Source of the DNA: Eledone cirrhosa
Taxonomy: Eukaryota
Reading direction: 5' to 3'
NCBI GenBank assembly: GCA_964016885.1
Contig: OZ024753.1
Coordinates: 13,888,001-13,952,000 of the forward strand
DNA length: 64,000 nt
The position numbers were made by a program, and so were the translations under genes. Shown in pieces: positions 1-64,000 of the stretch. The notes beneath the pieces were generated by a model, which was not told where the DNA came from, made no database searches, and worked only from the letters and a program-made list of their open reading frames with translations. Each line of letters opens with the position of its first letter. Position 1 is the stretch's first letter.

Positions 1-270
1 ACATGGCTTAGAGCATTGGCCTTGCAATCGAAAAGTTGTGAGTTCAATTCTCAGATCGGGTGATGTGTTGTTTCCTTGAGCAAGAAACTTTATTTCACAT
101 TGCTCCAGTTTACTCAGCTGTAGAAATGAGATGATAGGGACTGGGGTCCCTATCATTCCACAGCAAAGTGGTCGTGGAGGTGCCACGGCAAAAAAGCACC
201 CAGCACTCACTGTAAATGAGGTTGGTGTTAGGAAGGGCATCCAGCTGTAGAACTCAAGCCAGAATCAGTT
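1..270 (+). mobile_element. tRNA-derived SINE with CORE-like middle and RTE-derived 3' tail (5' end at window edge)
   Basis: tRNA-like head (tggcttagagc...gagttcaattc), then 'tccttgagcaagaaactttatttcacattgctccag', then a tail matching the RTE 3'UTR (cacccagcactcactgtaaatgaggttggtgttaggaagggcatccagc). A reverse copy lies at 15765-16095. Confidence 0.7.
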
Positions 271-366
271 CCTGCCCCCCCCCCACACACACACACATAT
301 ATATATGTATAGAGCCACTCACCTAGACACACATATACAGACATACACACATATTGATACACACAC

Positions 367-405
<39 letters not shown>

Positions 406-744
406 CGCACACACAGCCACTCACCCACAGATACAGGCACACACATACATGTAGTCACTCACCCACGCACACATATACAGACACACACACAACCCCCCCC
501 CCCCCCCCCCACACACACATACACATATATAGCCACTCACACACACACATATTCCTGTTGTCAGGTGGAATGGTAAATAGAAGGTTAGTTATTCCAAACC
601 TTATATTAGACTGGATTAGGGATAGACTATTTAGTTGAAGAAATAGCTTCTTCTTCCTTGTTTTTAGTCTTTATTTTAGTCTCTGTCAAAGATATGTTTT
701 CAGGAAGTCAACTGATAATTGCAGTAGAATGTCGTCTGTGATAT

Positions 745-1932
745 GTAAGTGTGTGTCTGACATGTTATATGTGTGTATGTGTAGACATATATATATATAT
801 GTATATGTACATATGTATGTAAGCATATATGTATGTGTGTGTATATGTAGACACATATATATATATGTATATATGTATGTGTGTGTTTGTGTAGACGTAT
901 ATATATATATATGTACATATGTATTTAAGCATATATGTATGTGTGTGTCTGATATGTTGTGTGTTTGTGTAGACGTATATATATATATATGTACATATGT
1001 ATTTAAGCATATATGTATGTGTGTGTCTGATATGTTATGTGTGTTTGTGTAGACGTATATATATATATGTACATATGTATTTAAGCATATATGTATGTGT
1101 GTGTCTGATATGTTATGTGTGTTTGTGTAGACGTATATATATATATGTACATATGTATTTAAGCATATATGTATGTGTGTGTCTGATATGTTATGTGTGT
1201 TTGTGTAGACGTATATATATATATATGTACATATGTATTTAAGCATATATGTATGTATGTGTGTGTCTGATATGTTATGTGTGTTTGTGTAGACGTATAT
1301 ATATATATATGTACATATGTATTTAAGCATATATGTGTGTGTGTGTCTGATATGTTATGTGTGTTTGTGTAGACGTATATATATATATGTACATATGTAT
1401 TTAAGCATATATGTATGTGTGTGTCTGATATGTTATGTGTGTTTGTGTGTAGACGTATATATATATATGTACATATGTATTTAAGCATATATGTATGTGT
1501 GTGTCTGATATGTTATGTGTGTTTGTGTAGACGTATATATATATATATATATATGTACATATGTATTTAAGCATATATGTATGTGTGTGTATATGTAGAC
1601 ACATATATATATATATATATGTATGTATGTGTGTGTTTGTGTAGATGTATATATATATATATGTACATATGTATTTAAGCATATATGTATGTATGTGTGT
1701 GTCTGATATGTTATGTGTGTTTGTGTAGACGTATATATATATATATGTACATATGTATTTAAGCATATATGTATGTATGTGTGCATGAATGTATGTACAT
1801 ATGTAATTATGTATGTACATGTGTATGCATGTTATGTATGTGTACATATATATATATATGTATATATGTATGTGTACATATATGTATGTATGTATATATA
1901 TATATATATATATATGTATACATATATATATT

Positions 1933-2010
<78 letters not shown>

Positions 2011-2059
2011 ACATACATATATGTATATATATATGTGTATATATATATATATATGTATA
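745..2059. repeat. Compound (TA)/(TG) minisatellite (~60-65 bp unit) grading into pure microsatellite
   Basis: Unit 'gtacatatgtatttaagcatatatgtatgtgtgtgtctgatatgttatgtgtgtttgtgtagacg(ta)n' repeated more than 10 times. Confidence 0.9.
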
Positions 2060-2662
2060 TCATCATCATCGTTTAACGTCCATCTTCCACGCTTGCATGG
2101 GTTTGGATGGGAGGTTTCCCACTTGAGGCAAGATTTGTTGTCCTGCTCGTATAGGACTGTCTGGCGGGTTTTCTACGGCTGGATGCCCTTCCTAACACCA
2201 ACCGCATTTACAGTGTGGAACTGGGAGGTTTTTACCGTGTTACCTACACGGCCACATTACAGCGTGGACTGTGTGTTTTTTTTGTCGTGACACCTACACG
2301 ACCTCATTTGTTTCGAACTGGATGTTGTGGTACCAACATAACTTTACATTTAAGGGGGGGGGGGGGGGTTATTTTGTTAGAGGTGCCTACCGACTGTAGG
2401 TTTCGCTTTGTACTTAGGCAAGGTGAGTCTTCTGTATGACTGTGTAGCGCCAAAGATCTCGGTCCAGTGACATTGTCTTGGAGAGGTGTAAGTGTGTGAG
2501 GTCGGAATTTATCAAGTTGTCCCAGGTTTTTCTGGGTCTGCCTACTCCGTGGCTACCGTCTATTTTTATCACCCTGCACTTTTTTATACAGCTGTCGTCT
2601 TTCATGCGCATCACGTGACCGTACCAACGTAGTCTTCTCTCGAGTAAACAACATCTGATCCC
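2060..2662 (-). mobile_element. 5'-truncated RTE LINE (family B) 3' end
   Basis: Encodes IRGIRCCLLERRLRWYGHVMRM...GRPRKTW, followed by the 3'UTR and (GAT)n tail; near-identical to the element at 36425-39240. Confidence 0.9.
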
Positions 2663-3070
2663 TCTTATTTCTACGTGCAAAGTTAACCTACAGTCAGTAG
2701 GCCCCTCCAAACCAAACACACCCCAACCCACTACCTCACTCCATACTCCCACCCACACCACCCTTTCTCTGTAAAGTTATGTTGGTACCACAACATCCAG
2801 TCCAAACTAATGAGGTCGTGTAGGTGTCACAACAAAAAACACAACAGTCCACGCTGTAATGTGGTCGTGTAGGGAACACGGTAAAAAGGTTCCCAGTCCA
2901 CACTGTAAACGTGGTTGGTGTTAGGAAGGGCATCCAGTCGTAGAAAACCTGCCAGATAGTCCTATATGAGCGAGACACGGTCACCCGATCAATCTTACTT
3001 CAAGTGGGGCAATTCCCTTGTAAACCCATGCTAGCTAGGAAGATAGACGTTAAACGATGATGATGATGAT
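2663..3070 (+). mobile_element. RTE LINE 3'UTR fragment, back-to-back with the previous copy
   Basis: Family-B-like 3'UTR in the opposite orientation, ending gacgttaaac(gat)n. Confidence 0.85.
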
Positions 3071-3079
3071 ATGTACACG

Positions 3080-3115
<36 letters not shown>

Positions 3116-3116
<1 letters not shown>

Positions 3117-3484
3117 GACACATGACCGTGACTTCTGGCGTCGTGCAGTAATACAGAGTACTCGACCTCCCATGGGTACAAGCTGAAGCATATAGACAAT
3201 ATGCCCCCACGCCCCCCACCGCAAGGTGGTCGTGGAGGTGCCACGGCAAAAAAGCACCCAGCCCACACTGTAAAGTGGACGTGTAGGCGCCACGAAAAAG
3301 CACCCAGCACTCACTGTAAATGAGGTTGGTGTTAGGAAGAGCATCCAGCTGTAGAAATCAAACCAGATCAGTTCCTGTATGAGCAAGGCATGGTCAGCCG
3401 ACCAGACACTGCCCACAACAGGACAACCCGTCTAACCCATGCTAGCGTGGAAGAACGGACGTAAAACGGTGATGATGATGATGA
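3116..3484 (+). mobile_element. 5'-truncated RTE LINE (family A) 3' end
   Basis: Matches the last codons and 3'UTR of the 21503-24622 element; (GAT)n tail. Confidence 0.9.
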
Positions 3485-3667
3485 TATGTGTGTGTAGAAG
3501 TTGGTGGAATTCCGACAAACATAAATGTTTATAACTGATTTAGAGCACTCAATAGATTACTGGAGTAAATATTCCATGATATTAAATAAATGGAAACTAT
3601 CCAGTGAATTTCCGACCAATAAGGTATGCTTTTCATGGGTACGCCTTTATTTATCAAACAAACTTTG

Positions 3668-3732
3668 TATTTTATCTGATGAAAGCGCACCAATGTTGGC
3701 TTGGTTGCCCTTGAAATATATATAATAAAATA
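3668..3732 (+). ncRNA. Minimal type I hammerhead ribozyme motif
   Basis: tattttat-CTGATGA-[aagcgcaccaa..ttggttgccctt stem II]-GAAA-tatata-TA-ataaaata. Stem I has 8 bp; stem III is palindromic. Confidence 0.65.
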
Positions 3733-3934
3733 AATATGGTTTTATAAATATAGTTTCCATTTATTTAATATCATGGTATATATATATATATTTATTAAAA
3801 TAACAGATTAAAGTTTAAGCAAAGAATCGCTGCTTTCACCCTCTAGGGTTCTTATATACCTGATATATATTTATCCTTATCGAACCCTCTTTGGATTTTA
3901 GTCTTCAAATTTATTATTATTACTATAACGTGAT

Positions 3935-4231
3935 TAGTGTTGGGAAGGGCACCCAGCCGTAGAAAACCCGCCAGACGTGTAGGTGTCACGACAAAAAAAC
4001 ACAACAGTCCACGCTGTAATGTGGCCGTGTAGGCAACACGGTAAAAACCTCCCAGTCCACACTGTAAACGTGGTTGGTGTTAGGAAGGGCATCCAGCCGT
4101 AGAAAACCCGCCAGACAGTCCTATACGAGCAGGACAACCAATCTTGCCTCAAGTGGGAAAACTCCCGTCCAAACCCATTCAAGCGTGGATGATGGACGTT
4201 AAACGAATGATGATGATGATGATGATGATGA
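3935..4231 (+). mobile_element. RTE 3'UTR fragment (family B)
   Basis: ttaggaagggcatccagccgtagaaaacc...gacgttaaac with (GAT)n tail. Confidence 0.85.
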
Positions 4232-4799
4232 TATATGTATACACCACTGTCTTAACCTTGTTTGTCTGGTTCAGACTTTCTGTCAGTGAATTGGCTTTCC
4301 AGTTTCTTCCTTCCTTCCTTCCTTTCTGTCTGTCTTTATTTATTTATTGGCAGCAGCCATTCTTAAATTCTTAGACTACGGAAATACTTTATCAAGTCCA
4401 TCCATTTTGTATTTACTCAATGGTAGAATAAGAATGGTAACTCAACATAATAACGCAGACCGCCCCGCACGCATATGGAGGTGTGTGGCCCACTGGTGAG
4501 GGTGTTGGACTTATCATAATGTTGTAGGTTCTTGAGCAAGGCACTTCATTTCATGTTGCTTTTAATGGCAGGAGGGCTGGGAGCTCCCCACCATGGTTGG
4601 GAATACAAAACTTCCCTCCTCCTCTCCCCTGGACAAGACGTCAGTCCATCATAGGGTTAATTCTCTAGCTGTTGCAGCTGGTTGTAGTTCTCATTTTCAA
4701 CTGAATAGACTAGAGCAATTCACTTCCCAGTTTGGGAATCAAACCTACAGTATTACAGTCATGAGCCCAACATCCTTACATCCTAACCAAATAAAATAA

Positions 4800-5528
4800 C
4801 AAAGCAGCCAGACCACACTGTAAAGTGGTCATGTAGGTGCCATGGAAAAAGAGCACCTAGCCCACACTGTAAAGTGGTCATGTAGGTGCCACGGAAAAAG
4901 AGCACCTAGCCCACACTGTAAAGTGGCCATGTAGGCGCCACAGAAAAAAAGCAGCCAGACCACACTGTAAAGTGGCCATGTAGGTGCCATGGAAAAAAAG
5001 CACCCAGACCACACTGTAAAGTGGCCATGTAGGTGCCATGGAAAAAAAGCACCCAGACCACACTGTAAAGTGGCCATGTAGGTACCATGGAAAAAGAGCA
5101 CCCAGCCCACACTGTAAAGTGGCCATGTAGGTGCCACGGAAAAAAAGCACCCAGACCACACTGTAAAGTGGCCATGTATGTGCCACGAAAAAAAAGCACC
5201 CAGACCACTGTAAAGTGGCCATGTAGGTGCCATGGAAAAAAAGCACCCAGACCACACTGTAAAGTAGTCGTGGAGGTGCCACGGCAAAAAAGCACCCAGA
5301 CCACACTGTAAAGTGGCCATGTAGGTGCCACGGCAAAAAAGCACCCAGCACTCACTGTAAATGAGGTTGGCGTTAGGAAGGGCATCCAGCTGTAGAAATC
5401 AAGCCAGAATCAGTTCCCATATGAGCAAGAACAAGTTCATCTGACCTGGCATTGCCCACAACAGGACAACCCATCTGACCCATGCTAGCGTGGAAGAATG
5501 GACGTAAAACGGTGATGATGATGATGAT
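4800..5528 (+). repeat. ~49-bp tandem array (about 11 copies) of the RTE 3'UTR hairpin module, followed by the normal RTE tail
   Basis: Unit cacccagaccacactgtaaagtggccatgtaggtgccatggaaaaaaag; runs into the RTE 3' terminus at 5345-5528. Confidence 0.9.
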
Positions 5529-5654
5529 ATCTTTAATCACTACCACGTGTTAGCAATTGGCATAGACTATAGGGTTCCTCTTATGCAGACCCTTAAGTTT
5601 ATTTATCAAAATACAAATTTCCCAATTTGTATGATAGTTCATATATCCAGAAGT

Positions 5655-5920
5655 CTGTCATGAGCCTGGAGGCTCATCAGGCCACTGCTTATCCTGGTTT
5701 CCATGGTGTATACATTTTTCTCCTGGACTGGACGCCAGTCCATTGCAGGATTAAACCTCCAATTTGCTGGTACTCATTTTCAGCTGATTATGAGTATACC
5801 AGAGCAACATGAAATGAAGTGTTTTGCTCAAGAACACAACACACAACCCAGTCTAGGCATCAAACACACAACATTATGATTGTAAATTAAACACCCTTAC
5901 CACTAGGCCACATGCCTTCA
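5655..5920 (-). mobile_element. tRNA-derived CORE-like SINE
   Basis: Reverse complement of the 25548-25820 family (aggcatgtggcctagtggtaaggg...gttcttgagcaaaacacttcatttca). Confidence 0.7.
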
Positions 5921-5996
5921 CACTATCCTGGTATATATTGCATACCAATCATTCCAACACTATTGCCATCATATTGATGACACAGGTTCTCTATAA

Positions 5997-6661
5997 TCTA
6001 AACTATAATAAAGTAAGGAGTGCGGGACTGCGTACAGTTTATAATTTTTTATCCCATTAGTAAAATAAGTTGGATTACTTTGAATAAATAATTGTTTCTA
6101 CTTTTGGCACAAGGCCAGCAATTACCCAGTGTATTACTGGTACTTTATTTTATCGACCCCGTAAGGATGAAAGGCAAAGTTAACCTTGGTGGGATTTCAA
6201 TAATTGTTTCTACGTTTGGCACAAGGCCAGCAATTACCCAGTGCATTACTGGTACTTTATTTTATCGACCGGGATTTCAATAAATAATGAATGAATATTA
6301 CATAATTTATCTACTAAATTTCGTGGCTGTTCATTAAATATATTTTATTACTTCTTTAAAACTTTCGAATGCCAACACTTCCGGTGGCAATCGTTTAAAT
6401 AAATATTCATATATTTCTGTCACTAATTTTCTCCTAACGCAGTTTATATATAATATCGTCTATTTTTTAATGTATCATGGATTACGTTACTGATTACATA
6501 AGACAGTGTAACAGTCTTCATTCAATTTCTGTGTATTATATATTGTCAATTACGATTTTATTTGATGTATCATATCTACATGTATATATACCTGCTTATA
6601 ATATCAATATACACACACCACATGCTAGCAGAAAACCACCCGGGGGTGGTTTTTCAGCCAG
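5997..6661 (+). mobile_element. Non-autonomous Helitron-like element interrupted by SINE fragments
   Basis: Starts TC(taaactataataaag) and ends with a GC-rich hairpin (gaaaaccacc-cgg-ggtggttttt) then C(C/T)AG. SINE pieces at ~6090-6280; homologous copy at 60842-61333. Confidence 0.6.
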
Positions 6662-7439
6662 TAATCATAATGATTGATACACTGTAAATGTGATTGGTAT
6701 TAGGAAGGCATCCAGCTGTAGAAATCTAGCCGGAAACAGTTCCCGTATGAGCAAGATACAGTCACCTGACCCAAGCTGCCTCAAATGGGACATGTCTAAC
6801 CCATGCTAGCATGGAAGGTGGACTATGGACATTAAACGATGTGGTTATATTTAAACCCAGAAACATCCATTAAGCCACAATATTTGTTTCTGTTTTGTTT
6901 TAGTTGCTTTTGTTGTTATTTTCCCTTCAGTAATGGAATAAATGTTTTTCTCAGCTGTCACAAAAAAAACTCTAATTAATGCAGGGGGGGGGGGGGGGGA
7001 AGAGCTGTTTTATTTCCCCTGATTGTTGAATAAAAGGTTGGATGCAACCAGGGTTTTTTAGGTATTTTATTTGTCACCAATTTTTTGCATTTGTTTGTAT
7101 AACCCCCCCCCCCCCCCCCCCTCTGTACACTCCCCTCTCACCCTCTCTCTTTCACTATCTTTGTACACTCCCCTCTCTCCCCCTCTCTCTCTGCTTCCTC
7201 CTGTCTTTACCCCTCCCCCTGCTCCTCTTACCCCTCTCCCACCCCCAGTTTCCCTACTCTCCCTTTTACTGCTTCTTATTCTATATTCAAAGTCAACACT
7301 TAATAATAATTATAACGTGGAGGATTGGCACAATGGCATAGTTATTCTATTTTACACACACATACACACATACACACATACATCTAGTTGGTACCTCTTA
7401 ACCATTATAATCCCACCATCCCACTTCTGGCCACACCAC

Positions 7440-8130
7440 CCTTACACTGTAAAGTTAATTTGATATCACAACAAAATGCACCCAGCCCACACTGTAAAGT
7501 GGTCATGTAGGTGTCATGACAAAAAGCACCCAGCCCACACTGTAAAGTGGTTGTGTAGGTGTCACAACAAAAAGCACCCAGCCCACACTGTAAAGTGGTC
7601 ATGTAGGTGTCATGACAAAATGCACCCAGCCCACCCTGTAAAGTGGTTGTGTAGGTGTCACAACAAAAAGCACCCAGCCCACACTGTAAAGTGGTCATGT
7701 AGGTGTCATGACAAAATGCACCCAGCCCACCTTGTAAAGTGGTTGTGTAGGTGTCACAACAAAAAGCACCCAGCCCACACTGTAAAGTGGTCATGTAGGT
7801 GTCATGACAAAATGCACCCAGCCCACCCTGTAAAGTGGTTGTGTAGGTGTCACAACAAAAAGCACCCAGCCCACACTGTAAAGGGATCATGTAGGTGTCA
7901 CAACAAAATGCACCCAGCCTACACTGTAAAGTTGTTGTGTAGGTGTTGTGACAAAATGCACCCAGCCCACTGTAAGGTGGTCCTGTACGTGTCACAACAA
8001 AAAGCCACCCAGCACACACTGTGTAAAGTGGTTGACACTAGGAAGGGCATCTAGCCATATAAACCTAGCCAGAAACAGTTCTATATGAGCAAGACTCGGT
8101 CGCCTGCCCCAACTTGCTTCTAATGGGATA
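7440..8130 (+). repeat. ~47-bp alternating (dimeric) tandem array from the RTE 3'UTR module, plus RTE tail
   Basis: Alternating ggtcatgtaggtgtcatgac and ggttgtgtaggtgtcacaac units, about 12 copies. Confidence 0.9.
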
Positions 8131-8317
8131 ACTACAAAACACATCATCGGTGTTGTATCTTAGAATCACTAGGTGTTTCAGGTCTTACAACATAGTCACC
8201 CTCACCCAAGTGACCAACCTACAGGTGTAAATACTTAGATACTGTTAGCAAGATGACTTCCACCATCAGATACAATTTTTCACCATCAATGAATCTCTCC
8301 AGTCACTTCACCTCTGA

Positions 8318-8765
8318 AAAGTTCATAGGCTGACCAAGATACTCTCATGGAATGACCAAATGAGGTTTATTTTTCAACATATTTCCTTGAAAGAAACAAT
8401 ACAGTTATTAATAAGAAGAATTGAAATTTAATGCTTGCAAGATTTCACAGCTCTAGGATCACTCCTTCATAGGCTGACCAAGATACTCTCATTGAATGAC
8501 CAAATGAGGTTTATTTTTCAACATATTTCCTTGAAAGAAACAATACAGTTATTAATAAGAAGAGTTGAAATTTAAAGCTTGCAAGATTTCACAGCTCTAG
8601 CATCACTCCTTCATAGGCTGACCAAGATATTCTCATGGAATGACCAAATGAGGTTTATTTTTCAGCATAGTCCCTCGAAAGAAACAAAGCTGTTATTAAT
8701 AAGAATTGAATGAAATTAATGCATGCAAGATTTCACAGCTTTAGCATTACTCCCTCATAGCTAAC
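8318..8765. repeat. 144-bp tandem triplication, probably from a mariner-like MITE end
   Basis: tcataggctgaccaagata at 8323, 8467 and 8611. The mariner-like assignment is by recognition only. Confidence 0.7.
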
Positions 8766-8821
8766 CTATGTACTTGTCACCCATATACTCACAACTGTTT
8801 TGTATGTGTTTGTCTTTGCAG

Positions 8822-8959
8822 ATAACACCAATCTTTATAGAGCAGGAGACTCGTCCAATCAGCTTCTGGGAGCGTCTGGAGAAAAGTCGTCCTATCTGGT
8901 GCCTGCCAGATATTGGTCGTATCGGTGCTGTACATTTGCTCAAAGATGGAGCTCCAGGA
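8822..8959 (+). CDS. RIN/sprint-like Rab5 GEF, internal exon (start of SH2 region)
   Basis: ttgcag|ATA...GGA|gtaagt; 138 nt, phase 0/0; ITPIFIEQETRPISFWERLEKSRPIWCLPDIGRIGAVHLLKDGAPG. Confidence 0.85.
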
Positions 8960-9237
8960 GTAAGTATTTCTTTTAGACTCCCTTAATTTATTTAAAATAT
9001 TTTTTAACAATTGGAAGAGTTGTTAGGGTTTTTACAGCCTCTCTTCTGGGCCCTTTACATTCTGTGTTCACATCCCGCCAAGGTTAGCTTTGCCTTTCAT
9101 CCTTACAGAGTTGATAAAATAAAGTACCAGTAATGCACTGGGGTCAATTTAATTGAATTTCCCCTCCCTCAAGACGGTTAACCTTGTGCCTAAATCAGAA
9201 ACCATTATTAATTTCACTGTAAATTTGTTGTTTGTAG

Positions 9238-9422
9238 ATGTTTATTGTCCGTCAGTCAACCCAGAAAAGCTCAATGGCCCTTTCTGTTCACCTGTCACAA
9301 TCTGATGGACCTGTTGTCGAGCATTACTTGATAGAGGACTACAATGAGGCCCCACATCTTCAGGGTTCTGACAAAACATTCAACAACGTTCCTGAACTTA
9401 TTTATAATTACTGTAAAAACTT
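9238..9422 (+). CDS. RIN/sprint-like, SH2 exon
   Basis: tttgtag|ATG...TT|gtaagt; contains the FIVRQS SH2 motif, VEHYLIE and VPELIYNY; phase 0/2. Confidence 0.9.
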
Positions 9423-9599
9423 GTAAGTATTGTAACTACATCTATAAACCTTTTCCATACTAAACTGTTGGAAAGTACATTGGCTTGTGTTTAGGGTGGT
9501 GTTTAGATAAATATCAGTACTTTAAAGTAAACAGTTTTGATTTGTAGAAGGGACAAAATCTATACCCTTTCCATACTAAACTGTTGGAAAGTACATTTG

Positions 9600-10160
9600 C
9601 GCATGAAAGACGACAGCTGTATAAAAAAAGTGTAGGGTGATCAAAATTGATGGAAATTACGAAGTAGGTAGACCCAGAAAAACCTGGGATGATTTGAATT
9701 CCGACCTTACACACTTGTACCTCTCTAAGACAATGTCACTGGAGCGAGAACTTTGGCGCCACGCAGTAATACAGATGACCCGCCTTGCCTATGTACAAAG
9801 CGAAACCTACAGTCAGTAGGCACCTCTTAACCAAATATACACCTCCATCCCACTACCCCTACTCCACTCTCCCACTCCCACTAACACCACCCTTTCTCTG
9901 TAAAGTTATGTTGGTACCACAACATCCAGTCCAAAATAAATGAGGTCGTGTAGGTGTCACGACAAAAACCTCCCAGTCCACACTGTAAATGTGGTTGGTG
10001 TTAGGAAGCGCATCCAGCCGTAGAAAACCTGCCAGATAGTCCTTTACGAGTGAGACACAGTCACCCGACCAATCTTGCCTCAAGTGGGACAATTCCCGTC
10101 TAAACCGATACTAGCGTGGAAGATAGACGTTAAACGATGATGATGAAGATGATGATGATG
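9600..10160 (+). mobile_element. Intronic 5'-truncated RTE (family B) 3' end
   Basis: Degenerate MKDDSCIKK...GRPRKTWDDL, 3'UTR and (GAT)n tail. Confidence 0.85.
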
Positions 10161-10835
10161 ATCAGTACTTTAAAATAAACAGTTTTGATTTGTAGAAGAA
10201 GGGACGGTTTTAGGTGGTTTGGTATTAGACTTACATTCATGCAGTTCTCGGTTTTGTGTTCGACTCCAGGACCTGTTGGTGTGTTGTTCTTGTACAAGGT
10301 TCTCAATCTCTGGACCTGTTAGTGTGTTGTGTTCTTGGGCAAGGTGCTCAACTTGTGGAGCTGTTGGTGTGTTGTGTTTTTGTGCAAGGTGCTTCATTTC
10401 ACAGTGTTTTTCATAATAGGGCTGAAGACCCTATCAGTTAACAGCTCCTGTGGCATGTAACCTCATATAAAGCCAACTAAACCTAAACCAGTAAACCACT
10501 CCTGGTTTTATGATACTGGGCTGTTTATGTTTATCTAAAAATCTTACATTATAATTTTATATACTAACTAAATCCCTCCGAGGTTAACTTTGCCTTTCAT
10601 CCTTATGGGGTCGATAAAATAAACGCTGGGTAATTGATGGCTTTGTGCCAAAAGTAGAAACAATTATAATTTTATATACTAACATTTTAACTCTTTACCT
10701 GTTCCAGTCCACTGGCTGAGGCCATGCTGGAGTACCACCATTAAAAAACAAACAACTTAGTAATGAGAAAGTTAGTTATATATTATTAAATCTTTTCAAA
10801 TTTTTGATTATTTTCAAAATTATTTGAAAACCATA

Positions 10836-11215
10836 GGGGACAGTGTCATTCATTAGAAATATCGTAATGAAAGGGTTAATGACATAGACAGTGTCTTTCA
10901 TTAGAAATATGGTAATGAAAGGGTTAATGACATAGACAGTGTCTTTCATTAGAAATATGGTAATGAAAGGGTTAATGACATAGACAGTGTCTTTCATTAG
11001 AAATATGGTAATGAAAGGGTTAATGACATAGACAGTGTCTTTCATTAGAAATATGGTAATGAAAGGGTTAATGACATAGACAGTGCCTTTCATTAGAAAT
11101 ATGATAATGAAAGAGTTAAAGACATAGACAGTGTCTTTAATTAAAAATATGGCAATGAAAGGGTTAATGACATAGACAGTGTCTTTCATTAGAAATATGG
11201 TAATGAAAGGTTAAT
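10836..11215. repeat. 48-bp tandem array (~8 copies) of a TTAA-ended (piggyBac-like) MITE terminus
   Basis: catagacagtgtctttcattagaaatatggtaatgaaagggttaatga; single related copies at ~16780-17170. Confidence 0.75.
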
Positions 11216-11266
11216 GATAAATATATTGAAATACCTTTTTTTTTCTTTTTTTTTTGTATTTTGAAG

Positions 11267-11358
11267 GGAAGACCTGCCCCAGTTGTTGGTGCTACCTGAT
11301 CCAATCCTCAAGGCAGAAACATCACAGAAACTTGCATCGTTAGCTTTATTAGGTCAAG
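11267..11358 (+). CDS. RIN/sprint-like, exon absent from the ORF track
   Basis: Poly-T tract, gaag|G GAA GAC CTG...CAA G|gtaaaa; EDLPQLLVLPDPILKAETSQKLASLALLGQ. Phase 2/1 joins both neighbours in frame (KNL-EDLP, LGQ-AFW). Confidence 0.85.
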
Positions 11359-11529
11359 GTAAAATAAATTTCTTTCATAATCATCACCGTCTTATGTCTG
11401 TTTTCTATGCTGGCATAGCTTAAGTGTATTGTCACTTTCTCAAGCTAAACAGGTCATAGGGACCATGCTGTGCTCATAAATTTTATTTTTGACATAGTTT
11501 CTGTGGCGGTTTGCCCTTCTAATGCCAAC

Positions 11530-12240
11530 TAATTTACAGCATGTACTGGGTGCATTTTATCATGGCACCAGCACTACCACTTTACAGAGTGTACTGGGTG
11601 CATTTTATCATGGCACCAACACTACCACTTTACAGCATGTACTGGGTGCATTTTATCATGGCACCAGCACTACCACTTTACAGAGTGTACTGGGTGCATT
11701 TTATTATGGCACCAACACTACCACTTTACAGCATGTACTGGGTGCATTTTATCATGGTACAAGCACTACCATTTTACAGCATGTACTGGGTGCATTTTAT
11801 CATGGTACAAGCACTACCATTTTACAGCATGTACTGGGTGCATTTTATCATGGTACTAGCGCTACCACTTTATAGTGTTTACTGACTGTATGTATTTTAT
11901 AGTGGCACCAGCACTACCACTTTAGAGAGTGTACTGGGTGCATTATATAGTGGCTCAAGCTCTACTACTTTACAGAGTGTACTGGGTATATTTTATAGTG
12001 GCACCAGCATTACTATACAGATTGTATTAGGTGTATTTTATTGTGGCACCAGCACTACCACTTTACAGAGTGTACTGGATGTATTTCATCATGGCACCAG
12101 TACTAACACTTTACAGAGTGTACTGGGTGTTTTTTTTATAGAGGTTCAAGCACTACTTTACAGTGTGTTCTGTGTGTATAAGCACTCCCACTTTACAGAG
12201 TGTACTGGGTGCATTTTATCATAGCAGCAGCCACTTTACC
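11530..12240 (-). repeat. 48-bp tandem array from an RTE-type 3'UTR module
   Basis: tgtactgggtgcattttatcatggcaccagcactaccactttacag; degenerates towards the right end. Confidence 0.8.
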
Positions 12241-12334
12241 AAAAGATGCAACTTATACTTCACAAAATTAAGAGGGGAGGAGCTGGTAGTGCCTCAAAAG
12301 TATTTCTCTTACATCTTTAATATTTATTTTTCAG

Positions 12335-15300
12335 CTTTCTGGATGTCGGACATCATGAAGAAGTCAATATCTACTCAGATGAACAAAAGTGAGAAGTGTA
12401 GCCTACATAAGTCTTTCAGTGAACCCTCAAGTATGTCATCAAAAGCATTGAATGGAAATAAATTAGCTCAAGCACCCCCACACAATTCAACGAACACGAT
12501 CCCTGTTGGTAGCACTGGTATTGTTAGACATGCCTCTAATCATAAAAACAAACCTTTAACAAACTACAAAAGCAAATCTAATTCTTGTAAGACAGGAAGT
12601 TGCTCTAAGTCGAAGTCAAAGACATCGTGTTCAGATTCACATTTAGTCACTTCCTGTGTGTCTAAGACAAACCATCATCATCATCATCATCAGCATTCTG
12701 ATGAAAGTAGAGAAAGCAGTGTTGTTAATATGAAAGTTCACCGTTCCCATACACATCCACAGATTAATAGTTTAGATTTACCACGGACAGCCATTCACTC
12801 GTCCCCTTCCAAAGAGCATCTTGCACTCCCCCAGTATTTTCACAGTAACTTGTCTGATAAACTTAGTGATTATGAAGATGTTTGGAAAAACTGTCCGTCG
12901 GTTAAAAGTGCGGACATTCAGAGTGGTAAAATGTTTAGTGATTCTGAAGCAGAGAATAACTGCACGCTGTACATGCCTAACAAAAATGAACGCTTAGTTG
13001 TGAGTCCAATAAGCTGCATCAGCTCTGAAATAGAAACAGGAGACTTGTATATAAAATCTGGACATGATATATGTTTGAAAGAAGAAAAGGAAATCGAGGA
13101 TTTGTATAGTAAATCCTCTCACGACAAATGTTTCAAACAACAAAAGGCAATTGAGGATTTATATAGTAAATCAGCTCATGATATTTGTTTTAAGTTAAAG
13201 AAAGCTTCCAGTCCTGATAAATGTGAAAATCCTGCAACAGACCAGGAGAAACACAGTGCTGTAACATGGCCATCTCAATCTACTTCATCTTGTCATGCTG
13301 ATGGTCGCATGGCTCGACGCGGCTCTACCGGCCAAACTGTACAACACAATAAACATAATTCAGAAACACAAACTTGCCAAAAAGATGTTGAGTTACAGAG
13401 GAGAATCTCCTTACAAGAAGAAATAAGACCTCAGAAAACAAAGGTACCCGAGGGCAGTAAAGATATCACTGATTCTATGACCTCTTGTGAGAAGAAAGTT
13501 GAACCAATGAACAAACCCCCCGAAAAGACAAAGCCCCCTCCTTTACATAGTGTGGCATATGTTCAGAAATCTTCTGATGGAAAGACAAAAAGCCCTGTAT
13601 ATACTGAGCCTTTTGACTCACTAGGAGTGAACTCAGTTATATTTCCGCCTGTAAGCTCTGCTAACAGACAAGTTTATGGACAGAAATCAACAGCACACAA
13701 TTGTCATGAGCGACGTAAGAATCGCATCTCTCACCAACCCACCTTAGAAACTATTTATTCACCTTCTATAACACCAAATGCCACCATATTTTCTTTTGAT
13801 AAATACAAAATAAGGAATGGTAAAAGCTCCAGTGATATGAACAATAATGCTAAGCAAAGTCTACAGAAACAGTGTTTTTATAGTCAGAGTGAAAACCACC
13901 AAAAAACAGACAAAATTGAGCTGAAATACAGCGATAAGGGGGCCTTAAGTAATGCATGTGCTACAGTTGCAGATAACATTCTTCTAACAATGAAGATGCA
14001 TGAAAGTAAGTCAAAGACTCAGACGTTGCAGAAATTCCCTGTGAATCAAAAAAACCCAGCAAAAGAAAGTGAGTTGGATGTTGTGACATTAGAGGATATG
14101 ATAGCTCCTCAGTTGACTTTAAAACCAATGGAACAACCAAACCTAATAATTTCATCAAAGACATCAGAATATGATAATTTGAATCAATATCGTGCTGTAT
14201 CTGTAGTCAGTGATGCCGGTACTGTTTTCTCTAAACCGTGGGACAGTGAAAAATGGGACAACATTCTGAAATGTGAAGACCTTAAGGCATTGCCATCGGC
14301 TAACCCATTTGAACGAATTCAAGAATGGCAAGCATTGAGTCAGAACTATGCTCAAAAGGGGAAAGATTCTAGTAATTTTCAGAACAGACATAGCACAGCC
14401 TCAAGTGGTTCACAAGTAGAGAGTGGACCTCTGCCAGACTCAGTAAAGGCTCAAATGCTTGAACGCAAAGTATTGAAGGAAATTATTGCCAAATCAGAAG
14501 ATAAAGAGAAATTACCATTGTTATCATCATCAAGCGAATCTTTTGAGAAACATATTGAATTAACCCTTAACAAAAGTCCTGGTATGAACCTTAAAGAATA
14601 TGTTCTGCATTTAGCAAGTAGTCCTGAGACATTTGGCCTTCAGATCCAACATTTTTTAGAATGTACTAGAGAAAGTCAAGAGAGCAATCCCCGCTGTGTG
14701 ATGAGCAATGTTAGACAGTTTATGACTGGGATGAAAAACTATCTGTTTCATAACAATCAAAAAGGTCTAAATACTCTGATTAAGAGAGAATCTAGTCGAC
14801 TTGGTGCCAATGAGATTCTCAACATTGACGCCATTATTGAAAGTTCTCTTCACGAAAGTGTCATTCTGCCTTTAAAGAAACACATTTATCAACTGCTTGC
14901 TGCTGACTACACCAAAAATGGAAGTGTGGAAACGTTGTATAAAAATATTGTCTATGCTCGTACACGACCTCTTAGTGACCTTGGTCTTCGAGGTCACTTA
15001 ACTCCTCCAGACAAAGAAGAGCTACAGTTAATAAGACATCATCTGATACAAATTAAAGAATCGTACTCTCCAGTGAAAAAGTTAGAAAACCTCATGGCTG
15101 CCGCGTATTGTATCACAGGCTGTTTAAATAGTCAATGTCCAGAAGGTCGAGGCAGTAGTTCAGTACAAACAGATGACTTCCTTCCAATGTTAACCTATGT
15201 AATAGTTGATGTAGGCCTTGTTACAGCCGAGATAGAAGCTGATTATATGTGGGGGTTACTCCACAGTTCACAGGTGACAGCTGAAGCCAGTTATTACCTG

Positions 15301-15711
15301 TCAACTCTCAGTAGTGCTGTTCTATTACTTAAGATATTCAAAGAAACCCACCAAAGTAATTTTTCAAATGGCCACCAGGGCCGTCTGCCAAGTATCAGTG
15401 ATATGCAAGGCTTTCTGAAGGTAGCATTTCCTGATGAGTTTCGAGACAGCATTATTTGGAAAACTCTGCCCATTAGACCAAACATGACCACAAAAGATGT
15501 TTGTGCTATGATTGCTCACAGGTTCCGAATCACCAATCCACAAGACTATGGATTATTTATTTTAGTAAATGGACAAGAAAACTTCCTAGCTGAAACCACA
15601 TGTCCACAGAATATAAAGATGGAAAATGTTGATGCCAAGAAGGAATGTATATTTGCCTACAAGCGAATAGCTGCCAATATAGCTTGGCCCCACCAACTTC
15701 AAACTAGCTGA
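12335..15711 (+). CDS. RIN/sprint-like Ras and Rab interactor, terminal exon (low-complexity linker, helical bundle, VPS9 GEF, RA domain)
   Basis: ttttcag|CT TTC TGG. Motifs VRQFMTGMKNYL, SPVKKLENL, TDDFLPMLTYVI, EASYYLSTL (VPS9) and KTLPIRPNMTTKDVCAMIAHRFRITNPQDYGLF (RA). The ORF-track start at 12163 is intronic. Confidence 0.92.
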
Positions 15712-15764
15712 AAACAGACGCAGACTCTCTTGTTGTTTTTTGTCTTTTCACCTGCAATTGTTTC

Positions 15765-16095
15765 ATCATCATCATCATTTTACGTCCGCTTTTCCCTGCT
15801 TGCAAGGGTGGGACGGGAACTGATTGTGGCTTGATTTCTACAGCTGGATGCCCTTCCTAACACCAACCTCATTTACAGTGAGTGCTGGGTGCTTTTTTTC
15901 CGTGGTGCCTACACGTCCACTTTACAGTGTGGGCTGGGTGATTTTTTGCCGTGGCGCCTACACGACCACTTTGCAGTGGAATGATAGGGACCCCCAGTCC
16001 CCATCATCTCATTTCTACAGCTGAGTAAACTGGAGCAATGTGAAATAAAGTGTCTTGCTCAAGGAAACAACACATCACCTGGTCTGAGAATTGAA
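15765..16095 (-). mobile_element. SINE with RTE-derived tail in the RIN/sprint 3'UTR region
   Basis: Reverse copy of the 1-270 element with a (GAT)n tail, about 50 nt after the stop codon. Confidence 0.75.
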
Positions 16096-18282
16096 TATTT
16101 TCAGTGTCAAATAAACACTTCTGGTTGGCAGACATGGAGAGCTATTTTCTCAATGTCCTGTACCACATGAAACAACATTAGCAAGACATTCTTGAAAAGT
16201 ACAAAACAGCACTAATGACTGAATCACATTAAAAAATATTAAAGTTTTTACTCTAATACTGCAAATTTTCACAAAGGTCTGTCCACCAGTAATGATACTA
16301 TAAACATCTGAATGAACAAACCTGTTTTTTTTAAACATTTTTCTGCTAGATCATTACTGGATGTTGAAAGTTAATGTGTTTTAAACAACAAAAGCTATGG
16401 GTTGATTCCGTTCGAATCAGTTTGACTGTTGGATCTCCATGAATTCACATGATATTGAAATAACTGATTGTTTAGCTTCACAGAATTGTATCAATTCTGT
16501 ATATTTCATTTGCTTCCTGTGTTTCCTGAGCTGCCCAAATATTTCCCCCCAAGTCTTTCATGATATTCCCTTCATAAAGATCTTAAATTTATTTTTGTTT
16601 TAATTCCAAAATAAAATAGATTTAATAATATCCCTTTTGATACCAACCTGGCGCCAAACCAACTCTTGTCCAATGAAACAAAACATTTTAAAGGATTCCT
16701 ATCAAAATTAAATATATCAAGTTACTATCTTAGTAATGAAATAATTAATAATTTTTCTAAATCCCTCAAAATTCTTAATTAATTCATTGAAACAGACTGA
16801 TTTCATTAGAAATCCAGTCACAAAAGGGTTATGTAAATTTTTGTTCTAATTCAAATGTGAAATTTAATATGAAGTGAAGAGAATCAGTTACCCATTTGAT
16901 ATCGAAATGCCTAAAACTGCCCCAAGTTACAAAACTGTTTATTTTAAAGTGTTTATGTTTATTTAAAAATATCCTGTCATAATTTTATGTAAGAACCTTT
17001 GTTAATAATGAAAAATGTTAGTTATATTACTAAATCTCTCAAAATTCTGTTTTATTTTCAAAATTATTTGAAAATCATAGGCAGTGTCTTTCAGTAGAAA
17101 TATGGTAATGAAAGGATTAATTAATTGAAATGGAGTGTATTTCATTAGAAATATATCAGAAAAGGATTAAAAATGTTTATTATATTTTTGTTTTTATTTC
17201 CAAGTAACAATGTAATATTAAAGGGATTGGTTTATTGAAATTCAAATGGATTGTCTTCCAAAGTTCCAATCCTGTCTTGTATGTTTCTTTCTCTCCTCCT
17301 CACTACCCTCACTCCTCAATAGAGAGAGAGAAACTGCTTATGAAAGTGTCTGTCATGCAGAACACATCATAGTCTTTAAAAGTCTGGAGTTCACAATTAT
17401 TGATCTGTGGAAAAACATGATTCAAACACATGGAAAAAAAAATAGAAAAGAAATCCTAATTACTGAATATAGTTGAACATAAGTTGAGGAATATGTGACC
17501 AAAACATCAATGGTACAATGGTAAAATGGTGGGGTGGATCAGCTTATATTTGAGTTTATACAGTAATTTCTTCAGAAATATATTGGCTGTGTGGTTAAGG
17601 GGTTTGCTTTGTAACCATGTGCTTATGGGTTCAGTCCTTTTGCATGTCACCTTGAGTAAATGCCTTGTGAGTGGAATTTTGTAAAAAGAAACTGCAGAAG
17701 CCTGTTGTGTCTGTGCCAGTGTATATGTCTATTTACGTCCCATGACTTAGTGGTTCAACAAAAAGAGATCGATAAAATAAGTCCCAGAATATTTAATAAA
17801 AATGTCCTTAGTTTGATATAATTAATTAAATCAAGGTGATGCTACAGTCTAATGATTGAAGCCAGTAAAAAAAAAAGGAAAAAAAAGAATAAATATTTGG
17901 TTTAAAATTTAAAAAACAAACCGAAAGAGCGAGAGGGAGTCGGGCAGAGAAAGCAGATTCTTAATAAGTTTTACTAAGCTATATTTATGTAAGAATTAAA
18001 TCACAGTACACTTTGCAATAAGTATGTTTTATATAATCCCCTAAATATAAATTTTATACAATACTGCTCACTCTCCTCTATCATTCTATTTCTTCTTAAA
18101 TTTCTCATTCTATTTTCTGATGAAGGACTAGCATCCAAAACGTTAAGACTCTTTTCCTACTTTATTAAAGCATAAAACTAATATATTTCTCCATGGTACT
18201 GAGACGTTTGCTTCGTTATTTCTGTTTGCCTTTTGCATATATATATGTAAGTAGTTTCACAATAGTTAGTTCACCATAGCCA

Positions 18283-18606
18283 ATTGGGGAAAACCACAGT
18301 AAGTAAGGTACTCAATACATAGCAGAGTATAAATATTTAATATAGAAATGGCTTCTACAGGACTAGAACTGTTTCATTCGAAGGAAATCATCAGGAAAGC
18401 CCTTTCCTGATTATTTCCTTTGAATGAAACAGTTCTAGACCTGTAGAAGCCATTTCTATATTATATATATATATAAGGAATCATAAATATATATATATAA
18501 GGAAATCATCAGGAAAGGGCTTTCCTGATGATTTCCTTCGAATGAAACAGTTCTAGACCTGTAGAAGCCATTTCTATATTAGATATATATATATATATAA
18601 GGAATC

Positions 18607-18637
<31 letters not shown>

Positions 18638-18717
18638 AGGAAATCATCAGGAACAGGCTTTCCTGATGATTTCCTTCGAAGGAAACAGTTCTAGTCCTGT
18701 ATAAGCCATTTCTATAT

Positions 18718-18762
<45 letters not shown>

Positions 18763-18905
18763 AAATCATCAGAAAAGCGCTTTCCTGATGATTTCCTTTG
18801 AATGAAACACTTCTAGTCCTGTAGAAGCCATTACTATATTAAATATTTATACTCTGCTATGTATTGGGTACTTCACTTACTGTGGTTACCCCTGATTGAA
18901 CCTGG
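18283..18905. mobile_element. Fold-back / tandem non-autonomous Penelope-like element with five hammerhead motifs
   Basis: ggctttc-CTGATGA-tttccttcgaat-GAAA-cag-ttctagtc-ctg-TA-gaagcc at 18350-18401 (-), 18402-18451 (+, core mutated), 18518-18569, 18656-18707 and ~18779-18829 (+). The outer arms are inverted. Confidence 0.7.
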
Positions 18906-19829
18906 GACATATACACATACATATATATATATATATATAACATTGAAGACGCATGTCTAAGTGATTAGGTGATTGGTTCATGATTGTAAGGTTGTGAGTT
19001 CAGTTTCCAGACTGGGCAGCATATTGTATTCTTGAGCAAAGCCCTTTTATTTCATGTTGCCCCAGTTCACTGAGTTACCAGCCACACGCTGTGTTATGCT
19101 GAATCTCCCTGAGAATTATATTAAATAATAGACTGTACCTGTAATTCAAAGGGGCATGCCTTATCACTCACACACACACACTGTGTTATGCTGAATCTCC
19201 CTGAGAATTACATTAAATAATAGACTGTACCTGTAATTCAAAGGGGCATGCCTTATCACTCACACACACACTGTGTTGTGCTGAATCTACTTAAGAACTA
19301 TGTTATGAGTACATATGTGTCTGAAACTGTCAGCCAGGTGCACATGTCTGAAAACTTCAGCCAGCTGTATGTTAAGAGTGCATGTGTCTGTTAAAACCTC
19401 AGCCAGTTGCACGTTAAGAATGCACTTATTAATTTCACAAGCTGGCTGTTCCAGTGGTAGAAACAACTGGAACTGACTGAGGTCCGACATACTCTAGGAG
19501 CTATTTTATACAGTCTCCTCTCCCCCTCACCCTGCCTTCCATCACCCCACCCTCATCCTCTCTTCCAACACCCTCTGTCCACATCCTCACCCCTGCCCAT
19601 TTTTTTCTTTTCTTTTGTAATTTTTTCTATTACTAAGCTGCTATCCTTTGTTACAAATTATGTGATGTTAAACTTGTAAAATTTTATGTTAAACCATATT
19701 TATATGTAAAGAAAACCCAACAACATTAAAAATAAAAACAAAACTGATATTATTGGTAATGATGTTCATTTCTCATGTAATGTTATATATGCTCATAATG
19801 TTATTATACTTGGTAAAGTGTGGAGCTGT

Positions 19830-20828
19830 CCATCTTGCCAACAACAACCCTGAGTACCTTTTTGATCTCTATGTGTCTAACATACGTGGACATGCCCACA
19901 AAGTCAGAAAACAGCACAGCTCCCATGACTTTCGGAAACATTTTTTCACGTTCAGAATTGCTGAAGCATGGAACAAACTGCCTGTGTCAGTTGTTAGCTG
20001 TCGAGACACTGCATCCTTTAAAACCTCCATGGAACAAACTACCTGCATCAGTTTTTAGCTGTCGAGACACTGCATCCTTTAAAACCTCCATGGAACAAAC
20101 TACCTGCATTAGTTGTTAGCTGTCGAGACACTGCATCTTTTAAAACCTCCATGGAACAAACTACCTGCATCAGTTGTTAGCTGTCGAGACACTGCATCCT
20201 TTAAAACCTCCATGGAACAAACTACCTGCATCAGTTGTTAACTGTCGAGACACTGCATCCCTTAAAACCTCCATGGAACAAACTACCTGCATCAGTTGTT
20301 AGCTGTCGAGACACTGCATCCTTTAAAACATCCATGGAACAAACTACCTGCATCAGTTGTTAGCTGCAAAGACACTGCATCCTTTAAAACATCCATGGAA
20401 CAAACTCCCTGCATCAGTTGTTAGCTGTCGAGACACTGCATCCTTTAAAACATCCATGGAACAAACTACCTGCATCAGTTGTTAGCTGCAAAGACAGTGC
20501 ATCCTTTAAAACATCCATGGAACAAACTACCTGCATCACTTGTTAGCTGTCGAGACACTGCATCCTTTAAAACCTCCATGGAACAAACTACCTGCATCAG
20601 TTGTTAGCTGTCGAGACACTGCATCCTTTAAAACCTCCATGCTTCCCGAGATTTGCCAACACTACACCTCATGTTCACCCTCCATACACATAAACACATG
20701 TATATCATGACTCATACACTATTCACTTCCCTGACATTTGTATATTATTCTATGTACTATACATGCACCTTTGACGAGTTGTAGTGCACCTGAGCACTTT
20801 ACACAATAATTTCATTATTATTATTATA
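19830..20828 (+). mobile_element. CR1-type LINE 3' end with an internal 61-bp tandem array (~11 copies)
   Basis: RGHAHKVRKQH..FRKHFFTFRIAEAWNKLP; repeats of ggaacaaactacctgcatcagttgttagctgtcgagacactgcatcctttaaaacctccat; (ATT)n tail. Confidence 0.8.
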
Positions 20829-20954
20829 GATGTGGACCTCTGACCTGTCTGGAATATCAGTAGCTTTGTTTCAATACTGATTTAGTTTGTAAAGATCCAG
20901 CCAACGTTTGCTAGCAGAGAAAGCCGGGGTTAGATAATGAGGATGGATACATAT

Positions 20955-20988
<34 letters not shown>

Positions 20989-21204
20989 ATAAAGGAACGA
21001 TCGACTTTCGTCAAGTCGGACCGAGGCAACTATGTTTCCGTTGGTCTTTCCAATTGCTATTACTATCTATCGGTCGCAATTCCAGGTAGAAGGAGCAACG
21101 TGAAATAAAGTGTCTTGCTCAAGGACATAACGCATCACCCGGTCCAGGAATCGAACTCACGATTGCGAATCCAGTTCTCTAACCACTCAGCCACACGCCT
21201 TCAC

Positions 21205-24200
21205 TATCATCATCATCATCATCATCACCGTTTTACGTCCGTTCTTCCACGCTAGCATGGGTTAGACGGGTTGTCCTGTTGTGGGCAGTGTCTGGTCGGC
21301 TGACCATGCCTTGCTCATACAGGAACTGATCTGGCTTGATTTCTACAGCTGGATGCCCTTCCTAACACCAACCTCATTTACAGTGAGTGCTGGGTGCTTT
21401 TTCGTGGCGCCTACACGTCCACTTTACAGTGTGGGCTGGGTGCTTTTTTGCCGTGGCACCTCCACGACCACCTTGCGGGGGGGGGGGGCATATTTATATG
21501 CTTCAGCATGTACCCATGGGAGGTCGGGTACCCTGTATTACTGCGTGACGCCAGAAGTCACGGTCGTGTGTCATTGACTTTGAGAGGTGTAGTTGGGTAA
21601 GGTCGGCTTTTATCACCTCATCCCAAGTCATCTTGGGTCTCCCCACTCCGCGGTTTCCATCAACTTCTAGTGCTCTGCACCTTTTTATGCAGCTGTCATC
21701 CTTCATACGCATCACATGTCCATACCAGCGTAACCGCCTCTCCTGCACGCAGCATTTGATTCCTCTTATGCTCAGTCTCTCTCTCAATTCATTTATGCTT
21801 TGTCGTTCACGTATATTACTGTTACACATCCATCGGAGCATGCAGGCTTCGTTTCTCTCTAATCTACGTAAGTCTTCCACCTTCAGCGCCCAGGTCTCAC
21901 TACCATGCAACATCGCTGTTCGGATACACGCATCATACAGTCTGCCTTTCATTCTGAGGGAGAAGCCTTTTGCAGCTAGCAGTGGTAGTAGTTCCCTAAA
22001 CTTCTTCCATCCCGTTCTTACCCTAGTTATTGTACTTTCTGAGCACCCACCTCCGTTGCTAATTCGGTCACCTAGGTAGCAGAAGCTGTCTACTGTTTCT
22101 ACAGGGCCCTCCCAGAGATTGGTGGTACTTGTTTCCTGTGGCTGTTTGCTTGCTGTTTCAGCACAGCTGCTGCATGTGAATCCTACATTCTTAATTAAGC
22201 TTCCTGAGATCCCGCTACATCTCTTGTGTACCCATTGTTTGCATTTGGGGCAAAGAATGGAGTTCCTACCTACACCTTTCCTACATACTGAGCAAGGCCA
22301 TTTCCCTGAGGGGATCTGGGTTCTGTTTTCTCGTCTACTTATAAGGACCTTAGTCTTTGTCATGTTGACTTTGAGGCCCTTTCTCTCTAGTCCCTGCTTC
22401 CAGGTTTGGAATTTATTCTCTAGTTCTACCATAGATTCAGCTATGAGTGCGAGGTCATCAGCATACAGGAGTTCCCATGGGCATCCGGTCTTAAACTCCT
22501 CCGTTATTGCCTGCAGGACTATGATGAACAGGAGAGGGCTAAGAACAGAGCCCTGGTGGACCCCAACCTGTACGCTAAATTCCTCGCTATACTCATTGCC
22601 AATCCTAACTTTGCTGACTGCTCCCCTATACATGGCTTGTACCGCTTTCACAAGCCATTCATCTACTCCTAGTTTTCTAAGAGCCCACCAGATTACTGCA
22701 CGTGGAACTCTGTCAAAGGCTTTCTCAAGGTCGACAAATGCCAAGTAGAGTGGCTTACTTTTAGCTAGGTACTTTTCCTGTAATTGCCTCACAAGGAAGA
22801 GCGCATCAGTGGTGCCTTTCCCTGGAACAAACCCAAATTGCATCTCGTCTATATTCACCCGGTCCCTAATCAGCTGTGCTATAACTCTTTCTGTTACTTT
22901 CATGACCTGGTCCATCAACTTTATACCTCTATAGTTTCCTCTATCTAGTGCATCGCCTTTACCTTTGTAGCAGTTGACAATGATGCTACTGCACCAATCT
23001 TTTGGTATGGCCCCCTCTAGTATTACCTGGTTAACGATACGTGTGGTTATAGTGTGACCTACAGACCCAGATGCCTTCAGCATCTCGGCAGCTATACCCG
23101 ATGGACCGGTTGCCTTCCCTATCTTCATATCTCTGATTGCCTTACTTACTACGCTGCCGCTGACTTGTACTGCTGGTCCCTCTATAGGGTCTACGTGGGG
23201 TAGGGTCTCTTCTTCCCATGCATTCTCCTCATTTAGTAATCTATCATAATGACTCTTCCATGCATCCTTCTTCTCAGCACTTGTGAGGGCAAGCTCACCT
23301 TTATCATTCCGGATACACTTCTCTCCAATGACATCACAACTATCTCTGACACACTGCCTCGCAATCTTGAATACCTCCTGTTTCTGGTCCTCACGTTGTA
23401 AAACATGCTTGAATTTTCTATCCTCTGCTTCCCTCCTAGCTAAGTATACTTGTCGCCTAGCTTCCCTCTTGGTCTCTATGTAATGTACCCTGCTCCCCCC
23501 GTTCTTCCATTCTTTCCATGCCTGTCTCTTGGCCTTGACTGCTTCATCTACCTTATTGTTCCACCACCAAGTCACTCTCCTCCTGCTTGAGGTCTTACTC
23601 CAGCCACAAACCTCATCCGTCGCCTCTAGTAAGTTATTTTTTAGGAACTCCCAGTTCTCTTCTACGTTAAATGTCTCTATCTGTTCTTCTTTACTGTCGT
23701 AGGCGTTGAGTAAAATATCTTTAAATCTGTTACTGGTTGAGGGGACTTTCAGCTTCCAGATCTTTCTTCTCCAGGTTGGCCTCTGTTTCAGGGCTCGTCT
23801 AGTTCTGACCGTGAGGTCGCTGACAACTAAGCTATGTTGGGATGTACATTCCTCACTAGGGAAGGCTTTTGTGTTTACGACCGTCCATCTGTCACGTCCT
23901 CTGATGAGAATAAAATCTAACTGACTAGAGTGCTCCCCTGATCTATAGGTGATCAGGTGGTTGTCGGGTTTTTTAAAGTTTGTGTTACATATCGACATGT
24001 CATTGGCGTCGCAGAATTCTAGAAGTCTGAATCCTTCCTCATTCCTTGTGCCAACTCCATGGCCTCCATGTACTCTATTGAAGCCGTCGCAGTGTTTACC
24101 TACGTGTCCGTTAAAATCTCCTGCAATGATTAGGAAGTCCTTGTCGTCTGTTAGAGCAGTAGTGTGTATTAGGGACTCGTAAAACCTATCCTTAAGTTCG

Positions 24201-25527
24201 TCTGGCAGCCCCGATTGGGGTGCGTAAGCTGATATTATTGTGGTAATTGTCTTATTCAGGACTAGTCTGAGTTTAATGATTCTTGCATTTACCCTGTACA
24301 CTGAGATTACTTTATCTACCCACTTGTCAGCTAATAGTATACCTACACCACCCATCCCATCGTCATTTCCCACCCAGAAAAATTTGTAGCACTGGCTTTT
24401 TCCTACAAGGACTCTAGCAGACCCTCCTCTCCATCTAGTCTCTTGCACACAGCATACATCAACTTCCTTTCGCTCTAGCATTTCTACGATTTCTCCTGCT
24501 CTTCCTTTCATTGAGCCTACATTGATGGTACCAACTCGGAGTTTTGGGCATTTGTCGACACTCGTAGGGGAGGGTCTCTGGGTTGGCGCTTCACGTGGGT
24601 GCTTGGTAGCTCGCAGATTCATATTTCATCTATTGATTCAGAGTTGCTCGTGTATTCCCAGCTCATCCATCCATAACGGTGGGAAAATTGAGGGCTAGAA
24701 GGACAGTGGTGGTGGGGTAATGGCAGGGTGTGTTGGGATGCGCCAGAGGAGGAGAGAGTTAGTTAGGCAGGTAGTAGCAGCAGCAGCAGTGGAAATGGCA
24801 TGCTAGGTTTGATTGGTCGAATAGACTATGGTGGTGTGTGGGGGTGGGGGGGAGGGAAATTGTGAGGTAGGAACTGAGGGTCGCATGGTAAATATCCAAG
24901 TTAATACTACATCAGTAAAATTAACAATAATAACGTCATGAAAAAAGCTACTAAGAGAAACCCTCGAAAATTTATCGCTAATACAGCAGGGAAAATTTAA
25001 CGCTAATACAGCAGGGAACATCATAATATTAACGACATGAAAAAGCTACTAAGAGAAACCCTCGAAAATTTATCGCTAATACAGCAGGGAAAATTTAACG
25101 CTAATACAGCAGGGAACATCATAATATTAACGACAATATGTAGGCTAAAATACCTTCGTAGATTAGGTGGATGGCTGGCTGGGAAAATTTGAATCAGCTC
25201 TACTGGTACATTTTAGCAGAGAAGAATGGCAAAGTGTCTTATCTCTTCAATATTTTCAGATTGAATGAATTAGGTTAAAGACAGGGTAGTAAGCCTTAAA
25301 GAAGTGCATAGAGGGGGGGGGGGGGTAGGAACTGAGGGTCGCATGGTAAATAACTGAGAGAGATACAATAGGATTAGAATACCGCATGGTAAATATCCAA
25401 GTTAATAAGTTAATACTACATCAGTAAAATTAACAATAATAACGTCATGAAAAAAGCTACTAAGAGAAACCCTCGAAAATTTATCGCTAATACAGCAGGG
25501 AAAATTTAACGCTAATACAGCAGGGAA
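21205..25527 (-). mobile_element. Probably full-length RTE-clade LINE (family A)
   Basis: (GAT)n tail at ~21205, ~300-nt 3'UTR, intact ORF and an upstream region with internal repeats to ~25527. The 5' limit is uncertain and no TSD was found. Confidence 0.8.
21503..24622 (-). CDS. RTE LINE ORF: APE endonuclease + reverse transcriptase + PHD-type zinc finger (1039 aa, uninterrupted)
   Basis: GTINVG, CVQETR, AGDFNGH and LDFIL (APE); NYRGIKL, DLEKAFDRV, GVHQGSVLSP and LLYADD (RT); C4HC3 motif; RRLRWYGHV and GRPK.TW C-terminal motifs. Confidence 0.95.
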   Translation of the reverse strand: MNLRATKHPREAPTQRPSPTSVDKCPKLRVGTINVGSMKGRAGEIVEMLERKEVDVCCVQETRWRGGSARVLVGKSQCYKFFWVGNDDGMGGVGILLADKWVDKVISVYRVNARIIKLRLVLNKTITTIISAYAPQSGLPDELKDRFYESLIHTTALTDDKDFLIIAGDFNGHVGKHCDGFNRVHGGHGVGTRNEEGFRLLEFCDANDMSICNTNFKKPDNHLITYRSGEHSSQLDFILIRGRDRWTVVNTKAFPSEECTSQHSLVVSDLTVRTRRALKQRPTWRRKIWKLKVPSTSNRFKDILLNAYDSKEEQIETFNVEENWEFLKNNLLEATDEVCGWSKTSSRRRVTWWWNNKVDEAVKAKRQAWKEWKNGGSRVHYIETKREARRQVYLARREAEDRKFKHVLQREDQKQEVFKIARQCVRDSCDVIGEKCIRNDKGELALTSAEKKDAWKSHYDRLLNEENAWEEETLPHVDPIEGPAVQVSGSVVSKAIRDMKIGKATGPSGIAAEMLKASGSVGHTITTRIVNQVILEGAIPKDWCSSIIVNCYKGKGDALDRGNYRGIKLMDQVMKVTERVIAQLIRDRVNIDEMQFGFVPGKGTTDALFLVRQLQEKYLAKSKPLYLAFVDLEKAFDRVPRAVIWWALRKLGVDEWLVKAVQAMYRGAVSKVRIGNEYSEEFSVQVGVHQGSVLSPLLFIIVLQAITEEFKTGCPWELLYADDLALIAESMVELENKFQTWKQGLERKGLKVNMTKTKVLISRRENRTQIPSGKWPCSVCRKGVGRNSILCPKCKQWVHKRCSGISGSLIKNVGFTCSSCAETASKQPQETSTTNLWEGPVETVDSFCYLGDRISNGGGCSESTITRVRTGWKKFRELLPLLAAKGFSLRMKGRLYDACIRTAMLHGSETWALKVEDLRRLERNEACMLRWMCNSNIRERQSINELRERLSIRGIKCCVQERRLRWYGHVMRMKDDSCIKRCRALEVDGNRGVGRPKMTWDEVIKADLTQLHLSKSMTHDRDFWRHAVIQGTRPPMGTC

Positions 25528-25547
25528 TATATATATGTATGTGTGTG

Positions 25548-25820
25548 TGGAGGCATGTGGCCTAGTGGTAAGGGTGTTACTTACGATCATAATGTCGAGG
25601 GTTTCATTCCTGGGTTGTGTGTTGTGTTCTTGAGCAAAACACTTCATTTCACGTTGTTCCAGTATACTCAGCTGAAAACGAGTACCAACAATAGCCAGGG
25701 GTTTAACCCTGCGATAGACTGGCGTCCTGTCCAGGGGGGAGTCTTGTAATTTCAGTTGCTTCACACCATGAAACCGAGATAAGCACCGGCCAAATGACCC
25801 TTCTGGCTTAAGACTGACTT
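25548..25820 (+). mobile_element. tRNA-derived CORE-like SINE
   Basis: A-box-like tggcctagtgg, CORE-like gttcttgagcaaaacactt, and tgcgatagactggcgtcctgtccagggg. Confidence 0.7.
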
Positions 25821-25920
25821 TAGATATATATATTTATATTTATATATATTTATATATATATATTATTTATATATATATATATATTATTTATATATATATA
25901 TTTATATATATATATATATT

Positions 25921-25962
<42 letters not shown>

Positions 25963-26829
25963 GGATTGTAACGTCCAGTTAGTGTAGGTTCACCAGAGCA
26001 CTTGACGCGTAGTTTCCAGTCGGTATATAGGGGTTGTACTAAGCAGACTGTAATACTAATACTACTATAACAGCATTATGATGACCTTTTGATTCCAGAG
26101 TAGGGCCTGATCGATACAGATCAAGTCTTGAGCTGGTCAATGGCGAAACACGTGTTACACCTCAATAAATGTAATGAAGATCTAACACTTTGTCCTTTTT
26201 ATTATTTTGGCAGTATCGGTAGAGGGTCAGACGCCATACTTTGACTTTGACGCATAGTTATGGCCCTTGCCATTCTGAGTTCAAATCCCACCGAGGTTAA
26301 CTTTGCTTTTCATCCTTACGGAGTCGATAACATAAAGTTCCAGTAATACACTGGGGGTAATTGCTGGCCTTGTACCAAAAGTAGAAACAATTATTATTAT
26401 TGAACCCCATCCCAGGATCTCCATCATTAAGAAATATAGATCCTGGCCAAGATTCAACCCCACTCCAGGATCTCAAGATCCTGATCTAGATAGAACTCCA
26501 CCCCAGGATCTCAATCATTACGTAATATAGAACCTGGTCAAGATTCAACCCCACTGCAGGATCTCAATCATTATGTAATATAGATCCTGATCTAGATTGA
26601 ACTCCACCCCGGGATCTCCATTATATCTACATTTTACCACTGAACCACCAACAACTATGTTCTGAGTTCAAATCCTACACTGAAATCAACTTTATCTATC
26701 ATCCTTCTGGGATTGATGAAATAAAGTACTGAGGTTCTATATGAATGATTAACCCCTGCTCCTTAAAATTGCTGGCCTTGTGCCTATGTTAGAACTAATT
26801 GATGAGTTTTAACTGTTAGGATATGATTT

Positions 26830-27840
26830 AACAGCTCCGATACTATGGGCATGTGGTTAGAATGTCTCAGGAAAGAATCACTGGAGAGTCACTCCAGGTA
26901 GAGCCACTACTTCTCCAAATTGAGAGATCACAGCTCTGATACTATGGGCATGTGGTTAGAATGTCTCAGGAAAGAATCACTGGATAGTCACTCCAGGTAG
27001 AGCCACTACTTCTCCAAATTGAGAGATCACAGCTCCGATACTATGGACATGTGGTTAGAATGTCTCAGGAAAGAGTCACTCCAGGTAGAGCCACTACTTC
27101 TCCAAATTGAGAGATCACAGCTCTCATACTGTGGACATGTGGTTAGAATGTCTCAAGAAAGAATCACTGGAGAGTTGCTCCTGGTAGAGCCACTACTTCT
27201 CCGAATTGAGAGATCACAGCTCTCATACTGTGGGCATGTGTTTAGAATGTCTCAGGAAAAAATCACTGGAGAGTTGCTCCTGGTAGAGCCACTACTTCTC
27301 CGAATTGAGAGATCACAGCTCTCATACTGTGGGCATGTGTTTAGAATGTCTCAGGAAAAAATCACTGGAGAGTTGCTCCAGGTAGAGCCACTACTTCTCC
27401 AAATTGAGAGATCACAGCTCCGATACTATGGACATGTGGTTAGAATGTCTCAGGAAAGAGTCACTCCAGGTAGAGCCACTACCTCTCCAAATTGAGAGAT
27501 CACAGCTCTCATACTGTGGACATGTGGTTAGAATGTCTCAGGAAAGAATCACTGGAGAGTTGCTCCTGGTAGAGCCACTACCTCTCCGAATTGAGAGATC
27601 ACAGCTCTCATACTGTGGGCATGTGTTTAGAATGTCTCAGGAAAGAATCGCTGGACAGATTTTACAGGCAAAACCAACCGACAGGAGACCCAGGGGTAGA
27701 CCCCGAGCAAGATGGTTGGATAACATCCATGAGTTTAGCTGGTCTCGCGTTGGATCCAACCAGATTAGTTGGAGACCTGCTGGAATGAGTGTTTGAGGAC
27801 TGTGCTCCCACAACCCTCTCAGGAATAAGTGAGTGAAGAA
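26830..27840 (+). mobile_element. RTE/Expander-like LINE 3' end with an ~87-bp internal tandem array
   Basis: Repeated VEPLLLRIERSQL.YCGHV.RMSQE, then RRPRGRPRARWLDNI. Confidence 0.75.
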
Positions 27841-28469
27841 GGATACGATTTCAGGGACATTTGGCTACTATTTCTAGCAGGTCGGTGAACTACCTAGTAG
27901 CTTCCACTCTATCAATGTTCATGTAATCTTTTAATATCAGGTTGTAATTGTGTGTTTCTCTCTTTCTCTCTCTCTGTGGGATGGAAGACATGCTTCCAAA
28001 ATACATAAACTGAAATTCCCTATATACAGGGAGAGGTATAAAGATCTCTCACCTTTTTTTTATGTCCCTTCAAAGTGTGGGACATCGTTATGCTTCACTG
28101 GTTACAAACCGACTCATATTTACATCCTCCACACATACACACCACCACCACCAACAATAACGCTCACAAACATCCATACCAATATCGCAGAAGGGGGTGG
28201 CACTTCTGCTGTTTATTGGGTTATGTTTTTCATGCTGCAGAGTGCTAGCTTCAGTCGCTATTAGGATGCAAGGGGAAGTAATTCATTCGAGATTTACTTT
28301 TCGTTTGGAAGGGAGTTAACTATTTGATATTTCCGGACGAAACTGGCTCATGTTCAGTGCTGGACTTTAATATGAACTAAATAAAGTCTAGTTTGGGGTC
28401 CCACACCCTCGGGGCCTCATTTAAAAAATATATTTTTATTTTATCATTGGTTTTTATATACCCTCAATC

Positions 28470-28762
28470 AGGCATTTACCATACTCAGAACGCCTTATTT
28501 CCTATTGATGGATACATTGAAGCCCAGACATCTGGCAACTGACTTGGTAAACACCCACAACATTATTAACCATCTTGCCAACAACCCTGAGTACCTTTTT
28601 GATTTCCATGTGTCTAACACACGTGGACATGTCCACAAAGTCAGAAAACAACACAGCTCCCATGACTTTCAGAAACATTTCTTCACACTCAGAGTTGCTG
28701 AAGCATGGAACAAACTCCCTGCATCAGTTGTTAGCACTGTACACAATAATTTTATTATTATT
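28470..28762 (+). mobile_element. CR1-type LINE 3' fragment (internally deleted, no array)
   Basis: TRGHVHKVRKQHSSHDFQKHFFTLRVAEAWNKLP; same family as 19830 and 57640. Confidence 0.75.
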
Positions 28763-28769
28763 ATTTATC

Positions 28770-31220
28770 AGTGAATACTGGGTGCTTTTTACTGTGGCGC
28801 CTACACCACTTTACAGTGAGTACTGGGTGCTTTTTACTGTGGCGCCTACACAACCACTTTACAGTGAGTACTGGGTGCTTTTTACTGTGGCGTCTACACC
28901 AATTTACAGTGAGTACTGGGTGCTTTTTACTGTGGCGTCTACACCAATTTACAGTGAGTACTGAGTGCTTTTTACCATGGCGCCTACACAACCACTTTAC
29001 AGTGAGTACTGGGTGCTTTTTACTGTGGTGCCTACACCACTTTACAGTGAGTACTGGGTGCTTTTTACTGTGGCGTCTACACCAATTTACAGTGAGTACT
29101 GAGTACTTTTTACCATGGCGCCTACACAATCACTTTACAGTGAGTACTGGGTGCTTTTTACTGTGGTGCCTACACCACTTTACAGTGAGTACTGGGTGCT
29201 TTTTACTGTGGCGTCTACACCAATTTACAGTGAGTACTGAGTGCTTTTTACCATGGCGCCTACACAACCACTTTACAGTGAGTACTGGGTGCTTTTTACT
29301 GTGGCGTCTACACCAATTTACAGTGAGTACTGAGTGCTTTTTACCATGGCGCCTACACAACCACTTTACAGTGAGTACTGGGTGCTTTTTACTGTGGTGC
29401 CTACACCACTTTACAGTGAGTACTGGGTGCTTTTTACTGTGGCGTCTACACCAATTTACAGTGAGTACTGAGTGCTTTTTACCATGGCGCCTACACAACC
29501 ACTTTACAGTGAGTACTGGGTGCTTTTTACTGTGGTGCCTACACCACTTTACAGTGAGTACTGGGTGCTTTTTACTGTGGCGTCTACACCAATTTACAGT
29601 GAGTACTGAGTACTTTTTACCATGGCGCCTACACAATCACTTTACAGTGAGTACTGGGTGCTTTTTACTGTGGTGCCTACACCACTTTACAGTGAGTACT
29701 GGGTGCTTTTTACTGTGGCGTCTACACCAATTTACAGTGAGTACTGAGTGCTTTTTACCATGGCGCCTACACAACCACTTTACAGTGAGTACTGGGTGCT
29801 TTTTACTGTGGCGTCTACACCAATTTACAGTGAGTACTGAGTGCTTTTTACCATGGCGCCTACACAACCACTTTACAGTGAGTACTGGGTGCTTTTTACT
29901 GTGGTGCCTACACCACTTTACAGTGAGTACTGGGTGCTTTTTACTGTGGCGTCTACACCAATTTACAGTGAGTACTGAGTGCTTTTTACCATGGCGCCTA
30001 CACAACCACTTTACAGTGAGTACTGGGTGCTTTTTACTGTGGCGTCTACACCAATTTACAGTGAGTACTGAGTGCTTTTTACCATGGCGCCTACACAACC
30101 ACTTTACAGTGAGTACTGGGTGCTTTTTACTGTGGTGCCTACACCACTTTACAGTGAGTACTGGGTGCTTTTTACTGTGGCGTCTACACCAATTTACAGT
30201 GAGTACTGAGTGCTTTTTACCATGGCGCCTACACAACCACTTTACAGTGAGTACTGGGTGCTTTTTACTGTGGTGCCTACACCACTTTACAGTGAGTACT
30301 GGGTGCTTTTTACTGTGGCGTCTACACCAATTTACAGTGAGTACTGAGTACTTTTTACCATGGCGCCTACACAATCACTTTACAGTGAGTACTGGGTGCT
30401 TTTTACTGTGGTGCCTACACCACTTTACAGTGAGTACTGGGTGCTTTTTACTGTGGCGTCTACACCAATTTACAGTGAGTACTGAGTGCTTTTTACCATG
30501 GCGCCTACACAACCACTTTACAGTGAGTACTGGGTGCTTTTTACTGTGGCGTCTACACCAATTTACAGTGAGTACTGAGTGCTTTTTACCATGGCGCCTA
30601 CACAACCACTTTACAGTGAGTACTGGGTGCTTTTTACTGTGGTGCCTACACCACTTTACAGTGAGTACTGGGTGCTTTTTACTGTGGCGTCTACACCAAT
30701 TTACAGTGAGTACTGAGTGCTTTTTACCATGGCGCCTACACAACCACTTTACAGTGAGTACTGGGTGCTTTTTACTGTGGTGCCTACACCACTTTACAGT
30801 GAGTACTGGGTGCTTTTTACCGTGGCGCCTACACAACTACTTTACAGTGAGTACTGGGTGCTTTTTACTGTGGTGCCTACACCACTTTACAGTGAGTACT
30901 GGGTGCTTTTTACTGTGGCGTCTACACCAATTTACAGTGAGTACTGAGTGCTTTTTACCATGGCGCCTACACAACCACTTTACAGTGAGTACTGGGTGCT
31001 TTTTACTGTGGTGCCTACACCACTTTACAGTGAGTACTGGGTGCTTTTTACCGTGGCGCCTACACAACTACTTTACAGTGAGTACTGGGTGCTTTTTACT
31101 GTGGTGCCTACACCACTTTACAGTGAGTACTGGGTGCTTTTTACCGTGGCGCCTACACCACTTTACAATGTGGACTAGCTGCTTTTTTGTCGTGACACCT
31201 ACACAATCACTTTACAGTGG
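28770..31220 (-). repeat. 2.4-kb satellite of 45/45/48-bp variants (higher-order ABC/BC pattern) from the RTE 3'UTR module
   Basis: Variants tggtgcctacaccact, tggcgtctacaccaat and catggcgcctacacaaccact recur in ordered blocks; the array abuts an RTE ORF remnant at 31293. Confidence 0.92.
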
Positions 31221-31292
31221 AGGGGGGGGGGGTCATACTGTCTCTTTGCTTCAGCTTCGGCTTGTACCAGTGGGAAGTCTGATTTTCTATAT

Positions 31293-31790
31293 TACTGCGT
31301 AACACGAGAGGTCTCGGTCCTGTGTCATCGCCTTTGAGACGTGCAATTGGGCAAGGTTAGCTTTTATCACCTTATCCCAGGTCTTCTTGGGTCTCCCCAC
31401 GCTAAGGCTGTCATCCTTCATATGCATCACATGTTCATACCAATGTAATCTCTTCTGCACACAGCATTTGATTCCTCTTGTGCTTAGTCTCTCTCTCAAT
31501 TCGTTTATGCTTTGCCGTTCACGTATATTACTAATACACATCCATTGGAGCATGCAAGCTTCATTTCTTTCTAATCTAGACTTCCTGAGATCCCACTACA
31601 TCTCTTGTGTACCCATAGTTTGCATTTGGGGCAGATGATGGAATTTCTACCTACACCTTTCCTACATACAGAGCAAGGCCACTTCCATGAGGGGATCTGG
31701 GTTCTAATTTCTCGTCTACTTGCGAGGACCTTAGTCTTTGTGAGGTTGACTTTAAGACCCCTTCTTTCTAGGCTCTGCTTCCAAGTTTGA
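31293..31790 (-). pseudogene. Degenerate RTE ORF fragments (PHD region and C-terminus)
   Basis: GLKVNLTKTKVL, WPCSVCRKGVGRNSIICPKCKLWVHKRC and degenerate RLHWYEHV, with deletions. Confidence 0.85.
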
Positions 31791-31989
31791 TGTTTCAAAC
31801 AATTGGGTCATTTCAAAGGAAACAGTAATAATTAATGGAGAATGGCTGGTCTCGTTTGTGAGATCCAGCCAGGTCATTTGGGGATGGTTGCTTCTGACAG
31901 GACCTACTGGAAGGAGTGATTGAGGACTCTGCTCCCACGACTCACTCAGGAATAAATGGGAAACGAACACAGGAAACCTTTCTCACTAC

Positions 31990-33775
31990 CCATGCCACAA
32001 TACCCAGATATGCCCTCAAACAGCCCCTTCAACCCATGCTGACAATATCCAGACATACCCTCAAACAGCCTCTTCTACAACCCATGTCAACAATATCCAG
32101 ACATACTCTCAAACAGCCCCTTCTACAACCCATATCAACAATATCCAGACATACCCTCAAACAGCCCCTTCTACAACCCATGCTGACAATATCCAGACAT
32201 ACTCTCAAACAGCCCCTTCTACAACCCATATCAACAATATCCAGACATACCCTCAAACAGCCCCTTCTACAACCCATGCTGACAATATCCAGACATACCC
32301 TCAAACAGCCCCTTCTACAACCCATATCAACAATATCCAGACATACTCTCAAACAGCCCCTTCTACAACCCATATCAACAATATCCAGACATACCCTCAA
32401 ACAGCCCCTTCTACAACCCATGTCAACAATATCCAGACATACTCTCAAACAGCCCCTTCTACAACCCATATCAACAATATCCAGACATACCCTCAAATAG
32501 CCCCTTCTACAACCCATGCTGACAATATCCAGATATACCCTCAAACAGCCCCTTCTACAACCCATGCTGACAATATCCAGATATACCCTCAAACAGCCCC
32601 TTCTACAACCCATGCTGACAATATCCAGATATACCCTCAAACAGCCCCTTCTACAACCCATGCTGACAATATCCAGATATACCCTCAAACAGCCCCTTCT
32701 ACAACCCATGCTGACAATATCCAGATATACCCTCAAACAGCCCCTTCTACAACCCATGCTGACAATATCCAGACATACCCTCAAACAGCCCCTTCTACAA
32801 CCCATGTCAACAATATCCAGATATACCCTCAAACAGCCCCTTCTACAACCCATGCTGACAATATCCAGACATACTCTCAAACAGCCCCTTCTACAACCCA
32901 TGACAACAATATCCAGACATACCCTCAAACAACCCATGTCAACAATATCCAAACATACCCTCAAACAGCCCCTTCTACAACCCATGACAACAATATCCAG
33001 ATATACCCTCAAACAGCCCCTTCTACAACCCATGACAACAATATCCAGATATACCCTCAAACAGCCCCTTCTACAACCCATATCAACAATATCGAGACAT
33101 ACCCTCAAACAGCCCCTTCTACAACCCATGTCAACAATATCCAGATATACCCTCAAACAACCCATGTCAACAATATCCAAACATACCCTCAAACAGCCCC
33201 TTCTACAACCCATGACAACAATATCCAGACATACCCTCAAACAACCCATGTCAACAATATCCAAACATACCCTCAAACAGCCCCTTCTACAACCCATGAC
33301 AACAATATCCAGATATACCCTCAAACAGCCCCTTCTACAACCCATGACAACAATATCCAGATATACCCTCAAACAGCCCCTTCTACAACCCATATCAACA
33401 ATATCGAGACATACCCTCAAACAGCCCCTTCTACAACCCATGTCAACAATATCCAGACATACCCTCAAGCAACCCATGTCAACAATATCCAAACATACCC
33501 TCAAACAGCCCCTTCTACAACCCATGACAACAATATCCAGATATACCCTCAAACAGCCCCTTCTACAACCCATATCAACAATATCGAGACATACCCTCAA
33601 ACAGCCCCTTCTACAACCCATGTCAACAATATCCAGATATACCCTCAAACAGCCCCTTCTACAACCCATATCAACAATATCGAGACATACCCTCAAACAG
33701 CCCCTTCTACAACCCATGTCAACAATATCCAGATATACCCTCAAACAGCCCCTTATTCAACCCATATCAACAATA
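31990..33775. repeat. 48-bp minisatellite with 36-bp deletion variants (~38 units)
   Basis: acaatatccagacataccctcaaacagccccttctacaacccatgtca. Confidence 0.95.
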
Positions 33776-33811
33776 CAAAAGTATCACAGGCAATCCTATT
33801 GTTGCTACTAT

Positions 33812-34208
33812 CCTACATAATTATCTCACATAATATCAAATCCATGAGATTTTGATGTTATTTATTTTGAGAACAAAACCTTAACACCAGTTTAAGTGGC
33901 TGGTTTTAACAGAAAGAGGTGAGAGAATTCTGGCTGGATACGGCTGGTTTAAATGCTAAAGGGTTAATGCAAGAACATTTCCAGCTTTTTAGTGATCAAA
34001 CCGGCCAAAACCGGCCAGAATTCTCTACCTCTTTCTCTTGAAACTGGCTGTAACTGGTCGCTCAAACTGATGTTAAGGTATTTTTTTCAAAATAAATACT
34101 TTCAAAATCTTTTAGATTCGATATTATTTGAGATAATTATGTGAGGTAAAGACTTTACCATTAAAATATAATAGTATATATAGAGCAATGTGAATGCTAA
34201 AGGGTTAA
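33812..34208. mobile_element. Inverted pair of TTAA-ended MITE-like fragments
   Basis: 33812-33945 is an approximate reverse complement of 34010-34145; ends aaagggttaa. A related copy (ttaacctt...aaagggttaa) is at 44247-44411. Confidence 0.55.
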
Positions 34209-35607
34209 ACTGTCAACCTGTTAAAACTAACACACCACAACACAAGTATTCTGGATCAGGAAGGGTTGAATCTCTGAATCGCTGAGTCAACATATGTCCT
34301 GGGGATTGATACAATGGTTTATGTATGAATCACCCATCTGGTGTTGATGTCCAGATGACTGGTTGGCTGTATTCTGAGGTCATTAAGGACAATAGACTAG
34401 GAAACCAACGTTGGTCCTGTGCAGGATATTTATCATCGACCAACTGGGACTATTGCTCTCAACAGCATCTGCTCAATGGTCATAGTAAATGACCACCTAT
34501 TGGTACATTCCAGTATCGTACAATTGGTCTGTAAATATAATATATAGCTGGACATAGAGAGATATAGAAGGGAATAGAGTATTATAAAATCTCTCTTTCT
34601 TCCCTCATCTATCTATCCATAAACCTGCAGGTTGAGGAAGATAAACAGAGGGAAGACAGGAACACCTACAAAACGTGTTCCTGGTGTTGAGTGAGGGTTG
34701 TTCTATCGACGGGGTGTAAAACAACCCTGCAGTAAAGTGCCCCCCTATTGGGGATTTCAAATGTTATTTTATTATATATAGTTTATTGTTATTTATTAAT
34801 GTTAAAGTTTTTTTTATATGTAAAACCCTCCGCCGTCACGTCTTGTAATGTCCCATTTTTGTACGCCCCTGTGGCAAATAAAGAAAGATATCTATCTAGA
34901 TTATAAATGTTGGTACATTTTCATACACAATGTTGTATGTAGTAACACTCATGTTTAAATATTTTATACTTTAACTATTACACATACACAGACTCCCCGC
35001 TGTCTCTGTATAAATGTATGTATATAAGTATACAAATGAATATATGAGAGGGATGAACACCGATACAAGTATACATGTGTTCGAATTGCAAATGACCAAG
35101 TTAGCTAGGTTGAAAAATACTAATTTAACATAATATAGTTTGCCTGTCTCGATTTAAAATAATAAATCAATAAAAATAACAAACCTATATTGGCAATGGC
35201 CGTGATACCCGGACAAATTCTAAATTTGTTTTGCAACTATTAAGTGAAAGTTACTATTCCTGTGCTCTTCTGCGGGTATCCAGGAAAATTTGTATCAATC
35301 ACTTCAGAATACTTAAGAAGACTGAGAAATACGTGTTGTTGAACGCACATGTCACAGTGCCTAACTCATCTCATACTCGTGTCGCTAAAAATAGCAGTTG
35401 GTTTGATGGGACTAAAATAACTCAATGTATGGAGCCGTGAATATCAAATATTGAGTTATAAACTCGAAATAGTCTTTTACAATTAAATAACTCAAAGAAG
35501 GGAATATTTCCGAGCCGTATATATGAGGGATGAACACCTATACAAATGACCAAGTTAGCTAGGTTGAAAAATACTAATTTAACAACTAATTTAACATGTA
35601 CATAAGT

Positions 35608-35995
35608 ATCATCATCATCATCATCATCATCGTTTAACGTCCATATTCCATGCTTGCATGGGTTTGGACGGGGGTTTTCCCACTTGAGGCAAGAGTGGTT
35701 GTCTTGCTCGCATAGGACTGTCTGGCGGGTTTTCTACGGCTGGATGCCCTTCCTAACACCAACCACATTTACAGTGTGGAACTGGGAGGTTTTTACCGTG
35801 TTACCTACACGGCCACATTACAGCGTGGACTGTGTGTTTTTTTGTCGTGACACCTACATGACCTCATTTGTTTCGGGCTGGATGTTGTGACACCAACATA
35901 ACTTTACATTGAAGGGGTGGTGTGGATGGGGTGGGGGTAGTGGGACGGGGTGTATTTTGTTAGAGGTGCCTACTGACTGTAGTAGGTTTCACTTG
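35608..35995 (-). mobile_element. RTE family B 3'UTR copy
   Basis: Near-identical to 36425-36812. Confidence 0.85.
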
Positions 35996-36122
35996 TATAT
36001 GTATATATATATATAACCCATGAAAGTATGGAAAAATGGATGTAAAAACGATGACTATGATATATATATGGGTGTGTATATATATATATATATGTGAGTG
36101 TGTGTATGTGTGTATATGTATA

Positions 36123-36155
<33 letters not shown>

Positions 36156-36330
36156 GGGCATCTTGCTGTAAAATACCCAGCCAAATTTACAGTCCTCGCC
36201 GGAGCAAGGTGCAACTCATGGCCAACCCTGACCAGACATGCCTCCTGGCCTTGTAACCCATGTAACTGGGGGAAAATTGACGTTAAACAGTGATGATGAT
36301 GATATATATATGTATGGGTATGTGTGTATG

Positions 36331-36361
<31 letters not shown>

Positions 36362-36424
36362 ATGTATATATATATATATATGAGTGTGTGTATGTATATA
36401 TATATATATATATATGAGTGTGTG

Positions 36425-39240
36425 TCATCATCATCATCATCATCATCGTTTAACGTCCATATTCCACGCTTGCATGGGTTTGGACGGGAGTTTTCCCACT
36501 TGAGGCAAGAGTGGTTGTCTTGCTCGCATAGGACTGTCTGGCGGGTTTTCTACGGCTGGATGCCCTTCCTAACACCAACCACATTTACAGTGTGGACTGG
36601 GAGGTTTTTACCGTGTTACCTACACGGCCACATTACAGCGTGGACTGTGTGTTTTTTTGTCGTGACACCTACACGATCTCATTTGTTTCGGGCTGGATGT
36701 TGTGGTACCAACATAACTTTACATTGAAAGGGGTGGTGTGGATGGGGTGGGGGTAGTGGGACGGGGGTGTATTTTATTAGAGGTGCCTACTGACTGTAGT
36801 AGGTTTCACTTTGCACTTAGGTAAGGCGGGTCTTCTCTATTACTGTGTAGCGCCAAAGATCTCAGTCCAGTGACATTGTCTTGGAGAGGTGTAAGTGTGT
36901 GAGGTCGGAATTTATCAAGTCGTCCCAGGTTATTCTGGGTCTGCCTACTCCGTGGCTACCGTCTATTTTTATTGCCCTGCACTTTTTTATACAGCTGTCG
37001 TCTTTCATGCACATCACGTGACCATACCAACGTAGTCTTCTCTCGAGTAAACAACATCTGATCCCTCTTATTCCTAATTTCTCCCTTAGTTCGTTTATGC
37101 TTTGCCATTCACGTATATTACTATTACACATCCAGCGGAGCATGCAAGCTTCGTTTCTCTCCAGTCTGCGTATATCCTCTGCACACAATGCCCAGGTCTC
37201 ACTGCCATGTAACATTGCTGTTCGTATGCAGGCATCATACAGCCTGCCTTTCATATTTAGAGAGAATCCTTTAGCGGCCAATAGTGGTATAAGCTCTCTG
37301 AACTTTTTCCATCCCGTTCTGACTCTAGCTACTGTACTTTCAGAGCACCCTCCCCCACTGCTGATTTTGTCACCCAGATAACGGAAGCTGTCCACTATTT
37401 CTATAGAACCATCTGTGCAATGGAATGAGTTAGTATTCTGTGGACACTTGCTGCTACTTATTGCACCAGAGCACCGGCCACATATAAAATCTACGTTCTT
37501 AGATAGCTTACCTGTGATCCCACTACATCTTTTATGTACCCATACTTTGCATTTGGGACATAAAATGGAGTTTCTACCTACTTCTTTCCTACACACTGAG
37601 CATGGCCATTTCCCAGATGGGACCGGTGCCCTATTTTCCTTCCCACAAACTAGAACTTTAGTCTTAGACAAGTTAACTTTAAGGCCTTTTGATTCTAGGC
37701 CATGCTTCCATGTTTGAAATTTCTTCTCTAGTTCAGCCATTGATTCAGCTATGAGCGTTAGATCATCTGCATATAGGAGTTCCCATGGGCAGCCAGTCTT
37801 GAACTCCTCTGTTATAGCCTGAAGGGCAATAATAAATAGTAGGGGGCTAAGGACGGAGCCCTGATGAACACCAACTTTTACGCTAAACTCTTCACTATAT
37901 TCGTTGTTAATTCTAACCTTGCTGACTGTTTCTTTATACATGGGTTGTATAGCTCTCACAAGCCATTCATCAAGACCTAGTTTTCTAAGGGCCCACCAGA
38001 TAATCGAGCGGGGTACTCTGTCAAAGGCTTTCTCCAAGTCAACAAAAGCTAAGTATAGGGGTTTACTTTTAGCTAGGTACTTCTCCTGTAGTTGTCGTAC
38101 AATGAAAAGAGCGTCTGTTGTACTTTTACCTGACACAAACCCGAACTGCATTTCGTCTAGATCAATTCGCTCTCTGATTAGTTGTGCTATTACTTTTTCT
38201 GTGACCTTCATGACCTGGTCAATTAATTTAATGCCTCCATAGTTTCCCCTATCTAGGGCATCACCTTTACCCTTGTAGCAGTTAATGATGATGCTGCTGC
38301 GCCAGTCCTTCGGAACGACCCCATTCTGTATGAGTTGGTTTACTATCCGGGTGACCATAGTGTGTTTCACCGTTCCAGATGCTTTCAGCATTTCAGCAAC
38401 TATTTCCGAAGGCCCGGCCGCCTTGCCCGTCTTCATGTTTTTGATTGCCTTACTTATTATACTACCTTCAACTAGCACTGCTGGTCCCTCTATTGGGTCG
38501 ATGTGGGGGAGACTGTCTTTCTCCCAATTATTCTCCTCATTTAGTAGCCTTTCGTAGTGACACTTCCAAGCTACCTTCTTATCAGCGTCAGTGATGGCAA
38601 GTACACCATTATCAGTAAGGACACACTTCTCCCCGACAATATCACTGTTTTCCTTGACACATTGCCTAGCAATCCTGAACACCTCACGTTTTTGGTCCTC
38701 GCTTTGTAGAACATGCTTGAACTTTCTTTCCTCTGCTTCCCTTCTTGTGAAGTACACTTGTCTCCTAGCTTCCCTCCTGGTCACTTGATAGTCTTCTCTA
38801 CTTCCCCCATCCCGCCATGCTTTCCAAGCCTGCTTTTTGGCCTTGATTGACCTCTCCACCTTACTGTTCCACCACCATGTTACTCTCCTCCTGCCTATAG
38901 GCCTGCTCCAGCCACAGGTTTCATCTGTCGCCTTCAACAAGTTAGCTTTCAGGAATTCCCACTGTTCCTCTATATTGTACGACTCTAATTGCTCTTCCTT
39001 ACTATCAAAAGCATCAAGTAATATGCTTTTAAATTTATTACTGGCTGTGGGGTCCTTTAATTTCCATATTTTTCTCCTGAGGATAGTCCTCTTCTGTTGT
39101 CGAATACATCTCGTCCTGACTATGAGGTCGCTAATTATGAGTCTATGTTGAGAGGTGCATTCTTCATGGGGGAGGGATTTAGTGTTTACAACAGACACTC
39201 TGTCACATCTTCTGGTAAGGATATAATCTACCTGGCTTGT
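36425..39240 (-). mobile_element. 5'-truncated RTE LINE (family B): end of APE, complete RT, PHD finger, 3'UTR
   Basis: Open from SQVDYIL through YADD to KTMSLD. Premature TGA at 36862 (CGA in the 2414 copy); natural stop ~36817. The ORF-track N-terminus beyond 39240 is read-through of unrelated repeats. Confidence 0.92.
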
Positions 39241-39292
39241 GTGTATGTATATATATATGAGTGTGTGTATGTATATAGATATATATATATAT

Positions 39293-39438
39293 GTGGTTGG
39301 TGTTAGGAAGGGCATCCAGCTGTAGAAAACCCGCCAGACAGTTCTATGCGAGCAAGACAACCACTCTTGCCTCAAGTGGGAAAACTCCCGTCCAAACCCA
39401 TGCAAGCGTGGAACATGGACGTTAAACGATGATGATGA

Positions 39439-39442
<4 letters not shown>
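39293..39442 (+). mobile_element. RTE family B terminal fragment, inverted relative to the adjacent element
   Basis: ttaggaagggcatcc...gacgttaaac(gat)n. Confidence 0.8.
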
Positions 39443-39482
<40 letters not shown>

Positions 39483-40089
39483 ATGTATATATATATATAT
39501 ATATATATGAGTGTGTGTATGTATATATATATATATATATGCAATGAGGTAAATAGGGTTTAGAATCAAATATATAAAGACCACAATATAAATAGCTAGC
39601 AAACACAATGCTTTGAACGTGTGTGATTTCAGTAAAGATATCATTTCACTTAATCTCATATAATTATAAAAAATATTTCAGGAACTTGAAAAATATCGTG
39701 TCTTTTATTTTCAAGCTTTCAGTGTGTTGGCCTTCTTCAATACTTGTAATCTGATGCATTTCGAAAACCAGAGAGACGAGCTGTATTTGTTTAAGTGTTT
39801 GCTAGTCGTTCGAGAAGCTAAAGCTGACAAGCTAGATAAAGTCCTGATAAGTTGTGTAATCGATGTTAGGTAATCAGATAATATTCATTCAGATGATACA
39901 CACAGTATATACATGCATATACATATATATATGTATTTGCATGTGTACACATGCATATACATATATATATGCATATATGTATATGCATATATATTCATGT
40001 ATATACATATATATATGCATATGTATGTGTATATATATATACGTATATATATATATATACATATACATGCATATATACACATATATGGG

Positions 40090-40600
40090 AGTGCACGCTA
40101 AAGAAGAAACCATGTGCGGGGTTTATAGTGGGAGGGCCAGTGCACAGTGACGGTCCCACTCACTCGGCCGCAGAAGCCAGAATCCGGTGGTACGGAGGAC
40201 CGTCACGACCAGGGTCTTCCTTGGCTGCAGTGGATGGCCACGACGTCTGTAGTGCCTTGCCCTGCCCTAGCTCTCCACACGCTTGCTGTCGTCGCCTTTG
40301 TGACCGTTGGGACGAGGTTGTCCTCCTCCACTCACTCCGCTGGGTCCAGACTTCGCATACAGGGGCAGGCATCCGCTTTCTAACTCACCGGGGGGTTTCA
40401 GACCCGTCCGGCTACCCTCAACATGGTTCGGCCTGCCAGCCAAGGTGGTTTACCGGTTTGTGGCCGCTGTCGCATTCTACAGCTTCTTGGGGCCACAGGT
40501 GAGAGCTGAGTGTCAGGTGGGACCCAATGCTGGACGAGCTGTCATGAAAAGGGCATGCCTAGCCCTCCCTACAGGGGTACATGTCGCTCCCTGACACCCC
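40090..40600 (-). pseudogene. GC-rich degenerate LINE fragment, possibly L1/Tx1-like
   Basis: The minus strand gives GGLGMP, a motif typical of the L1/Tx1 post-RT region; the rest is disrupted. Confidence 0.3.
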
Positions 40601-41069
40601 AGACATATACACACGCATATACATACACATACATATGTACATGTGTATATACATATTTACTCATTTTTGGATGGCCGTTGACTTTTATGAGTTCTTCCGC
40701 CCTTTGTCAGGTTTTTTTTTTTCTTGTTCTGCAGGGTGTCCAAAATCCCCCTCCTCACCAAGTAAACTGTCCAAAATCCCCCTCCTCACCAACAAGCCGA
40801 CGACCCGACCATGCGACAGGTTGTACTGGTTTACATGTTACCAATAGCACTCAAGAGTGACATGACTGGTATATATATATGTATATATATAAATTATTCC
40901 GGGTTGAATCGGAGGTAACCACAGTACGTAAGGTACTCAATACATAGCAGAGTATAACAGTTCTAGTCTTGTAGAGGCTCTTCTATGCAATGTGTGTATG
41001 CGCGCGTGCGCGCGTACACACACACACACGCACACGCACACGCACACACACACACACACACACACACCA

Positions 41070-42200
41070 TGCAGATGATGTAGCGCTCACGCCGGCGTTG
41101 GAGAGAATAAAGTTTGAGTTTTTCTTGTCGACCCCAATAGTGAAGGCCTGTCATGCCATCTATCTATTTTGTGATTGACCTTTGAGGAGCTACAATTTTC
41201 ATGTTACTTTGTTTCGTGTGGGGAGACCACAGTGGACAACAATATTCAAGGTGACGTCGGGCAACAGTGAAGAAGAGAAGGATAATAGTGTGGATATCTC
41301 TCGACTGGAAAGTTCTGAGAATCCAGGAACACATTCTGCGGGCCATGTCAACTTTGCTGTTTATATGAGTGACACAGCTTATGTTGTTCTACATAATTAC
41401 TCCCAAGTCTCTGATGTTGTTGAATGCCACGAGAGTTTCACCTGAAGGAAAAGAGTATGGGAGTTTCTGGGTATCCTCTTTTCCAAAGTGGATTAACTCA
41501 AATTTATCCTTGTTCAGCAGCATATTGTTCTTTATCGCCCATTGCATAACAGCCAGTAGATCTGATTGGAGGAATATCCGATCACCCATGCCATTGGTGA
41601 CCTTCTGGAGCTTGGAGTCATCTGCAAAGATTCTTATGTTGCTGTGCTTGATGATGTCAGTAATTTCATTTATATAGATAATGAAAATAAGTGCCTTGCA
41701 GAAGGCCACTACTTACTTTGGCTGGGCTTAATTTTACTCCTTCGACATCAACATGCTGGACTCTGTCTATAAGGAAACACTTGATTCATTGCAGTAACTT
41801 TCAAGAGACACGAATGTTGGATAGCTTTTTCAGTAGAATGTTGCGATCAAACCTGTCAAAGGCTTTGCTGAAATCAAGATAGATGACATCAGTGTTGGAG
41901 CCCTCTCCCAAAGCTCTTAAAATGTCATCAAGTGATGCAAGAGCTGCGTTACGCAGTCCCCTCCATTACGGAACACATGTTGGCCGGAGTTCAGCAGGCC
42001 GTTGCTTTCAAGACAGTGAGACTATTTGTGATCTGCCCACCCTCTTAAATACCTTGATGATATGGCAAGTGGGTGAGATCGGACGACAATTCACTGCAAG
42101 GGACTTGTTTCCCTTTTTGAAAGCTGGGACAACAGACTGGGACAGAAAGTTGTCAGGAATATAGCCAGCATCCGGTGAGTTCCTCCACAGATCAGGAAGA
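41070..42200 (-). pseudogene. Degenerate CR1-group LINE RT fragments
   Basis: NCRPISPTCHIIKVF, LDFSKAFDR, IFADDSKL, HLEYCCPLWSPH and LYSLQRRRERY in shifted frames. Confidence 0.85.
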
Positions 42201-42219
42201 TATATATATATATGTATAT

Positions 42220-42279
<60 letters not shown>

Positions 42280-42320
42280 TTATATATGTATGTATATATA
42301 TACATACTTATATAAATATA

Positions 42321-42402
<82 letters not shown>

Positions 42403-42539
42403 AATATATATATATATATATACTTATATAAATATATAAATATATATGTATATATATACTTATATAAATATATATATATATACATACTTATATAAATATA
42501 TATATATGTATGTATATAAATATATATATATGTATATAT

Positions 42540-43426
42540 GCTACCTAGGTGACCGAATTAGCAACGGAGGTGGGTGTTCAGAAAGTACAATAACTAGGGT
42601 AAGAACGGGATGGAAGAAGTTTAGGGAACTACTACCACTGCTAGCTGCAAAAGGCTTCTCCCTCAGAATGAAAGGCAGACTGTATGATGCGTGTATCCGA
42701 ACAGCGATGTTGCATGGTAGTGAGACCTGGGCACTGAAGGTGGAAGACTTACATAGATTAGAGAGAAACGAAGCCTGCATGCTCCGATGGATGTGTAACA
42801 GTAATATACGTGAACGACAAAGCATAAATGAATTGAGAGAGAGACTGAGCATAAGAGGAATCAAATGCTGTGTGCAGGAGAGGCGGTTGCGCTGGTATGG
42901 ACATGTGATGCGTATGAAGGATGACAGCTTCATAAAAAGGTGCAGAGCACTAGAAGTTGATGGAAACCGCGGAGTGGGGAGACCCAAGATGACGTGGGAT
43001 GAGGTGATAAAAGCCGACCTTACCCAATTACACCTCGCAAAGAGAATGACACACGACCGTGACTTCTGGCGTCACGCAGTAATACAGAGTACCCGACCTC
43101 CCATGGGTACATGCTGAAGCATATAAACAATATGCCCCACCCCCCACCGCAAGGTGGTCGTGGAGGTGCCACGGCAAAAAAAGCACCCAGCCCACACTGT
43201 AAAGTGGACGTGTAGGCGCCACGAAAAAGCACCCAGCACTCACTGTAAATGAGGTTGGTGTTAGGAAGGGCATCCAGCTGTAGAAATGAAGCCAGATCAG
43301 TTCCTGTATGAGCAAGGCATGGTCAGCCGACCAGACACTGCACACAACAGGACAACCCGTCTAACCCATGCTAGCGTGGAAGAACGGACGTAAAACGGTG
43401 ATGATGATGATGATGATGATGATGAT
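42540..43426 (+). mobile_element. 5'-truncated RTE family A copy
   Basis: Near-identical to the reverse complement of 21205-22081, ending GTC* + 3'UTR + (GAT)n. Confidence 0.92.
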
Positions 43427-43465
43427 GAGTGTGTGTATGTATATATATATATATATGAGTGTGTG

Positions 43466-43519
<54 letters not shown>

Positions 43520-43525
43520 TGGGTA

Positions 43526-43562
<37 letters not shown>

Positions 43563-44034
43563 GTGTGTGTGTGTGTGTAAATATATATATATATATATAT
43601 GTATCCAATCACTATGTATATATACATGGGTATGTGTATATATATATATATATATGCATGTGTGTAAATATATATATATATGTACGTATCCAGTCAATAT
43701 ATATTGGTCGGTAGCAAGTGCTGTGTTTAAACCAATTCCCCAGTTATCAAGATAACAGTTTAGTGATTGTCACCTGAAACTGAACTAGACGTGTCAATAA
43801 TGAGGTTGGAATATTACTACCTTGTTGTTGTTACTTCTGTACTTCTCTTATATAAGAACATCTCGTCCTTTTGTGTTCTGAGCTCAAAATCTGCTGAGGT
43901 CAGCTTTGTTTTTCATCCTCACGGGGTTAATAAAAGAAAGTACCAGTAACGCACTGGGATTGAGTTAATTGACTTTCCCCTCTCCCCAAAATGTTGGCTT
44001 TGTTTCTAAATCAGAAATCATTATATAAGAAAGC

Positions 44035-44225
44035 AAGGTGGTGGATTGGCAGTATCAGTAGAGGGTCGGACGCCATGCTTTCCAGCATAGTTACGTCCCT
44101 TTACGATCTGAGTTCAAATCCCGCCGAGGTTGACTTTGCCTTTCATCCTTACGGGGTCGATAAAATAAAGTACCAGTAATGCACTGGGTAATTGCTGGCC
44201 TTGTGCCTAAAGTAGAAACAATTAT
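44035..44225 (+). mobile_element. tRNA-derived SINE, second family (Meta-domain-like core)
   Basis: ggattggcagtatc...gagttcaaatcccgccgaggttgactttgcctttcatccttacggggtcgataaaataaagtaccag. Other copies at ~26207, 61385 and 62395, with many partials. Confidence 0.7.
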
Positions 44226-44493
44226 ATAAGAAAGCATGTTCTCCGTTTAACCTTTTGGTATTTACATTATATATACTATTTTGATATTATTTATTTTGAT
44301 ATTATTTATTTTGAGAACAATACCTGAAAGTCAGTATGAGCAGCCAGTTACAGCTAGTTTGAACAGAAAGAGGTGAAAGAATCTTGGCCAGTTTAAATGC
44401 TAAAGGGTTAAATCCAGATGAGGCTGACATTGGCTGTCATCATTCTAGATTTTCTTAAAATAAAGTACCAGTTACATGCTGGGGTTGATATAA

Positions 44494-45470
44494 TCATCCG
44501 GCGACCTCAGCTGAAATCGACGCAACATTTGATCTCCACGTGGTAGGGGGGGGGGGGGGGGGGGGTCTGTCGTTCATTGCTGTTGCCAAGTCCTGGATTT
44601 CAATACCAGAATCTCTGGAGATGACATCGAGATAGGAGAGCTTGTGCCCCCTGTTATTATTGACTGCTTGTGTCTCCAAAGCACTAATGGGGACACAGCC
44701 TCAGAGGTGGCACGATGGCAGAGGCCAGCAAATTGGGATAGGAGAGCTTGTTCCCCCTGTTATTAGAGACTGCTTGTGGTTTCCAAAGCACTAATAGGGA
44801 CACAGCCTCAGAGGTGGCACGATGGCAGAGGCCAGCAAATTGGGATAGGAGAGCTTGTGCCCCCTGATATTAGAGACTGCTTGTGTCTCCAAAGCACTAA
44901 TGGGGACACAGCCTCAGAGGTGGCACGATGGCAGAGGCCAGCAGATTGGGATAGGAGAGCTTGTGCCCCCTGTTATTAGAGACTGCTTGTGGTTTCCAAA
45001 GCACTAATGGGGACACAGCCTCAGAGGTGGCACGATGGCAGAGGCCAGCAAATTGGGATAGGAGAGCTTGTGCCCCCTGTTATTAGAGACTGCTTGTGGT
45101 TTCCAAAGCACTAATAGGGACACAGCCTCAGAGGTGGCACGATGGCAGAGGCCAGCAAATTGGGATAGGAGAGCTTGTGTCCCCTGTTATTAGAGACTGC
45201 TTGTGGTTTCCACAGCACTACTAGGGACACAGCCTCAGAGGTGGCACGATGGCAGTGGCCAGCAAATTGGAATAGGAGAGCTTGTGCCCCATGTTATTAG
45301 TGGCTTATTTTGGTTTCCAAAGCATTAATGGGGACACAGCCTCAGAGGTGGCACGATGGCTGTGGTCAGCAAATCTTACTCTCCTTTTACGTACAACAAC
45401 AGACATGCGTGGGAGGCCAGCATATATCTCTCTCAATGTCAGATGTCACCAGCTTCTGTTCTGAATGTGT
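44494..45470 (-). mobile_element. LINE ORF2 C-terminal remnant with a ~107-bp tandem array (~7 copies)
   Basis: Minus strand reads QFAGLCHRATSEAVSLLVLWKPQ..RGHKLSYLDVISRDSG...AMNDR..WR*; repeats span 44630-45370. Confidence 0.7.
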
Positions 45471-45482
45471 CGACTTAGGCAA

Positions 45483-45747
45483 GTGTAGGTGCCATCAAGG
45501 TAGAAGTAGTAGTAGTGTAGGTGCCATCAAGGTAGTAGTAGTAGTAGTAGTAGTAGTAGTGTAGGTGTCATCAAGGTAGTAATAGTAGTAGTAGTGTAGG
45601 TGCCATCAAGGTAGTAGTAGTAGTAGTAGTGTAGGTGCCATCAAGGTAGTAGTAGTAGTAGTAGTGTAGGTGCCATCAAGGTAGTAGTAGTAGTAGTAGT
45701 GTAGGTGTCATCAAGGTAGAAGTAGTAGTAGTGTAGGTGCCATCAAG

Positions 45748-45780
<33 letters not shown>

Positions 45781-45860
45781 TAGGTGTCATCAAGGGAGAA
45801 GTAGTAGTAGTGTAGGTGCCATCAAGGTAGTAGTAGTAGTAGTAGTAGTGTAGGTGCCAT
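45483..45860. repeat. Compound repeat gtgtaggtgccatcaag(gta)n, ~11 units
   Basis: Constant 17-nt core with variable (GTA)n tracts between units. Confidence 0.9.
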
Positions 45861-46269
45861 GTCTAACTTCACCCCTTCTCCCTTCAAATTTCTAACCTTC
45901 TGCCTATGTTATAAATTATTATCATGTAAGAATACAATGTATGTCCATACTGCAGGGGGAAGGGGGTCCCTCCTGTCTCTTAAAAGCCCCCCCCCCCCCA
46001 ATAAAAAAAAACACTTACAAACAAAAAATAGTACAATTACTATTAAGGAACGACTGTTTTGTGTTGAGCTGGGGCTAAACGAAAACAACAACAACAATAA
46101 CTACAGTAACAACAACAACTAGGGTAACAACAACAACAATAACTACAGTAACAACAATAACTACGGTAACAGCAACAACAACAATAAAAAAAGCGATCAG
46201 TTTAGCCAATATGAATTATTATGATTTATTATATTATTGAAGTATTTATTCTTTCTCTGACTAGTTACT

Positions 46270-46323
<54 letters not shown>

Positions 46324-46586
46324 GGAAAAAATGAAACGATATTTCATTTCCCACTCTTAGTACGGCTGTTACTTAAATATAAGTATGTACACGTACATAC
46401 ATATATGTATACCGACGTACAGTAGTATGTATATATATATATACATACATGCACACATATATATATGCACGTATGGATTCACCGAACATTTATTATAATG
46501 CTCGGTGTGTTTGTAAACAAACATCCCGTATTAAGCCGTAGTGTCTAGCAACCACCGTTGCTCGTTTGTTCAACACTGACAAAGGA

Positions 46587-46629
46587 ACGCTGTACTAGTT
46601 TCAAGCTTGTTAGCTATCGTCAGCAACGT
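46587..46629 (-). ncRNA. Type I hammerhead ribozyme (copy 1)
   Basis: Reverse complement of 47236-47278. Confidence 0.75.
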
Positions 46630-47008
46630 ATACCTTCCTGCCAGATTGTTGAACGTATATACTTACCTTATGCATATTAACGGCTGAGTAGCCCAATATG
46701 CATATCGAGTGGGTTAATCGGCCGGGTGCACCGAAAACGATAAACGGAAAAAATGAAACGATATTTCATTTCCCACTCTTAGTACGGCTGTTACTTAAAT
46801 ATAAGTATGTACACGTACATACATATATGTATACCGACGTACAGTAGTATGTATATATATATATACATACATGCACACATATATATATGCACGTATGGAT
46901 TCACCGAACATTTATTATAATGCTCGGTGTGTTTGTAAACAAACATCCCGTATTAAGCCGTAGTGTCTAGCAACCACCGTTGCTCGTTTGTTCAACACTG
47001 ACAAAGGA

Positions 47009-47051
47009 ACGCTGTACTAGTTTCAAGCTTGTTAGCTATCGTCAGCAACGT
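47009..47051 (-). ncRNA. Type I hammerhead ribozyme (copy 2)
   Basis: Reverse complement of 47236-47278. Confidence 0.75.
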
Positions 47052-47235
47052 ATACCTTCCTGCCAGATTGTTGAACGTATATACTTACCTTATGCATATT
47101 AACGGCTGAGTAGCCCAATATGCATATCGAGTGGGTTAATCGGCCGGTTAACCCACTCGATATGCATATTGGGCTACTCAGCCGTTAATATGCATAAGGT
47201 AAGTATATACGTTCAACAATCTGGCAGGAAGGTAT

Positions 47236-47278
47236 ACGTTGCTGACGATAGCTAACAAGCTTGAAACTAGTACAGCGT
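47236..47278 (+). ncRNA. Type I hammerhead ribozyme (copy 3)
   Basis: acgttg-CTGACGA-t-agct-aaca-agct-t-GAAA-ctag-TA-cagcgt; predicted cleavage after GUA at 47272. Confidence 0.78.
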
Positions 47279-47657
47279 TCCTTTGTCAGTGTTGAACAAA
47301 CGAGCAACGGTGGTTGCTAGACACTACGGCTTAATACGGGATGTTTGTTTACAAACACACCGAGCATTATAATAAATGTTCGGTGAATCCATACGTGCAT
47401 ATATATATGTGTGCATGTATGTATATATATATATACATACTACTGTACGTCGGTATACATATATGTATGTACGTGTACATACTTATATTTAAGTAACAGC
47501 CGTACTAAGAGTGGGAAATGAAATATCGTTTCATTTTTTCCGTTTATCGTTTTCGGTGCACCCGGCCGATTAACCCACTCGATATGCATATTGGGCTACT
47601 CAGCCGTTAATATGCATAAGGTAAGTATATACGTTCAACAATCTGGCAGGAAGGTAT

Positions 47658-47700
47658 ACGTTGCTGACGATAGCTAACAAGCTTGAAACTAGTACAGCGT
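47658..47700 (+). ncRNA. Type I hammerhead ribozyme (copy 4)
   Basis: Identical motif 422 nt downstream of copy 3. Confidence 0.78.
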
Positions 47701-47903
47701 TCCTTTGTCAGTGTTGAACAAACGAGCAACGGTGGTTGCTAGACACTACGGCTTAATACGGGATGTTTGTTTACAAACACACCGAGCATTATAATAAATG
47801 TTCGGTGAATCCATACGTGCATATATATATGTGTGCATGTATGTATATATATATATACATACTACTGTACGTCGGTATACATATATGTATGTACGTGTAC
47901 ATA

Positions 47904-47951
<48 letters not shown>

Positions 47952-47952
<1 letters not shown>

Positions 47953-48139
47953 CGAATGAAAAGTGGTAAGGAACCAGGTGGACCATAACGCACCAAAGTA
48001 CTCAATACTTAGGGTAGTAGAGTGGGTAATAGGAGTAAGTAAGACCCCGACGGTTGAGCTCAAGCCGTTTCGACGGCTAATTCAGTACAGAATTAGCCGT
48101 CGAAACGGCTTGAGCTCAGCCGTCGGGGTCTTACTTACT

Positions 48140-48144
<5 letters not shown>
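47952..48144. mobile_element. Small fold-back element carrying hammerhead 3' halves
   Basis: Near-perfect palindrome 48029-48144 containing GAAA-cggc..gccg-TC on each strand; flanked by (TA)n. Confidence 0.55.
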
Positions 48145-48178
<34 letters not shown>

Positions 48179-48222
48179 AAGTTAAATAAAAGTCAAATGA
48201 TTAAAATTTAGCTTCGTTTATT

Positions 48223-48277
48223 ACTGCTATATATATTTCAGTGACAGCCATCTTTGGCTGTGACCTCTTCAGGCAGT
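48223..48277 (-). ncRNA. Minimal type I hammerhead motif
   Basis: actgc-CTGAAGA-ggtcacagcc-aaagat-ggctgtcact-GAAA-tatata-TA-gcagt. Confidence 0.72.
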
Positions 48278-48681
48278 TTGAATTAGTATGGTATAGACAA
48301 GTACATATGTTGTTTAGGTGTATAATATTGTCAATACTCTGATATGCCCAGTTCCTTGTTGGGTTGTTAATTCACCAGAGTGCTCCAGCCTGCATACTGA
48401 GGTGTTGGTATACAACCAACATAAACTCAAAATCTATATATATATATATATATCGTTTCTGAATTTGTTTAGCAAGATTCTTTATCTGAAAACGTGTGTT
48501 GAAACCGATATTGTTATACTTTGGGAGGGTCATGTTGCCAATAAGAAACACACGCACCAGTTGCTTTCACTCCAATTTATTATAAATTGAATTATAAATT
48601 ATAAATTTAAGAATTTATAAATTTCCGGTTGGTTGGCTGGTTGGTTGTTTGGTTCCACAACCGGATGGTTGTTCATATATT

Positions 48682-48724
48682 GTCAAAGTTCTTTCGTCAC
48701 ACATTCCGTGACCTCTTCAGTGAC
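48682..48724 (-). ncRNA. Minimal type I hammerhead motif
   Basis: gtca-CTGAAGA-g-gtcac-ggaatgt-gtgac-GAAA-gaac-TT-tgac. Confidence 0.62.
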
Positions 48725-48783
48725 TGGGATTCTTCTCTTTGTTTTGTGCCTCTCCTTTGTTCTGTCCTACGCCATCTTGTTTT

Positions 48784-48818
<35 letters not shown>

Positions 48819-48907
48819 GTATGTATATATATATATATGTATGTATATATATATAAATGAAAATAGAGAAATTAATGTGAGCAAGAAGCCAACAGTAATT
48901 CATACAT

Positions 48908-48909
<2 letters not shown>

Positions 48910-48950
<41 letters not shown>

Positions 48951-49058
48951 AAATGACGTAATTCCGTCGGAAAAGTCCAGGAAAAAAGAGTGCTCTATGT
49001 AGGTAACAGAGCTTAATAGTTATGTAATAAACATAATTGCCTTATGTTGTTTATTACA

Positions 49059-49098
<40 letters not shown>

Positions 49099-49480
49099 CA
49101 TATATACATAAAGCGATGTACACACACACGTGTATGTATAGAAAAATCTAGACTAAAGTTTAACGTTTTGCATACCTTTAATATCTGATCAGACAGAGTT
49201 ATGTCCCTTGACAAGAATTGTGTGTGCGTATGTGTGTGGACGGGGTTTCCTTGACATAAGGAACAAAGATACAACTAGTTGCGTCCCTTGTTTTAACAAA
49301 ATCGTAAGCGATAATAACATTACAAATGGAACATCAGTGATTTAGACACGAAGAAACTTTTGAAAAGCTGTTTTAGGCGAAACCGGTCAAGTACAAAAGT
49401 TTAAATCTATTCTTTTTGATGTAAAGAAAAGTATTTTCGTTGTTTACCAACACATTACATGCTTTTTTCAAACCTTTATT

Positions 49481-49516
<36 letters not shown>

Positions 49517-51621
49517 TAGTAAAAGAGGCTATCATTGTTAGGCACACCTTTCGCCACAATAAATAAAGACCGACTCTCTCCTCAACATGGACGTCTTTAA
49601 ATAGCCCCAGAACTCTGCTATTTTAGAGAAAAGAGCGATTTAAACTACATGTTGACATGCTCCGGGAGCTAAATAACATATGTATCAAATTTGAACAAAA
49701 TCGAATGAAAACTGTGGAAATGCATCGCCTGCATACAGACATTTTCATATATATAATTGTTTCTACTTTTGGCACAAGGCCAGCAATTAACAGTACATTA
49801 CTGGTACTTTATTTGATCGACCCTGTAATGATGAATGGCAGGATATATAATGAGAGTAAGTTAAACAATTTTTCACTTTTTTTATTGTTTTGTTTTGATA
49901 TGCGTTCTAATTCCTGCTATTAATTTTATCTCTCCCTCTTTTAAGTTGTGAAATAGACTGGTTTACACACGTGACTGCCGCAATCCAGCTCGTTACTCTA
50001 TATCGCTGTATAATAGTCACAGGCATTTAATGTCCATTAAAGGTTCTTGGCACTACCATTGTTACTATCGCTTTCCTCTAGCCATGGGACTTGAAGACAT
50101 GAGCCGAATGCTTCTATACACACCCGTTTTACGTGTGTTGTATTGAAGCGAATAACTATGTGTATACTCTGGGAATGTATGCTACATTACCTATTGAGTA
50201 CGCTGAGATACAACCGGCCCTGGCATTGATAAATATGCAAAAAGTAAACAGAAATAACAAAGCAAACAGCACAGTACAATGAAAAAATATATTAGTTTTA
50301 TGCTTGATGTAGTAGGAAAAGAGTTTTAACATTTCAGACGCTAGTCCTTTATCAGAAAATAGAATGAGAAATTAACGAATCAGTTTCTTATTATAGTCTT
50401 CTGATAATGAGATTTTAGTCCTGAAATAGTAGGACAGGTAAATAAAATAACAGGTGAGACAACCTCCTTACTCGCCACCATAGGAGCTGAGCTGGCCAGC
50501 CGCAGGTGTGTGCCCCGCGAGTTGGAGTGGCTTTTCCAACGCGTCTCCCCTGCCGTCCTCCAGGAAAACGCCTTCTGCATTCTGTCCGCTGGGGCTGTGG
50601 GTGGGCCCCATCGCGTATCATTTTTGTAAATATGACAACAGATCATTTGAGTAAAAGCGATCGAACGGAAAACGACACCTTCGTTGTCTTTAGTTTATTC
50701 CACTTTGTGTTGTAGCTTTTGAATAACATATTACTTTACACACTAACACAGTATTTCATACAAACTACAACGCACGTGCACTCACACACACCCACAAACA
50801 CACGTGCACACACACACACTCACAAACACACGTGCACACACACACTCACAAACACACGTGCACACACACTCACAAACACACATACACACACATGCACATA
50901 CACACGTGCACACACACAAACTCACAAACACACGTGCACACGCATACACACACGCACGCTCAAACACACACACACACACACACACACTCACAAACATACG
51001 TGCACACATACACACACACACACACACAGCCAGATCGAACCTTGAGCTGATCAGTAGCGAAACGCGCGTCACCAACAAATAAATTAATGAAGGCGTACCC
51101 ATTCGTTCTTGTATTATTATATAGAAAGTGGGACACGGTAAAAAGGCTCCCAGTCCACACGGTAAATGTGGTTGGTGTTAGGAAGGGCATCCAGCCGTAG
51201 AAAACCAACCAATTCCTCATCATATGGAACAAAACCGTCTAACCCATGCTAGCATGGAAGATGGACATTAAACGATGAGGATGATGATGATGATGATTAG
51301 ATATTAATTTAACAATGAAAACAATAACAAAGTTATTTTACTTTTGTATATCATTGTTTTACAATCGTTTAGGAGTGTTGATCATATTGACATATTGTCT
51401 GATCCTATCACTGTATACTATCAGACATCATATATGGTTTGATTAAACCATCTTCTTCAGAAACAAATTGTTATTGTTTTCATTGTTAAATTAATATCTA
51501 ATATTTGACTCTGTATCTAAGGAATTAACTCAGCGGAACACGGAACATTTCTATGGATTTCACTGGATTACTCCCCATAAGATTACATTGAGTTCTATCT
51601 ACGGTACGGACCCTACTGAAA

Positions 51622-51703
<82 letters not shown>

Positions 51704-53047
51704 AAATGAAGTAATTCCGTCGGAAAAGTCCAGGAAAAAAGAGTGCTCTATGTAGGTAACAGAGCTTAATAGTTATGTAATAAACATAATTGCCTTATGT
51801 TGTTTATTACATAACTATATATATATACATACATATATACATAAAGCGATGTACACACACACGTGTATGTACAGAAAAATCTAGACTAAAGTTTAACGTT
51901 TTGCATACCTTTAATATCTGATCAGACAGAGTTACGTCCCTTGACAAGAATTGTGTGTGTGTGTGTGTGTGTATGTGTGTGGACGGGGTTTCCTTGACAT
52001 AAGGAACAAAGATACAACTAGTTGCGTCCCTTGTTTTAACAAAATCGTAAGCGATAATAACATTACAAATGGAACATCAGTGATTTAGACACGAAGAAAC
52101 TTTTGAAAAGCTGTTTTAGGCGAAACCGGTCAAGTACAAAAGTTTAAATCTATTCTTTTTGATGTAAAGAAAAGTATTTTCGTTGTTTACCAACACATTA
52201 CATGCTTTTTTCAAACCTTTATTTTTCATATATATATATATATATACTAGTAAAAGAGGCTATCATTGTTAGGCACACCTTTCGCCACAATAAATAAAGA
52301 CCGACTCTCTCCTCAACATGGACGTCTTTAAATAGCCCCAGAACTCTGCTATTTTAGGGAAAAGAACGATTTAAACTACATGTTGACATGCTCCGGGAGC
52401 TAAATAACATATGTATCAAATTTGAACAAAATCGAATGAAAACTGTGGAAATGCATCGCCTGCATACAGACATTTTCGTACCCATTCGTACCCATTCGTT
52501 CTTGTATTATTATATAGAAAGTGGGACACGGTAAAAAGGCTCCCAGTCCACACGGTAAATGTGGTTGGTGTTAGGAAGGGCATCCAGCCGTAGAAAACCA
52601 ACCAATTCCTCATCATATGGAACAAAACCGTCTAACCCATGCTAGCATGGAAGATGGACATTAAACGATGAGGATGATGATGATGATGATGATTAGATAT
52701 TAATTTAACAATGAAAACAATAACAAAGTTATTTTACTTTTGTATATCATTGTTTTACGATCGTTTAGGAGTGTTGATCATATTGACATATTGTCTGATC
52801 CTATCACTGTATACTATCAGACATCATATATAGGTTTGATCAAACCATCTTCTTCAGAAACAAATTGTTATTGTTTTCATTGTTAAATTAATATCTAATA
52901 TTTGACTCTGTATCTAAGGAACTAACTCAGCGGAACACGGAATATTTCTATGGATTTCACTGGATTACTCCCCATAAGATTACATTGAGTTCTATCTACG
53001 GTACGGACCCTACTGAAAAATAATATATATATATATATATATATATA
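48910..53047. repeat. Local duplication of ~1.4 kb (A-x-B-A'-B')
   Basis: 48940-49745 matches 51690-52477, and 51095-51630 matches 52487-53030, with few substitutions. Confidence 0.85.
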
Positions 53048-53417
53048 CAGTATACACCCGGCATTCGCGGTCCCGACTTTTGCGAAATTTTTCGATGGAA
53101 CCTAACTAATATTTGTTCGTGGAAACCACTGTGTATTCGCGGAATCGTAAATATCTTCCATAATTTTTTTATGGCTTCATCTGTGGCAATATATATATAT
53201 TTTTAACACTAAATTATTAATAACAATATACTGTATTTGCCGGCCTATTGGACGCCCCTTCATATAAGTTGGTCCCTCTTTTTTTAAAATTATATTTTAC
53301 ATTATATTTTGACATTTATAGGCATTTTTATGGACCACATCTAATATTCGCGGTTTTTCACTCTTCGCATGTGCTCCAGGAACGCAACCGCTGTGAATAC
53401 CGGCGTGGGGGGACAAC

Positions 53418-53419
<2 letters not shown>
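53048..53419. mobile_element. Tigger/pogo-like MITE
   Basis: CAGTATACACCCGGCATTCGCGG ... CCGCTGTGAATACCGGCGTGGGGGACAACTG imperfect TIRs within (TA)n. Confidence 0.5.
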
Positions 53420-53475
<56 letters not shown>

Positions 53476-53686
53476 GATAGGGGGGAAGAAAAAATGGCTT
53501 CACTTGTGCTTTCAACAAATTTATTTTCTTCACAAAATCCAAAAAGAATTTTTCTTAAAAAAATTATTTTATAAATTAAGTTGTTGGTTGTTGGTTAGGT
53601 CTTAGGAGTTCTTGGTTAACGTAGGAGGTATTGTTTCGTTTTTAGAAAGACCTTTCACGCTGAGGTGCGCTTGTCAAACTCATATA

Positions 53687-53719
<33 letters not shown>

Positions 53720-53819
53720 CTAGGGAGTGTAACTTGGAGTTACTGCAGGTTCACCCGGGTGAGCACTCGATGTTTAGGTTCACTTCTGTGTTGAGGTGTA
53801 GAGCTATACAGAGTGTAAT

Positions 53820-54118
53820 ATATTGAAAGGATAACAGGGACGATTTGTTACTCCTTCATTACATTTATTGGTAGGTGACGCACGTATCGCCACTGATCAG
53901 CTCAAGGTTCGATCTGTATCGATCTTACCCGACTCTATAATCGGCAGCTCGACGGACTCTTTAAAATGCTAGTAGAATGTTAAAGGGTCCGTCGAGCTGC
54001 CGATTATAGAGTCGGGTAAGATCGATACAGATCGAACCTTGAGCTGATCAGTGGCGAAACGCGCGTCACCTACCAATAAATGTAATGAATGAGTAACCAA
54101 TCGTCCTTGCTATCCTTT

Positions 54119-54124
<6 letters not shown>
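53820..54124. mobile_element. ~300-bp fold-back with Penelope-like 3' signature
   Basis: Arms of ~145 bp around a loop at ~53965-53978; cGAAAcgcgcgTCacc..aataaa. Related single copies at ~26110-26180 and 51031-51092. Confidence 0.6.
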
Positions 54125-54177
<53 letters not shown>

Positions 54178-54569
54178 TTCTTTCATATAAGACAACAATC
54201 ATGTGACATCCCCCAGGCGGTGGTGGTGGGATTAGGGTGCATGAGGTTAACACTCTCAGGTGGGCAGAGATATGGGTTTTAACTCAGTAAGCTGTTGATG
54301 ACCACACCCCACTCAGGTATAGGGCTACATTGAATTGGCTGACACCTGTGTATAGCCAATTTAGGGACACCCACTCCTGGCGTGGTTTGGCTGACTATCA
54401 TGTGGGGGCGCTGTTGGAGGTGGCCACAGATCTTGGGTACACAAGAGATGTAGTGGAATAGCAGGGCAAACTAACAGGTAGGAAAAACTATATATGCAGT
54501 AGGTGTTCAGGGAAAGTTGACAGTAGAAGTCGCAGTGATAAACACATTTTCAAATGCAGGCAGGATCTA

Positions 54570-55876
54570 TAGATGTGGTCGATAGTTTCCAATACCTCAG
54601 GGATCAGATTAGCATGGGAGGAGGACAGGATGGAAGAAGTTTAGGGAGCTGCTTCCTCTGCTGACAAACAAGGGTTTCTCCTTACGAACGAAAGGCCGGT
54701 TATATGACGCGTGTGTGAGATGCGCGATGCTGCATGGTAGTGAGACATGGGCAGCAACTGCGAGGGGTATGCGACGGCTGGAGAGAAATGAAGCAAGCAT
54801 GCTCCGTTGGATGTGCAATGTCAATGTGCGTGAAAGACCAAGCATAGATGAGTTGAGAGAGAAACTGTGTATAAGAGGGATAAGTTGTAGTGTACAGGAG
54901 AGAAGACTGCGTTGGTATGGACATGTGATGGGCATGGAGGATGACCCCTGAGTAAAGAAGTGCCAAGAAATCCCAGTAGAAGGATGGAAGAAGTTTAGGG
55001 AGCTGCTTCCTCTGCTGACAAACAAGGGTTTCTCCTTACGAACGAAAGGCCGGTTATATGATGCCTGTGTGAGATGCGCGATGCTGCATGGGAGTGAGAC
55101 ATGGGAAGCAGCTGCGTGGGGTATGCGACGGCTGGAGAGAAATGAAGCAAGCGTGCTCCATTGGATGTGCAATGTCAATGTGCGTGAAAGACCAAGCATA
55201 GATGAGTTGAGAGAGAAACTGTGTATAAGAGGGATAAGTTGTAGTGTACAGGAGAGAAGACTGCGTTGGTATGGACATGTGATGTGGATGGAGGATGACC
55301 GCTGGGTAAAGAAGTGCCAAGAAATCCCAGTAGAAGGATGGAAGAAGTTTAGGGAACTGCTTCCTCTGCTGACAAACAAGGGTTTCTCCTTACGAACGAA
55401 AGGCCGGTTATATGATGCCTGTGTGAGATGCGCGATGCTGCATGGTAGTGAGACATGGGAAGCAGCTGCGGGGGGTATGCGACGGCTGGAGAGAAATGAA
55501 GCAAGCATGCTCCGTTGGATGTGCAATGTCAATGTGCGTGAAAGACCAAGCATAGATGAGTTGAGAGAGAAACTGTGTATAAGAGGGATAAGTTGTAGTG
55601 TACAGGAGAGAAGACTGCGTTGGTATGGACATGTGATGGGCATGGAGGATGACCCCTGAGTAAAGAAGTGCCAAGAAATCCCAGTAGAAGGAAGACGTAG
55701 TAGAGGAAGACCACGAAAAAGATGGGCGGAGGTGGTGGGAGCAGACATCAGATCGCTGAATCTCACGGAGGAGATGACAAAAGACTGATGAATGGAGAGA
55801 TGCTGTGCTAAATAGGACCCGTCCCACCCTTGCAAGCAGGGAAAAGTGGACGTAAAATGATGATGATGATGATGAT
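54570..55876 (+). mobile_element. RTE LINE (third family) 3' end with a 354-bp internal triplication
   Basis: GWKKFRELLPLL...RRLRWYGHV..KKCQEIPVE three times, then GRPRKRW and a (GAT)n tail. Confidence 0.9.
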
Positions 55877-56052
55877 AGATATACATAGCATATATGAAAA
55901 CATACATGCACACAGGCATGTATGTTTGCACACATCTGTACATATATGAATGCGCATGTGTGTGTGTGTTTATATATATATAAAATATAGAGGTTTACAT
56001 ATACATAAACTAGACAGAGCTATATATATATATATATATATACATACACAGG

Positions 56053-56141
<89 letters not shown>

Positions 56142-56199
56142 TTTTGGCAACCATTCACGGTGTGGCTCAATGACGAAATAATTAATTGTGTGTGTGTGT

Positions 56200-56560
56200 G
56201 TATAAAAATATATATATATACACAGAGACATGAATGTCTATAAAAACATATACATACACACACACGCATATCAATGAGTGTCTATAAAAACATATACATA
56301 CACACACAGGCATATGAATGAGTGTCTATAAAAAACATTCGTACACACATACAGAGAGAGAGAGAGAAAGAGTGTGTGTGTGAGAGTGTGTGTGAGAGAG
56401 AGAGGTCTGAATGAGTGTATAAAAACATATACACACACACATATACACTCATACAGAGAGAGAGAGTGTGTGTGTGAGAGTGTGTGAGAGAGAGAGGTCT
56501 GAATGTGTGTATAAAAACATATACACACACACATATACACTCATACAGAGAGAGAGAGAT

Positions 56561-56596
<36 letters not shown>

Positions 56597-56805
56597 GTCT
56601 GAATGAGTGTATAAAAACATATACACACACACATATACACTCATACAGAGAGAGAGAGAGAGTGTGTGTGTGTGTGAGAGAGAGAGAGGTCTGAATGTGT
56701 GTATAAAAACATATACACACACACATATACACGCATACAGAGAGAGACAGAGAGAGAGACGGAGAGAGAGAGAGTGAGACGGAGAGAGAAAGAGAGGTCT
56801 GAATG
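56200..56805. repeat. Compound (CA)/(GA)/(GT) minisatellite
   Basis: Repeated ggtctgaatgagtgtataaaaacatatacac.. units. Confidence 0.8.
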
Positions 56806-57099
56806 AGTTCGTATCATTCCCACAACGAATGTCATTACATTACGTGATCGTGATCTGTTATCTCACCATTGTCACCAAACTTTATCTAAGAGAGTTAAGA
56901 GGCAGCTAAAATACTTGACATGGTCAGATGGTAACTAGTATTTCATCAAATGTAACACATGAACAACAACAACAGTCATGTTTTTGTCACCACCTTTCCA
57001 TGTTTGCCGGGGTCAGAATATAAGGACGAGGGAAAGAAGAGAGCTGACACTTAGCCCTGTCCCCCCTCACACCTACCCTTCTTACCACTTGCCAGATTG

Positions 57100-57385
57100 T
57101 ATCAACCCCACCCCTTCCTCACTCATCTCCTCCACCCCTCCCTCACTCATCTCCTCTACACCCCTTCCTCACTCCTCTCCTCCACCCCTTCCTCATTCAC
57201 CACCCTCCTTCCTCACTCATCTCCTCCCCACTCCGTCCTCACTCATCTCCTCCACCCCTTCCTCACTCATCTTCTCCACCCCTTCCTCACTCATCTTCTC
57301 CACCCCTTCCTCACTCATCTTCTCCACCCCTTCCTCACTCATCTCGTCCACCCCTTCATTCATCTCCTCCACCCCCTCCCTACCC
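57100..57385. repeat. ~24-bp pyrimidine-rich minisatellite
   Basis: tcctcactcatctyctccacccct repeats. Confidence 0.8.
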
Positions 57386-57639
57386 ATCCAACGCTTTCTA
57401 GTGTGGAAAGACACACTACCTCCCAACTACCCCAGCCCAATCTATACCATCACTGTCAAATAAATGCCTCTAAATTTTTTAGTACTTGCACAATTAGACA
57501 ATGTCTTTCGCCCCTTTATGATCTGAGTTCAAATCCCGCCGAGGTTAACTTTGCCTTTTATCCTTACGGGGTCGATAAAATAAAGTACCAGTAATGTACT
57601 GGGTAATTGCTGGCCTTGTGCCAAAGTAGAAACAATTAT

Positions 57640-58250
57640 TAACCATCTTGCCAACAACAACCCTGAGTACCTTTTTGATTTCCATGTGTCTAACATCCGA
57701 GGACATTCCTACAAAGTCGACATTCGGAAACAATTTTTCATGCTCAGAATTGCTGAAGCATGGAACAAACTACCTGCATCAGTTGTTAGCTGTCGAGACA
57801 CTGCATCCTTTAAAACCTCCATGGAACAAACTCCCTGCATCAGTTGTTAGCTGCCGAGACACTGCATCCTTTAAAACCTCCATGGAACAAACTACCTGCA
57901 TCAGTTGTTAGCTGTCGAGACACTGCATCCTTTAAAACCTCCATGGAACAAACTCCCTGCATTAGTTGTTAGTTGCCAAGACACTGCACCCTTTAAAACC
58001 TCCATGGAACAAACTCCCTGCATCAGTTGTTAGCTGCCGAGACACTGCATCCCTTAAAACCTCCACGCTTCCTGAAATTCGCCAACACTACACCTGATAT
58101 CCCCCCTCCATACACACGCACACATGTATATCATGACTCATACGACTCATACACTGTTCACTTTGCTGACTATGTACTATACATGCACCTTTGATGAGTT
58201 GTAGTGCACCTGAGCACTGTACACAATAATTTCATTATGTTTATTATTAT
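57640..58250 (+). mobile_element. CR1-type 3' end with the same 61-bp array (~5 copies)
   Basis: Same unit and boundaries as 19970-20640. Confidence 0.8.
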
Positions 58251-59249
58251 TACAAATATAGCAACAAAAGGTTTTAATGGGGGTGTGTAGATCGGGGTGT
58301 ATCTGACCTTTGATAGCTATGGTGAAATGCTTCACACGTTTCTGTCTTATTTGGCCTCCTCAGTGAAGCACACTCAACAGAAAGCTCTGTGGTTCTAGAA
58401 GAGTTTATAGTTTTTGTGTAAAGATTCTTTGTTTGAAATGTTTCTCTGAGAAGTCATTGTTGTTGCTGCTTGTGTTGTTGATGTTGGTGTTGGAGATGGA
58501 GGGTGCTTAGTCCAATGTCAACTTTGAACAACTCTGACATGCTGTGTCTGATGAAGATTATTTCTGCTGCTATTTCTAGCTAATCCAACGACCAGTTAGT
58601 CTTCCCCTGTCCTTCGATCGTTATCTTTTAAGATATGAAAAAAAATAAAAAACCCAAAGCTAACACAAACAATGATACAGATAAAGGAATATGGAACTAA
58701 TTTCGATATTTAAATGATAAAGAAAGCTGAATGACAATTGTTTTGTTTTTTTCTTTTGTTAAATGGTGAGATATTAACCTGAAATCATTGGTCAATCATG
58801 CATGTTAAGAGGTATAACGTTTTCTGTTAGTGGACTTTGAAACTGTTCTTTTAGATAAGATACATGTTACATAAAACTAGAGAATATATTTAACATACTT
58901 TTTCTCGGTGCAGGAGAAATATTCTTGAATTAACAGGAGTCAGTGCAAAATATACTAGTAAAAAAAGTTTGACACAAACCAAACTAGAAATCTTTCATTG
59001 AAATTTATTTAAAAATTTTTCATTTCAACTTTCTTTTAAACATCAGAAAAAAAAGGTAAAAATAGTTCTGGTTGTTTCTTCTTCCCAGAATTTTACGTTC
59101 TTTTTTTTTTTGTCTGAATGAACTCAATTGTTCGTCCAAACCAAATTATTTTACGGAAGAGTAGAAAGAAATTACTACTAAAGTATAAAGAATTGGAGAA
59201 TAACTTTTGAAAGAGAAGGTAAAATAAAAAAAACGGAGGAAAAAGAAAA

Positions 59250-59951
59250 ATGGCAAAGGTTCTAATAACATTATTTCATTTGCTTTGTCTCCTCATAACT
59301 GGATTTGGTTTCTATTACGATACGTTTGTTGTTACTTACGGCTGGTCTGTCTATGCTGGTAAGCTACGTTATGTTACCTACTGGGATATTGTCTTACAAA
59401 CCGTTTATTTTGGAACGGCTTTCATTTCTGATGTCTTCAGTAACAAGGAATTCAACTCAAACACCGCTTTTTCCAACGATCTTTACAACAAAACGAAACT
59501 GTTGCGATTGGCGAGGTATATATCTTGCGGAATGGCGTTTCCTCTTGGCAATTTCGTCTGCATTTCATTCTGGTGTATCTATTTCTTCAATCGTCAACTA
59601 ATATACCCAACTTACTTAGATGACATCATCCCCTGGTGGCTCAACCATCTTCTACATACGATGCCAGTGGTGCTTCAGTGGTTGGACAAATTCTTCCATT
59701 ACCAAACTTATCCTAAGAACGGAATCTTGGGAATTCTGGCTTTAACGACTTGCTATCAAATGTGGATGGTATGGATTGCTCTTCGTACTAGAACCTGGAT
59801 TTATCCATTTCTCGACTATCTGCCAATATGGTACCGAATATTATTCCTGGCATGTATGTGGATGTGTCTAGCAGGATTATATTTCTTAGGAGAACTCTTA
59901 CATTACGTCTTCTGGAGACGAAAATCTAGGAAAACTGTCAAATTATATTGA
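59250..59951 (+). CDS. AIG1/ADTRP (FAR-17a) family multi-pass membrane protein, intronless CDS
   Basis: AGKLRYVTYWDIVLQTVYF (conserved Thr), LIYPTYLDDIIPWWLNHLLHTMP (conserved His), WIYPFL; about six hydrophobic segments; 233 aa. Confidence 0.9.
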   Translation: MAKVLITLFHLLCLLITGFGFYYDTFVVTYGWSVYAGKLRYVTYWDIVLQTVYFGTAFISDVFSNKEFNSNTAFSNDLYNKTKLLRLARYISCGMAFPLGNFVCISFWCIYFFNRQLIYPTYLDDIIPWWLNHLLHTMPVVLQWLDKFFHYQTYPKNGILGILALTTCYQMWMVWIALRTRTWIYPFLDYLPIWYRILFLACMWMCLAGLYFLGELLHYVFWRRKSRKTVKLY

Positions 59952-59993
59952 TGCTTGTTTCATTGAACTAAGAAATACAAACAATTATATACA

Positions 59994-60024
<31 letters not shown>

Positions 60025-60159
60025 TCATTCTTTATTGCACATACATACACATATATACACACATATAGATATTTTTATAGTATTTCGGCTCTGTATTATA
60101 TTTCTTATTTCACATTGAGAAACTCTCATACTTGTAATTGGATAATATTTAATATTACC

Positions 60160-60790
<631 letters not shown>

Positions 60791-60841
60791 TTTAAAACAC
60801 ACACATACACACACCATATGCCATTATTATTGTTATAATTA

Positions 60842-61333
60842 CTAGCAGAAAAACCACCCCTCGGGTGGTTTTCTGCTAGCATGTGTAATGTATATATTGA
60901 TATTATACGCAAGTATATATACATGTAGCTATGATACATCAAATAAAATCGTAATTGACAATATATAATACACAGAAATTGAACGAAGACTGTGTTACAC
61001 TGTCTTATGTAATCAGTAACGTAATCCATGATACATTAAAAAAGACGATATTATATATAAACTGCGTTAGGAGAAAATTAGTGACGGAAATATATGAATA
61101 TTTATTTAAGCGATTGCTAACCGGAAGTGTTGACATTTGAAACTTTTGAAGAAGTGAATCTTTAAATAGGTAATAAAATAAATTTAATCAACAGCTACAA
61201 AATTTAGTAGATAAATTATGTAATATTCATTTATTATTTATTCAAAGTAATCCAACTTATTTTACTAAGGGGATACAAAATTATAAACCGTACGCAGTCC
61301 CGCACTCCTTACTTTATTATAGTTTAGTTTAGA
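60842..61333 (-). mobile_element. Non-autonomous Helitron-like element (uninterrupted copy)
   Basis: On the minus strand: TC start, 3' hairpin gctagcagaaaaccacc/ggtggttttctgctag ending CTAG; homologous to 5997-6661. Confidence 0.65.
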
Positions 61334-61821
61334 TTAACACACACACACACACACCATATGTCATTATTATTGTTATAATTTGAGGGCGGTGGATTGGCAG
61401 TATCGGTGGAGGGTCGGACGCCATGCTTTCCAGCATAGTTACGTCCCTTTACGATCTGAGTTCAAATCCTGCCGAGGTTGACTTTGCCTTTCATCCTTAC
61501 GGGGTCGATAAAATAAAGTACCAGTAATGTACTGGGTAATTGCTGGCCTTGTGCCAAAAGTAGAAACAATTATTATTGTTATAATTATTAATTTTATTAT
61601 TATTTAATATTTATCTTTTGTGTTTTCTGTTATCACACTTTTTACACAAACAACCCCACATTGTGTCATCATGTGACATCTTTAATGTTTTCTTCTTGTC
61701 AGTCCTGTGTGGTTAATAAAGAAACCATTATTATTAATAGTAGTAGTAGTAGTAGTAGTAGTATTGAGTGTGCTTTCTTTTCCTTCAGTTTTGTTTCCAT
61801 TTCTTGTCGAGTGTCTTCCTG

Positions 61822-62222
61822 TGATCCAGGGTATAGAAAATTGGTGTATATATTGATAAACCACAAATATATACACCCTGACATCTAGGGTATAGAAACT
61901 CACTGTATACATTGATAAACCACAAATATATACACTTCCTGCGATCCAGGGTATAGAAACTTGGTGTATACATTGATAAACCATAAATATATACACCGTG
62001 ACATCTAGGGTATAGAAACTCACTGTATACATTGATAAACCACAAATATATACACTTCCTGTGATCCAGGGTATAGAAATTTGCTGTATATATTGATAAA
62101 CCACAAATATATACACCCTAACATCTAGGCTATAGAAACTTGGTGTATATATTGATAAACTACAAATATATACACCCTAACATCTAGGGTATAGAAACTT
62201 GCTGTATATATTGATAAACCAC
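61822..62222. repeat. ~59-bp tandem array (~7 copies, alternating variants)
   Basis: agggtatagaaac..tgtatacattgataaaccacaaatatatacac. Confidence 0.85.
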
Positions 62223-63329
62223 ATAGATTGTTCACGTCACACACTTTACACAGTTACAAGTACATAATCTACTTTATACATACATGTGTACATTATCTGT
62301 TTAAAATTATATTTACAACAGCATGGTAATCAATTTTATAAGAGTGTTCGATTATTTACAACTTAAAAAATCATTATTATTAAATTAGCCAGGAGGGTGG
62401 TGGATTGGCAGTATCGGTAAAGGGTCGGACGCCATGCTTTGCAGGATAGAGCTACGGTCCTTTATGATCTGAGTTCAAAAAATCCCGCCGAGGTTAACTT
62501 TGCTTTTCATCCTCACGGGGTCGATAAAATAAAGTACCAGTAACCTACTGAGTCGATTTAATCGACTCCCCCTCCCCAATTGCTGGCCTTGTGCCTATAT
62601 AAGAAACCATTATTAAATTAGCCAGGAAAATTTAGTGGGCCTTCAGCGAAGCACCTGGAGAGGCAGGTCCATGCCGTCCTTCAGCATTGTCGGGTGTTGG
62701 ATGGATCGGTTAAATTGCTCAGGGTCTGGTTTGATCCGTAGCTCCAAATTGACACACTCTCATCCAGAAATAGGTCGAGAGGAAGCTATCCCCGAAAGGC
62801 CGGGCAAAGGTGGCAAATGCATACATCGCACCCATCATCTACTACCGCCTGACCGAGGTGCCTTGTTCTGGTCCACACCTGATTGTACTTGAGTGTTTAC
62901 TCTTTCGCTTTTTGTGGCATGCCGTCGCTGATGATGTGCAAATATGCACTAAGGTTATCACATCTCCATCTTTTTCTTGATGGTGAACAAATGTTGTCGT
63001 TGTTTGCTAGACGCAGTTTTCCACAGCTCTTCTCCCTGACAGAATTGCAGTCCTGGGTCAAGCAAAGGCCGAGAGGGAGCATAAGTAAATTGGAATGCCT
63101 GAAGCGCTCGCAGCCCTCAGCCAATCAGGCAGTGCGATTGGTGGAAACTCCACCTTGGCATTCTATAAGGTTTAGTGTCTGGTAAAAAGCAGCAACGTGC
63201 TTGGGGAGACTCTGGGCGTCGACAAAAATCAACTAGCCACTCTTTCTGAAGGACTTTCGGTCCTGAGCCCATAGATAACTTCCAGAAATCTATTGCCTGG
63301 CCGTGCTACCTGGGAACATTATCAGGCCC

Positions 63330-64000
63330 TGATATCTATATGGATGCCTGAGTATTTGTGTTGGGATAAATGGTGCTAAATCAAAACCATTTAATGTGGG
63401 AGTCGAACTCCGCCAAGGATGCGTACTGTCACCTCTCCTGTTCATTATTTACATGAACAGGTTTGACATGTGCAGCCAGGCTGGAAGTGGTATCATGACT
63501 GGCAGGTGTAAAATCAGTGGGCTGGAATTTGCAGATGACATGGTGTTACTTGACAGGACAGAAGGTGATCTTCGACTTAAACTCGATAGGTTTGATGCCG
63601 AGTGCTGCATGGCTGGAATGAAAATTAGTGCTGTGAAAACCCAGACGTTCGTCCTCTCAAGGAAGGACATGCAGCGCACTCTACATGTGAATATAGTTCC
63701 ACTGAAGTAGGTAGAGAAGTTTAAGTATCTTGAGGCCGTGTTCACGAGTGATGGAAGGCAGTAGGCTGAATTGAGTGTAAGGATAGCAGGAGCTAATGCA
63801 GTAATGCACCAGCTTCAGCATTCAGTAATCAGAAGGGAGGTAGGCGTAAAAGCCAGAATCACTATCTTCAATTCGGCATTCATGCCATCCTTTATCTATT
63901 GTCATGAATCTTGGGTAATGATTGAAATAATACGATCGCGAATGCAAGCGGCCGAAATAGGGTTTCTCCGAAGCGTTTTACTCGATAGAGTGCTTAGCTC
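63330..64000 (+). pseudogene. Degenerate RTE/Expander-like RT fragment
   Basis: GVELRQGCVLSPLLFIIYM, LEFADDMVL, GMKISAVKT and VEKFKYL with in-frame stops. Confidence 0.85.

Follow-up and report, generated by a model that had tools for sequence, protein, structure and literature searches.

Metazoan non-LTR retrozymes are dispersed, multicopy and non-coding elements of low GC content, built of tandem units of 150–450 bp (PMC7229834; bioRxiv 10.64898/2026.07.22.740005). Each unit carries one canonical type I hammerhead ribozyme with a short palindromic helix III; the copies range from dimers to long multimers, the monomer is highly self-paired, and the elements co-occur with Penelope-like elements (PLEs). 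These retrozymes and their circles are established (PMC7229834; PMC7761336), and in animals linear and circular monomers and multimers have been described (PMC7229834). A PLE origin has been argued from co-occurrence and pLTR homology in the main text of bioRxiv 10.64898/2026.07.22.740005, which leaves the mode of mobilization open. PLE insertions themselves show a head-to-head inverted arm and a one-sided tail, of 30–40 nt according to the accessible texts (PMC8557442, PMC3846280, PMC11167929); two internal reverse transcriptase (RT) start sites bound this tail and a hammerhead lies upstream of the starts. The Hydra clade of PLEs targets (TA)n (PMC8557442). For an Anolis PLE protein, it has been reported that both target strands are cut and extended, that two internal starts bound the tail and that the enzyme is predicted to be a dimer (PMC11167929).

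The locus described here shares the non-coding tandem unit, the canonical hammerhead and the co-occurrence with PLEs of retrozymes, and the head-to-head arm, one-sided tail, two internal start sites and (TA)n target of PLEs. It lies in a stretch of 64 000 nt from Eledone cirrhosa, all of which was analysed (the window). It very likely belongs, as a copy of very recent origin, to a large superfamily of retrozymes, a class already known; expression, cleavage and circles were shown for published members (PMC7229834), whereas our own reading is drawn from sequence. Of its record of a two-armed insertion with two start sites we found no earlier description. We think it probable, on balance, that the locus is a recent non-LTR retrozyme insertion made with a borrowed PLE enzyme, both cut (TA)n ends having primed on a likely circular RNA.

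A period of 422 bp with 100% matches spans 46318–47147 (Tandem Repeats Finder), and a repeat search of the window returned inverted arms of 770 nt (46374–47143 and 47144–47913). Compared base by base, the two arms differ solely at 47140 (T) and 47147 (G), and the units inside each arm are otherwise identical. An earlier note on this DNA had described the unit as present about twice on the minus strand and about 1.8 times on the plus strand between (TA)n flanks, in agreement with the 1.97 and 1.81 units measured. It had also taken all copies to be identical and to diverge from 47143/47144: the axis is correct, and the copies are identical but for the one T/G mismatch. Measured from this axis, the left arm reaches 59 nt beyond the right, and the palindrome is asymmetric, with an unpaired tail (Table 1). 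In a unit numbering that starts at the cleavage site, the outer ends correspond to position 275 (site A) and position 216 (site B); the last nucleotides of site B, about five, are common to the element and its TA target. A GAGUGGG/CCCACUC helix is predicted to close the region around site A, with pair probabilities of 0.98–1.0 in six of its seven pairs, and an alignment judged by eye shows matching changes in homologous families. No target-site duplication is readable within the microsatellite of the right-hand remnant. As expected of retrozymes, intact hammerheads occur in at least two consecutive units and the GC content (0.36 across 46001–48000) is below 45–50%. The circular 422-nt monomer is predicted to fold with a z-score of −8.1 against 60 dinucleotide shuffles. 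We found no Pol III A or B box in the unit, no ORF of at least 180 aa over the element, and no RT plus GIY-YIG ORF either inside the element or in the stretches enclosed by those paired ends that we inspected, save in unrelated nested elements.

Table 1. Features of the two-armed element and its flanks (positions in the window).
Feature	Position	Strand	Remark
Arm A, 830 nt, 1.97 units	46318..47147	-	ribozyme-sense strand runs outward from centre; outer end is site A joined to (TA)n
Arm B, 763 nt, 1.81 units	47148..47910	+	outer end is fixed site B
59-nt tail between sites B and A, at one end only, with hairpin	46318..46376	-	
Central head-to-head junction at the unit's own CGGCCG palindrome, one T/G mismatch	47140..47147	.	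base-by-base comparison
Left (TA)n target remnant, preceded by (CA)n	46292..46317	.	
Right (TA)n target remnant	47911..47951	.	
Predicted 422-nt monomer between two cut sites	47273..47694	+	release and circularization putative
Identical predicted 422-nt monomer	47014-46593	-	
Type I hammerhead 1, extended stem I	47211..47297	+	core 47242-47272; predicted cut 47272/47273
Type I hammerhead 2	47633..47719	+	core 47664-47694; predicted cut 47694/47695
Type I hammerhead 3	46990..47076	-	core 47045-47015; predicted cut 47015/47014
Type I hammerhead 4	46568..46654	-	core 46623-46593; predicted cut 46593/46592

The full hammerhead core reported earlier for each unit was located four times at the locus, twice per arm, and GAAACTAGTA ends at 47272 and 47694, with a spacing of 422 nt. 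CUGANGA, GAAA and NUH follow one another in the order of a three-way junction, with the predicted cut in an open stem I. Helix I has 6 bp and is predicted to extend via internal loops to about 28 bp, as the earlier note had recognized in describing a stem I that reaches well beyond the core. Helix II is predicted to have 4 bp, with a U·U mismatch at its base instead of the usual G–C, and helix III has 2 bp inside the palindrome ACUAGU, the self-duplex of which is worth −6.8 kcal/mol. Pair probabilities in the extended stem I and stem II are mostly 0.7–1.0, with three weaker pairs at 0.26–0.59. The canonical metazoan type I hammerhead, as described in PMC4209133, has about 6 bp in helix I, about 4 bp in helix II and 1–2 bp with a palindromic loop in helix III, and works better as a dimer, whereas the minimal PLE-type form lacks helix III and has 7–8 bp in helix II and 4–5 bp in helix I (PMC4209133). 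Since the helix sizes here (6, 4 and 2 bp) are canonical, the label ‘minimal’ attached to this ribozyme earlier is wrong, and we class it as a canonical metazoan type I hammerhead and a putative self-cleaver. The G10.1–C11.1 pair is replaced by U·U in the 422-bp family; it is G–C in families D and E and C–G in one copy of family F. A U·U at the base of helix II is also reported for HHR_Amex2, an active axolotl ribozyme that has weak activity as a monomer and performs better when dimeric (PMC7229834). Among 12 representative sequences the core is invariant, N7 and H varying as allowed. In 12 related sequences, seven of the 15 helix pairs are changed on both sides, with compensatory changes in helices I and II, and the covariation score is 0.41, compared with 0.02–0.13 in slid controls. 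The resulting evidence for helix covariation across families is strong, albeit with no formal probability attached owing to the kinship of the sequences. A search with Rfam, a check that the earlier note had proposed, detected no hammerhead family: Rfam 15 gave no match in the window at gathering thresholds, and at E ≤ 10 its 131 matches in 46200–48300 were only TA-rich miRNA-like noise.

Genome-wide counts were made in the 3.0-Gb assembly, each pattern with a control. The 31-nt core with two free positions has 24 157 exact occurrences (control 0), and a further 11 364 cores are related to it but differ in stem II (control 29); the latter belong to homologous tandem families, about 60–77% alike, with units of about 430, 466–469 and 490–500 nt. 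Searching with the unit, we obtained at least 255 matches; these stem from only 40 of 247 candidates, lie on nine or more contigs and are mostly 99–100% identical, so the family is indeed multicopy and very recent, as had been proposed. Most of the 25 other loci among the matches listed share the two-armed layout, with the ribozyme-sense strands outward and ends A and B in (TA)n; the exceptions are four single-armed loci and one interrupted by N. The junction of site A with TA occurs exactly 3652 times in the genome and that of site B 4137 times, with controls of 0. Young arrays on many chromosomes are 99–100% identical, count 2–16 units and have intact A and B ends. At C1:5738326–5752444 (L185–L186), an arm of the 466-nt family reaches 31 units and 14 kb, opposite a partner arm of less than one unit; this 31-unit array is a mosaic. 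Sequence look-alikes of the unit proved to be unrelated TA-rich repeats and were discarded. In two runs labelled as other organisms (X4 and X6), we came across contigs 99–100% identical to parts of the unit, tandem junction included, for which close relatives, mixed samples or recent transfer would be indistinguishable causes.

The two-armed palindrome is the normal layout of this family, and it joins one A end to one B end. For an unbiased test of pairing we took all listed exact-pattern ends in C1:1–74.8 Mb (74 A and 100 B): divergent neighbours within 3 kb are A+B in 19 of 19 cases, with no AA or BB pair, and those within 12 kb in 23 of 23. The A and B sites lie at homologous positions in the homologous retrozyme families, and the same pairing is kept in two Hydra-clade autonomous families (10/10 and 4/4), in a third PLE family (4/4) and in the family of a short element beside the locus (22/22 clean pairs). 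Pooled over all loci examined, divergent A+B pairs number 57 for retrozymes and 22, 10, 4 and 4 for the other families, plus one cross-family pair; four further pooled pairs, with TA in between, were read as separate neighbours. Long A–B pairs contain arrays or nested elements between their ends, and no helper. One locus, L032, breaks the rule: the end patterns missed its two outer ends, which are both A-type, and its arms belong to different subfamilies. At L032:2719–5800, just before the central junction, the template switches in register, the young family giving way to a 77%-identical subfamily. Finally, kilobase TA tracts with regularly spaced interruptions stand at the expected place of the missing arm at L033:2225–3305 and L040:2300–3000; they could possibly stem from reiterative synthesis by a telomerase-related RT.

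The central junctions vary between loci and are mostly asymmetric. We analysed 22 young junctions, after dropping three rows (two mis-parsed in L032 and one older copy). Among the 15 without an insert, 13 overlap by 1–10 nt and two are blunt, the mean overlap being 2.5 compared with 0.76 in the null. Inserts of 2–10 nt are present in seven of the 22, and four of them copy adjacent sequence. We take these overlaps and locally copied inserts to resemble polymerase-theta joining. Sequence changes are concentrated in the two innermost units, with 18 in 20 units versus 3 in 46 (ten arms of at least four units; arms of L043, L044, L046 and L049 left out).

Long near-perfect palindromes are a familiar artefact of long reads, and the inversion could in principle come from a chimeric read or from misassembly. 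We give this practically no credence: ends offset by 59 nt recur at dozens of loci of varied ages and in other families, and one contig of run X4, from an independent study, carries an opposite-strand joint in the 422-bp unit. The same layout with fixed offset ends at so many loci shows the palindrome to be biology rather than assembly. Another possibility, raised in the earlier note as a fold-back, is that a single cDNA turned back at the palindrome and copied itself to 59 nt from its start; self-priming is likewise the published reading of the PLE inversion, palindromic junctions having been so taken in rotifer Penelopes (PMC3846280). The window locus fits this exactly, its junction being on the palindrome and its lengths obeying 830 = 763 + 59 + 8; the strict A+B rule would follow without added assumptions; the short neighbouring family is mostly symmetric; and a rare variant is common to both arms of L043, just as subfamily variants are usually common to both arms of an insertion. 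Arm lengths argue otherwise. We collected 45 pairs in 65 stretches, all of them A+B (a count of cases that are not independent because L211–L227 entered the set as AB pairs and segmental duplicates occur among the loci), and kept 38 clean ones after dropping seven with nested or overlapping matches or gaps of at least 45 nt. In 19 of the 38, arm B is longer by more than 30 nt than arm A less the 59-nt tail, up to threefold or more (for example, 7019 versus 2337 nt and 6863 versus 2421 nt), and self-copying would require whole-unit deletions in half of the loci; near-symmetric junctions number 9 of 38. The lengths of the two arms correlate positively (Spearman 0.59, over pooled young and old copies, a pooling that may or may not explain it). 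Moreover, arms of different origin would be impossible for a cDNA that copies itself: in L046 arm A is of one variant throughout and 13 arm-B units are of another (N7 and TA-tract variants), in L032 the two arms are two subfamilies, and in L070 no TA separates a retrozyme A arm from the 5′-truncated copy of Hydra family Q that it joins, with a 3-nt overlap seen by eye, and the end of this copy is the B site of Q. Even at the window junction, pairing of two cDNA ends is favoured at −10.6 kcal/mol over the same 8 nt folded as a hairpin, at +3.5 kcal/mol. Since arm B is too long at half of the loci and arms of different variants occur, fold-back is not the general mechanism; as a rule it is largely refuted and we hold it to be distinctly unlikely, but it may apply to the window locus itself, the arm lengths of which fit it exactly. 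Our data favour two primed cDNAs instead, and we regard two-ended priming as quite likely.

That the template was a circular RNA seems to us nearly as likely, judging from the make-up of the arrays. Single-variant arrays of 12–16 units are present, L215 contains a repeated unit pair with members that differ at 13 places, and older arrays alternate, with lag-2 or lag-4 similarity (p < 0.05) in six of 13 arrays, three of the 13 having been picked as visibly periodic and several lags tried. The alternating arrays fit, and suggest, rolling on monomer, dimer and tetramer circles, although duplication at the DNA level can mimic them; the circular template put forward earlier is thus plausible, unit arrays and periodicity being consistent with it. 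The two ends might instead have primed on a linear multimeric read-through RNA, the ribozyme being a passenger and a circle unneeded. Source arrays of up to 31 units would be enough for 16-unit arms, and in vitro, PLE insertion was not lowered by ribozyme mutations, with uncleaved RNA reported as the main substrate (PMC11167929). However, the ABAB and four-unit patterns would need to be inherited from earlier DNA duplications, as would the long arrays of one rare variant (L043 and L046), and compensatory ribozyme changes across families about 60–77% alike would imply selection for cleavage; we consider a linear template doubtful. Growth of short insertions at a later stage, by unequal crossing-over or slippage as in satellite DNA, has been suggested for vertebrate retrozymes (bioRxiv 10.64898/2026.07.22.740005); it can yield higher-order periodicity, and the 31-unit array is a mosaic. 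It is highly improbable here: young arrays that are still 99–100% identical already have 2–16 units with intact ends, the errors in the two innermost units point to the insertion event, and the inverted second arm would go unexplained. We also considered that dimer circles might come from one dead ribozyme, an idea that was set aside as suggestive at most: a helix-breaking change is found in one alternating unit in L215, L187, L233 and L229, no such change is found in the alternating units of L231 and L241, and the chance expectation, by a rough hand estimate, is 2.8 of 6.

Release of the monomer would depend on where transcription starts. In a read-through transcript of the whole locus, 1530 of 1593 nt are predicted to be paired across the axis, both sense ribozymes being buried, whereas in a transcript of one arm alone the ribozymes are predicted to fold. 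Because the read-through duplex buries them, monomers would be released only from transcripts that start near the centre, and two-armed copies may be poor sources of monomers. Two runs that are possibly RNA cover only the TA-rich 47453–47490, which bears on expression neither way.

In the mechanism that we propose, array transcripts would self-cleave, probably as dimers that pair by their palindromic stem III, and monomers and small multimers would then be circularized by a ligase of the host. Both (TA)n strands would be cut by a Penelope-like protein with RT and GIY-YIG activities, which likely belongs to the Hydra clade. Site A would serve one DNA end as start of reverse transcription and site B, which lies 59 nt upstream, would serve the other, a few nucleotides of TA complementarity assisting at each. 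The number of turns that each RT makes round the circle would vary, with an occasional change of template, and the two cDNA 3′ ends would be joined head-to-head by microhomology, at CGGCCG in the window locus. The PLE RT is not known to have an RNase H. A wider proposal, to which we give even chances, is that two-ended priming is obligate in PLEs: a dimeric enzyme would use A for one target end and B for the other, tail and inversion would arise in a single event, and the retrozyme superfamily would record two independent rolling-circle arms, dimer and tetramer circles as periodic arrays, and a Hydra-clade helper. As counterpoints, of nine retrozyme dimers predicted in Xenopus only one underwent cleavage in vitro (bioRxiv 10.64898/2026.07.22.740005), the U·U base of helix II is a feature of an axolotl ribozyme with weak monomer activity (PMC7229834), and PLE insertion in vitro did not depend on ribozyme cleavage and had start sites that were alike on both strands (PMC11167929).

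The association with Penelope proposed in the earlier note is borne out by the insertion signature shared with PLE families (inverted arm, one-sided tail, AT-rich target) and by the L070 chimera with Hydra family Q. Vertebrate retrozymes have pLTR homology (bioRxiv 10.64898/2026.07.22.740005), whereas the present unit shows no similarity to the terminal repeats sampled from three autonomous families, of the L065, L073 and L067 types, where a first look gave 101 710 candidates and family Q was left out; the case for a partner therefore rests on one chimera. By eye, no further chimera of family-Q B ends and retrozyme A ends appears in the first 75 Mb of C1. The related-core pattern led to more retrozyme families, none with an attached ORF. 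A splice-donor-like GGTAAGT that the unit has in common with the L073 family was considered and rejected, older retrozyme families having GGAAAGT or AAAAAGC at that place. Pfam does not name the Hydra-type ORFs, and we assign them to the Hydra clade because they contain the motifs RW, DKT and CxCX5C, which PMC8557442 describes for it. Our confidence in the identity of the helper is low. The L065 family (L081–L110) is a young Hydra-clade PLE with many intact 821-aa ORFs at 96–99% identity; it carries a hammerhead, its two ends are offset by about 87 nt, and it is a candidate enzyme source. The terminal repeat of a further Hydra-type family (L193/L199–L210) is interrupted by an intron some 750 nt long; L199–L210 retain the intron and L193 looks like a precisely spliced copy.

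Set against described retrozymes, the present family differs in having two divergent arms and two fixed ends in (TA)n; the terms ‘inverted’ and ‘head-to-head’ are absent from the accessible text of PMC7229834, and the main text of bioRxiv 10.64898/2026.07.22.740005 has no such description. It differs from PLEs in having no ORF, a tail of 59 nt and, in both arms, multi-unit tandems of independent length. Another useful comparison is L1 retrotransposition. In L1 twin priming both target strands prime, and the inverted 5′ part is joined by microhomology. In the present family, priming is at two fixed, internal sites, with a poly(A) tail at neither, the first cDNA would run past the second primer, and the two-armed outcome is usual instead of being confined to a minority of events. 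Within a search that covered main texts and few subscription papers, we found no published account of a two-primer model with one A and one B end or of two-armed retrozyme insertions. The papers, in their accessible texts, leave two questions open: how retrozymes are mobilized in animals, and how inverted, tailed PLE insertions originate. On these the family offers footprints by the thousand in which the RNA start sites can be read exactly, together with the strict A+B rule, arm lengths at odds with simple fold-back and periodic arrays suggestive of circular templates. Two-ended copying of a circular RNA, if true, would explain a PLE signature that has long been puzzling, and the 422-nt unit as candidate substrate and the intact-ORF Hydra-clade proteins as candidate enzymes could be brought together in vitro.

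Several other elements lie in the window. Immediately downstream, 47952–48144 holds a different short element in (TA)n, also with a two-ended layout, in which no ribozyme was identified; its inverted arms measure 58 nt and its tail about 77 nt. Its family has many copies at other loci, mostly symmetric and some with a central A-run, as if both cDNAs had run off one RNA 5′ end. The minus strand at 48452–49050 and 48231–48272 carries the 3′ end of an autonomous-type PLE family (L067 type) with a 58-nt tail; this end has a hammerhead-like motif at 48720, and a further one lies at 48272. Hammerhead-like motifs of other families occur at 18381–18851 and 3676, those at 18.4–18.8 kb in a 122-bp tandem. 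On the minus strand, 21503–24625 and 36862–39645 each hold a non-LTR retrotransposon ORF that encodes RT and a PHD finger, to which the first adds an APE endonuclease. An uninterrupted 1189-aa frame at 12142–15711 (plus strand) has RIN1-like, VPS9 and RA domains and is, by its predicted domains, an intronless RIN-type Rab5 exchange-factor gene or a retrocopy.
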